A stretch of DNA of 63,063 bases, the filler included, from Lenisia limosa (lineage: Eukaryota > Protista > Breviatea): assembly GCA_001655205.1 (NCBI GenBank). It is 9 parts of 9 records of this genome, joined end to end, with 100 filler letters (N's around TTAATTAATTAA, not from the genome) between each part and the next. Parts side by side here need not be neighbours in the genome. Positions count along the whole stretch, not along the records: positions 1 to 7,264 come from LPNZ01009147.1; 8 more parts are not named here. The stretch is one strand, 5' to 3'. The notes below the pieces were generated by a model, which saw only the letters and a program-made list of their open reading frames with translations, had not been told where the DNA came from and did no database searches. The number at the start of each line of letters is the position of its first letter. Positions within the stretch are counted from its first letter, which is position 1. This document shows, piece after piece, positions 1-63,063 of this stretch. Position numbers and translations under genes: made by a program.

Positions 1-3000
1 TGGAGGTAGTCCGGAGTGGATAAGATGAATAGGTCTTGGAACCGCCGTACTCGAGAGGCGATGACGTATGGGGCTGCTACTTCGTGGGACCGACTACCTG
101 CCTTCGTAAGGTCTGGCACCCAGGCGACCGCAGGTAGGGTCTGCCCCTGGGATTTGTGAACAGTGGAGGCGACGGCAGGGCCTAAGGGAAACCCAATACA
201 AGTTAACCCTTTCTGCGTGGTAACATGCAGGGGGCGAAGTCGAATCACTCCTCCCGAGCGGTTGTCTGCAGCATAGGGGGAGAAAGCGGCGGGGTTGTCA
301 AACCGAAGAGAGACATACCTTGGTAGTCGGGGACAAGGCACGGAGTACTCCGGTTTCTTCCGGATCAAGCTTGGCCAAGGGAGGTTATGCTTTAGCTTGA
401 GGTGCTTGCTGGAGATGGACACGACAGTCGCTGTAGCACCGTTGACAATGCCGCCAGGAATGAACATGTTGGTGAGGACTCGCACACGCATTGACGGCTG
501 TAGGTGGGCTACGAGCGGGACGCCTTGTATGTTTGCAGAAGTGTAAACTAGGGGCGATTGGGCAATGACGTCTTTTACGCTAATCGACTTATCCGCCAGC
601 GAAAGAGACGAGAGCTGGTGGTCGGGACCAATGGCCTCATTTAAAACGCCTTCTAGCTCAAGGCGGTTGGCCTCTCGGGCAGACTCGGGGACGGTCCTAC
701 GACCAGCCCTGCCTACCATTGATACCGCCGAAGAGACGAAGGCAAAGACTAAACGAGAGTCGGTACTCTCTGCTATGAAATGCCGGCGCAACCAGAGGGT
801 GGTAGCCTCCTCTATGGTTGAGTTCTTTGAGGAAATGTAGACGGCGTGTGGCGGAAGCAGGTTGGGACTGCTGACGCAGCGCGTCCGGAAAAGGTCGGTG
901 TCGGCGGGAGTGCAGGTACCATGGCGGAGGCGATTTAATACGGACGCAAAGTTGGCATCGTCGTTTTGCCTCATGTTCTGGGTTAGCAAGTGATGTGCGG
1001 TGGACGCGAGAAAGGCCGACGAGGTAAACACGCTCGGTATTTTTACGGAAGGCAGTTGGCCGTAGTCTCCGGCGAACACAAGAAGCCGGCCACCGTAAGG
1101 CGCGTCATCGGCGGCACCTGCCAAGGGCAGCTTTGCCAGGGCGTCAACGATGTCGGCGTACACCTTGACGTTAAGCATAGAGACCTCGTCTACGACCACA
1201 AGGCGGATGCGGCTGAACTTCAGGCGAAGTGCGGCGGTGGTTTGTCGGAACCGAAGGTTGCCTGAAGGGCCAACAGTAGCCCCAAATGCGGAATGGATCG
1301 TCGTACCCCCCGGAAGAAGGCCGGCAGCAACAGCAGAAGCAGCCATGCAGAGGAAGGCCCCCTCGTCCCTAAACAAGGCGACGCAGCAGGCGGCAATGGC
1401 CTCGATAACCCGTGACTTGCCCACACCGGCGGCTCCCGACAGCAAAACAGCTTTGGGCTTACCAGCTTGGAGGTAACTACGGGCGAGGTTAAAGAAGGAC
1501 CGCTGTCCCGGGTTTAAGCTGTCCCGCAGGTCAGTCAGCGTGGTGTCGACAGTGTCCAAAGGGAACGGGGGTGGCAGGTCGTCGTCGGCCACATGATCCT
1601 CCGCGAGGTTTGTCGAGACGAGAAACGTTGTTGCCGTGGAGGAAGGGCGGTGGAGGCGATAGCCGGACGGCAGAGGCGATGGGTTCACAACGGCCCGAAA
1701 AACAAGGGCCATTTCGTTGACGAGGGCCTGAGTTTCGTCGGCCTGCGGGGCGTCAACCAGGTCGGCAAACTCCGCGTCGGTGTACTGGTCAAGGTCGACG
1801 GTCACGAGGCCGTCGAGGCGTTCCACTAACCGGCACACCACGGAGGCGAGAGCGACCCCTTCGCTGGTGGAATACCTAGTAGAAGACTGTCGAATGCGGG
1901 GCAGGTGGCGAAGAAAGTCTGCGCGTCGAGAGGCAAGGGGGAATGCTTCTGCTGGCGGCAGGCGAAAGGGGATAAACAAAACAAGTACGGCGAGGAAGAA
2001 CGCGTCGGGGTCGGACTGAGGGTCCACGCGGGTTGTGGACAGAACCGCCGGGCGGTCACGCAGCACAAACACCGACCTGTGACCGGTCTTAAAGGCCTTT
2101 GGAAAGGGTCGGCCCTCGGGCGGGGAGTCGTTGTCGTTGACCACGTGGCGACTGGCCCCAGCTCGCCGGTAGAGGGTACGGAACTCCGCTTGCGACAGAT
2201 GTTCCACCACCGGTGGGCGGCCTCGGTAGACGTCTAGAATTGACTCTTGAAAGACTTCTGCACTGTCGTCTGGTAGTTGCTGAAGGAGGACGGCCGGCTT
2301 GAGAACGCGGTAGTCCGTGGAGGTAAAGCTGGTTTTAACGTATACGGTTTCGTCGCTGGCAAAAACCGGGTCTATGCCGGAGACAAAGAGGGCGGCCTCG
2401 TGGGATCCAACATTGCGGGACGATAAGGCCTTTATAAGTAGGCTGTTCATGGCGGACTTAACTTCGTTGAGGGAGGTGTTCCTGAGGGCGTCGGTGGCAG
2501 CGCGTACGAGAAGGTCGTCCACAAAGGCGTTGTACTTAAGAATGTAGTTGAAGAGGTACGTAGCGGCGCTTCGTGGCTGGGTACACAGCGAAATGTCCAT
2601 GTTGCCTGAGGTCATAGCCAGGATTTCAGGGTGGAAGGGGTTGATGTTTTGGTTGGTGGGAAGGCGGGCAGGGCTATGGGCGTGAGAGTCAAGAAAGGGG
2701 TCAGAACCTGGTAGGAGGCCAGCTGAGTCTATGGGCGGTCTTGGGTAGCCAAACCGGCACTTCCGTTTCTTGGAAGGACGATGGCAGACCTGGCCGTGGC
2801 AATGGGCTTGGGCGGACACGCACAGGCTGCGGAGGTCGTCGCTGGCCATGTCGTTGGGGTTGGTGGTAATGCCGGCGGCCTCGTAGAACCACTTAAGGTT
2901 AGGCTCAAAGTTCGGGTCAGCCGGCGACAGGCTTCGGCCGTTAGTGGACTCCGGCGAAAACCAAACAAGCGAATGAACGTGAACGGCGCCACGGTTTTGG

Positions 3001-6000
3001 TGTTCAAGCACCCAGAAGAGGTGTGACACCTCGAGGCCGGCCCCCGTTTGCGGGTCACGGAAGGGAGTGTCGTCCTTCGTGCACAGCTTTTCAAAGACCG
3101 TAATGTAGCGACGGAGTTGGCATAGGAGGTGAACGGCCGGGTGGTTGTAGGCAATTTCTCGGGCCTCTCTGGCGGTCATGGTTGCCAGGTCCCTTTCGGG
3201 GCAGACGAGGTCGTAGAACTCAGTAAGTCTGCGGTGGGTGCAGGGGTTCATGGTTAAAAACACGTGCGGCATGCCCCTGGCCGCGAATATTGCGTTCAAA
3301 CTTCGGAACCGTTGATTAAAATAAGAAGGCGTGCCCGGAATCCCGAAGGTAATAGTCTCTCCACCAAAGCGAGTAAACCAGTTGTTTCCAGTGAAGGCGC
3401 CGGATGTGGCCTCTTTCAGGGTTCCGGCCGTAAGCGGCTGCTGATTGGGGTCAAGGTTTTCGAGGTCGTTGTCGGCTGCAGGCAGCAGGGCTCGAACGGT
3501 GTTGTTGTCAACGCGCATGGAAACGGCCTCAATAAGGCGGCGTTTAAGCAGCGTAACAAAGGCAAGCATGAGAAATTCGGGCGAAGAGGCAAAAGGCGAC
3601 GAGACTTGGCAAACACGGGTGGCAAAGTAGGTCTCGGGTGTGATGGCAACGGCTCGAAGGTTTGTCGGCACAGGACCGCCTCGGCCTTTTGGGAAGAGAC
3701 ACGGCATCATGACCTCAAGTAGGCCAGGAATCCGGACAATGTCTTGAAAAGTGATTTTCGAAGCGCCATGGAGTATTGAAGCTATTTCGGGGACAGCACC
3801 TCGTACCAGCTGGGCTTCGAGAAGGTCCGCTGGGACAACGCCGCCAGACGGGTCCGCCCCCGAGAGGTTGTCAACAATGACCGTAACAGGCTCGCCAGGG
3901 TCGTCAAGCAGTGACGAGTTGTCCTTGGGGGAGTCCTTCAGTTGTTCCAGGTCTAGGCAGGCCTGGAAGAAGGTACTTCCGTGCGACCAGACCGAAGGTT
4001 CGTCGGAATATGGGACTGGCGGCTCCCACGGGACTAAGGCGTCGGCCGGATACCACTCAGGCGGCCAGGTCCTTTCGTTGCCCAACATTTCGGTCAGATA
4101 GTCCTCGACGGTGTCGTCGCTGGCAGGGCTTTGATGGCGGAGGTTGGCCGGGTCACTTCCGGCTTGTGAAGGCGACGATCCTGAGGCGTGGCTGTCAGAG
4201 GACGACGACGACGACGACGACGACGAGCCCAGGGACGGCACCTCGGGCTCGCGGTCAATTGTCTGGATGGCGTTTGGGAGGAGGGAGAAGGCGGCAGGCA
4301 TGTGGGGATGACTCAGCTTCAGCTCTTCAATGGCCTGTTCCACGCCTTGGAGCTCGTCGGTCGGAAGGGTGAAGCCAGTGTATACGCCTCCTGCCCCGAG
4401 ATGAGCGGACGGCCGGAAGACGGTCCTCGGCACCAGCGTGACTTGTAGGCCTTTTACAGCGATCTGCCCGTTGCGCTGCAGGCGCTGCATGGTCATAAAC
4501 GGGGGAAGGGGACTGACCGCCACCTTACCGAGGTAAGTGAGACCCTTGGTAGCTGGGCCAGGCTCGTCCCAGCCCATGCCGTTGGCAGCGGAGAACTTTG
4601 CCGTGCGCTGCTTTTTAACAGCCTCATAGCAGGGGAAGCATACAGCGACTGCCGTGGCCGGGGGAAGCTGGTCGAAACGGCGGAAGAGCCGAGTGGCTTC
4701 GTCGAACACCGACAGACCGGCAAGGTGGGGATGGACCTCCGCAGGGCCGGTATACCGCTGGCATTGCTTTGGCGATGTAGGTCGACGGCAAATGTTGCAG
4801 GCAACCAGTGGGGGACCGCCCAGCGACGCCAACTTGGACGCCGTGGAGAAGACGGTGGCCGGGGCCAGAGGTCGAAGGGTGATGGCGTCTGCCAAGGACA
4901 AAAACTGGCCGGTTCCAGGTGGTTCGTCCCCTGGCAGCAAAGCGGCGTTCTGCCGAGCAGCGGCGACGGCAACCGCCTCGGCCTGGAAGGCGGGCGGCAT
5001 GTGTTTCGTCAAATGTGACGTGAACCGGGGTGCACCCGGCCAAAGCGGGTCAAGGCGGCCAAAGGCGGCTTCAGGCCTTCCCGACTTAGTGGAGTACAAC
5101 CATCCACCGCGGTCAACCACCAGGAACCACTTGGAGGCACAACCGCCAGCGGGGCACAGAAACGCAGCGTAGTTGGCCGGCTTGCCATCCCTGGTCTTAA
5201 AAACGCGAAGGTCAGTGAACACCAGGGTGCTTCGACTGCCTTGCCTGGCTGTGAGCCGGCGACCGACAAGAAAGGTCAAAGCCGCGTCCGGGAAAAACTC
5301 ACGAAATCGAAGACTGGCAGCCTCAAGAAGCGGAGGGTCAACAGCAATGTCATTTTCGGAGAGGTCTACCACGGGATGTTGGTAGAGTTGGCCTATTTCG
5401 TTTTGGAGAGCGGCGGGCAGGATAATGTCTAACCTTGACGGGAGGACGATACCAGGCGGAAGACCGTTGGCTAGGCCGCGAAACTGCCTTGTTGGTTCGC
5501 CTTCTGGAAGACAAAACACATTCCGGCCGTTTAGTTTGACTATTAAAAACCAGTAGGCTGGAAGGTTTGCCTCGGCGCAGACAACAATTGCAACATTGGA
5601 TGGAAGTCCGCGATGCTGATCAAGGTACCGAATGTCGGCAAACACAAGGGTAGTAGGGGCGCCAGGGTCAGGGCTGTGCCTGCGGCCAGTCAGAAACTGC
5701 AGTACACCTTCGGGTAGAAATTCCTGAAACCTAGCATTGATAAGCGTAGACATCTCAGCGCTGACGCAGTCCGGCAGAACATTAGCCTAAAATACGTAAG
5801 AAAAGAACACACCAAAAAAAAAAAAATCAAGGCAAGAACTGTCTCCCATGGCTAACCGTAGTTGGAGGGAGGTCTTCCTGCAAGGCGGCAAGGCGCACGC
5901 GGGTGGCCTCAGCCAACACTGGAGGAACCCAGTAGTTCACCTGATTAAAGCTCAAACCACCCGGCCAAAGCACATCCAGCTGTGAAAAGACGCTTGTACT

Positions 6001-6376
6001 GCCTCCTGTTTTCGTGTAGTAGACAACGGCGTTGTTAGGGGCCATTGCAAGGAACCACTTCACAGGTGTGTCACTTTCCTTGCACAAGAAGACAGCGACG
6101 TTTACCGGCCGGTCATTTATGAGCTTTGAATACCGGGGGTCACCAAACACAAGAGTCGACGGCCAAGGCCCATGCTGGGTGTGGCGATGTTGCCGGCCAG
6201 CGATGAATTGCAGCGACCCAAAGGGAAACACACTTCGATACTGAAGTAGGGCAGCGTTGATGAGCACGTCCGAAACATGATGCGTTTCAATAGTAGCCTT
6301 AGTAAGTAAACAAGAATATACAACAAATAGGGACTTACCATGGTATGACAGGGCACATGTTCCATTTCAACAAAGC
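1..6376 (-). CDS. Helitron-like RepHel protein (Helitron2/Helentron clade): 3 N-terminal repeats + DUF6570-like Cys region + HUH Rep + PIF1-family helicase; 3' end truncated by window edge
   Basis: Open frame 5786->1; no ORF-track entry in this frame ends in a stop. Predicted introns 5787-5856 (GTTAGC..TTTTAG) and 6298-6338 (GTAAGT..TACTAAG). Motifs read directly: CFPC..KFSAANGMGWDEP..GQIAVKG (~4420-4650); MPCLFPKGRGG; Rep motif 1 GMPHVFLTMNP (~3250); motif 2 VLEHQNRGAVHVHSLVWF (~2960-3015); CRFGYPRP; NINPFHPEILAMTSGNMDI; motif 3 YLFNYILK (~2535-2560). Helicase motifs: Walker A SGAAGVGKS (~1415), Walker B VVVDEVSML (~1180), GDYGQLPSV, LTQNMRQ, FPLGPAVASTVHKSQGQTL, YVIASRVR. The true start codon is uncertain. 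Confidence 0.93.
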
Positions 6377-6660
6377 CTAAAAACACATTAGGTATTATTT
6401 AAAAAAATAACCAGCCAATACTAACACGCACAGTTTTTTTGGTCTGTTTTGTGGGCTATTGAAGTTCGAAAGTAAGGTCTAAAAAGGTGTTTTAGTAGTA
6501 AGTATATGGTTTATTATTAGGTGCAGGCTAGCGGGGCTTTAGCCAAAAACAGTCGGAAAATAAAATCTACAGTCTATTAACATTTCGCGTGCAGTAGGGT
6601 CAAAAATAACAAAGGACTTATAGTCGTAGATGCATAGTAGCGAACGACTCAAGATTAGTA

Positions 6661-7264
6661 CTGAAAGACACAGCAAGGTTTATGCTAGATAAGAAGAGTA
6701 GAGGGCGGAGTCGTAGCGTATCCAGGGTCAATGGGTAGGCTAGTTGAGGGAAGGTTCCTGTGGAATTCCTGGGAAAATCTCGGTGATTTACACAACTTGG
6801 GCGGGAGGAAACTGGTCACACCTGAAAGTCAGCAAGGTTTATGCTATATAAGAAGAGGTGGGGGCGGAGTCATAGCGTNNNNNNNNNNNNNNNNNNNNNN
6901 NNNNNNNNNNNNNNNNNNNNNNNNNNNNNNNNNNNNNNNNNNNNNNNNNNNNNNNNNNNNNNNNNNNNNNNNNNNNNNNNNNNNNNNNNNNNNNNNNNNN
7001 NNNNNNNNNNNNNNNNNNNNNNNNNNNNNNNNNNNNNNNNNNNNNNNNNNNNNNNNNNNNNNNNNNNNNNNNNNNNNNNNNNNNNNNNNNNNNNNNNNNN
7101 NNNNNNNNNNNNNNNNNNNNNNNNNNNNNNNNNNNNNNNNNNNNNNNNNNNNNNNNNNNNNNNNNNNNNNNNNNNNNNNNNNNNNNNNNNNNGGGAGGAA
7201 ACCAGTCGCACCTGAAAGTCAGCAAGGTTTATGCTATATAAGAAGAGGTGGGGGCGGAGTCATA
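6661..7264. repeat. ~160-bp tandem repeat, at least 3 copies, upstream of the RepHel gene
   Basis: CTGAAAG(AC)ACAGCAAGGTTTATGCTA(G/T)ATAAGAAGAG..GGGCGGAGTC(G/A)TAGCGT starts at 6661, 6822 and 7212. GGGAGGAAAC.GGTC.CAC precedes copies 2 and 3. An N gap hides further copies. Confidence 0.85.
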
Positions 7265-7364
7265 NNNNNNNNNNNNNNNNNNNNNNNNNNNNNNNNNNNN
7301 NNNNNNNNTTAATTAATTAANNNNNNNNNNNNNNNNNNNNNNNNNNNNNNNNNNNNNNNNNNNN
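7265..7364. other. Artificial scaffold linker N44-TTAATTAATTAA-N44 (first of 8; others 35726-35825, 44840-44939, 48621-48720, 50516-50615, 53022-53121, 54285-54384, 57653-57752)
   Basis: Identical 44+12+44 structure at each site; the 12-mer has stops in all six frames. Confidence 0.97.
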
Positions 7365-10300
7365 CGTCACGGGCCTGCACAGCTTCTTGCTTCGAAAGGG
7401 TTCGGTCGCGTCCAGGCACTCCTCCTGAAGTGTCAAGTGAACATGCCATACTAAAGAAGATTGAACAGCCTCACAGCATCACTTACCGTCGGCAGCCAAA
7501 CGGGGCGACAGGGCCACGAGATATGGCGATAAGTAGTCGGCCTTGCGTTCCGGTGCCGCAGACTCCTCAGCATTGTGGCGAGCCTCGCGGGACTGGGGGG
7601 AGGGTGACCAGATATCGACTAAGGGATACCACCCAATGACAATATAATACAGAACTGATAAATTTAAATGGGGTATCTGGCCGAAGCCAACCACACCATG
7701 ATAGACATTATTGGCTTTAAAAAACAATGTATCTCAGAATAAAAAATGAGATACCAAAACACAACGGTTTGAAAGAACAAACCAACGAGGGTAACAGAAC
7801 TGGCCGTATGGAACATTATCGGAGCTCCATAGCTTTGTCCCAACAAATATTGATATGATCTGTAATGATATTCTTCATACGCGCAAAATCCAGTACTAAA
7901 TTGGCAAAAGATACCGTTATTTGCCTTCGACACGTACCTTCGTAATACCAAGACGTTTAGGCATGTATACGGTGTGGGTCAAGACCAGTTGCTCCTCCTC
8001 AACCTCTCGAGTGCTAATGGTCAAACCAGAATGGGAACAACTGTGTCTTTTTAGCTTATCAGCACCACTTACTGGAGGAATTCTCTGTTTTCGCGCTCGG
8101 CCTCAGCCACAGCATTGATGGACTCCTTCGGAGGTGAAGGGGGGAAAGTGATTGGAGGATGCATTGAAACCAATTGACCCAGAAGGCTAATACGCAAACA
8201 CCCACTCTCTCAGCAGCAAGCAAAGTATTGTGAAGATCCTCAACTTCACGACTTTGAAGCTCAGCTGAATGCACATTGGCTGTCCATGAGGTGCAGACGC
8301 CCTCGCTCTGAGAGGAATGAAAGGAAGACTACAATGGTATATTAAGTCCTGCTGCCTTGCTCACATTAAAGCTCCGATGAGCAGCTGAAATGCTGCCAGT
8401 GCTGCGATGGTACTCCACATAAATCTAGAAAGTCAGCTTGGGACTGCAATTGTAACCCCCATACTTTTCTGCTGTTGACATGGAATCGGCGCTTTGCAAC
8501 AGATTTCTCCGGCTCCGAGCCAGCTAAGGGGTTAGGCTGCTGCACGAGGTCAATTTGCATTATTTTTTTTAAGAAGACGACTGGAAGCTTGGCTTTAAAA
8601 AGAGCAATACAAGCTAACCCAAGGAATTTTGTGTGGAACAAAAGACTTACTCATATTCTTGAATTTTTCAGTTAGTTTCACAATTGAAGGTTCAGCTGAA
8701 AGAGCTCCAACAGATTCGCCAGGGGATTGTACCTTAAGTATCATTAAAGGGGTCCAAGGTGAACTTTAAAGCAATGCAAGCAGTATTGGTGTCCCTCCCT
8801 GTGCCCACTTTGTTTGAGTACGACACTGATCGGTAGAGTAAGCCATCATCACGAGACTCGTAGGAATCCGTCATCTAAAACAATGAGAGGAAAACTGGAA
8901 GACATGTGATCAGTGTTTGTAGTGTTAGCAAAACAAGTACTCACTTTCTTTCCGATAGAAATTGTCCGTCTTGTAAGATGGTCGGCCCTGGCGGAGGGGT
9001 AATAGTCCGTCTCCCTCCAGAGGTCACTGATCCACACATGCTTTTTGAGGGCGCGCGGCCGGCCCGGGTCAAACTCCTCAGCACACTGTTGTGACAGAAA
9101 ATCAGTTTAACAATACCGTAAAAGTGTATAAACAATTGGGGGGGGGGGGAGCCCAAATTGATTAAAACGATTGCCAGGTGTTCATGATACAAACANNNNN
9201 NNNNNNNNNNNNNNNNNNNNNNNNNNNNNNNNNNNNNNNNNNNNNNNNNNNNNNNNNNNNNNNNNNNNNNNNNNNNATCCACCCCAGGTACCTTATCTTC
9301 CAAGATCCACTTTGTCCTCTTGCGAAGACAATCCCTGGTGAAAATGAGAAACGAAGAAGAAAGCTGTGGGGGGGGGGGCTCACTTTCTGTGATCGAAGGA
9401 CTCAACGATTTTGATTGGTTCTTCCTTGGATGCATCGATGTATTGCGTAGCCCTTTTGACCATGCCATCCTTACGCTCGTATTCCGCCCACAGGTCCTGA
9501 GTCATTAGAGCTTACCCCTTACTGGGGCGGCAACATACTACAGTGGCGTTGAGATAGTCAATGGACTTGTGGCCGTCCGGCCATCTCCGGTTGAGAGTCT
9601 CCTTCGATACCGACGCTGGCTGAGTCCATGACGGCGGCAGATCCAGCGTCTGGTCGTGAGGTAAATGAAGAACATTCGCTGAAGAGTATTGGCGAAAACG
9701 TACAAAACACCAACCAAAAAATCCAAACCTCCCCCCCCCCCCCCNNNNNNNNNNNNNNNNNNNNNNNNNNNNNNNNNNNNNNNNNNNNNNNNNNNNNNNN
9801 NNNNNNNNNNNNNNTACAACTCGACAAAAACAGATGACACTGGGATGAAAAAAGGAAATGGTGAAACAAAGAAAAACAACTCTACTGGCTTAACAATTGA
9901 GACCTATGCGGGTTGAAAAACAAAACAAAAAGCTGAAGCCAATCTAGGGGTAAGGAGGCATGTTTCCGGTTTGGGCTGGGTTAACTTTCTTGGCCAATTA
10001 TGAAATAAAACAAAAAATTCATGAAACGAAGAAACAATCGTATGTAAACATAAACCACAATAAGAAGCAACACCAAAACATTCAGCAGCCACACAAGCGC
10101 CTCACCTGTGTGGCCTCATCACCAGGGTGGTTCAACGTCCGGTCGGTGTCTAGAATGTCAAGGTCTGGCCAAGAGGGTAAGTAACCTTGTGCATTTGAAA
10201 TATCAGGGTAGACATAGTCGAAATGGAACAAGAACTATCCATACCAGTATTGAGATGGGAGGTTTCAAGAAGTACGAATTCCCAAACTGAGGTATCTTCC

Positions 10301-12523
10301 ACGTCATAAGATAAATCCTGGAGCGGGGTGAAATAGAAAAGTTGTTTCACTTCATGTAAATGACTTCATCTGTGAGGACCACCAAAGAGAAAAAAGAAGC
10401 AAACAATCATAAAAAAAAAACAAAGGTAAAAGGCACCATAAATAACTGGTCAGTTTAACCCACTCTGAAATCCACGCCATCTTGCATGTTTGCCCAGTAG
10501 TTGGTGTTGTTGAAAACGGCTTCAACACCCTCCATTCCACTTTCCTAATATGGTAAACCATGTTCCAAAGAGAAATTAAAGAAATACCTGGGGGGACGAG
10601 ATTCGGCCAGTCGCGGGTTCTGAATAATAAGTAGCTGTCTCAAGCGAAAGAAAATAAAAAACATCTAATATTTCTTTGCATTTCAAGAAGTAATTAATAA
10701 AAGTTGTTACCCCCCCCCCCCCNNNNNNNNNNNNNNNNNNNNNNNNNNNNNNNNNNNNNNNNNNNNNNNNNNNNNNNNNNNNNNNNNNNAACCCATGCAT
10801 GCACGCGCCATCCTTGCATCTCGTCAACATTTGAGGTGGAGGGCTTCTCCGTGGGGACCTGGGGGTCAGAGTGGTGGTGAAAGAAAAGGACTCCTTGTGG
10901 TAGGAATGTTTGGAAAAGAGGGAAACGCTCGCAAAATGCAACTTATTTCTTCAACAGCGACGTAATAAGACTTTTCAATTCCGGCCCTCACGCACCTCCG
11001 ATGGAGTAGCCTTCTGTTTGACAGCCTCATCACGGGCGTGCTGTGCTTTCATAAACCTAAACTGTCAATTTCTCTTGCCACCTTCTAGGGTTTCTAAGGT
11101 TTCTTTTTTTTTCACCAATTATTAAACCACAGCTGATCCCTCGGACCTTGACTCAAGTACTCTTCTCTCAGGCAGCCTGTACTTTGAGGGTGCAGGGGCT
11201 TCCTCAACCACCTCAGTCTATTCAATAAGCATAATGAGTATAAATAGGAATCAAACAGACAACCATGACTGCAAGATAGAATTTATTTGACATATACATG
11301 TAGTTGGGGAAGGATCGAATTCTAATGCCAGCACAGCCCTCTCTATGTCCCCTTGTGACCTTCCCTCCAACCTCTTCCCTCTCAATCAGCTCCTCACACA
11401 CTGTGTTGCTCATGTCATTGACAGTGATGTGTTGTGGGGCCTGGAGCATAAGATCCAAAGACGGGAGTTGAGCAAACCTTGCCAATAACAACGTACGCCT
11501 CGTAACCGACGCCAAGAAGAAGGGAGCATAGCACAGTGGCCATGTCGAAACAATCTCCAGCTTGCCAATTGAGGATTGTGGACGGTGAGGGAAGGTGATC
11601 AGGCTGGGTGGCAATGAAGAAAGGAGATACGGTTAATTGAACCAAAAATGTAAAGGCGGAACAAAAATTTAAAGGAAAGAAACCCGCATACAGGGTCAAT
11701 GGGGCTTGGAAGGGGCTCGTATTTGATAAAGTCTGAAACGAAGGACGCACATCCATTCAGTTCATGAAGTTCCTGCGATAGTAACCCAATGCCTAGACTG
11801 TGTTCATTTTAAATAAACAAGCAAGCTGTACTTTAATATCGAAATAGTATATATGAAATGTACATGCAGCAAAATAAGAAAAGCATTGATTATCTGGCGT
11901 TTATGCTGTTATAAAGCCGAGTCATTATTACCCTCCATCTCTTAAAATTTTCCACAGCGTGGAGTTCATATCCCCCCTCCGATTTATACTTGGCATGGAA
12001 AGAAAAGAAGTTAAATTACATCGACTTGATAGCCTACTTTGAGAGGGAGCTGGATGGGGCGAACAGTAGTGCAAACGAACTTCTCAACCGAACATTCATT
12101 GAGTGGCAAAAGGAAGAGATGGCGGCGCTGGAAGGGTGAGTTACGAATACAATTTCAAGAGTTGAGGAACGGCGGGAGTAACAACCTAACAGACCTGTGG
12201 GTACAACTGTGTGAATTGTCTGCGAAAGTTTGTGACATATTCGGCGACCACTTCCTCTTTTGGAGTGTTTTCTTTGTACGTTGCTGGAAAGTTCTCCGGT
12301 TTAGCCTCAGTGATTCGAGCAATCTTGGGCGACCAAAGGCTTCCTGTTGCTGTGAAGGTTGACTTGTAATGATACGACCCTCGAATAACAGATAACGCCC
12401 AGTTTTTCTTATACATACATACGTATAACAAAGGTAATTTTCAATTCAGCAATAATAGCCTCACTTGAGCCTTGGCAATCGTTCCCCATTACCTGGCCTG
12501 GGCGGTTCGCCAACGGAGGCCAT
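7365..12523 (-). CDS. DRC7: Dynein regulatory complex subunit 7 (CCDC135/Lobo homologue), multi-exon, 3' end cut at scaffold edge
   Basis: Spliced exons read MASVGEPPRP-ATG..PATYKENTPKEEVVAEYVTNFRRQFTQLYPQ-RRHLFLLPLNECSVEKFVCTTVRPIQLP-ELYELNGCASFVSDFIKYEPL-PSPSTILNWQAGDCFDMATVLCSLLLGVGYEAYVVIG..NYWANMQ..LDLPPSW..FDPGRPRALKKH..ADYLSPYL..LSKQEAVQARD. These match DRC7 blocks in order. Confidence 0.9.
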
Positions 12524-13082
12524 TTTACTTCGTGTAAGGTACCAATTCGGCCTTTCCTCTCTTTTTTATTGTTATTTACAAGAGGGAAGGAGAAGTAGAG
12601 GGCTTGCTCGAATAAAAACAGTCTGTTAAATATGCTCTTCAGTTCTTCTTGAGTAATCCTGGTGTACAAGAACACAAGAACGATACAAAATTACAAAATA
12701 CACCTGAAATAATGAAATCGCTGAAAATACACAAAGGACAATAAATCAACACAAGCAATATGATTCTGGGGGAACGCAGAAGAAGTCCTTATCCCCTGGT
12801 GTTTGTGCATTCTTGATTCTTGTAGGATTCTTATTGTTGTTTTGTATATAGATATATAGATATAAAATAATCCAAGGGTAGATTGGGAAGAAAAGAGTCA
12901 CGCGAGGGCAGACCTAGGACAAAGAGGAATTTCAGACAAGTTCAGGCAGGATGGACTTTGGAAGTAGAGAGTCAACCTTGTTGGTCATATTTGGAGTTGT
13001 TTTGAATTTTATACTTGGCACGGTACTCAAGAACCTGGTGCTCCCACAGGTAGGCTTCAGCATTCCCTTTGAGATGTGGATA

Positions 13083-14881
13083 TTATATTACTGGACCCAC
13101 CTCATTGCTGTGTTAGTACATCATCAATCACATTTATAAATGCTGTTCTTATCCTGTATAGGCTGCTGATCCCCCCCATTTAAAAACACTTAAAGATGAA
13201 TTTCAGGAATGTCAGTTGGGATGGCTGTGTTTGCAAAAACACGATTATCTTCTCAGAACCTTGCTTTACCGTATTTATAAAGAAGAACTCTATGATATAT
13301 ATAAGTAAATACGGTAACAGATAAGCGCTGCAGAAAAATACTGTCAACTTTTGGAGAAGCACTTAGGAAATGGGGTAAATCCTGCGTCTTACGTCTAACT
13401 ATACTAACGCTTTTTGGACACGGATTCCCATCTACAATAACTTTATGCTTATTTATCTATCTAATTAACATAAAACCCATGTGTTGAGAATGAAATCTTG
13501 CATCTTCCCTTTCTATGATTTCCAGAGTTGCTTCCTTTCCTTATTCTCAAGGTGAAGCCCTTAAAGTGCAGGATATTAGCCACCCCGCCACATTCATGCG
13601 TGGGGCCCGGGCTGGAAGGAGAGCCGTTGTCCTTGAGAAGGAAATCAAAGCTGAAGGTGGGAAGAGGGGGGAGGGGAATGTCGCTGATGATTTTATTATT
13701 CAATGACACAGGTCAAATTGGAGTTGTGTGTTTTGATCCTCTTTTTTCTCAAGTAATGGTTGTAGAAGGAAAGCTTCTGGAAGGCAAAGTGATTGATAAG
13801 AAGATTCGAAAATACATTAGAGTATGCATGGGTTGCTTTATTCCTTTTTATAATTTGTTTTAATATTTTACTGATTCTGGTCATATATTTTTGGTTGGTT
13901 TGATAGAATACCCTCTGTTCACAATCGGCAAATTTTTTCAAAATTATTAAACATGTGGAAGCCTAAAAGCACAGTATCTGGGAATTTGTCTGAATTGTCT
14001 CGTGATTTCATGAATCGGCACTTGAAGCACATTTCATGTTGTATCAATTATTGATAGGCCTGGGTTGGCGTCTCTGAAGGGAGAGGTCCTTATGCAAATT
14101 GCGAAAGGTTTTAATAAAAACATCTTGGAAAACAAATGTAGTATTCCAGCCTTGGGAACACTGGCCAATATCAGTATCCACAAGTCGCCCCTATTTGTTC
14201 CATAATTGCCTGGTTCTTTCATTGAGTTATTATAAATGCCTCCTTTCTTTTTCAGTATCACAGTTTCATCTTTTGTAACTTTCTTTTGAACCCCCCCCCC
14301 CCGCACCTGTNNNNNNNNNNNNNNNNNNNNNNNNNNNNNNNNNNNNNNNNNNNNNNNNNNNNNNNNNNNNNNNNNNNNNNNNNNNNNNNNNNNNNNNNNN
14401 NNNCGTGCTGCAATACTTCATTCTGGTGTTGGTGGTTTTCTATTTCTGGTCAACACCATTGATAGGTTAGTATGCACGCAGTTTGAGCGAACTAATCTGT
14501 TCAGTGGTCCCATCAGCGTGGATTTGGCCCATGTCAATGGTTCTCCCTTCAGCTGCCATATCGGGGTGGTCGGAAATCGGATGCATCACACTGGTGGTAC
14601 TCACTTTCGTGTCCCTCAAGGCCATTACCAAGGCAATGAAAATAAATTATAAATGACTTTAGCTTTGGGGTGAAATACCTGAATAATACGATTGTATACA
14701 ACACTCTCAACTCACAGTTACACCTTCTACTTAGTGAAGAAATAAACCACTTCGTGAAGAACCTTGTCTTTGAGGCATGTTCTGGGAAAAAGTGAGAATA
14801 TTGTATAACCGATGTTGAAATCATATCACTTACAAAAACAACTTGCTTCACTATTGATTTGATTTCGCTCACCATAAACAT
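13083..14881 (-). CDS. Probable multi-exon gene of unknown function
   Basis: Several open exon-like segments bounded by GT/AG (e.g. YFTPKLKSFIIYFHCLGNGLEGHE; FDFLLKDNGSPSSPGPTHECGG; EFFFINTVKQGSEKIIVFLQ). No family recognised and the model is ambiguous. Confidence 0.4.
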
Positions 14882-14882
14882 T

Positions 14883-17015
14883 TTAGTCCAATCGCACCCC
14901 TTTGATGAGTAATATTTTTGAAGTTATTGAGGCAACCGCAAGGTCATGTCGTGACAATGACTTCTCAAGTCCCTTGAGGATAAAAAGAGAAACTGTTGGG
15001 ATTACCTCATGGCTGAACCTATAGCCTGGTAATGACCGCTGAAGGAAATGCTCCACGCCCTAAAAAAGAATGAAAGAAACAATTGTGGTTTTGATAGGAC
15101 TAATACAGGTGGAAAGATCCCTGTTACATACATCTCGACCCTCTTTGAGAGTAATATAAACTTCTTTGGGCTTCACTCCACGAAGAACCTGGCGGTAAAT
15201 GGGATGACCAAGGGTGTGCCTACATTCCAAACAAGATCAACATGTTCGACATCATAACAAACATCGGCCGCAATGACAACATCGAAGGAGCATTCGCCGC
15301 TGATCTAAGTGATCAGACACTGCAAGGAACCTTTCCATAGCTGAGATGGATGGATGACAAAAGGAAATTAAGGCCCCAACACACCTCTTGTTTAGGCTGG
15401 TACTGTGTCCAGTCAAGCACTTCCATATCCACGTGCCCGCAGTTATTTTCTACCAAGTTGTTCTGCACGGTATCCAAGCACTATGAAGTCGTGAGATGCT
15501 GGAACCGCACTAACCTCCTGAGAAATATCGGTCATCACGAGTTTTGAAGGATGTCGTTGACAAGTAGCAAGGGAGACGCCAACAGCACCGACTCCGCACC
15601 CTAGCTGAAGAGTCACGTGCTATCAAAGATCGTAGACTCTATTGAAATATTGAGTTGACGATGGTGACTTCCAGTGCTAAAACATCCAGTAGACTAACCT
15701 CCAAAATTGACTTGTTTTCAATCAGCTCTGGCCGTGTGGAAAAGTACCTAGTCAGTAAGACAAGCCGATACACATCTGGAATGAGATAGTTATCGACCCA
15801 CACTGCAAGGCCAATTCCACACTCCCAAATACGGAAGCCCATTCCCGTCCCTTCAAGACTGCATCCTTCAAGTCGCACCTGTCTAAATAATAATTACTAG
15901 TAACCATTACAGATGATAACAATACATTGGTAAAGTACTCAAAATGCAAAGTATCCCAAAACCTGAATGAGGAATTGAGAGGGAATGAAATGAAGGTTGG
16001 GAGGATTTTGCTTGAGGCAGACTCTCCAGCACTGCTCGCAATTAAACTGGCAGCAGTGTCAATGATCTGACAAGGTGAGAGGATACTCGAGTAATATTTA
16101 TAATAGATATGATTATTTTGTGTTTTGTTTTCGTTCCCAAAAAAGTCTGAATTTTCTCCATAAATATCGATATTTTACCGTTCTTTTTCGGACCGTAGGG
16201 AAGCCCTATTTACATACATACATACATAATATATATATATAATATATCATAATACAAAAATGCAGATGAGAAAGAAAACATGTTGGAGTAAACGGCCCCA
16301 CAGCTTCGTCTTCAGAGGCTAGCAATAACAAGAGGACGGAGTGTACTGCACGGTCATTAATGCGACTCCCAACGGCCTCACCCCCTACATGATCACTGTT
16401 ATTCCACCAGGCATATTGATCTGATATGACAAGGTATTACGGATTACATTGCTCTTCCGACTTTCTCAAAGTTATTGTTAACGCGAATCCGCGTCAAAAA
16501 ATTCGTACCCCATTTCCTACATTCTTCTCCAAAGTTGTCAGCATTTTTCATCAGCGCTTATCTGCTACAGTACTTATTTATATTACTTCTTTATGATATA
16601 ATATTTATTTAGCAATGAGAGATAAAAATAAAGATGTATCTGGTCGAAGTTGTCCACCACTATCACGCATCATATCTATACTATATCATATTATGAGTAA
16701 TACTATCTTCATATATCATATACTAAATAATACCCCCCAAAAAAAACGGTGATACAAAATATTAAGAAATCACCAACCTGGTTCTTGTGATAGCTCATAT
16801 AGGGTTCTCAGCGCTGCTTCACGGGTACTCTTGTCATATAGCCTATCAATGGCTACATCAGCAATCTGCTCTGTCAGTGGCCTCCCGAATGCAACCTTTT
16901 AAAAATGCTCTGACACATAAAGTTATTGGTATCAGATAACTAATAGCAAAGGCCAACATAAAGCCAACCAACAAACCTCAATGAGCCCTAAATTATCGTC
17001 ACTTTCAAATGTCAT
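14883..17015 (-). CDS. Class I SAM-dependent lysine methyltransferase (Methyltransf_16; EEF2KMT/METTL21-like), multi-exon
   Basis: Exons GTGMGFRIWECGIGLA, PELIENKSILE-LGCGVGAVG (motif I), LVMTDISQE, LDTVQNNLVEN, EVLDW, FDVVIAADVCYDVEH. Upstream exons (MTFESDDNLGLIE-VAFGRPLTEQIADVAIDRLYDK) and the 3' end are less certain. Confidence 0.8.
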
Positions 17016-17246
17016 GTAATGTTGGGGGGGGGGGGAGAGAGGATTTTGAAAATAAAATAGATAAAGCAGCAAAGCTCGAAAGCAGCCCACAAATAACAAG
17101 AGCAGAGACAGAGAGAGAGAGAGACAAAGCACCAAACCTGGTTTGAATAAGGAATATGAACTGCAACTTCCGACAACTTCCGATTTTTCAGCCACAAAAA
17201 AGTAACCAACCAGAAGTAACCCTTTTTCCTTTTTTGTGAAGAGACA

Positions 17247-19092
17247 ATGACGGAAAAGAAACTAATTGCCCCTGGCTCAAATGAGTACTTTGCCAACTGT
17301 GCTGTTGGAGGCATCCTGTCATGTGGTATCACCCATACTGCCATTACTCCTCTTGATTTGATGAAATGCCGTCTTCAAACCAATCCTACCATGTACAAGT
17401 CCATTTTCGATGGATTCAGAACTGTTGGAAAGGCTGAAGGCCTTGGTGGTCTTTTCCTGGTGGGTATAGGCTGCACTATCCTTGGTTGATTTCATTTGAG
17501 CAGTTTTTATTTCAAGGATTTCTTTCTTTGAAGGTTGATCCCTTCAGGGTTTCGCTCCCACTGCCTTTGGTTACTCTGCTCAAGGTCTTTTCAAAGTTTG
17601 GGGGCTATTTAGTGAGGAATAACTGCTTTTGCTCGATATCACCACCTTCTTCTGCAGATTTCCAGGGTTCTAATCGTCATTATGTTCATCCTCTTTCTAA
17701 CCGCCCAGTTTGGGCTCTATGAACTTTTCAAGCAAAAGTACAGCGACGCTCTTGGTGAGAAGACCGCCTTCAAGTACCGCACTTCTGTCTACCTCGCTGC
17801 TTCGTGGGGAGGGGGCTTTTCTTTTCTCGCCAAGGTCTTCTTGACTGTTTAGCGCGTCTGCCGAATTCTTTGCTGATGTTGCTCTTGCTCCTTTCGAGGC
17901 TGCCAAGGTATGCTTAGGATAGTAATTTGACATATCCACCAGTTAGTTTTATTAGTCCTGGAAAGGGATTGATAGCGTCATATGTAGTCAATACTAATAT
18001 GCATACTGACCGTGGTATATCTTGACCGATTTTCCTTAGAGATATATACAAATGATGATTATATCGGAAAAGAGTTGCCACTGTCGCTATATGTGGCAAC
18101 TTATTGTTTATTTCTCATTGCTATATATATGTGGCAATTGAGTAGTCTGATAAAATTAGGTTGAACAAGGGATACTAATACTATCTTCAGTTCCTGCAGC
18201 TGATACCCTAGGTTCGTATGCAAACCCAGCCGGGCTTTGCCAGATCCATGATGCCCGCCATGAGCTCTATGTACAAATCCGAAGGTATTGCTGCGTATGC
18301 GGTTGAGGTTATATGATACCATTATCCACAACATGTCGTAAGTAAGAAACCAGTTAATCAGGTTGTATTATTTAATCCCCAATTTTTCGGGTCTTTATCG
18401 GTTATAATCAATCAGTTTTTCTGCAAAAATCCTGCTTCAACTCTCAGGATAGTATAAAATTGTATCCCACCATATTTACTTCTTGAAAACCCACTCATGT
18501 ATTGTTTGTTATCGAGGGCTGACCATCCAGATTCTACAAGGGCCTTGTTCCTCTTTGGATGCGTCAAATCCCCTACACCATGATGAAATTCTCATGCTTC
18601 GAGCGAACTGTTGAGGCTATCTACAAGGTCAGATCTGGACTAACCAATGATAGGGAAGTCGCTTTCTTCCATTTGAAGATGTAACTCCGCCAGGTTATCC
18701 CCAAGCCTAAGGCTGAGTGCACCAAAACTGAGAAGCTTGGTGTCACTTTTCTTGCCGGTTACATTGCTGGTGTCTTCTGTGCCATCGTCTCCCACCCTGC
18801 CGACACTCTCGTCTCCAAAATGAACAGGTATGTACCTACCTTCTTGCATGCATACATATGACTCTTTTGCCTCGCTCATGTCCATCCACATGATTTTTTA
18901 CCGAACCCTGCTAAACACGGCAGCAACAAGGGAGCCGGAGCAATGACCATCCTCAAGGACCTCGGCGTCCGTGGCGTGTGGGTTGGACTTGTGCCGCGTA
19001 TTGTGATGATTGGTACCCTCACCGGACTGCAATGGTTCATCTACGACGGGTTCAAGACTGCCCGAGGCCTTCAGACTTCCGGCGGCAAGTAG
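17247..19092 (+). CDS. SLC25A3: Mitochondrial phosphate carrier (SLC25A3/MIR1 family), 8 exons
   Basis: [160 protein letters not shown]. Three PX[DE]XX[KR] carrier signatures. Confidence 0.96.
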
Positions 19093-19789
19093 AGCTAAAG
19101 CTAGCTCTCCATGTTTTTTTGTGTTTTCCTTTTTTCTTAGTAGTTATACAGTATATTTCCTAAGCCCTCATTTCTGCCTCCATTTTGGTGAAATATGTTC
19201 ACAATTTTAGCCACTCACATGTGACTGTTTTTTTTTTTGCTCAAAGAATTGTCATGACTTTGATAAGTCACATTTTCAAAAACTGAAGCTTTGAGAAATG
19301 TCATGCTTTGAAACGAAACCTGCTGGAAAACTGTGAAGCTTGAGGGAATATGCAACTTCCACCAAGATTAGAATAAGTGACACATTGACCTAGTGTTGCT
19401 CCGAGCCAATATTATCTGTTTTTGGCTGAATTGTGGAAACACCCAAGTTCACTGTACCAGTCTGATCAACAAAAAAAGTCTGATCAACTCAAGAACTCGC
19501 CCTCTCTGATCAACTGATAATAAGAGTAAGAGGCAAGTAAGAAGACGGTCACTTTCATTTCCGTTTCCGTTACCAATATTGGGCAGAAGGCTTCTCCTTC
19601 ACCTTCTACTTGCTCTTCTAGAACATAAACGTAAGTTGTTACTAAGTTACGCCCAATTTTCCTTCTCATGCTATTCTGTCCATTCGCCCATCCGTTTTGG
19701 TAATCCAATTTGAAAGGGACAGGGTTTTGTCAACTTTTCTTCCTTAACCCATCATATTTCAAGTTTAACAACAATCTATTATTTAGGGA

Positions 19790-21070
19790 ATGATCATTTC
19801 CACTGGGGTCTTAAAGCTCACCCTTGGTGCAATTGGAGGCTTGCTCCTTCTGTATTCTTACATTCCTCAAAGTAGGAATCAAATATGATATCTTTGAAAC
19901 ACTAACTTCTAGTATGGCTAAATTATAAGACAAGAAGTTGTCAAGGAGTGTCAATTTCAGCTCTAATTCTGTAAGTGGATATTTTGTAATGTTTACCTTT
20001 AGATGGCTATCTTGCGACTGCAGTTTCTTTGCTTATGCATGGTACAAGGTATTTACATATGCAAAAACTCATGCATGCAGGAGTTGCCTATAACAGTTCC
20101 AATTGACAGTCTTCTTGTGTGCGTCTGTTTAGTCGTCATGTTTGTCCAAAGCCTTCATTATTACAGGTAATCGTTAGAAGACAGCTTGAGTAATGTCAAA
20201 TGTTGTTTAATGCTGGTTTAGACTATTTCCACCTCGTCGAACATTTATGTCTCTGGGTGTCATTTTTATGGCTTGTACAAGCTTCACCATTATGACTTTT
20301 GTCATTTTAGAGGTTTGCTTTTTGTGACTTTTGATCAGAATCAGTTTCAAATAACTATGTATATGATCAATTAATTCTTGAAGGTGTCAGAGGCAGATGG
20401 ATGGGAATGGGTTCATCCCACAATTGGACTGTACCCTACATTCATCTTATTCATTGGTTTTGTTCCTCAGTTCGTCAAAATGCACAGTTAGTCATATAGC
20501 CAGCTTAAGTTATCATTTAGAGCAAAAGGCTAACCTTGGTTTCTCGGTGTGGATGCTGATCATCCAAATCATCGGCTCAGCCCTGGTCATTATTGCCCTT
20601 AGCTTGCACCACACCTTAGATACTGTTGGTTGAGGAGAGAGCTTTACAGATTGTTGCAATTGGTGCTTCCGACTAAATAAACTTTGTGAACAGTTTCCCT
20701 CTTATACCGTGAACATCATTAAAAAAACCATTGGAAAATATGAAATAGTATCCAAATGTGGGTTTAGTGTCGGAAGCATATACTTAAACAGTGAAGAAGT
20801 GCATTTTAGTTACTTTGTTTGATCAAGACTTAGCCCGCAATAGCACTCAACACAGTTATGCTGATATGCTGCGCTTACGCTTTGATGATCACGAAAATTT
20901 ACGGTGTCCATATCCCACAGTCCTTGATTGTGGCCCAAGAAGAAGACAATATGATGAGGATGAAAATGGCAAGGTTTGTGCTCAGTTATTGAACTCTTAT
21001 AATTTATAGTGTGGAATCTATGGCATCAGTGCATTTAGACAACTTATAGATTACTATTGTGAAATATAAC
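19790..21070 (+). CDS. PQ-loop repeat membrane protein (PQLC2/cystinosin-like), multi-exon
   Basis: LGAIGGLLLLYSYIPQ-IWLNYKTRSCQGVSISALIL-WLSCD (first PQ loop) and TFILFIGFVPQ..KANLGFSVWMLIIQIIGS (second PQ loop), with hydrophobic helices between. Start and end approximate. Confidence 0.78.
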
Positions 21071-21129
21071 ACATTGAGACCTCAAATTGTTTCAAAAACT
21101 CTATCATATCTAATATACACACAATGACT

Positions 21130-24100
21130 ATTGTCCGTTAATTTGGTTTTCATTTCTCCCCAAAGGCAAACCAGAAGGCTTCTTCCAGCTTTTCACAGAC
21201 TCTACATAATTAACACGGGGAAAAGGTAAAGCTAACCAGTGTTAGGCTTTGTAATAGCCTCGATTTTTGATGCGGACTTTGTCTTAGGTCTCGGCGTTCC
21301 AATACCCAAGGACCTTACGTCGTTGAGGGTAATGTTCTTGGGCATTCTTCTGACTGGCTTCGACAGAACCGTTATGAGGTTGAGGTCCTCCTTTCTTCTA
21401 GGTTAGTCATGAAGAATATTGACTCCTAAGTGTTTCCAAATAGTGACACCTTCAAAATAACCTAGCATACTCATCCTTATCAAGTGCCAGGGTGGGGTCA
21501 TGCATTTTTTGATAGCTCTCAGCAATTTGGTCACAGTCTGTAATGTTATGGAATAATAACAAGTGATATTGGTAATAAAATTTAAATACTATATCAAATA
21601 ATATCAAACCTTTATCTCGAATCATGAGAGAAGTGTCAAGATTCCTAAAGTGTCAAATTCAAGGTTAAAGAAAGCAATATTTGATTATGATATGGAGATT
21701 TTGCCTGATACTCTTCTTGGCCAGCATCAGTTGACACTTCCTCTTGTTTTTCAGACAGAATGGTTTCAAACGGTGTTCTAAATGGTGAGGTTGTATTATA
21801 CACATTTAGTATTTAATACATACCTTCTTAAAGGAGTTGGTCTTCTCAGAACCAAGTCACCATTATTTCGTGTGGGGGTCTTGGCAATTGGAACAAATTG
21901 AGGCTGCCCTTCCAAAGAAACAGTGACCACACTGTCAGTTTCCATTTTGTCATCAAGGAAGTCAGTCACATTCACTGTCGGCTCATTGTCCTCAAAGGGC
22001 ACTTGTTCTAAACAATTAGAAGGTGAAATAGCCCACCTGAATATGAAAAGGTCGGAGACGTCTTGTCACTTTGGCTTAATTGAACTGGTTGGGGACCTTG
22101 TGGTGATGGGACCTATTAGAAGTTAGTCATCAGGCAGGCTGGTTCTGTCATTGATTTGAATGTTTGTCTTATTATAAGCAATTTGGTCTTGGATGGTAAT
22201 ATCATGCTTACGGCTGCAGTCGACGGGGCTTTGGATGGGCAGAGCGGTTTAAACTTTGCTGGAGACACTGGCTTTCGAACAGCCTTGCTCATTTGACGGG
22301 CTTTCTCCTCAGTAGCTTCACAAGCAACCTCAAAAGGAACTAGGGTTGTGAAAAGAGAGCAAAACACCATAAAAATTAACCAACTTTCAATTTGATAACA
22401 ATAATGATCAGGTTTGTGATGAGGATTCGCCTTATGACAATCTTCACAGCAGTCAAAATCCTGAATAACAGTCAATCTGTTTCACCCATTGGTATACTCA
22501 CGTCACAGTCACGACATTTGTACCTTGTGCCAGTCACTGGTTCCACATTGCAAACGTCACATATAACATCATGATGGATGTCTGAATGTTATGAATTGGA
22601 TATATCCAGAACGCGTACTCTTTCCTTCTCTAATTCTGTATGTCTTATCTTTGCTCCATTTAGCTCTAGGCGCCCTGCTTGTGCTTCGTCTTCCTTTCTG
22701 AAATATCACCGCTTCAACACTGAAACACTTACAATTTTTGTTCCAGATTTTGAAGGGCAAGATGAAGCTCTTGGCTCAACACTTTGTCTAAATGATAAGT
22801 AGAAGAGTCAACATTTACACCAATACCTTGAGAGTACGCTGATATTGTACGTTTGGACAGGAGTCCGGTTCCTTTTGCTTCTTCGGCGAGGAGGGGAAGT
22901 GCATGTTTCTGAAGGAGCCACAGAGTTAGTTCGATGTGGAAGTGGGCTTGTTGGGCGGAGTAGCTTTACAAACGATATGCCAGGTTCACTGTCGGACATC
23001 TCGGCATTTGGGGTGACCAGCTCATCTTTCGACTTGTATTCAAAGGTGTTGGTCTCAAAACAACCAATGAGGGAAGGAACAATGTCAGAGCAATCGGACT
23101 GAGTTTCGTCGAAGTCCAAGGATGGTGTTGGTTTTTTCGGTCTGGGTGGAGGATCGTCAAGGGATGCCCAAATGTCACAAGTTGAAGTCAAGTTCTTGGT
23201 GATTTCCTCTTCATCATCTGATTTGAGCCCGATATTAGAGGATATCTTGGCATGAATCTTTTTTGGAGAGAAGTCATTCTCGTCAATCATTGTTTGAATC
23301 ACGTCAGCAACCTCCTTATGAAGTTCTTGGGTCAGAGAAGAGGTCTCATCGACTTCGTCATGGATAAAAGGTTTAATCACAGTCTGTTCAGTGGGGGCAC
23401 ATGATTTTGAGGGAGCTTTCTTGGGGATTGGAGTACAAGCAGTTTTTGTCAGTTCCGGCTGTGATGCAGGAACCGCCAGCTCTGACTTTAAGGGTCCCTG
23501 CAACATGGCCGTGGAGAACGGTGATTGAATATCGTCAATATCACTTGTCAGTCGAACATTGCCAACAGTTCTTTAAGATTATTTAACATTTGTATTGCAG
23601 ATATTTGAATAATACTAGTATGATATATATATGCATATATATATATATATCATATATACATACATATTAAATGCCTAGTGCAAGTATTAAGAAACATCCA
23701 AATTAGATTCCATACCTTCGTTTTGCAACAGGTTTGTTGGTAATGGGTCTCATTGGGAGAGCTTTTCTTTTAATTAGATCAACTTTCACCGCCCTGATGT
23801 AATGTAAGTCACCGAGATGTGAAAATTACACAAAAAATATCAGAAGTACAAAACACTTTAATGAATGTAGTTCTCACTTTAAACTGAAGGATGAGACGGA
23901 AAATTTCAATAATTTCTAAATAAGTATCAATCTTTTACCGGTTATTTTCGGACTGGAGTGAATTCCTATCATACCTGACGGGCGGTGCGCGCTTTTTTGG
24001 AGTTTTGGCTTTGGTCAAGGAGACAGGAGACATGGATCGCTTAGATCTGGGAGGAAACTCAAACATTGACATCGGGGATGCGCGAAGTGATGACAACGTT

Positions 24101-25715
24101 GGTGGTGCAGTTGGTGGAGTGTTGTCAACCTGGCGCTGGCCTGGCCTTGCCGGGGTGGATGTGACAGCCACACTGACTGGAGAGGCAGGGTTGTACTGTA
24201 TCAGAGCGTCTTTCATGGAAAAAGGTGTCTCCATTTCAATGCTTTCTGGTGAATTGGTTGCGGTCTTTGTAGGCGTCTTTAAGGCAGAGGGGACTTCTGA
24301 TGTCCGGTTGGGTGTCTCAATGACAATGCAACCCTTATGAGGTGTCACTAGATTAGCATCATGACATTCTTGTTCGTCAAGCTCAGCAGTTTTGTCTCGC
24401 GAGTATTCTTGAGTTGGGTTGGAAATGTCATCATCGCTACTGAGTTCAATTGCCTCGCTTTTGGGGAAAAGGCATTTTCTTGTAGACGGTGATTCAACCG
24501 GTTGTTGTGTGGCCATAGCAACAGGGGACGAGCATTGGGGACTCTGGTAAATGATGGACGGAATATTGTTACATTTTTAATCAAAATCTGATATACTTGT
24601 AGTAGAAAACCATATCATATACTCAGCATATTGTTTCACTCTGGAAAATAGAAGTGTTCCGATTGTCATACTTGAGCTTTTGGTTCAGGAGACGGGGTTG
24701 ACGGTTGAATAGTTGACTGTTTCTCTGTAAGAGGAAGGGTTTCTAAATCTTCAAATTTGAGCATTTTTGAGTTTGTTAAAGGTCAAGCAGCACCTACCAT
24801 CAACTTCTTGTGAAGAAATTTGTGGAAGAGGTGACTCGTTCTCAAAATTAACATCCAATGTGGATGCCAATATTTCTCTCCTTAAAACAGATGGACGAGG
24901 GGATTTGCCCCAATTCTTCAAACCTAGAATGTCAAAATCTGTGCATTCAAACCTTCCTCTTTCGTTTTCTTGTCAGTTCGAGGTGGAGTTATAAACGTGA
25001 CACCAGGTGAGTGACTTTCCGACAATTTTCGACCCATTCGCTGATTGGCCACTTTGAGACTTATGTTTTCCATTTCTTTTTCAAGAAGTTGCTAAATGTT
25101 TTAAAGTCGTTAAGCTCGAAAATGACCCCCCCCCCCTCCTCCCCACCCGCGCNNNNNNNNNNNNNNNNNNNNNNNNNNNNNNNNNNNNNNNNNNNNNNNN
25201 NNNNNNNNNNNNNNNNNNNNCCTTTTGCATTGTTCTGTTGAACTCTAACACTTCCATATTAAGTTTTTGGGTCTAGATTTTATATAAAATTTTTTTGAAA
25301 ATAGTTACCTCAAGCATTTTTTTCATTAGCTGGTTGTTTTGGTCAATATGCTCTCGTCGTTCTAAACAATTGGTTATTATTTCCCAGAATTCCCATAAAT
25401 TATTAAACACCAACCCATTTCTCTTGATTTTCGTTGTCGTGCAAGTTCATTCATGACATCATGACAGTACTTTTTCATTTTATTGTGAAGCTAAATGTTA
25501 AGTCAAAACATTGAAGTCGTAAATTGGCAAACTTCTACCAGCTCTAAGCATTTGCGGTTTTGACAGGTCACAACATATGGGCTTGGTGCTCGAGGCTGAT
25601 TAGCTATGTTCTCATCTTTGACTTTATGCTTTACAACAGAAGGAGATGCCACTCTAGGTGGCTTTCGTTCATTTGCTTTGAATAGTCGATCGACTTCTGG
25701 CAAACTATTTGCCAT
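21130..25715 (-). CDS. Large low-complexity Ser/Thr/Pro-rich protein of unknown function, multi-exon
   Basis: Long open exons 23935-24516, 22808-23506, 22116-22475, 21796-22002, 24760-25000 and 25503-25715 on one strand with GT/AG boundaries. Many S/T-P motifs; no globular domain recognised. Confidence 0.6.
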
Positions 25716-26049
25716 ATTGAAAGTTGTAAAATTTGGTCAGGATCCAAGCGGCAATTGTAGAAATATGGAGATTCGTAAAGCTTGAAGCTGACACTATTCT
25801 TTTCTGATATTCTTTAATACTATTGAAGGTGAGAAAGATACAAGAAGAGGCAATGAAAGCAGAGAATAGATGTCATTCAACGGAAATTATTTAATTCTCC
25901 ATCCGAGATCATTCACCAAAAAAACAAGTGAGGAGAGGAGGGACGAATTGAGGACGAATACTTGAATACGTGTTATTTGTTAAGGAAGTATATTTAGTGT
26001 CTCGATAAAAAAGTCTTCATTTAGACTCTGCAAATTTCTGTGAAGGAGA

Positions 26050-27978
26050 ATGTCGGAAGACAAGGGTAGTTTGCAGTTAGAATGTTCTTATTTACCTTTT
26101 TAGTGCGCTATTACACGCCAACTGAAGTGGCAGCACACAACCATCTTCAGGACTGTTGGTTAACCTGGAATGGAGCTGTTTACGATCTCACTGGCCTTGT
26201 AAGAGACCAAAAAAGTTGGTAGTAATGATAAACTATGATATAGCTAACTATTGTTTAAGGTGAAGACGTGGAAGTCATCGTTAACCACGCTGGTACTGAT
26301 GTATCCCATTGGTTTGATCCCAAAACTAAAAATGTTTGAGGGGTAGAATTATTCTGTTTCTCCACTCGCAATGCGCCCTCTATCTTTCCGCTGTTTGCCT
26401 CTTCCCTTCTCTATCATTCCAATTTTCTTCAGAGCTTGGGTATATCTTTGATTTTTTTGGTTTATGTGCGGTTCGTCTTTTAAGCTTCACAGAACAAATG
26501 TTTTTCTTGTTGCCGAATGATAGATTTAGTTACCAGATAATGAACAGATGTTATTTATTCTGTACTTATGAGTCATTAATGATTTTGAACAATAATACAA
26601 TTTTCAACGTTTCCTGAGTATCACCTACTCAGCTCCGACGCCATATCGACCCGACAACTGGAATCGAGTGCTACTTCTGTCCTGATGGTGTGCGGGGTAT
26701 TGCCCCCCCCCCCNNNNNNNNNNNNNNNNNNNNNNNNNNNNNNNNNNNNNNNNNNNNNNNNNNNNNNNNGTCATTTCTTGGACATTCCCCCTCGCTTTCC
26801 ATCATCAGAATGGAGCACTATTGATGAAGATGGTAAGAGGATGTTCAACTTTCAGCATCCTTTCTTTTCTTTTCCAGGTTACCCGATATACATATAGTAT
26901 ACGTGAAAATAAAAATAAAAATAATAATAAGAATAAAAAAACTCCCAGTGCCTGTTGTATGGGAGGAGTATTTTATGTTAACCCATATCCACTGGTGTTT
27001 TAATTACCCTGAGTATCAGAGTATCTTTGAGACTTGTCGGTTAATTACTACACGAGTGGATATGAGGCACCATATCACTGAGTGGAAAAAGACCCAAAAA
27101 GTGATATGATATTGTCACTGGTGAACTATATTTTCAACATAGTTTTATGAAACCCCATTTCCACTCGTGTGATGATTAACCGAATGAGAATCTGATTCAC
27201 TCGGTATACCCTTGTATTTTGAGAATGATCAGTGGGTTATCGTGAATCAAATGCATTGCTGATCAAGTATTTACTATCATCTATAAGGTTGCATTTCACC
27301 TACCAGGATCCCGCCCTTGGTGGCTCAGTCAGAAGTATTTGATTGGACTCTTGACTTCAGCCGCCCGAAAGATTTTGATTGTTAATACCCTGACTCAGCA
27401 AGAACATATTTTGGAGGTGAAGAAATTTATTTCAGCCTCTTTTCTTATTTTTTAAAGGTTTTTTGCAAGATTTGTTTTGTTTTTATTGTAAATGGGTTTC
27501 TTTATTCTATTTATAAAATTGACTTGTGTTTTTTTTTCTCTTCTAAATTCCTTATGTGTATCTGAAATGTTTGGTTGAGTTGATAATTTGGCTTTTTGAT
27601 TCATCTTCCCATTTTTTTTTGTGTAATGTATTGCACAACAGCTTTAACCTTTGTAGGTTTGTGAGGAGGACACCATTGATGATATTCGCACGAAGTACCT
27701 TGCCTACAATTCACACTCAAATTCCTATGTTTGGAAGAGATTAGGTTTGAGAGTGACATTTGAAGGTTTGTGCATTTGGGTTTTACCCCCCCCCCCCCAA
27801 CCGGGNNNNNNNNNNNNNNNNNNNNNNNNNNNNNNNNNNNGAGCTTGACTTGGCGTTGACCCTGAGTGAAAATGGTGTTGCTGACGAAGCGAAGGATTTC
27901 GTGGCGCTCGACATGTCTCCCTCAACTTACATCCCTGCCCTCCACATCTACTTCTCCGACGATTTAACGGTAGCGTAG
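26050..27978 (+). CDS. CYB5D1: Cytochrome b5 domain-containing protein 1 (flagellar radial-spoke associated)
   Basis: [150 protein letters not shown]. Confidence 0.93.
27000..27215. repeat. Dispersed repeat family D with long imperfect inverted arms, in a CYB5D1 intron; inverted copy at ~42125-42215
   Basis: GAGTATCAGAGTATCTTTGAGACTTGTCGGTTAATTACTACACGAGTGGATATGAGGCACCATATCACTGAGTGGAAAAAGA closely matches the reverse complement of 42125-42215. Internal arms CGGTTAAT..CACGAGTGGA / TCCACTCGTG..ATTAACCG. Confidence 0.72.
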
Positions 27979-28176
27979 TCACCCTGTATTATTGTGTTCT
28001 TAGGTTTTGTACAATGTTTCATGTATTTTATGGTCACCAGAATTGGGTGGACAGGTAAGATTGAGAACATGTTATTGTGGTGCTATTACAACACTTTGCG
28101 CAAAGATAAAGAATAGATTTCCAGGGTTTCTCTACAACACATTTGTTTTTATAATTAAATAAATGGGTCCATATTC

Positions 28177-29947
28177 TTAAAACTTTTGGTCGAGCCAGTC
28201 TTCAGGCCAGGACTCGGCTACAGCGGTCTTGAACTCGGAGAACTTCTCTCCAAAGGCCATAATGTTCTCAGGGCGGCTCTGTTTCCAGTACCGTGCCCAT
28301 CTCAACATCACCTGAAAAGTTACTAAAAACAGCAAATCGAAAAGTCACAATGAGAGTGCACCCATCTACCAAAGAAAACAGGTCAAAGAATGCGTTATCA
28401 GTATCATCATTGTCCACTATTCTGAACAATTAGAAATAGCCAAGCAGGCCCGAAAATGTACATTCATGCAGTGGTTTGTTCAAAAATTCTCGCGCACAAA
28501 CCTCTTATAGATGAAGGCTCTCAAGTGACGGTTATTCTCAAGAGACACCAGAGTGAAGTTGGTGACGTTGATGGCAACAACCGCAAATGAGTATCTAGGA
28601 GATGAGGTTGTAGGATATACTCTGAAGAAGCATACTCAAAGTCCTTATGGTGAGAAATATCGAGTATTTCCTTCGCTGCCACTTGATGCCGTTCGGATAA
28701 CTTGAGCATTGCGGTCAAGCCTAACATTCCCATCCCGCGGAAATCGGAACATGGGTCCTTTCTAGGCTGTCAATTGACAACTCTGACGATTCTTTTCGGT
28801 AGAAAAATGGTTTTCCTCAACTTTATCTTTAAGAAAGAGCCACTAACGCCTAGTAACACACCAAACCCGCTATACCCTTGGAAGCCAATTTCACCCCATT
28901 GACTAGTGAGTCGGGATTCAAGCACTGTTTCAGGCATCAAGTTATCCCAAAGCTGCTGTGGTAAGGGAAAACAGCCAATTTGAGCATTTCTAATCATTAT
29001 TGCTACAAAAATACTAAAGCACCATGAAATATTTCGCTCACATTTTGAAGCATCTTCTCATGATCTTCATTTTCTTTGTCAAACTGAGTTTTGGCGAGCT
29101 CACGGAGATTCCTACTTTGTAAGATCTGTTTTCCTCCAAATAAAAAGTATTAGATAAGAACCTTTCAATTCAATGTCCAAAAAATATAATTCCCCTTTTT
29201 ACTTTAACGTGCAGTAAAACTCTGAAATTGCTGAAACACACTGGTCAAAATAGTCCTCCTTCCTTAAGTGTCAAGGGGTTCAAAGAAGACATACGTCAAT
29301 TCAATCTTCTTGAGATTGTGTATTGTAGACTTGAAAGAGGTTGTATCTTGGGTGGACTTGAAACTGGCAAGACACTCCTAAACACAACATTAACAAAAAA
29401 GTGAAGATCTGCTGCCAATAACGAACAAGCTCACCTTGAGAACAGTGGAATTGAAAATTGAGCGGTCTGGACCATAAGTGAATTTCAAAAAGCACTCTTC
29501 TTAACAAAACACCCTCTGAATTAATATAATGTAGACTATTAATCTGATTATTTGAATAAATTAAACGGAAATAGATGCATCAATCAAAATAATAACAAAA
29601 ATATATAAAGTAGATTAGCCTATGTACAAATGAAAAATTGCAATTGGCATTTCTGGACCCGGCCAACCTGCAGCAAGAACCATCCCCAGGGGATTGGACG
29701 AACAACAAATACGGTTCAATTCAGATCCAAAGCCGACCGAGTTCAGAAGGTACTTAATGAGGCTGTAAAGCTGCAGTATAAATTCGGGAATTAACTGCAA
29801 GACTGCAAGTTTGGTAACACAAAATAATTGTTCACAATCCCAAGCAACCTTGATACCATACGGAGCCAGAGACTCCCTGATGATAGGAGGAATGACAGTG
29901 GACAGAGCAGCTTCGAGAGCTTCATAGAGGTAGAAAGCGTGATTCAT
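28177..29947 (-). CDS. ELMO/CED-12 domain protein (ELMOD1/2-like ARL GAP), multi-exon
   Basis: SELNRIC; LWDNLMPETVLESRLTSQWGEIGFQG-KDPCSDFRGMGMLGL; YSFAVVAINVT; W..SRPENIMAFGEKF. Confidence 0.88.
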
Positions 29948-30227
29948 TGATAGTTGGGTAAGCGGTACAGGTTACGGCTGGTTTTTTTTGGATATATTGT
30001 AAAACTCCCCTAATTAAATAAACCCCTTGATTAAATACAGAATTGACCCGTTGATGGCAAAAAGGCGCTACAATAACAGGATATGTACACGCTGTAGGTG
30101 GAACCCGGGAGCACCCTGTTCCAAAAGTTAAAATCGATGAATTCCAGATTTTACGAGAATAGTTAGACTCTTAAGTAGAAAACAAAGCTTGTTCAAAAAA
30201 ACCAAATCTAAACCCAGTCCAACAATA

Positions 30228-31300
30228 ATGAATTTCATTTTTTTCGCACTCCTTCTTTTGGGAGTCACCTTCGCTGCCCCTCTTAGAGGCATGCCCAAGG
30301 CCAACGAACAGCTCACTTGGTCCATGACCCTTGCTAATGAAGGTGAAATGAAGGTATGAAGGTATTTTTGGTCTTTAGTCGCAAAGACAACAAGTTTTAG
30401 GTAGTTATTCAAGTGCAACAATTTTCGGAGTAATTTTTCAGGCACCCCACTTCCTCTCCAACCCCACCTACAAGCGCCTTGGAGACGTTGATCCTACTGT
30501 TATCATCAACACCGCCAAGGAGTTCTGGAAGTTCATTGAAGACAACAAACCTGTCGTTCATACCAACACCACTTATGTATGCTTCTCATTGTCTTGCTTG
30601 TCTTCATTATTGGTTAGGAACATCTTTGTTCTGTTTCCAGCATTGTAACTCACCCCAAGGCTGACGCCATTCCCCAAGGCATCACCAGCTGGGACCAACT
30701 TGAGAACTGGTCCATGCCCAAGCACCAGACCTGGATCCTTGTTGCCAAGAATACCTTTGGTGTTGAAGTTCTCCACTTCGAGTTCACCATCCAGTTCGTC
30801 TACGGTAGGCGGGTAGGGAGGGTTTCTGCTCGAAAACAATTCTAACCCTCACAGGTGGATCCTTCGAGGGTGTTGGCAAGTACATTACTGACGCCACCAT
30901 TCTCATGAGCCGTCTCGAGGTTTCTTGTGGGCTGGCAGATGTGGACAAATCTAAACCCCAATAGCAGTGTGGCTTCACACCGTGCTTGTTTCTACATTTA
31001 CGCTTTACAGGGGGCTACACTTTCAACGCAAATGTTGACGTCTCCAAGGTTCACAACCGTGGAACTAAGGTGGGTTGCCTTTGCAGTTTTTGTCCGGCCC
31101 TCCTTTCTCCTTGCTTCTGACCCTCTAGACCAACCCTATCGCCTCCATGACCATCAACATTCACCATTCTCTCGACTCCACTGTCAAGCACTCCGAGGTA
31201 TGGCTCTATTAGGTTTCTGTTTTGTCTCTTTGTGGTGATATTTCAGGGCACAGCCTCTTACTACATTGACGGTGAGGGCAACATCGAAAAGGCCAACTAA
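30228..31300 (+). CDS. Secreted ~220-aa beta-rich orphan protein with signal peptide, 7 exons
   Basis: MNFIFFALLLLGVTFA|APLRG..NPTYKR-LGDVDPTVIINTAKEFWKFIEDNKPVVHTNTTY-ADAIPQGITSWDQLENWSMPKHQTWILVAKNTFGVEVLHFEFTIQFVYG-GSFEGVGKYITDATILMSRLEVSW-GYTFNANVDVSKVHNRGTK-TNPIASMTINIHHSLDSTVKHSE-GTASYYIDGEGNIEKAN*. Exons splice in frame; codon bias resembles the carrier gene. Confidence 0.85.
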
Positions 31301-31500
31301 ACCGTTCCACTGCGTCACTCGGTTAAGTCCGCGTGAAATGCATGCTTATATCATCACCAATGAGCTTATGGAATCAGAACTTGTTACATTATCTGCGTAG
31401 TGCATAAACAAACTGAAATCTTCAGCTGAAGAGATGAGAGATAAGGGGGAAAAAAAGGGGGGCATTTGGCTTACTTGTACAGCATAAATATACTGGCAGT

Positions 31501-34287
31501 TTATTTGTCAATAGCATCGTGAGACCTCTTTCCTGGGGCGGGCAACTTCGGGAAAGTGAACATGACACACATCATCACCTAAAAGATATCAGAGCTTATT
31601 CCTCCTCTCAATCAAGTTAATTATTTTCCATTCCTATAATAAACATTTCCCACCTTGAAGGGGGCAACTCGCCTCACGGTTCGCACAGTCATATCTGCAA
31701 CAGAAACACCCAAAACTCCCTCACATCTCTGAAGATAATGAAACAAAGGATCCGTTTAAATGAGTGTCAGTTCCATGACGCAATTATTATAAACATTCCA
31801 AACATACCTCTTTGACCTCTTTCAAGCGATCTTCTTCCGTGTCACCCTTGGCAAAACAGTAACAATACACTCTGAAACGTTGGTAGGAGAAGTTCAGCTT
31901 GATATCATTATTAATATTATACCTGGGGTGGACCTTGCCTTCAGGTGCCTCATGCTGCAGGGCTGGAATTTCACGGAAAACATCTAGAAATTGTTAATAG
32001 GGTGCTTGCTTGTATCCCACCTAGAAATTCGGGGGCACTGGCAGGAAGGTTCATAATGACAGTTGTGAAGGGAAGTGTACAGGACACAAGAGGGTCTTCA
32101 GAACTGAAGGGTGAGGGATAAAGATAGCATAAAGTCAACTTTGAGTCCCCTACATTGCTATTCTGTGAAAACACCAAGCTAGTTGCAAGTAAATATTGAT
32201 TTCCTCACAATTTGTTTACGTTACAAGACTTGTCAAAAGTTCACTTGAAACCGCTCCCACCTGCATAAATCACGGACAAACTGGCGACCACAGACATTGG
32301 ACGTGAGAATGTTCTTGATCTAAAAAGTGCTAAGGGAGAAACAATACTGAAATTTGTCGCAAAGATGAACCACCAACCATGCGGAAAAGATAATTACCCA
32401 CCTTATTCAACTTGACATTGTGACAAAGGTATTTGTAGCTACTCGGGTTGAGGTCATTGGCATAGACCTAAGATAGTGACGCCGAGGGTTCTTGTTGCAA
32501 GATAGAAAGACAGTTCTAGATCTCTGAAACGCATATTCCCAGTGGGGGCTTTGATATTGGTGTTAGTTTATTACATTTGGTAGTGACTCGGCCAAAATGA
32601 TGGTTTATACCTGTTCCTACCTTGATCTTTCTGCGAGCAATGGGCAGTGCAAATGGACCAATACCACACATCATATCACCTAAATGATAAGCCACAACTA
32701 TCCAAGACACCTCAGGGTTAACAATTTATGCAACCAACGTACACGCAACATCCTTTTTGGTGTGTGCCTTGACAATTCGAGAATGCTCCATTTGTAGCCG
32801 TGAATTCCAATACACTTCACCATAGTTGAATTGAAACCTAATATTGGCTTCATTCTAAGGAATAAGCTTAAGGTCCCTTTCAAATTTAAATAGTAATATC
32901 ATATCTAATTGTATGACGCAGAACCCCCCTCGGGATGAAAAAGGGAATTATAGAGTCCAAAAGAAGAACCACTCTAACCAATTCAACATTGAGATCTGTT
33001 TTGCCTGCAATAACCTGTATGGTAAAAAGCTGGTGAAAGAGCATCAACATGATAAGATGTCACTTGTATTTGTAAGAAAGGAAAGGTGCCTATCAGCAAA
33101 CTACCACCCCCTTACCTCCATAGGGAAGACACGGAATTCGTTACTAATCTCCGACATTTTGTTTAAGACAGTTTCAATGTTGGGGTTCTTCTAAACCCAT
33201 GTTATTTAACGGTTATTATCCAATTTATAAACAATATAGCTCAAAGATATCACTTTTAGTTTTACCTCGAGCAAGATCTCTCCAATCAGTTTTTGGTACG
33301 GTAAACATTCCTTCCTACAAAGAACATCAGCGGTTTCATCAGTGCAGATAAGATAAAGGGACCTTTTTGATAATTGGTATGGAATATAGCTAGTATATTG
33401 CGTAACAACTGTCTGCACATACTTGAGGTTAACATGGGCAATATGGCCGACAGTTTCGAAAGCAGTTTGGACTGTCAAACCCTCGGGGAGGAGGTGGGCA
33501 AGAACACATTCTGCTGGATCAGACAAGCCACTATTGTAGATGCCAATATTGTAGAATCATCATAAGTTCTTAAAAACGCCAATATTGTAGAATCATCATA
33601 AGTTCTCACTATTCTTCAATCTCCAATTATTTATGCCATACTCACCCGCAGTCAATAACTTGTATCCGACTGTCATTTTGTGCTCAACAAAGTCGCCAAC
33701 AGACAAGGCCCTCAGTCGCTCTTGAAGATCTGTGGGGACGTCGTTCAAGCCTGGTGTGTCATTGGTATTTGAGACAATAAATATTTGCCACAAATATGCG
33801 TCCTGAGAAGTGGCAAAAAAAGGCTCAGCTCTCACATACACAAGGGGAAAAAAGCTAGAGATTTGGGAGATAAATAATGCGTCGATACAATAGAGGGCAA
33901 GATAAGGTATTTGTAACCCGGATAGAAAAAATAGAGCATACATGTATACTTCTGATTGAGAACAAGCATTTTGGTACCGTTCACAAAAAGGACAGAAGGA
34001 GTTTTTGGCAGGTCTAATGCGAATCTATTGCGCGTTATTAACTGGTAAAAAGATGAAGATTTCAAATGATTATTGCAATAGAACTAAGAACAAAGCACAG
34101 TCAATCAATTTTCGACATACTTTGTCTTTTTCGCTTCCTTCATCAAGTTACTAAGATTCTCATTCTTGATTGGGATAGCAACAAGAGTGAAGGTATGATC
34201 GAATGCTGCCCTGTCAAAGGTGTACTTGTCATCCTCTAATTCGACAAAAGGTACCAGATATGGGTCTTGGGGACGTTTTTCTGTCAT
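31501..34287 (-). CDS. TRM5: tRNA (guanine-37-N1)-methyltransferase, multi-exon
   Basis: LPEGLTVQTAFETVGHIAHVNL; LPYQKLIGEILL; FNYGEVYWNSRLQMEH; DMMCGIGPFALPIA; NMDGRDF; VIMNLPASAPEFL; MMCVMFTFP. Confidence 0.93.
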
Positions 34288-34633
34288 TTTTTTTTATATT
34301 CTCTTTTTATATTTTTTAATATTTTCTTTAAAGGAAGGGAAGGGGGGAAAAGGGGAGGAAAGAGAAAAAAAAAAAATTGGAAATCTAGTTTACCACGGTC
34401 ACGGGGGTATATTGAGTGGCGGAAGGAGATAATTGCAATCAAAAGCAATCGCATTGTAGTGAACCCAAAACAAAAAAAAATGCCCTCCCTGTTGTCTCTA
34501 GGGCCCGTTTTCTCGACCTTTTCTTTCTTATTATAGTCTCTCAGTATTTGCACCTTGAATTATCGAAAACTTGAACAAACGGGTGGAGCTTCTGAAGTCC
34601 GATATGGAAGTCAGGGAGGCAACTTAGTTCATT

Positions 34634-35560
34634 ATGGAGGAACCCTTCAGCCCTGTCCTTCTGACAGCGGTGAAAAATGTCAGTCCTTTTCTGACGGAGG
34701 TTGACATTGAGTCCCCAAGAACTCCACGCTCTGCTACCGGGTATGAGAGTTACATTCCTATGTTCCCTATTCCAAAGTTGTATTTTCTGTTCTCACCCCT
34801 GTTTAAGGAGGCCCGGAACAGCCATTAATGATACCCCACGAACCAAAATCAAACGCCTCTCTGATGAAGCGTGGGGGGGGGTGTTTCTTTTCCAAAGGTC
34901 GGAGTATTTCGTGGGTTGGGTAGCAGCATGGGAGAATGGACATGTTTCACCGTTTTAGACGGGAAAGAGCCGTGCAGATGCAAGGCATGGTGTCTGTGGA
35001 GGTCGTGAAAGCGCTCATGAGAAACGCCCGAGGTTAGTCCTTAACGACGTTGTGCATGGGAATGAAGCTATGCCCTGGAGCATCGCGCTCAAATGTTTAG
35101 CCAATAGATGAGTTTTTTTTTTTGTTTCAGAATTCACCCCCTCCAGAGCAGCTTGTTGAAGTTTGGGAGGACACGCGGGAAATTATTGTTGCGCCAGCAG
35201 CAGTGTCGTCGCATGTCGGACCGAACCTAGTGTTTGAGACCGTGCCTTGTTGGGGGTGTTTGAGACCGTGCCTTGTTGGGGGTGTTTTGAGACCGTGCCT
35301 TGTTGGGCGGGCTTTTTCTTATCTCTTAGCAACTGCGGCTGGGAAGATTCTCGAAAGATACTCCACTGAGGTTGAAATGTAGGCCCTTGGTAGTTTCTTC
35401 TTTTTAGATTACCAATGTGATTGAGACAGTGCTTATTCCTATTCTCTATGAACAGGCCATCGTTTATGGTCTAGAGACGAGGATGGCCAGAGTGAAGGGA
35501 GTCAAGAGTATGATGATGAGGATGCTGCGTGCCCTTTGCTCAGTTTGAACGTATGTCAGG
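34634..35560 (+). CDS. Probable multi-exon gene fragment, unknown product
   Basis: Exon-like segments MEEPFSPVLL..SPRTPRSATG, TPRTKIKRLSDEA, NSPPPEQLVEVWEDTREII. No family recognised. Confidence 0.35.
35231..35306. repeat. ~26-bp minisatellite x3
   Basis: GTGTTTGAGACCGTGCCTTGTTGGGG repeated three times. Confidence 0.9.
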
Positions 35561-38500
35561 CATCAGTGCAGATTTAGGGCTTCCCTATTCAAAAAGACTG
35601 AATGTCTCTATAAATATCGATATTTTACCGGTCTTTTTCGGACCGTAGGGAAACTCTATGCAGATCGATAATGCATTGTCAAAGTAGACTATCCTTAGCA
35701 CCCCTCATAATTGTGATATTATTCANNNNNNNNNNNNNNNNNNNNNNNNNNNNNNNNNNNNNNNNNNNNTTAATTAATTAANNNNNNNNNNNNNNNNNNN
35801 NNNNNNNNNNNNNNNNNNNNNNNNNGGGGGGGGGGGGAGGTATATTTTATAACTTGTCCATTTTTTACTTTGTGTCTAGTTTTAGCGCTCGTTTGTTATT
35901 GCCTGTTTTTTTTGTTTTGTTTTTGTTTGGGGTTTCAGATTATTCGGTTTGTGAGGGGGGTCGACATATATAGTATATATCATATATATATTGTTTCGGC
36001 TTGACCCAAATATACGTTTTGATATAAAATAATATATGACATACAACTTTTTTTTTTGAAAAACCCAATTTTCAAAAAATTTCAATTCACATAAAACAAA
36101 GTACTAAATTAATAAAGGTATGTCAGTCAGTTTCGTTAACTTTGAGAATCGCTTTATCCACAGTCAAAGGCTCCAAATTCTCCAGGAAATTCCGAATTCT
36201 TCTGAAGAGGATGTGGCGTTTGTTCCTGAACCCTTCTCCCCACTTATATGCATCAGATATACATTGGGATTTGCCTCTACCCTACCCTACCTAGTATTAC
36301 ATATATACGACGACCCCCCTGAGTAGTACCTTTACGCCAATATTATTTATCGAAATTTCCTTCGTTTTACTCCCGGAAGCGCCTGGCCTGGGCTTTGTNN
36401 NNNNNNNNNNNNNNNNNNNNNNNNNNNNNNNNNNNNNNNNNNNNNNNNNNNNNNNNNTTCCAATTTACCCCCCCCCCCTCATTACATAGGCGTCATGTGG
36501 CTTCGCGGGGCTGAGGAAGACTCTGCGAAACCCTTACGTACTAGTGGTGTTTCAGTTACTCCTGGGATGCTATCTTTTGGCATGTGCCTTTTTGGAGGGT
36601 TGGGGGCTTATCACTCGTTCTGAGGCCAATTTGATTGTATTACAATGAGGTCTCTTTTTGAATTCTTTTCGAGAGTTTACATCCTCATTGTTCAAACGGT
36701 CGAAAGTATGTGAATTTTGGAAATTGCTTAAGTTGTGCTTTTTGAATGATATTGTTTGATTGGAATTTGCACTAAGCAAATAGATCCTCCTGTTGGTCCG
36801 TCAAAGGAGGCAGCCTACTTTGTTGCAGCAGTCTACGGGTTATTTGGCCTACTTAGTGGGGAGGGATGAAATCGAACCAGGTTCTGATATAGGTATAAGT
36901 CAGTGAATAAAAAGGGCCCAGTGCATAAAAAGGGGCCCAAGGGAATAAAAAGGGGCCCAGTTTTTGAAAAATGTCTTGTTTTTGAGGAAAGTCTTCTTTT
37001 TGCTCGTTTAAGTGTACTTTGCTTCTCGGAAACGATGGAGAGATTAAATGTATTTCAAATCAATAATAAGAGAAAAAAGACATCATAAAAACTATACACG
37101 AGAGCTCCAACCTAAAATAGTCAAAAATGATTCGTCATACTCCGTATTAATTAAGTAATTGTGTGAACTATCATCAGGTGTGGCCACTCGTGTGATATAG
37201 ACAAACGATTTCAATTCAAACTCGTTTGTGCTATCCTTTCCACCCATATTCTCAAGTAATATGATAGACCCCCTCCTCCCCATATCTTGTTATGTAGTAG
37301 GAAGTCCTAGATATTGCTATACTGTAGTTTTGCTAAACAAAAATGATATTAAGGTAGTTACGTTACAAGCTTCATTTGCAAAGTTAACCGAAATTCAGCC
37401 GGATACCTATGCACCATTACGTACATTGTGGCCATGGATCTGGGTACCCCTGACCAGGCAAAGAGAATCACCAAGGCAACTGGATTGGCTAACCAGGTGT
37501 GGAGGGATGGTATTATGTACGAAGGTGATTGTTTTAATTACGACAAATTACACTTCCACAAGAAATACAACTAAATAGATTGTATCGGAACCCGTTTCAT
37601 TTATTCAGCTTGGGTCCCTTGGAGGCTCGTTCTTGTCAATGGGGTTGATCAATGCTCTGCTCTAAGTTTCTCGTCTGTTTCGCACACTGAGGATTGTCTC
37701 CTTTGTGTTGTCTTCTCTGATTTCATATTTTCGAATATATAATGGTATTCTGTTTCTTAATTGGCTAAGTTGATGTCATTATATCACAAAATCGTCAAAA
37801 TATTCATGGATCGTCGCTATTCTTTTGATCTGTTTTCCTGAGGCTATCCCATGTTTGACAGCAAATGACCAGGGAAAGCTGAATACTAAGAAGACCATTA
37901 TTGAGAGAAATATGACCTCCACGAATGACCGTCGAAATGAAGGTGGACTTCTATAAGGAATGAGAGATGAAGGAAAACCAATATTTACAAAATATAGGTT
38001 GGTGTTTTAACCCGAACATGATTAAAACCGCGAAAGCCAAAAATCGACATAAATGGCTTCAATAGCACCATTTTTAGTGTGAAAGGCAGTTTTGAGCACT
38101 ACACTATCAATAACATCAAAAAAAAGCAATTTTGACCAAAAAGAAGAAAAAATAAGAAGAGAAAAAAAATTCGAAAAATGATCTTTTGATCAAATCGAAC
38201 CCGGCCGGGGTCACCCAGTTTCCTTTACGCCAAAATAATTTTGAAAACCCCCTCTTTCAGAGTAATGGCATTTTGATAATTAAAGTGCCACACTCTAGAA
38301 ACGCAGATTTTTAAGGAGAATTCGAATCTGAAGTTCAGAATTTTCCTTGTTCTGTCGAAATAATGGAGCCAATGGACGAGATAGACGTCTGATTAAAAAA
38401 GTATATGCTGAGTCAGTAACCCATTTACCGTTCTGGAACAGCACAAAAGCTGATAGTCAATTAGCTTGATTTATTAATATCTTCAATAATATGGTCGCCC

Positions 38501-40029
38501 ATTTTTGGGTAATTTACGATCATTTTTTGCCCGATTTTCCTCGTTTCTCTACTTATATGCCTCTAGGTCGCTCAAGAGTAGAAAAATTACAAAACGTTGG
38601 TGCAAGAACGTCTTCGCTTTATCACTAAGGACGATTTTAGACCCATAATCCGAATGTATTTTGCATGAAATATTGAAGTGTCATGAAGGTAGTATTCTGC
38701 ATGTATATTGACACTCCTGCCTATTCTTTTGAATAAAAACCTGAATAAAGGAGTGTTTCGGGCGATAATTTGCAAAAAATGCGAAAGAGGGGAAAATAAG
38801 GAGCGTATGCGGTCAAAAATCGAAAGAAAAGCCTTTTTCGCAGTTTAAATCATGTTCGAAGTTTTAATCATGTTCGCATTTTTAATCATGTTCCAGTTTT
38901 AACGATAAATATTATACAGTTTTCATTTGAATCCCATGTACGCCGATATAACCAAGCTGGTAGATATAGAGATATAACCAAGCTGCGACACAGTCAACCC
39001 ATTAGTTCGTTTAAGAGGGATCCTAAGTTACTTGTCCACCCCCCCCCCCACGGTTTGGATTGTCTGGAAGGTTGACGTTAATGTTGCGAGTGGATATGCC
39101 GGAAATAAGGGTGGCAAACTGCGCAACCAAGACATTTGGGTCGAGGGGCGAGTTGCCCTCTACGTTGATCGTGATCTGGGGGAAGGGGTAAAACGAAGGA
39201 AATATCGATGAATATTGGCGTAAAGGTACTAATTGGGTCAAATTAGAAAACTATTAAAGCCCAAAATCAACTCTGTTGAATATCAGCACACGAGAGTTGT
39301 AAACAACAAAACAAACAAAGCAGTCGCTTCTGCAGCATCGCATCCCATCGGAGGTACAGAAAATGTAATTATCGTGATTTAGAGAGGGGCTAGTACCATT
39401 ATGAATGAGCTGACAACTAATGCAATGGTGATAATGCAATGATGACTCAATATCCCCTGACACACTACCCAGCGAAATATCCCATCCTACCAGGGGTAAT
39501 GCGGGAGCGGGGGCGTACAGGGAAGGATGCTGATAGAGACCACGGGGCGTGTGTACCTCAGTATCCTCTGAAACACAGTCAAAAGGTTAAAGCATGGGAA
39601 GTAGTTTAATATGAATAACGATAACAGGAAATCGGTTCCCTTTTCATCATAGTATTCTATAAAGCTGAGATCTTGGTGTATTATTCACACCAAATATACA
39701 CAACTTTGATCATTCAGGTTCATTGGGCTGCAGTGAGCAAATACCTCTCATCACTACTATATCATATCTATGACTATTTTCACCCACGTCTCTTCTCAGG
39801 AGGCATGGTACTTTGCTCTGTACGCGGTCTTTTAGCCCTTATCTTCTGAACAGAATCACCACGGAAAACACAGCATTTCAAAGAATTACGAACCAAGGAA
39901 AGATTGGGCTATTGATGAACAAAAGAAAAAGGTACCATTTCAATGCCCCCCCCCNNNNNNNNNNNNNNNNNNNNNNNNNNNNNNNNNNNNNNNNNNNNNN
40001 NNNNNNNNNNNNNNNNNNNNNNNNNNNNN

Positions 40030-42910
40030 NNNNNNNNNNNNNNGAGTCTTGAAACCAGGATAATAAAGATCCATGTCACTGTTAATGGAAATACAGTCAA
40101 GGTGCTCTTTAGGTAAATTCTTATGCCCCTCCGTCATGGAAAATTGTCGCTAAATCCTGCCCCAGATTCTATCCAAAATGTCCAAAATCATACCGAAAAG
40201 AGCAAAAACGCAACAACGGAAAATGACATTAAAAGCCACACAAAGAATGGGTCATGACATACACACAAAGCTTCACAACCCACCTCCATAGTATGGGTCA
40301 TAATAACAGCGCCGTCAAATCGCACTTCTCCTCCATAGAATTGGGGGAACTCAATTCCTGCGTCCTGTGGGGTGAGATTAAGAGAGAAGCACCTTATAAT
40401 GTGCTATCCTTTTGAACTCTTTATTTTTTAAGAAATAGGACAAAGAAAAACGTACACTACATTGAACAAATATGCTGAGTTAACTGGGGAGGCACGCAGA
40501 AAGCTGTGTATACACAGTTGTAAGGCAAATGATTGGGTGCATTAATATGATACTATAATCCAATATCTCTGATAAGCGTGATGNNNNNNNNNNNNNNNNN
40601 NNNNNNNNNNNNNNNNNNNNNNNNNNNNNNNNNNNNNNNNNNNNNNNNNNNNNNNNNNNNNNNNNNNNNNNNNNNNAGTAATTATGAACAGAGTCCCCCC
40701 TCCCCACCACAGAGACTCTTCTGAGGCCACTGAGTAGTTGGGGGCGGTTGAAGCCGAGCATGTCCCAAGCAGCTGCATGGTCAGCTTTTTGCAACCAAAC
40801 TCATGATTTAGAACTAGCTAGAGTGACCGACGTAGGTTCTGATCGGTTTTCCTGGGGAAATCATGAAGTAAATCAACAAAGACTTACCACAATCAGTGAA
40901 ACATATGTATGAACAAGACAATAGATGAAGAAACATATGTAATGTATGATACATATAGCAAGACAATTGATACATATAACAAGACAAAAAAGAAAGGACT
41001 ATCACAAAACAAAAAAAAAGAAATACTTGCCACCCACATGTGCCTGCGAGCTTCTTGGAGAGAATTTTCATGGTCTGTGACTGGCTAATCACACGGTCTT
41101 GGGTAATGAACCCAATAAGCTACAAACGTGAGATGGTTGATTTATTGGCATAGAGTCCAATAAGCTACAGGGGGGGGGGGGGCAATATANNNNNNNNNNN
41201 NNNNNNNNNNNNNNNNNNNNNNNNNNNNNNNNNNNNNNNNNNNNNNNNNNNNNNNNNNNNNNNNNNNNNNNNNNNNNNNNNNNNNNNNNNNNAATTATTG
41301 TCCGGGAGAGATCAGGCCGCATTTCCTCCATCTCAGGATCATATTTTACCCATTTTTCGAGGTCTGTTTCACCGAGTTTCACCAAACTCAGCCTGGGGTG
41401 TGAAATGGAAACTAAGCATTTGAGAAACACACAAAAGAGGAGACAATAAAATGGGTTGTTAAAACGGCTTGAATTGTACTCCATCTCCCTATCCGTAATA
41501 ATAGACAAATGCCCCACTTGTGTCTGAAGTTGTTGGTGCCTTGAGTGTTCTCGTTTTGGCTCATTGTTCTGAAAATAGTAAGACTATAATATTTATTGGT
41601 ACCTGTGGAGGGGTGTATAATGATTATCAATAACAGTAAAGGAAGCATCACTGCCTTGTTAAATACTCAGGAAACAAACCTGTAAACAACAACACCATTT
41701 TCAACGATAGCAGTTTCAAGAGGTCCTCGATGACACTTCAACTGCACCATTACTGGGAGCAAAGTCGGGGAAAGAGAAATAAAGAAAGGTATTTGAGATA
41801 ATGAAACATCTTTCAGCACGACAATGAGTCCGCAGTTTTTTTATGGAAGATATTACGAAGGCATATCCACGTAATATATTGTGTTAACGAATGAAATTGA
41901 CTTTGAAAAGAAAAGAAAGTTGACGAAAAAGAGTGCATCACCACTCAAACTGAGATTGGTTGGTTTGTGGAAACGAAGGTCTGGTACACAAGCGTAACTG
42001 AGGTCTTGGGAAGACGTTTGTGGATGACTAAGTCTTTGGGAAGGGCAAAGAGGGGGTATGTGGTTTGGATGGGATGCTAAACGGTTATTATATCATTTTT
42101 TGGGTCATTTTGATATGTGTGAACTTTCTTTTTCCACGCAGTGATACGACACCTCATATACACTCGTTGATAATTGACCGACAAGTCTCAATGATACTCT
42201 GATACACTCGGGATAAACCCACGTGTTATCTTCACCACCATTTCGACTCGAAAGTCGGTCATATGATCATATCACTAGTGGATATGGCTGACAGACACAC
42301 ATATCAAAATATGATTTCACATTAAAAGATAACAATGAAGTGTAAATAAAGAGGCGGGTGCCCACCATTCTGTAAGTTGAAGGATTCTTGGCAAGAGTCT
42401 TATTGATGGATCCATAGGAAATAACCTTTAGGGGTGAGAGAAAGCGAACAGAGTATAATGACAGCGTTATAACATAGAAAAGGACAGGGGAACACACAAA
42501 TAACGTGTAAATGAGGGAGAACGATAGAAATTTTCGAATAAGTATCCGAACCAACTTTGACATCCTTGATTTCTGAGCTCTCTTCCATCTACCAGGTGAG
42601 AAAAGGAGAAAGCAAAAGGGTAATAAAGGGATATAATAAATCAGCCACTGGGTTTATGAATATAACCAGGAGAGAACATAGCTCTCGATGTCACCACTCC
42701 ACTAACCAGCCAAACGCTTTCAAGACATTTGAGAGAGGTGTCCTCAGTGACTGCGGGACCTCTAAAGGGCTACAGATATGAGATGTATGAAGATAATCTT
42801 ACGAGAATTGGCTTCCTTTTGGGTGAAGCTTGAGTGGGACCGTTCTCATCAACATTGATGCCCTCCACCATTTCTTGAACTTCCTCTTGGCGGTCTGGAG
42901 ATGATGACAT
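40030..42910 (-). CDS. Probable multi-exon gene of unknown function (gapped)
   Basis: Successive GT/AG-bounded open segments: MSSSPDRQEEVQEMVEG.., PFRGPAVTEDTSLKCLESVWL, LFALPKDLVIHKRLPK, VQLKCHRGPLETAIVENGVVVY, LVKLGETDLEKWVKYDPEMEE, QKADHAAAWDMLGFNRPQLL. Confidence 0.45.
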
Positions 42911-43253
42911 ACTGCTGAAAATCTTGGGATGAAACTTGGGTTGAGTAGTTGATTTCAATAAACTACAACATCAAACACCAAAGGTTTACTTCAGCAATAA
43001 TCACGCAAAAAGGCCTACAATGCTAACCATGTGCTAACAGTTTTGGCAGTTTTGGAATAAAAGGAGGAATATTACAAAAAATATCGAAGGAAATATCGAT
43101 TATTTAGGCTGTATTGTGATTTACAAAACAAAGCATTGAGAAATCTTTAGAACAATATAGTTAATTAAAAGAAAACAGGAGAGTTTCGGATGGAAAAGTC
43201 ATGACAACGGTAAATCCTTCTTTTGAAATCTAACTCCAAAACAGGCTTCTACC

Positions 43254-43743
43254 ATGGCCCCTTCTCGCCTACCACCGCGTAAGTTCATATAAATTATAGT
43301 ATTGTTTGGAAACGCAGGAGTTACGCTTGTTCCTCCTTTTGTTACCTCTTCACCCCTCACTTTTTTCTTCATCGAGACTCTCTGATCATTACAGTTTATT
43401 CGCATGATCTTTTTGAAATATCATGAATTAACAGTTATTTCTTTAGCGGAAGAGCAGGTTAAGATTCTCAAAGCCCATCTTAAAGAGTTATTACACGAAC
43501 ATGCCAGGGCTAAAACTAAAAACCAGGAGGTATGATGTACTTTNNNNNNNNNNNNNNNNNNNNNNNNNNNNNNNNNNNNNNNNNNNNNNNNNNNNNNNNN
43601 NNNNNNNNNNNNNNNNNNNNNNNNNNNNNNNNCGAGTTTTGTGTGATAATTTGTGAATTGTATTAACCTTTCAGCTCGCCACCACCATTGAGGGCTTTCA
43701 AAATGATGTCAAAGCGAAGGATGAAGAAATTGCCAAACTGTAG
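43254..43743 (+). CDS. Possible short coiled-coil protein, spliced
   Basis: AEEQVKILKAHLKELLHEHARAKTKNQE|LATTIEGFQNDVKAKDEEIAKL* joined across a GT..AG intron containing a gap. Confidence 0.3.
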
Positions 43744-44224
43744 GGTGTTGTGCTGATGGTTGGTGAATTAATTATTGAAATAGCAATATTAGATATAATA
43801 TGCTATATGTGGAGGTGGAGGTTTTGTGGATTGACCTTTGTTTCTATATGCTTGTCTTTTGGGCATTTGTCTTGACTCTCATCATCGATATTCTCACACG
43901 CTGGAGTGATGGGATGCGGTGCTGCAGAAGTGACTGGCCTGGACTTTGTTTATTTTGTTGTTATCAACCCTCGTATGTTGTCAGCAATTTTCCAATTTTN
44001 NNNNNNNNNNNNNNAAGCGTTATGATTGGGTTGTGACCGTTAATAAGTAGGATTTTTTTTAACATTTCCCTTGCCTTTTTAACGCCTTACAGATACGTTT
44101 GGGTGATCGAGCGGTGGTGAGACTCTTCAAAGGCTGGCTCGGGCTTGTTTTTGTCTTGTATTTTTTGTCATCTGGCTTTTCTAGTTTAAACGTTGGTTGC
44201 TCGTGTTTGTTATTGCTTGTTTTT

Positions 44225-44390
44225 TGTTTTTTGTTTGTTTGGAGTTTCAGATTATTTGGTACCCTTCCATCGAAATTTCCTTTGTTCGATGGAATGCGGT
44301 GTTGTAGAAGCGACTGGCCTGGGCTTTAAGTTATCAACCCTCGTGTGTTGGCAGCTAACAGAGTTGATTTTGGGCTTTGTTTTTTGTTTT
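44225..44390. repeat. Dispersed repeat family B, representative copy (others ~35915-35960, 36320-36398, 39180-39350 inv, 43900-43990, 49540-49735 inv, 50400-50485, 53200-53320 inv, 56490-56585, 56940-57130)
   Basis: Shared blocks GGAGTTTCAGATTATTCGGTTCGTGATTAGTACC(T/A)TTACGCCAATATT..AAATTTCCTTCGTTTTACCCCC and GATGCGGTGCTGCAGAAGCGACTGGCCTGGGCTTTG..TTATCAACC..GAGTTGATTTTGGGC. Confidence 0.8.
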
Positions 44391-44939
44391 ATGATATGTT
44401 TCCCCATATAANNNNNNNNNNNNNNNNNNNNNNNNAACCTCCAATATTTTCTCTTTTTACTCCATTTTGTTTATTACTTTCTATTTTTACTCCTGTTTTT
44501 TTATGATAAAATGTCTATCTTCACCCATCCCACCGAGACGCTGATATCCGCTACTGCGCCGGTGGAGGTGAAACTTCGCGATGTGACGCTGACCTGCACT
44601 CCTTCAGCCACAGAGGGACCCCCGGACAAACACGTGATTTCTTAGGGAGTAAATTGTTACCGGTACATTTCGTATATACTATACTACATATCTATAGCAA
44701 AATGAAAAATAAAAATAAAAACAAGGTTGTATCTGGCCGAAGCCGAGATATTGGATTATAGAATAATATTAATTCAGCCAATCAATCATTTGCCTTCCAA
44801 CTCTGTGCACACAGCTTTCTGCGTGCCTCTCCAGCCACANNNNNNNNNNNNNNNNNNNNNNNNNNNNNNNNNNNNNNNNNNNNTTAATTAATTAANNNNN
44901 NNNNNNNNNNNNNNNNNNNNNNNNNNNNNNNNNNNNNNN

Positions 44940-45430
44940 GAATGGAATATGTTTGCCACTGGTGTCAATTCTTCAGCGTACTTTTCAACTGAAGGATTTT
45001 TCCGTTGCATTGAGTCCGTCGCAAAGTCAAAGCGCTCCTCCCCATTTGACTTCATCATCATGATTGGCGACGGGGCTTGTATACATGTGTCGATTGAGGT
45101 CAGCGTTACCTTTGTTATTGCTCAATTATTATTTCTGTTTTAATTTTCCAGGTATGTGCCTCTATCTTCTTACTATACGGAGTCATTCTGATCATCGAAC
45201 CTGCCTTCACCAGCCACTTCCTTCAGGTATAGTCTACTTTAGTTCAGTTTTGCTGTTTCAACTTAATCATCTTTACAACAATAGGTTGCAGACTCACATT
45301 TTTATGCAAAAGTCAACCACCGAGTCTATTCCCTAATTGCTGAGTGGAAAGACATACCTTCCAACTATTGCGTCATTATGTGTAGTTTCCTCTTAGCACT
45401 ACCAGCTACGCGGTCACTGCCGCACAAACT
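44940..45430 (+). mobile_element. pogo/Tigger/Fot1-like DDE_1 transposase fragment with introns
   Basis: NSSAYFSTEGFF..FIIMIGDGACIHVSIE|VCASIFLLYGVILIIEPAFTSHFLQ|VADSHFYAKV parallels the DDE_1 pattern LLIxDGHxSH..LPPHTSHxLQPLD. The 5' part is cut by a linker. Confidence 0.6.
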
Positions 45431-45471
45431 TTGTGTGTCGAGGTGGGGACGGGCGGGGTAGATGGTTTAAT

Positions 45472-45690
45472 TATTGGGGTTATTACGGTTGTAGCTCCTT
45501 TGCTTGGGGTTATTACGATTGCAGCTCATTTACTTGGGGTTATTACGGTTGCAGCTCATTTGCTTGGGGTTATAACGGTTGTAGCTCATTTGCTTGGAGT
45601 TATTACGGTTGCGGCTTATTTGCTTGAGGTTATTACGGTTGCAGCTCATTTACTTGGGGATTATTTTGGTGACAGCTCATTTGTTTGGCG
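45472..45690. repeat. 30-bp minisatellite x~7
   Basis: TTGGGGTTATTACGGTTGCAGCTCATTT(A/G)C units in tandem. Confidence 0.93.
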
Positions 45691-47207
45691 ATATTATTGT
45701 TGTCGCGTATCTGTAAAACACACTCTTTTAGACAACGATTCCATCTACCGGTTATCCTTTGGTGGTTTGTTGGGTGACATGNNNNNNNNNNNNNNNNNNN
45801 NNNNNNNNNNNNNNNNNNNNNNNNNNNNNNNNNNNNNNNNNNNNNNNNNNNNNNNNNNNNNNNNNNNNNNNNNNNNNNNNNNNNNNNNNNNNNNNNNNNN
45901 NNNNNNNNNNNNNNNNNNNNNNNNNNNNNNNNNNNNNNNNNNNNNNNNNNNNNNNNNNNNTATCACTTAACAATATATTATAGTTTTAGGTTTACTGTAA
46001 CCAATAATACCCGGGCCAAATACCAAAAAAATTAAGAATCCGATTCCACATGAAATTACAATTTCTTCCATTTCTCAAACGTCTTCTCCGTTTTATGGCT
46101 TTTACAATTCAGAGTCACATCGCATCTCAGTAAGGAGTTCAATTCAAGGTTCAGTTTTAAGGTTCATTCCGTTCCGAAAAGTAAACAGCACCACGAGGTA
46201 GACTTTTATAGTTTGCTAAGATTGTTTTAGTTTCAATTTCACTACCATCGTGATCCCACGTTTGTTCCCGCTGCGTGCCCCAAGATTGGTTGTTCCTTTG
46301 TATTTGTCGGGCCACTTCTGAATTTTGCACGACATGTTGCAAGCTGTGCATTGCCTGATATGCCGAAGAGGTATTTGAAACTTACTTTATAGGTTGTATA
46401 TTTTATCTGGTATAATATACTATGTAAGGTCGCGGACAAAATTAATTACAGTAGTCCTGTTTTTACCCAAAATTGTGTTAAAAATTGTGATAAATGGGAT
46501 ATAACTCGTCGAAACACCAGAATTTCACCTCAAACCAGTATTTACATATTTCGAAAGTAGACGTCTTTTCGGATTAGGAATTATTGTTTTTTTTTGGGTT
46601 GTAAATTCTTATTTTCAGCGAAAAGATAAAAATAAAACGTCAACACCAGGAGTCGAACTCCCCGTCAATGATTCTATTCAAGACAAACTACTGTCACAAA
46701 TCTTCCGAAATGGAACGAAGAACGGTGTACATACTTCAAAATCCTAAACGGCCTCTTTGTAGAGATTGTCCAAGTCATATGTCCTCATGTTGATCGTAAA
46801 TCCGTATTTAGAACCGGGCTCAAGCTTGGGTATTTAAGTAGGGCCTCCCGCTGCCTGAGAGTCAGCAGCATACCAGCGTTCTGATCGTCAGTACACTCAT
46901 TTACTTGTCTTAATTGTAGTCTTGTTCATCTAATACCTTTTTTAGTCCCGAGCTTCTCAAATAAACCCAGACATCGCTCAAATTAGTCCAACAAAGCGGT
47001 AGGAAGGGGTATTCATCTGCTTGACTGTCATTGTCTTGGGGTTATACTGAGGTGGAAGGGGGTACTGGGTGTCTATCAAAAGGGGATATATAAATAAATA
47101 TTTTGAATAAGTTCTTTCTTGGGTGTTGTTTAAACGTTTATATACCTGCTGGGTGTTGTTTAAACGTTTATATACTATATAAACGTTTAAACAACTGGAC
47201 GTTAATT

Positions 47208-48620
47208 ATGATTTCCCACCGTGTGACCCTTCTCAGGAAAGGACATTCCACCTACTCCGCTCAAGATATTGGTGTTATCCAAGGGCTGCACCAGGCTGGA
47301 TGGTCGAACTATAGGATTGCTAAGGAAGGAGTCTTTAAAGACCACACGTAAGCGAAATATGGTAGTTATATCCTACTCCCGTCATTTTATAGCTCTCCCG
47401 TTATTGTATAGCTTTAATAACACTTCCTCCTTAGACCAACAGAGAAGACCTTTGGCAACATTCTCAAGAGAGCCCGTGATGAAGACCAGGGCGATGAAAC
47501 GAGGGGACGTAAGCGCGCTACTGCTACTGTCACTGATCGCTATATTATCCGGAGAGTACGTCAAGATCCTAGAATAACTGCATGCGAACTTGCGTCTGAG
47601 TTGTCGCATTCTTCAAGTGTGAACGTATGCAGTCGAACTATTATCCGACGCCTTNNNNNNNNNNNNNNNNNNNNNNNNNNNNNNNNNNNNNNNNNNNNNN
47701 NNNNNNNNNNNNNNNNNNNNNNNNNNNNNNNNNNNNNNNNNNNNNNNNNNNNNNNNNNNNNNNNNNNNNNNNNNNNNNNNNNNNNNNNNNNNNNNNNNNN
47801 NNNNNNNNNNNNNNNNNNNNNNNNNNNNNNNNNNNNNNNNNNNNNNNNNNNNNNNNNNNNNNNNNNNNNNNNNNNNNNNNNNNNNNNNNNNNNNNNNNNN
47901 NNNNNNNNNNNNNNNNNNNNNNNNNNNNNNNNNNNNNNNNNNNNNNNNNNNNNNNNNNNNNNNNNNNNNNNNNNNNNNNNNNNNNNNNNNNNNNNNNNNN
48001 NNNNNNNNNNNNNNNNNNNNNGGTGTCGCTCAGGAATACTTCCGTCGCAACAAGGTCAACCTTGTCCAATGGCCATCTCAAAGCCCTGATCTCAACCCCA
48101 TCGAGCATTTATGGGATGTTCTCGATCATGAAGTCCGTAAGCTCCATCCAGAACGCTTCCGTAGTGAAGAAGCACTATTCAGTAGTCTTCAAGAAGCATG
48201 GAACATCCTCGACCTTGACATGATGNNNNNNNNNNAAAGAACCGTGTGGCTCGCCTTGCCTTCGCGCGCAAGTACATCGACAAGCCTGCGGAATTTTGGC
48301 ACTCTTGGGCGTTTTCGGACGAGTCTCCATACCAACTTTTACAGAAGAACGGAAAGGTCATAGTCTATCTCGAAGTTGGGGCTCGCTACGAGAAGCAGAA
48401 CCTGATGCCGTCTTTCAAGAGCGTCGACCGCCGTAAGGTCATGGTCTGGGGTGCGTTTAGCTGGAAAGGCGTCGGTGATCTATACTGGGTCCAAGAAACA
48501 ATGACTGGCAAGATCTACGTCAAGATCATTCGCCGTTTCCTCAAGTCTTCAGCTAAGAAGTGCTGCCCTACCTACCCTGACTTCTTCTGGCAAGAGGACA
48601 ACGACCCCAAGCATACGTCA
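47208..48620 (+). mobile_element. Tc1-family (DD34E) transposase; pieces out of order across gaps
   Basis: HTH part MISHR..GVIQGLHQAGWSNYRIAKE|intron|..RGRKRATATVTDRYIIRRVRQDPRITACELASEL..SRTIIRRL (47208-47654). C-terminal part WPSQSPDLNPIEHLWDVL (48022-48225). Middle part WAFSDES..VMVWGAFSWKGVG..WQEDNDPKHTS (48236-48620). Confidence 0.9.
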
Positions 48621-51373
48621 NNNNNNNNNNNNNNNNNNNNNNNNNNNNNNNNNNNNNNNNNNNNTTAATTAATTAANNNNNNNNNNNNNNNNNNNNNNNN
48701 NNNNNNNNNNNNNNNNNNNNATTGAAAGGGGGTGAAAAATGGAACAATGATAATTTGGGACTTTCCTAAGTACCAATAAAGGCAGAGTTACTCAATAGAT
48801 AACAATCGAGATTTCTCTGGTCTTTTTCAGAAGAGAATTATTCAGCAATTGCCACAAGGTTCACTTTGGTCCGAAAAAGACCTGTAAAAGATCGATAGTT
48901 TTCGGGATTTATCGAGAAATTCAGTCTGATTTTGAACCGAAGCGAATCACTAATTACTACCCCACAGACCGAATGATGAAACAAGTTTGCTGTAGATCTC
49001 GGGATCTTGTCCCAGGGCCTTAAGACGCTCATTACGATCGGTGATGATGGATGGCGGAAGGGATTCGTCGGAATTGGGGGCAATAAACTCCTGGGCGTTG
49101 TCTGTTTTCGGGGCTTCCACGCGACCTTCGCGGTTCTTTGAGAAGTGGATAACGTCAATGTAGGTCCTGAGGGATGGTAAGGAAATATCATTGAGGACGG
49201 CAATTTACATACATAGCTACTGGTAAGCGTCAATATAATAGTATAATGGCCGAGATCAGTCGGCCGATTTATCATATGATTCCCCAAGGAAAATAGGGCA
49301 AGACCTATCCCGATCAGTGCATGTTTCTGCTATCCATATGCATATGTATTCAATTTGTTGCCTGTGCTCCCTCAACTGCTCGTTAAGATGAATTCTTGTA
49401 CATCTTTGATACAACAATATTTGAAAAGACTTGTGTACCCCCTCCGCTCACCTGTAGCAAGAATTGACCTTAGTCATACGGCGAGACACACGCACTGGCT
49501 CACAGCGGAGAATACCGGTAACCTTTGGGGTGGGGGGTAAAGGAGAAATATATAATTAGCAAACAAGCCCAAATCAACTCAACACACGCGGGTTGATAAC
49601 AAAAAAACAAACAAAGCCCAGGCCNNNNNNNNNNNNNNNNNNNNNNNNNNNNNNNNNNNNNNNNNNNNNNNNNNNNNNNNNNNNNNNNNNNNNNNNNNNN
49701 NNNNNNNNNNNNNNNTCTGCAGCACCGCATCGTTAAAAGGGAATATATCATATGAAACAGAAACAACTCCAATGATCTCGTGAGGCCTGGGAGGGGGGAG
49801 GAGGCATTTATGGAAATGTCTGAGAAAAATATATAAACCAAGACTTTGAAGAGGCCAGGAACAATAATGTTAAAAAATTTTGTACATCACCGCTTTTTCA
49901 AACATTCTGAGCAAAAAAGAAACATCAGCGCGCCCCCTAATCCCACCTGGCAACGATCACCAGGCACAACGACGTCGACAAGCTGTGAGAATGCAAGGAG
50001 GTTCACTCTGGGGTGTGAGGCTGTGAGAATGCAAGGAAGTTCACTCAGAGGTTTTAGGATTAGACGAAAAATATCGTTAAACTATCGAAATATATCGAGT
50101 ATTTATCGAAAAATTCAATTATTGTATGTATCGAGGGAAGCCCTTGTTCAGATGAAACAATGTTTAAGAGGGTTCACTCTCGGGTGTTAGGCTGTGAAAA
50201 GGCAAGGCGACACTCAGGGGTTTAACGATAAAACAATATTTACCCTCCCCCCCTATACATACACAGTGATCGGCATAAGTCTTGACCGATTTGCTATGTG
50301 ATTTCACAAAGAAAATAGGTAAAGACTAATCCCGGTTGTGCAGATCTTAAGAAAGATTTAAGAACGCTCCATCTGGGTTAGGATGGAATAAAGATGTACT
50401 TTTGTTTGTTAGTTCAGATTATTCGGTTCGTGATTAGTACCTTTACGCCAATATTCTTCATCAAAATCCTTCGCTTTACCCCCCTCCTACAATTCATCCT
50501 CAGTATATAATATATNNNNNNNNNNNNNNNNNNNNNNNNNNNNNNNNNNNNNNNNNNNNTTAATTAATTAANNNNNNNNNNNNNNNNNNNNNNNNNNNNN
50601 NNNNNNNNNNNNNNNCTTGGTGGGGGGGTTAATTATATGATGTTACAGTGCCATATAATGACGGTTTACCAGTTTCCATGTTGGGCTTCCCTTCGGTTCG
50701 AAAAATCGATAAACCCTCGAAAACTATCAATGTTCCGAACCGAAGAAGCCCTACAAGGGCAACCTTTTTCAATTAAAAACAATTACATATTTTGTTAAAT
50801 GTATCTATCTAGGCACAAAAGCGTACAATTAACACATTGGGGGAGGGGGGTGGGGGGCAAGAATATCTAGTAGGTAAATATAACTACATCGGATAGGTAT
50901 ACAATTAACACATTCCCATACCTCTGCTTTTTTTAAAAAAAATAATATCTCCTTAAAAACCTTGGGAAACAAATAAATACACTCAGCGATTACTTGGGAA
51001 TTCTTAGACTATCCCTTGTATTTGAAACATTTTTTTTCTATTTCACCATTTTAGGCTCGCCAATCTGAGGATTGGGTTCAACAAGCGTATAAGGCGGATC
51101 GATTCCGGGTAGGCACGGTTTTTTATTATTATTTATGATGTAATATAACAATACTCTTTTTTTCTCTCTTCAAAAATTTTTCTATTTTCACCCCCGCCCC
51201 CACAGCCGATTTCGGACGATAAGCCGCACTCCACCAGTGTCATTGATATCTTCTGCGGACTCGCGCAGAGTGGGGGGTGGGGTACAAAATATGGAGTAAA
51301 GAGGGGTGTTTTATGTTTTGTTTTTACCTCTTATTTTTTTTAAAAAAAGCGGGTCAAATCTTGTTTTTATACC

Positions 51374-51442
51374 GAATTTAGACGCTATTTATGAATTTAG
51401 ACGCTATTTACGAATTTAGACGCTATTTACGAATCTAGACGT
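51374..51442. repeat. 19-bp minisatellite x3.6
   Basis: GAATTTAGACGCTATTTA(T/C) in tandem. Confidence 0.9.
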
Positions 51443-52717
51443 TCAATTCCTGAAGTCTTTGGACTACCCCTGTCCCCTCAATAATTGGATCTTCTTTAGA
51501 AATGTGGGGGCGGCGGCGGCGGGGGCAGGGAATCTCATATTTTGGTACAAACGATCGTAACGAAAATCTTGCACCCTGGTTTCATGTTTGGCTTTTACTA
51601 CTATTTTGATCCTGGTTACTTGAGACGATAACCATTGTGTCTCTGATTACTTTAGATTGCCACAATTGTCGGACTTAATATGAAGGACTACTGTGAACTC
51701 ATTGCTCACGGTCCGGGGTGGTATAATATTAATACAGGGGGATGGGAGGCTACTATATTGATAATACTGGGGAAGGAAGGCAACTATATTAAAGAAGCGG
51801 GTTATTCATTTGATATTCATAACAGAACTATCTTTACCCCCCCCCCCCATTGGAGNNNNNNNNNNNNNNNNNNNNNNNNNNNNNNNNNNNNNNNNNNNNN
51901 NNNNNNNNNNNNNNNNNNNNNNNNNNNNNNNNNNNNNNNNNNNNNNNNNNNNNNNNNNNNNNNNNNNNNNNNNNNNGTTTGTTTTATAAATTTCCTCAGA
52001 GTTGAATTTAGGCATTTTTATTTTCATAAATTTCCATTACTCCCCCTTAGACTTGACCACCATCAATGAGTCAATTAAAAAGGCAGAAAAATTCGCTGAA
52101 AAGCACGGATGTGAAGCGCCCGAGGTGGCTTGGGGGGGGGGGGNNNNNNNNNNNNNNNNNNNNNNNNNNTTAATTTCAGAAAAGAATTTAAAATTCTAAA
52201 GTGGGACAGCCTTTAATTAAATTTTGACAATTATTTCCTCTTAAAACAATTAATTACATGGAAAGGGATATGTCCCCATAGATACCCAAGTCTTACGATT
52301 CAGCACATGGGATGGCTTTGTTTGAGAGTCTGTATTAAAAAAAACAAAAAGTGATAAAAGTGGTATTTTTATGGGGAAAAAAAAAAAAAAAAANNNNNNN
52401 NNNNNNNNNNNNNNNNNNNNNNNNNNNNNNNNNNNTTTTAAAATAGCCTGCTTTTAGACAAGTCCAACTCTTACAATTAGAACATGGTGTACTCTATGTC
52501 TTCTTCCTCAGCCTCCCTCATGGATGATGATGACGAAGTCAACCTCTCCTTAAGACAACAGGTATGCCTTTTGTTTCTGATCTTTCTTGGTAACCCAATG
52601 TATTGTTTACCATTTGTAAGGCAATTGATTGGATGAATTAATAATATTCTACAATCCGCTGTGGACGGCTTTGGTCAAATACAATCTTGTTTTATTCCTA
52701 TCTTTTTTCTTTATTCT

Positions 52718-52845
52718 TTATTCTTCCTTCTTCCTTCTTCCTTCTTCCTTCTTCCTTTTTCCTTCTTCCTTCTTCCTTCTTTCTTCTTTCTTCTTTCTTC
52801 TTTCTTCTTTCTTCTTTCTTCTTTCTTCTTTCTTCTTTCTTCTTT
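52718..52845. repeat. (CTT)n/(CTTT)n pyrimidine microsatellite
   Basis: Continuous TTCTTCC/TTTCTTC-type repeats. Confidence 0.92.
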
Positions 52846-55800
52846 AACATAATCTGTAACTTGAAGCCCTAATCTTATCATTTTAATTCCCACGCCTCAT
52901 CCCTATCTGACCATTCAGTTCCTTGTTCGTTTGAACTGCGTCATTGCGGGTAGAAGCCAGCTCTACGACTTTGTGGGGGGGGGGAACTACTTCTTTTAAA
53001 AAATAAATTTTTTTATGTTTTNNNNNNNNNNNNNNNNNNNNNNNNNNNNNNNNNNNNNNNNNNNNTTAATTAATTAANNNNNNNNNNNNNNNNNNNNNNN
53101 NNNNNNNNNNNNNNNNNNNNNTTGTCTAGTTGGGCTGAAAACATGGACTGGTTTGCAGCTTGCATGGGATTGACTGCCGAGTTGACTGGGGATGGGGTAA
53201 AAATGGAAAACTGAAGAAACAAAAATGCCCAGATCAATTCTATCGAGAAGAAACACAAGTGGTTTGAAAACAATTTAAAGCAAAGCCCTGAACATTCGCT
53301 TCTGCAGCACCGCATCCCATGGGGGGGGGGGGGNNNNNNNNNNNNNNNNNNNNNNNNNNNNNNNNNNNNNNNNNNNNNNNNNNNNNNNNNNNNNNNNNNN
53401 NNNNNNNNNNNNNNNNNNNNNNNNNNNNNNNNNNNNNNNNNNNNNNNNNNNTGCGAAACATAAAGGAACCTGAAAATAATATGACAAAGAGAAAAACTAT
53501 CCAAAATAATAGGACCAAGCTGAATAGAAAGGGGCTTACAGGCTTGTAAGGTTTTGGCTCTTGTCGCTTCCAGAGAGGGAGTTTCAGGAGGCCTTGCGGT
53601 TAAATATTCCTGAGCAGTCAAGGTGATCCTGAGCATGTCCACAGGGAACAGAAGAAATATTCTAATTACACCCATTTCTCCCTGAGCAACCATCCCATTA
53701 AATCGTGAGCTTAACAAGTTTCAAGATATGACACGATACCTAGTCTCTTCAGTCATACCTCAGGATCTTCAAGAGCCCTTGCCAAGTTGGAGTGGACAGT
53801 GATCCGCTGTGAGGTGACCCCCGACCTGAACAGTAAAATGAACCGTGCTATGTTCGCGGTACTTTCAGTTTCAAAAGAAATGAAGGGTCGATATTTTTCG
53901 AAGGTAAAGTGAAACAAGTTAAGTACTCTAGCAAGCATAGCTGTGTTGAAGTTGGTTGCTCGGTCGAGCTATTGATTGCGAGCTATTGATTTGAAGCAAC
54001 TGACGGAAAGCTCCACGGGGCTTTGATCGAGGGGAATATTTTTATTACGTTCTCAAAATGCAAGCTGCGCTAGTATCTCATAGTGCTTAGCTGCTTCCAA
54101 ACGAAAGAGTTAAAACTGAATGTACAGTTTAAAATTCAAAAATTCTAGCTGCTACTGTTTTTGAGAATAACGTAGTAAGTATTTCCCCTACATTTGCCTC
54201 TGAAATGCCCTTGGTGGAACAGACGAAGGGGCAGGGGCAGAGATGACAGATTTTGGCCCTAAAAAATTAAAGTGATGCGGCATGNNNNNNNNNNNNNNNN
54301 NNNNNNNNNNNNNNNNNNNNNNNNNNNNTTAATTAATTAANNNNNNNNNNNNNNNNNNNNNNNNNNNNNNNNNNNNNNNNNNNNGATATCAGGCGAACAA
54401 ACGGTCAAAACCATGGTGTCGCTTCAATCAGTAACAATTGACATTCTTGACAGGTTTGCTGGAATCGTATATTGCAGTGTGGAGTGATAAGTAGGCCTAC
54501 AGTCCTAAAAAAGACTGAAAATCTCGATATATCCTCGATAAATATCGATGTTTAGGTCCTTTTCGGAGGAAAGCAAAGCCCTAGTGATGAGCATTAATAT
54601 CGATTATATGTATGTGCACTGAAGATGGGGTCTGAGAAAGACGAGGCCTATTCTTGGTCACTTAAACGATATTAACCCTTAACATCGTCCCCCACAGTAA
54701 CGACATTTTGCCGTTACACGCTGTGGCGAGTTGTGGTTTAACGTACTCGTCAAATGAAGCTGTCACGTGGAGACAGGGCTATTTGCCTGTTCATGTGGGG
54801 GGGTCTTTTCAACTTCTTCAGGAAGGTCTTTATATTGTCAGGGCAACAGAGTTGATTTTGGTTTTTTTTTGTTTTCTTTCAAACAATTTTATTTTTACTC
54901 TGTATAGCGAGTAGCCACCAACATCAATGCGCCTGACCTGGCTATCATGTCGTCTCCTCAATCCCTTGCCAGAACTCAGGATCTTGGTGGGCTATTGTAA
55001 AGTCTCTATTCGTCTTCGGACAGGTACAACCTTATTTTTTTATTTCTCATCTCTCTACATGTATATGATGTATTGTCGTTTCATCTTACTCTACTGTCAA
55101 TATAAAACTTTGTTATCATCTTACCATCTCTCTTTTTTATAGCATCTTAGCAACACTATACTATTGTTGTCTCACGCTGCAGTCAACGAAGTTTTGACAC
55201 TGGAGCGTATGGCCAAAATGCCAGTGTACACCCAGTTGAAACACCCTGATAATTACGAGGTAGGAGCAGGAGCAATTATAGTGGGGGGTACACGAATGAA
55301 GGAGAGAAGTGAATGACAAGTAGGGCTTCACTTTGGTTCGAAAAAGACCGGTAAAACATGGATAGTTTTCCAAGATTTATCGATAAATTCAGTTTTTTTT
55401 TCGAAAGCAAAGCCCTAGTGACGAACACCCATTATTCCCCCGAATTGATTTTGGGCTTCTTTTCTTTTTTTTCATAAATTTTCAAAGTTTACTCCCCCCC
55501 CCTCCCCAGGTCACCGTCTCCACTAAGGTAACATCTGAAACTCAGGTGATCTCTTTGATCTGTCCCGAGGCTGCAGGACTGGCAAGTGCACAGAAGGTCA
55601 AGGAAAATAATAAAGTCGTTTGTGGGGGGACATGCATCCTGTTCGTGTATATAATCACAACCTCAGCATTCCTTAGATAGCATTCCTTAGATACTTTCCC
55701 ATCTGGTTTTTGTCTAGTTTTAGCATTGCTCGTATTGTTGCTTGGTTTGTTTTTTATTTGTTTTTTTCTTTGCTTTTTGTTTGTTTGTTTTTTGCTTTTA

Positions 55801-55964
55801 CTCACCCCCTAGCCCCTAGTGGTTCTCCTCGGTTCACAGCTCTTCGTATCTATTTCGCCGCCAACCGGAACCGAAAGTGCGCACACCATTATTACCGTCA
55901 ACAAAGCTGTGCTGCATCCCTCGTTTATGAGGTGTGTTTAGCGTATGTTTAGATCTAACAAGGG

Positions 55965-56112
55965 GGTAATTATATAGCAATGAGAAATTAAAAAATAAGG
56001 TTGTATCTGACCGAAGCCGTCCACACCATCACGCTTGTAAGAGATATCAGATTATAGTATAATACTATTAATTCACACAATCATTGCCACACAGCTTTCT
56101 GAGTGCCTCCAC
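55965..56112. repeat. Dispersed repeat family C, representative copy (others ~7670-7705, 16610-16670, 40485-40583 inv, 44690-44838, 52660-52700 inv, 56760-56850 inv, 59890-59995 inv)
   Basis: Shared TAGCAATGAGA..AATAAGGTTGTATCTGGCCGAAGCC..CACCATCACGCTT..AGAGATAT..CAATCATT..CACACAGCTTTCTG(C/A)GTGCCTC. Confidence 0.8.
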
Positions 56113-59100
56113 AGAAGAATACAAAAGGTGTAGCAGCAGCGGGTCTTAATATATATGTATATCCGAGGGAAATATATACCACCCCAGGTCACATAATATC
56201 ATAAAACACCCCTCAGAAAGAGATATGATCATATCATATAACCACCCCAGGTCACATGATCTTCCATCATCAGCCATCACGTCCCGGGTATCCGAGCCGT
56301 CTACAGAACTTGCCGTCTCGGGATTGACTGTTAAATTGGAACACTACTCCGAAACTAACGTAAGCGCACCCCCATGTTTTTAATATTATTGTTTTTTTAT
56401 TTTCCCATAACCCCCCCCCCTCAACATGTATACATTTTCCTTGTTTCACCGGTTGTTCATGTTTGTTATTGATTGGTTTTTTTTTGTTTTTTGTTTTTGT
56501 TGGAGTTTCAGATTATTCGGTTCATGATTAGTACCATTACGGCAATATTCTTCGTCCACATTTCCTTCGCTTTACCCCCCAGTCCTCCACCGCCGTCAGC
56601 ATAGAGCAGCTGAATGGGACGGTCTCGCTCCTTGACATCGGATTGATCAGTGACATCGTGGCCTCTCTGGGGAAGTACCAACGTGGGGAGGGGGTGAGTC
56701 ATGTAGCTTTCTGATTGCGTAAATTATTAGAAAAATGTGTGCATAGAGTTGTAGGTTAATGATTGTGTGAATTCATAGTACGTTATCCAATATCTCTTGT
56801 AAGCGTGATGGTGTGGATGGCTTAGGCCAGATACAACCTTGTTTTATTTCGCATTTCAACATAGCACAAACTCCACTATCATTTCTACATTCTCTCACCC
56901 CCCATCATCTCACACCCTACCACCCGTACAATCACAGCCCCATAGCCAAGATTTTGGGCTTTTTGTTTCATAAATTTCCAATTTTACTCCCCCATAGCCA
57001 AGTCTAGTTTTAGCGTTGCTGCTTGTGTTTGTTGTTTTTTTTTTGTTTGGAGTTTCAGATTTCGGTTCGTGATTAGTACCATTATGTCAATGTTCTTCAT
57101 CGAAATTTCCTTCGTTTTACTCCGCCACAGCCAAACCAATTTCTGCCCCCGAAATGACCATGTCTCTGCAGCAATCTGCTGACGATTTTGCGTGAGGGGG
57201 GGGGGNNNNNNNNNNNNNNNNNNNNNNNNNNNNNNNNNNNNNNNNNNNNNNNNNNNNNNNNNNNNNNNNNNNNNNNNNNNNNNNNNNNNNNNNNNNNNNN
57301 NNNNNNNNNNNNNNNNNNNNNNNNNNNNNNNNNNNNNNNNNNNNNNNNNNNNNNNNNNNNNNNNNNNNNNNNNNNNNNNNNNNNNNNNNNNNNCCAAGCC
57401 CATTTCTGATGCCCCCACTCCGACAGAACATTACAGCAACTTCCCCGTGCCGCGGGTGGGTGGGGGTATATTATATCATGTATTACATGGGAGGTCTCGT
57501 TTACATGCGGCAAGCTCCCCCTTTCTCACCTCTCTTCCTCCACCCCCCTTTAAAAGATTGTACATGGGGGTGTCAGAGAGGGAATGGCGTGAATTGATTG
57601 TGTACACGGGGGTGGGCTGTTCCATCTCACCCACTTTAGTCCACATACTCCCNNNNNNNNNNNNNNNNNNNNNNNNNNNNNNNNNNNNNNNNNNNNTTAA
57701 TTAATTAANNNNNNNNNNNNNNNNNNNNNNNNNNNNNNNNNNNNNNNNNNNNGAAGGTGGGAAAGGTATAATTGGAGGAAAGCACGAAAATTCGATAATG
57801 CGTTCTGGGTGATTTTGTAAAGATCTGTTCTGTAATTATTCCCTTGTTGTCATTTTTATTTTCAACTGAGTGACCGAATAAGTCGTGACCAATTTGCTAT
57901 GGAATATTTGTTAAGACTTATCCCGTCACTGTTTATGATAAGCATGATATACAATGCCCGAGATAATCGTCAGCAAAAAGATTTGAAATAACTTTTCGCA
58001 ATTTCAACAGTTTTCAGTAGAAAAGTAACCTTTTTTGTAAAAAGTTTTATTTAAATGAAGAACCCCCCCCCCCACCAGGGTTCTGAGCTTTTGGAGACAT
58101 TGTTGCATGCATTCGTTGAAAACCGGCCGGCTACATTCGTTACCAACTACCACTCTGGACCCCCCGATCTCCCCTTGAGTTTACCACTTGGAGCCCCTGG
58201 AGTGTACAGGGTGACCAATTACCGAACAAAATAAACAATTTCAAATGATTTCCTTTGTTTAAACAGAAACGAATCAAAATCAAAAGAAGAGCAAAATCCG
58301 TTTTTCTTTCAAACAATACGTGTATTGCAGAAAAAAAAGGAATACAAACCTCCGCACCTCCTCCGCCAGCATACCTCTGGAAAAACAACTGCTTCAAGGC
58401 AACGACAAAGTTATCCATAATGCTGGATCAGGAAAGAGAAAGAGGCCGCAAACCCAAATCCTAAGAGGTATCGACCTTAATCATTATGAGTTTCACATTC
58501 ATTAGGTCATACAACGAGATGGAAGAGCTGTTGCGAGCAGTTTCCTGCTTCTACTTTCCCCTTTATTTCTATCAGACTATCCACAACAGTATATAATTAA
58601 AAGATGCTGCGAACCCAGAAGAAAACAAAACCTAGAGAGAGAACATCAACAAAAAAGGAACCGATCTCTCCGATCTCTGTCTTCTTACCACTACCTGTTT
58701 TCCTGTTTCGTTGTAGTGTTGTATATTATTATATTTATTATTTGATATATTATTTTTGAAGCATAAAACCCGAAAATAGCTTTTCGTCAGTTCCCGATTC
58801 AGTGAGCCGGTGAACTTCATTGCTCCTGGTGGATAGTTCAGTTAGAGTAACATTTTTTCAGTCCGAATCAAAGGAAGAAGGTTGGATCCGGATTTTGATA
58901 CGCGTTCTTTTCTGGCTTTTCTTCTTCTTTTCCCGCAGCAGTCCCTCTATGTTTGTCGCTTACTGCTGACAAAATTGAAAAAAGAAGCGGGAGGGAAAGC
59001 ATCAAAATGCAGATGACTGAAATGCAAGCCGCGCATATTGGCGCGGGCGTGCGGTGAGGTTTTTTTGGCGCATTTTGCATTTTGCATTTTGCTGCATTCG

Positions 59101-59212
59101 CGTTTTCTGCTTTATTTATATTTGAATCATATTTGTTGTATTTAACTAATGAGTAAATAACTGTATCTAAGAAGATGATCGTATGAAACCTTCCACGCCA
59201 AATTCCTTCCTG

Positions 59213-59470
59213 CTATTGCCGCCCATTCTTTGAATTAAGCATGGAAGAGACCGTGTTTGTGGCCAAAAGGCCAACATATCTCGACAAAGTGGCCGGAAAG
59301 CTCCTCACTGCCGACAATGTACTTTTGATGCCGATCAGAATACTTTGGTCACTTCTCTTCTCTTCAGTCGTCTTGTTCCACATCTCGGACGCCTTCAACA
59401 ATGCTCTTAAAGAGGGTGTGACGTTGACTGTTCTCCGTGATTCGGTCACTTCAAAGATGGTGGGTGATGT
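59213..59470 (-). CDS. Possible exon of an unknown gene
   Basis: Open 80-codon segment with host-like codon usage in an otherwise AT-rich scaffold; no family recognised. Confidence 0.25.
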   Translation of the reverse strand, partial: TSPTIFEVTESRRTVNVTPSLRALLKASEMWNKTTEEKRSDQSILIGIKSTLSAVRSFPATLSRYVGLLATNTVSSMLNSKNGRQ

Positions 59471-61314
59471 GTGCTCTGTTTAGTATATCTATTTTTTTTA
59501 ATCTTTCCAATCTGGAATCGAGCTCTCTGATATGTTTCACCTAAGTTTCTGCTGAAAGAATTGTGATGAAACAGAAACTTTTGTGTTTGTTTGTTGATAT
59601 TTGTTCCCTTTCTTCTGTTTGAAACTCAGTCTTTTTTTACGTTATTTTAAAAAACGGATACCCCCCTTCCAGTCCCTCTTTTGTGTTTATGTTCTGAATG
59701 TGTGAATTCATCATTCTATTGAGCTTGTTTCGGCTTAGATTTGACAAACTCCCTCTCCCCTCCTCCCTCCCCTCACTCCTGGGGTAGAGGGGAGTTATCA
59801 GGCAGAGATCTTATTCAACATCTGTTCTGTTAGTTATTACTTTTCTTAGTTCCCACTTTTTCATTCTAGTATCGTGTGAGCACTTTTGATACACAGAGAG
59901 CTGTGTCTACATATTTTTAAGGCAAATGATTGGGTGAATAAATATTATAATTCAATGTCACTCAAGAGTGTTGGGCTTCGGCCAGATACTCCCTTGTTTT
60001 GCTCCTCATGACGTCATAGATGACCCCCATACTGGCGGCGTGGACGCTGGCATGTTTTATCATGGCCCGGGTATCCGAGTCAACTTTATTTATTAACCTG
60101 GGGCTGTCTCTGACGTCTCTGGCAGCTCTTTATGGCATGGTGGTCTCAGCTTTGACTATAGTTAGAGGGGGGGGGGGGNNNNNNNNNNNNNNNNNNNNNN
60201 NNNNNNNNNNNNNNNNNNNNNNNNNNNNNNNNNNNNNNNNNNNNNNNNNNNNNNNNNNNNNNNGAAAAAGACTCGAGATATTAAGTCTTTTTTCGAATCA
60301 AAGTGAAGCCCTTGATAGAAGTTTCGTTGAAGTTCGAAACTACATATTACTGAGTAAGTTTAGAACCAACGTATAACTCCAAGATATTGCGGGCGACACT
60401 GTGTCATTTTCCACTTCTTGACAAAACGCGATCCTTCATATTATTATTATGATCTTCTATCCCCCCATGCGATATTAGAACCCCATTAGAACTTTAAACA
60501 GGCAAGATATCACGATTTAACCATCAAGGGCTTCATTCTCGGGCCCCAAGCGAAGCTGCTGGTTGCTGTCTGTGGCTTGTTTATTCTACTGTCCCTGCGG
60601 TGGCCGTATATGCACTGTGGGGGGTATTGCCTGTGTTAACTGGGAGATATGTGCCTGTTTTGTTTTACAGGATGGAGTTTTAAATATGTAGTCAATAGAG
60701 TTGATTCGTTTTCATCAGTTATCAGAGTTGCTTTTAGGTTTTGTTTTTGTTTTTGTTTCATTTAATGTTCCGTTTTCACCTCTCAGTGGGACATGTGCGC
60801 TTGAAACGGCTGCATTCTATAGTTTTCATCTACCTGGTGTTCCTGGCAACTTCAATTGGTGCGATGGGAGGACCTTTTTTTATCGTAATTGGATATTAAT
60901 ATTTCTTTTCGTGTGTCTGATTGTGGGTGTTGTCAAATATTTTGTGAACATGGTTATGATCAAATGCAACCTTTCTTGTGCGATGATAGGAAACCTATCT
61001 TTAAGTCTGTTTTGTCATTTTCCTCTTTTCCTCTTCCATACCATTGTACCTCTGATACTTTTTAGAAGATAAGGAGGAATACGAGTGCTTCTTCGGCTCT
61101 GGTATTGTTAATGCCCTCTATTATTTCCCTGGATTTCCGATCTTGCAATGGGCACATTACCTTATATGGTATTTGGCGGGTTTATTGGAGCAAAACAATT
61201 CAATAAATATAACCTGGGGATACACAATACTGCATATGGGTAATTAGGGGAGGGAAGGGTCTTACTAGTTGTGTTGTGGAGGAAGGATGTGGGGGCTATT
61301 GTATGAGTTATATC

Positions 61315-61414
61315 TAGGGTTTCACTTCGATTCGAAAAATACCGGCAAAATATCGAGAGCTTTCTAGGATTTATCGAGAAATTATGTCTTTTTTTGAACC
61401 GAAGGGAAGCCCTA
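61315..61414. mobile_element. ~100-bp MITE family A, representative copy (others ~16130-16208, 35575-35658, 48860-48950, 50085-50150, 50682-50753, 54500-54583, 55321-55417, 60264-60312, 61889-61975, 62728-62827)
   Basis: TAGGG(C/T)TTCACTTCG(G/A)TTCGAAAAA ... TTTTT(C)GAACCGAAGGGAAGCCCTA inverted ends around a TATCGA/TCGATA-rich core. Confidence 0.8.
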
Positions 61415-63063
61415 ATTATGTGGGGAGGGTATGTCATCTGTTATCTTTTCTTGGGGTGGTGAGTGGCAATAAAGCTTAACTTTTGTCCAAAAGTAGCTGT
61501 CTTTTACTTGTTTCTGATTGTATTGTAATTTGTCCAGGGAATATCCTGTTGTTACTGCAGTCATCTTCTTCTTCTGTGATCAGGTATGATAGGAGGCGAA
61601 AATAGGATTTCACAATTGTGATTGAAATATACCCTTGTTTGGGGGTCAGAACGAGGGATAAATATAGCCAGTTGTTCTTTTCATATCCACAAAAAGGGCG
61701 TTCTAATCGCTTCTTTGTGAGAGAATTTGTTTTATTTCTTTGACAATTTAGATTATCCCCGACCTTTCTGTTTTCCCGTCTTTTATTGTGGATTTCCACC
61801 TTGCTTTGTACCAAGTGGGGCCTTGGGGTGAAAACTGTTTCAAAAAGTTTTGCTGCCTTCTCATTTATGTGCTCTCCTAAATGATACAAGGGCTTCACTT
61901 CGGCTCTAAAAAAGACTTAATTTTTCGATAAATCCTCGAAAATTATCGGTATTTTTGCCAGTCCTAGATATAAGGATATTCAACCCCAAATTATACCCTT
62001 TTAAAACATGATATGTTTGAAACAAAAAAAGAGAATTTATGGTAGCAGAATAGTAGTGGGTTTGCGAGAAGGGCTTCTTCGGTTCCCACCTGATTTAGTA
62101 TTCCTCTGTATTTATCTGTTCCCTAGAATGTATTATTTCTCTTGTTTCAAAAAACTTACACCGCAGTTCAACGCGATTTTTCTTATGTACCGAATCACGG
62201 AGCGCGCGGCCACAATCATCTCGCTCCCAATGCAGGTTTGTGGTGAACGGCTTTTTTTTCTTTTTTTTTTTGTTTGAGTGAAAGATCTCTGGGATCTGAT
62301 ATTAGGAAAAAGCCCACTCGCGGCTTCCCTCTTGGGATGGTGCAGATGCTGTTCTTCATCTTGCTACAGTGCAACTCCATGAAATAATATATATACTATT
62401 TGATTTTTTTTGCTTCCTTTTGTTTTCACGATTCCAGGAATTTGTTGACGATTTGACTCAGAGGGCTGATGACGGTCCAATTCGGATGGCTGAACTGGTG
62501 TTCCTAGGTATGGGGACGGTAGACATCGTTTAGGGCTCCGTGAAATGAATTTTTTGAAGAAATTAATTGGCAAAATTAGAAATTATAGTCTCAGAAATTG
62601 AGTTTACATTACAATATGTCGCACTTCAAATTTTACAATTATTTTTTCAATTAATTGCACAAGCCCTAATCGAAATGATTAAATTTTGCACGTCTTCTGT
62701 ATTCCATGCTTAAACGTCTATTCCACATAGAGCTTCACTTCGGTTCGAAAAAAAGACTGAATTTGTCGATAAATCCTCGAAAACTATCGATATTTTCCGG
62801 GCTTTTTTGAAAATTAGTGAAACCCTAATTGCCCCATAGCGGTCACTGCAGTCTGGGCGTCTCTCTTTCACACCCCTCAAAACGTGCCTTTGGTCCAGGT
62901 GGGGTGGCATGGGGGTACAATAGTGCTATCTATGAGCCTTAATGCGAATATTCTTGGTTAACATTTCAACGAAAACCACTCATCTCCCCCTCCTTTTTGT
63001 GTTGGCCAAGTCTCAGTGTTTAGCAAATAGAGTCGAATTTGTGTTTTTTTTCACAAATTACCT

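Follow-up and report, generated by a model that had tools for sequence, protein, structure and literature searches.

The locus described here raises the question of what occupies the first part of a Helitron-like transposase, and what that part may contribute to the element. The window, i.e., the whole stretch of DNA that was analysed, comprises 63,063 nucleotides (filler between joined parts included) filed under the Lenisia limosa assembly GCA_001655205.1. An initial annotation had placed on its minus strand three tandem copies of an unrecognised domain at the N terminus of a Helitron RepHel protein, and BLASTP, Pfam, and an in-frame intron join were all in accord with this arrangement. The proposed unit starts (6264, 5744, and 5330) and their spacing of 150 and 138 aa were reproduced once 5856-5787 was removed, and the peptides quoted in support were present in the translation. 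The unit is smaller than the ~140 aa first supposed, with a conserved core of ~115 aa that extends to ~135 aa with a C-terminal helix. The three units are as follows.

5869 to 6276, minus strand: repeat unit R1, 136 aa with the C-terminal helix counted in, found by BLASTP against R2 and R3 and in the unit alignments.
5370 to 5753, minus strand: repeat unit R2, 128 aa, found by BLASTP and in the alignments, and matched by the unit HMM at 7.6e-55.
4935 to 5339, minus strand: repeat unit R3, 135 aa, more basic than the other two (pI 10.3), found by BLASTP and in the alignments.

In pairwise BLASTP, R1 and R2 shared 34.7% identity over 118 aa (E 4.7e-18), R1 and R3 38.8% over 116 aa (E 4.9e-22), and R2 and R3 37.2% over 94 aa (E 1.5e-18). 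Conservation was judged among the three paralogous units alone, and on this basis 26 alignment columns were invariant, including every motif that had been singled out beforehand (L-x-F-x2-GR, TLVF-x-D-x-R, P-x-N-x-A-x3-C, and WFL). Many of the invariant positions belong to an aromatic and aliphatic core, and the invariant polar residues are limited to three Arg and one each of Asp, Asn, Thr, and Cys. The sole invariant Cys lies before WFL, and the three-unit alignment held no invariant His. An HMM of the units detected no fourth copy in the RepHel protein. The isoelectric points (8.9 in R1 and 6.8 in R2, besides the basic R3) give the units a mixed net charge. Synonymous sites were saturated between units (pS, 0.69 to 0.78), whereas nonsynonymous differences stayed at 0.44 to 0.50 (pN); thus, the triplication is old, and selection has preserved it.

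The repeat can be assigned to the transposase gene through its predicted exon-intron structure, of which the components are given below.

6339 to 6365, minus strand: candidate first mini-exon (MEHVPCHTM), proposed from the sequence, with the only available ATG at 6365-6363.
6298 to 6338, minus strand: candidate intron 1, 41 nt, GTAAGT...TTACTAAG, with canonical ends and 29% GC, which puts the ATG in frame with unit 1.
5787 to 5856, minus strand: predicted intron 2, 70 nt, GTTAGC...T-rich tract...TTTTAG, in the R1-R2 linker, with an exact frame join and 34% GC.
3 to 5786, minus strand: main exon, an unbroken frame of 1,928 codons that exits the window at its end.

The 70-nt intron had been proposed in the initial annotation, and its GT..AG ends, its length, and the exact join of unit 1 to the 1,969-codon RepHel frame all agree with that proposal; its GC content of 34% compares with 54 to 57% in the flanking exons. 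No ATG occurs upstream of unit 1 in the frame of exon 1, and the second short intron would supply one. The gene has three further candidate introns, likewise short, whose donors read GTAAGT. The public contig (L001) extends the frame of the main exon, giving a spliced protein of ~2,125 aa. The locus was not found in one polyA metatranscriptome of the same study. The triplet is thus part of the transposase gene as predicted here, because a GT..AG intron joins the two frames and a second short intron provides the start codon.

Downstream of the triplet, the predicted protein carries the following features.

4752 to 4799, minus strand: first CxxC...C motif (CNICRRPTSPKQCQRY), separated from R3 by 45 aa of linker, read from the sequence as a putative zinc finger.
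4422 to 4646, minus strand: a CxxC motif and a DUF6570-like stretch, from which point on the protein is homologous to other HLE2 transposases (hhalign).
2964 to 3608, minus strand: Rep (HUH endonuclease) domain, Pfam Helitron_like_N, E 9.8e-11.
2964-2981, minus strand: HUH motif HVHSLV, read within the Rep domain.
2532-2558, minus strand: tyrosine motif YLFNYILKY, downstream of the HUH motif.
903 to 1517, minus strand: PIF1-like helicase core, Pfam PIF1, E 1.3e-20.
1413-1436, minus strand: Walker A motif GAAGVGKS, within the PIF1-like helicase core.
1176-1199, minus strand: Walker B motif VVVDEVSM, within the PIF1-like helicase core.

The two Pfam matches confirm the earlier identification of the downstream protein as RepHel, with an HUH Rep domain with tyrosines and a PIF1 helicase fused C-terminally to it. 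In the PDB, the helicase matched PIF1 helicases (E 9e-14) and Helraiser (7lcc, E 4.7e-7). The transposase gene is intact, with a continuous frame that retains the HUH and tyrosine motifs and both Walker motifs of the helicase. When compared by hhalign with an alignment of P0005, P0006, P0007, and P0010, the zinc-finger/DUF6570 stretch was matched with a probability of 92% (E 5.4e-7); DUF6570 alone scores below the Pfam threshold in this protein. The nearest RepHel relatives were animal HLE2 elements, at 21 to 23% identity. Helentron/HLE2 RepHel proteins (e.g., P0006, P0007 from Saccostrea cucullata, and P0010) resemble the present protein in domain order, with the zinc-finger/DUF6570-like stretch followed by HUH Rep and PIF1, and in being extended at the N terminus, within the same frame, by a long and variable region, whereas the protein described here differs in its 21 to 23% core identity, in lacking the AP endonuclease, and in having an orphan triple repeat as its extension. 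Pfam gave no match to a C-terminal AP endonuclease (Exo_endo_phos, PF03372) in the window at 3-4886 or for P0001, the protein as delimited by a prokaryotic gene caller, whereas the domain is present in the relatives P0007 and P0010. The AP endonuclease domain is not universal within HLE2. Taken together, the sequence features show that the element is a rolling-circle transposon of the Helentron type (HLE2), and a very divergent one, and that the predicted protein is its RepHel transposase.

Lying upstream of the zinc-finger/DUF6570-like stretch, the triplet fills the first ~440 residues. Since the conserved HLE2 core begins at 4646-4422, and since two VTD domains of P0010 lie N-terminal to the same region, the triplet can be placed by sequence position in the variable N-terminal slot of HLE2 transposases.

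We searched for relatives of the unit in protein, metagenome, viral, and genome collections. The units matched no Pfam family even at an E value of ≤10, nor did NCBIfam, PHROGs, or PDB sequences (single-sequence and profile queries) return any match. A word search of 5.8 billion protein clusters with residues 1-300 matched this contig alone, and a profile search of 1.84 billion representative proteins matched it alone besides two spurious hits, P0003 and P0004, which are repetitive proteins in which pieces of 17 to 45 residues were matched many times. DNA-level scans of JGI metagenomes, viral contigs, and GTDB genomes recovered only the contig itself, and in one run holding the contig no variant copies were present at ≥80% identity. 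The best scores in the ESM Atlas (0.57, 0.30, and 0.49) were all far under the lead level, and GT-A glycosyltransferase fragments found there at 0.28 to 0.30 were rejected as a misfit with the predicted all-beta core. A confident match to a domain already described in Helitrons was sought in the above databases, and none was found; the initial annotation had not recognised the repeat, nor did any resource searched, and in none was it detectable as a zinc finger or as an OTU, Ulp1, or AP endonuclease domain. The repeat is therefore real and unrecognised in the databases searched, and the unit is an orphan relative to these collections (proteins, metagenomes, viral contigs, and GTDB genomes). 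The element itself is a singleton, recovered from one contig.

Structure prediction with a three-row alignment gave AlphaFold models with a pLDDT of 45 for the 115-aa core and 41 for the 136-aa unit, both of which were unusable, and Foldseek searches of the PDB with these two models returned nothing below an E value of 0.3; no prediction set the three units apart in fold. The predicted order of elements (a helix, five strands, and one or two helices) was consistent across the two low-pLDDT models. We consider the unit to be one predicted alpha+beta domain of 115 to 135 aa, present as an ancient internal triplication.

The gene is flanked by repetitive DNA, with one array on the upstream side as follows.

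6679 to 6878, no strand assigned: start of a tandem array with ~159-bp spacing, upstream of the gene, resuming at 7193-7264 past a masked N run (direct repeats D3 in L001).

Summed contig depth was 612 at this array versus 75 over the gene. The contig is bounded on both sides by tandem arrays, with repeats of 159 and 172 bp in the flanks; the element termini lie outside it, and no second copy of the element was found from which its ends could be defined. In the scan of GTDB genomes, the contig was found filed in a species-representative Colwellia metagenome-assembled genome (MAG). Because the nearest RepHel proteins are those of animal HLE2 elements and the gene holds short candidate introns with GTAAGT donors, the host is probably an intron-bearing microbial eukaryote, and the placement of the contig in a Colwellia MAG is probably a binning error.

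What the triplet does can be approached from its residue types, its position in the protein, and analogy, and it is from these that we propose below a role in binding, preferably of nucleic acid. The reading that we consider best overall, although our confidence in it falls somewhat short of even, is that the triplet is a lineage-specific, noncatalytic, multivalent binding module serving transposition. The units are taken as noncatalytic because no Cys/His/Asp triad is conserved and the invariant polar residues are few. As for the ligand, we tentatively prefer nucleic acid, in which case the module may bind the element ends or the displaced single strand, as RPA-like domains of other Helitrons would; a host protein or a ubiquitin-like modifier is a rather unlikely ligand. 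The RPA-like tandem OB-folds of Helitrons, which in HLE2 lie upstream of RepHel (PMC11417382), are likewise tandem, beta-rich domains of ~110 to 130 aa in which aromatic and basic residues are conserved. They plausibly meet the same need, the presumed likeness being one of function only. The units differ from them in having no Pfam RPA/OB match, in a predicted structure without a helix between strands 3 and 4, and in being fused to RepHel, whereas RPA domains are usually encoded in separate reading frames (PMC11417382). Accessory domains of diverse kinds are well documented: 20 have been described in Helitron-like elements, mostly DNA- or protein-binding or -modifying (PMC11417382), and in Helentron RepHel frames VTD or OTU domains occur singly or in pairs, with multicopy inactive VTD proteins in insects (PMC9741609). 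We also entertain, as a doubtful but genuine possibility, that the unit belongs to an unseen protein family, possibly with a new fold, confined to a deep, unsampled lineage of Helentron-like elements in marine microbial eukaryotes, and that the array gives the transposase a new capability. Such a family might read the flanking tandem DNA arrays in a sequence-specific manner or, alternatively, might act as a decoy for a host silencing or ubiquitin-pathway factor.

Among the explanations that compete with a binding module, the one with the most behind it is that the units descend from a protease or deubiquitinase of papain-like type (VTD, OTU, or Ulp1) of the ancestral Helentron N-terminal slot and now serve as pseudo-enzymes that bind ubiquitin, SUMO, or a host factor. 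The relative P0010 carries two tandem papain-like VTD domains in that very slot, N-terminal to its zinc-finger/DUF6570 region, as does zebrafish DrT1 (PDB 8add), and tandem as well as inactive VTD copies are on record (PMC9741609). The N-terminal domain of P0007 shows the pattern HW..FDS..Q..CG and looks by eye like a cysteine protease (Ulp1-like), although profile building found no homologues of it and neither PDB nor Pfam gave a match. Besides, Peptidase_C48 (Ulp1/SENP), OTU, UCH, and Herpes_teg_N are all accessory modules of Helitron-like elements (PMC11417382), the helix followed by a beta-meander and the WFLxV..turn..YY stretch appear papain-like by eye (the latter recalling the HW..YYDS core), and with a RepHel core identity of just 22% an accessory domain could have diverged past detection. 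The initial annotation had suggested a dead Ulp1/papain-like protease from the WFL..YY stretch, an idea broadened here to every papain-like family, but we found nothing beyond this pattern resemblance, and the profile tests stayed at noise level. Alignment by hhalign to the Helentron VTD gave E values of 0.4 to 0.5 in a different register per run, with a score that was equalled in 55 of 100 column-shuffled controls, and alignment to the N-terminal domain of P0007 gave a probability of 0.1%. As a control, the VTD alignment matched PDB 8add at 1.5e-36. Under these conditions hhalign did pick up the zinc-finger/DUF6570 stretch (E 5e-7); therefore, the method has power here. Pfam OTU, C48, and Herpes_teg_N did not match the units even at an E value of ≤10. 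At 115 to 135 aa, the units are roughly half as long as a VTD (~210 to 230 aa); they bear no detectable sequence relationship to it and show neither the catalytic Cys at the helix N terminus nor the invariant Asp-x-His of its triad, their own invariant Cys being located elsewhere. Nor did the alignment, Pfam, or hhalign reveal the His-Asp-Cys order and family profile of Ulp1/SENP, or the profile match and conserved His of OTU. We regard descent from such a protease as unlikely.

The remaining alternatives concern whether the triplet, or the contig, is what it seems. Capture of gene fragments is frequent in Helitron-like elements (PMC11417382), and profile and HMM searches showed the domain to be missing from all other known Helitron-like transposases, as would suit a captured host-gene fragment that is co-translated with RepHel as a passenger and has no role in transposition. 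The copies are saturated at synonymous sites yet retain 26 invariant positions and an open frame, which implies long selection in this frame or in the source gene; nor was the domain present in any host gene of the same assembly or of the collections searched, and the GC3 of the triplet (0.57 to 0.59) is near that of the remaining gene (0.66). A passenger thus seems quite unlikely. We find it very unlikely that R1 stands outside the protein, i.e., that 5856-5787 is a frameshifted, stop-containing gap, that translation starts at ATG 5753 with two units, and that R1 is a decaying or separately translated remnant. It was at this ATG that the prokaryotic gene caller placed the start of P0001, and the absence of the locus from the one RNA run searched would be in keeping with such a start, but R1 is open for 179 codons with every invariant motif, the gap has the ends, T-rich tract, GC drop, and frame-restoring length of an intron, and comparable candidate introns recur in the gene. 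Finally, the filing of the contig as a MAG of an uncultured Colwellia sp. (maxbin2_1) would be explained if the element were truly bacterial, a Rep-helicase element that lacks introns and whose reading frames are separate. Colwellia genomes have ~38% GC, against 56 to 65% in this gene, and the contig carries no bacterial genes. The closest relatives are animal HLE2 transposases, with which the zinc-finger/DUF6570 stretch is shared, and the gaps resembling introns, a stretch of ten consecutive serines, and the satellite arrays at either flank point the same way; automated binning of a 7.8-kb contig is, moreover, prone to error. A true Colwellia origin is highly improbable.

To our knowledge, the role of the accessory domains of Helitron-like elements (RPA, OTU, VTD, Ulp1, and endonuclease) is largely untested. 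The present element widens the catalogue of these domains, in that an intact transposase devotes the whole slot to an orphan, triplicated domain that has been under selection for a long time. It also marks a branch just 21 to 23% identical to the nearest transposases returned by our searches, and the occurrence of a eukaryote-type transposon contig within a Colwellia MAG looks like contamination. If the triplet were indeed a new reader of DNA ends or a pseudo-deubiquitinase, it would show how such elements handle their hosts.

The 7,264-nt piece of LPNZ01009147.1 (window 1-7264) holds one gene, on the minus strand, and the same sequence is present in a public contig of 7,763 bp (ENA ERZ3820729 NODE_2318, hereafter L001), in which the main reading frame extends about 40 codons beyond the window. 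The RepHel protein matched Pfam Helitron_like_N (E 9.8e-11) and PIF1 (E 1.3e-20); the HUH motif (HVHSLV), the tyrosine motif (YLFNYILKY), Walker A, and Walker B are all intact, and in PDB the helicase part matched PIF1 helicases as well as Helraiser transposase (7lcc). The gene thus encodes a complete Helitron-like RepHel transposase. Between a DUF6570-like stretch and the Rep domain, the linker contains ten consecutive serines (TCG repeat in the DNA, window 4197-4226). Three diverged copies of one domain (R1 to R3) stand at the N terminus, and the features of the locus are as follows.

Features of the RepHel locus (window coordinates unless marked L001)
6679-6878 and 7193-7264 (L001 1-278): tandem array directly upstream of the gene, spacing ~159 bp, 91% inter-copy identity
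6365, minus strand: ATG of the mini-exon, joined via predicted intron 6338-6298
6338-6298, minus strand: predicted intron, 41 nt, GTAAGT...TTACTAAG, 29% GC, connecting the mini-exon to the exon-1 frame
6366-5830, minus strand: exon-1 open frame carrying unit 1, read upstream of 5786
6276-5869, minus strand: unit 1 (R1), repeat at the protein N terminus
5856-5787, minus strand: predicted intron, 70 nt, GTTAGC start, T-rich tract and TTTTAG end
5786 and on past the window's low end, minus strand: main exon frame, 1,928 codons without interruption
5753-5370, minus strand: unit 2 (R2), repeat
5339-4935, minus strand: unit 3 (R3), repeat
L001 7021-7080: 60-nt candidate intron, GTTGGC...CACTAAC...CAG
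L001 7114-7153: 40-nt candidate intron, GTAAGT...CAG
L001 7343-7763, past the low end of the window: downstream tandem array, ~270 bp from the called stop codon

Removal of 5856-5787, which has 34% GC versus 54 to 57% in the flanking coding sequence, fuses the exon-1 and main frames exactly. That R1 is not part of the RepHel protein is quite improbable. No ATG precedes unit 1 in the exon-1 frame, and given the predicted introns, including the one that leads to the mini-exon, splicing would yield a protein of about 2,125 aa. The two candidate introns at the 3' end of the gene, outside the window, carry the same signals as those predicted upstream, and the two share 80% identity along 50 nt of their 3' parts. 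The prokaryotic gene finder placed its stop codon within the branch-point-like CACTAAC of the 60-nt candidate, suggesting that the real C terminus may be a short acidic tail ending in ...DIYDEDFV. The locus was absent from the sole RNA run of the same study and no further RNA run was found; all splices are predictions.

The translation agrees with the initial annotation on where the units start, how far apart they lie (150 and 138 aa), and the quoted peptides, and every motif listed there falls among the 26 invariant columns of the three-unit alignment. Pairs of units share 35 to 39% identity (pairwise BLASTP; E 4.7e-18, 4.9e-22, and 1.5e-18). An HMM of the units detected no fourth copy in the RepHel protein and no match in its nearest RepHel relatives. 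Codon comparison shows saturation at synonymous sites (pS 0.69 to 0.78) and lower nonsynonymous differences (0.44 to 0.50), indicating that the triplication is old, not a recent DNA duplication, and that purifying selection has kept all three copies.

The domain had been described as unrecognized, and this held throughout our searches. Pfam returned no family at E ≤ 1 or E ≤ 10, NCBIfam and PHROGs gave no match, and the best E value among PDB sequences was only 0.57. Among 5.8 billion protein clusters, a word-indexed search recovered nothing besides the RepHel protein itself. The proposed HMM search against large collections found no relative outside the contig: among 1.84 billion representatives, the HMMER profile matched the RepHel protein itself, the contig's own exon-1 frame, and two repetitive proteins, which were rejected as spurious (pieces of 17 to 45 residues matched many times over). 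JGI metagenomes (scanned twice), viral contigs, and GTDB genomes yielded only the contig itself, and scores from language-model queries of the ESM Atlas were 0.30 to 0.57, far under the lead level. Thus, relative to the protein, PDB, metagenome, viral, GTDB, and Atlas collections searched, which did not extend to eukaryotic genome assemblies, the unit is an orphan domain.

Even the RepHel part is highly divergent: its best relatives in the 5.8 billion clusters show only 21 to 23% identity. The named ones are animal proteins with DUF6570, and several have an AP endonuclease at the C terminus as well, which identifies them as Helentron/HLE2 elements. By hhalign, the zinc-finger/DUF6570 region of four relatives matched the RepHel protein at window 4646-4422 (probability 92%, E 5.4e-7), indicating that the conserved transposase core starts ~90 residues past unit 3 and that the triplet occupies a variable N-terminal slot. 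In the same slot, P0010, a Helentron protein of 2,795 aa found in an ENA assembly, has at its N terminus two tandem viral-tegument-like deubiquitinase (VTD) domains (residues 166-392 and 542-752; 52% identical to one another; PDB 8add, E 1.5e-36), both with an intact Cys and FDSH Asp-x-His motif. The slot domain of P0007, an HLE2 protein of Saccostrea cucullata, reads by eye as a putative cysteine protease from its HW..FDS..Q..CG pattern; the stretch (HW...FDS...QQS...CG, residues about 100-330) looks clan-CE or Ulp1-like, and the N-terminal region had no match in Pfam at E ≤ 10, PDB sequences, or the protein-cluster search. Most nonviral VTDs sit in Helentron RepHel reading frames, two of them in some elements, and insect proteins carry two to five inactive copies (PMC9741609). 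Twenty accessory domains have been surveyed in Helitron-like elements, including OTU, UCH, Peptidase_C48, Herpes_teg_N, and RPA (PMC11417382).

AlphaFold2 models from three-row alignments reached pLDDT values of 45 (115-aa core) and 41 (136-aa unit) and shared only secondary structure. In these low-pLDDT models an N-terminal helix is followed by five predicted strands (LQFIAG, TLVFGD, NVAVFLC, KWFLAMA, and AVVYYT), then by a short helix and finally by one at the C terminus; for neither model did Foldseek find a PDB match under E 0.3.

The initial annotation had further suggested a triplicated dead protease fold, in which case the units would be pseudo-proteases binding a ubiquitin-like modifier or a host protein. 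The likeness is visible by eye only: the helix, the beta-meander, and WFLxV..turn..YY overlay VTD and Ulp1-like domains, and since even the conserved core retains only ~22% identity, divergence of an accessory domain past the point of detection is conceivable. However, hhalign, which found the DUF6570 stretch and so has power at the same setting, gave a probability of 0.1% for the unit profile against the P0007 N-terminal domain, E 0.4 against VTD1, and E 0.5, in a different register, against a two-VTD profile, and 55 of 100 column-shuffled unit profiles scored as high as the real one. Besides, no His is invariant, the sole invariant Cys precedes WFL, and the unit is about half the VTD length. 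The protease origin is therefore unsupported, and we consider the pseudo-protease reading with such a ligand rather unlikely.

In GTDB, the contig appears as contig 42 of an 'uncultured Colwellia sp.' MAG (maxbin2_1; bin of SRR2018010). A truly bacterial element is scarcely credible, as the contig lacks any bacterial gene, GC across the gene is 56 to 65%, there are short predicted GT..AG introns and the serine run, satellite arrays lie on each flank, and the nearest relatives are animal-type HLE2 transposases. Probably, a eukaryotic contig was mis-binned as a contaminant into this bacterial species-representative MAG; polyA metatranscriptomes belong to the same study, which fits a sample with eukaryotes. 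In the sole run with the contig, only one copy of the gene appears, at a level contig depth of 75, and variant copies are absent. The upstream array, where contig depth sums to about 600, is therefore a far more abundant satellite; the assembly break falls within it. The downstream array, unrelated to the upstream one, has a 172-bp unit in at least 2.4 copies (matches of 99% by Tandem Repeats Finder and 87 to 94% by direct-repeat comparison), and the contig ends within it. Tandem arrays on both flanks recall those carried by Helentrons; the element's ends were not found on the contig.

The invariant polar residues of the units are three Arg, one Asp, one Asn, one Thr, and one Cys, around a hydrophobic and aromatic core, and there is no conserved catalytic triad. 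We infer that the units would be noncatalytic and the triplet a multivalent binding module. As its ligand we favor nucleic acid, in the form of the element's ends or of the displaced single strand, a reading that is possible though short of probable, because Arg and aromatic residues are conserved and the N-terminal regions of transposases usually read DNA. RPA-like tandem domains of other Helitrons are thought to bind element ends or the displaced single strand, and the triplet might by analogy play that role. A passenger taken from a host gene is decidedly unlikely. Overall, an orphan domain with an old, selected triplication is fused to an intact HLE2-type transposase in the accessory slot, which adds a previously undescribed accessory domain, in its single known case, to a Helitron-like transposase.
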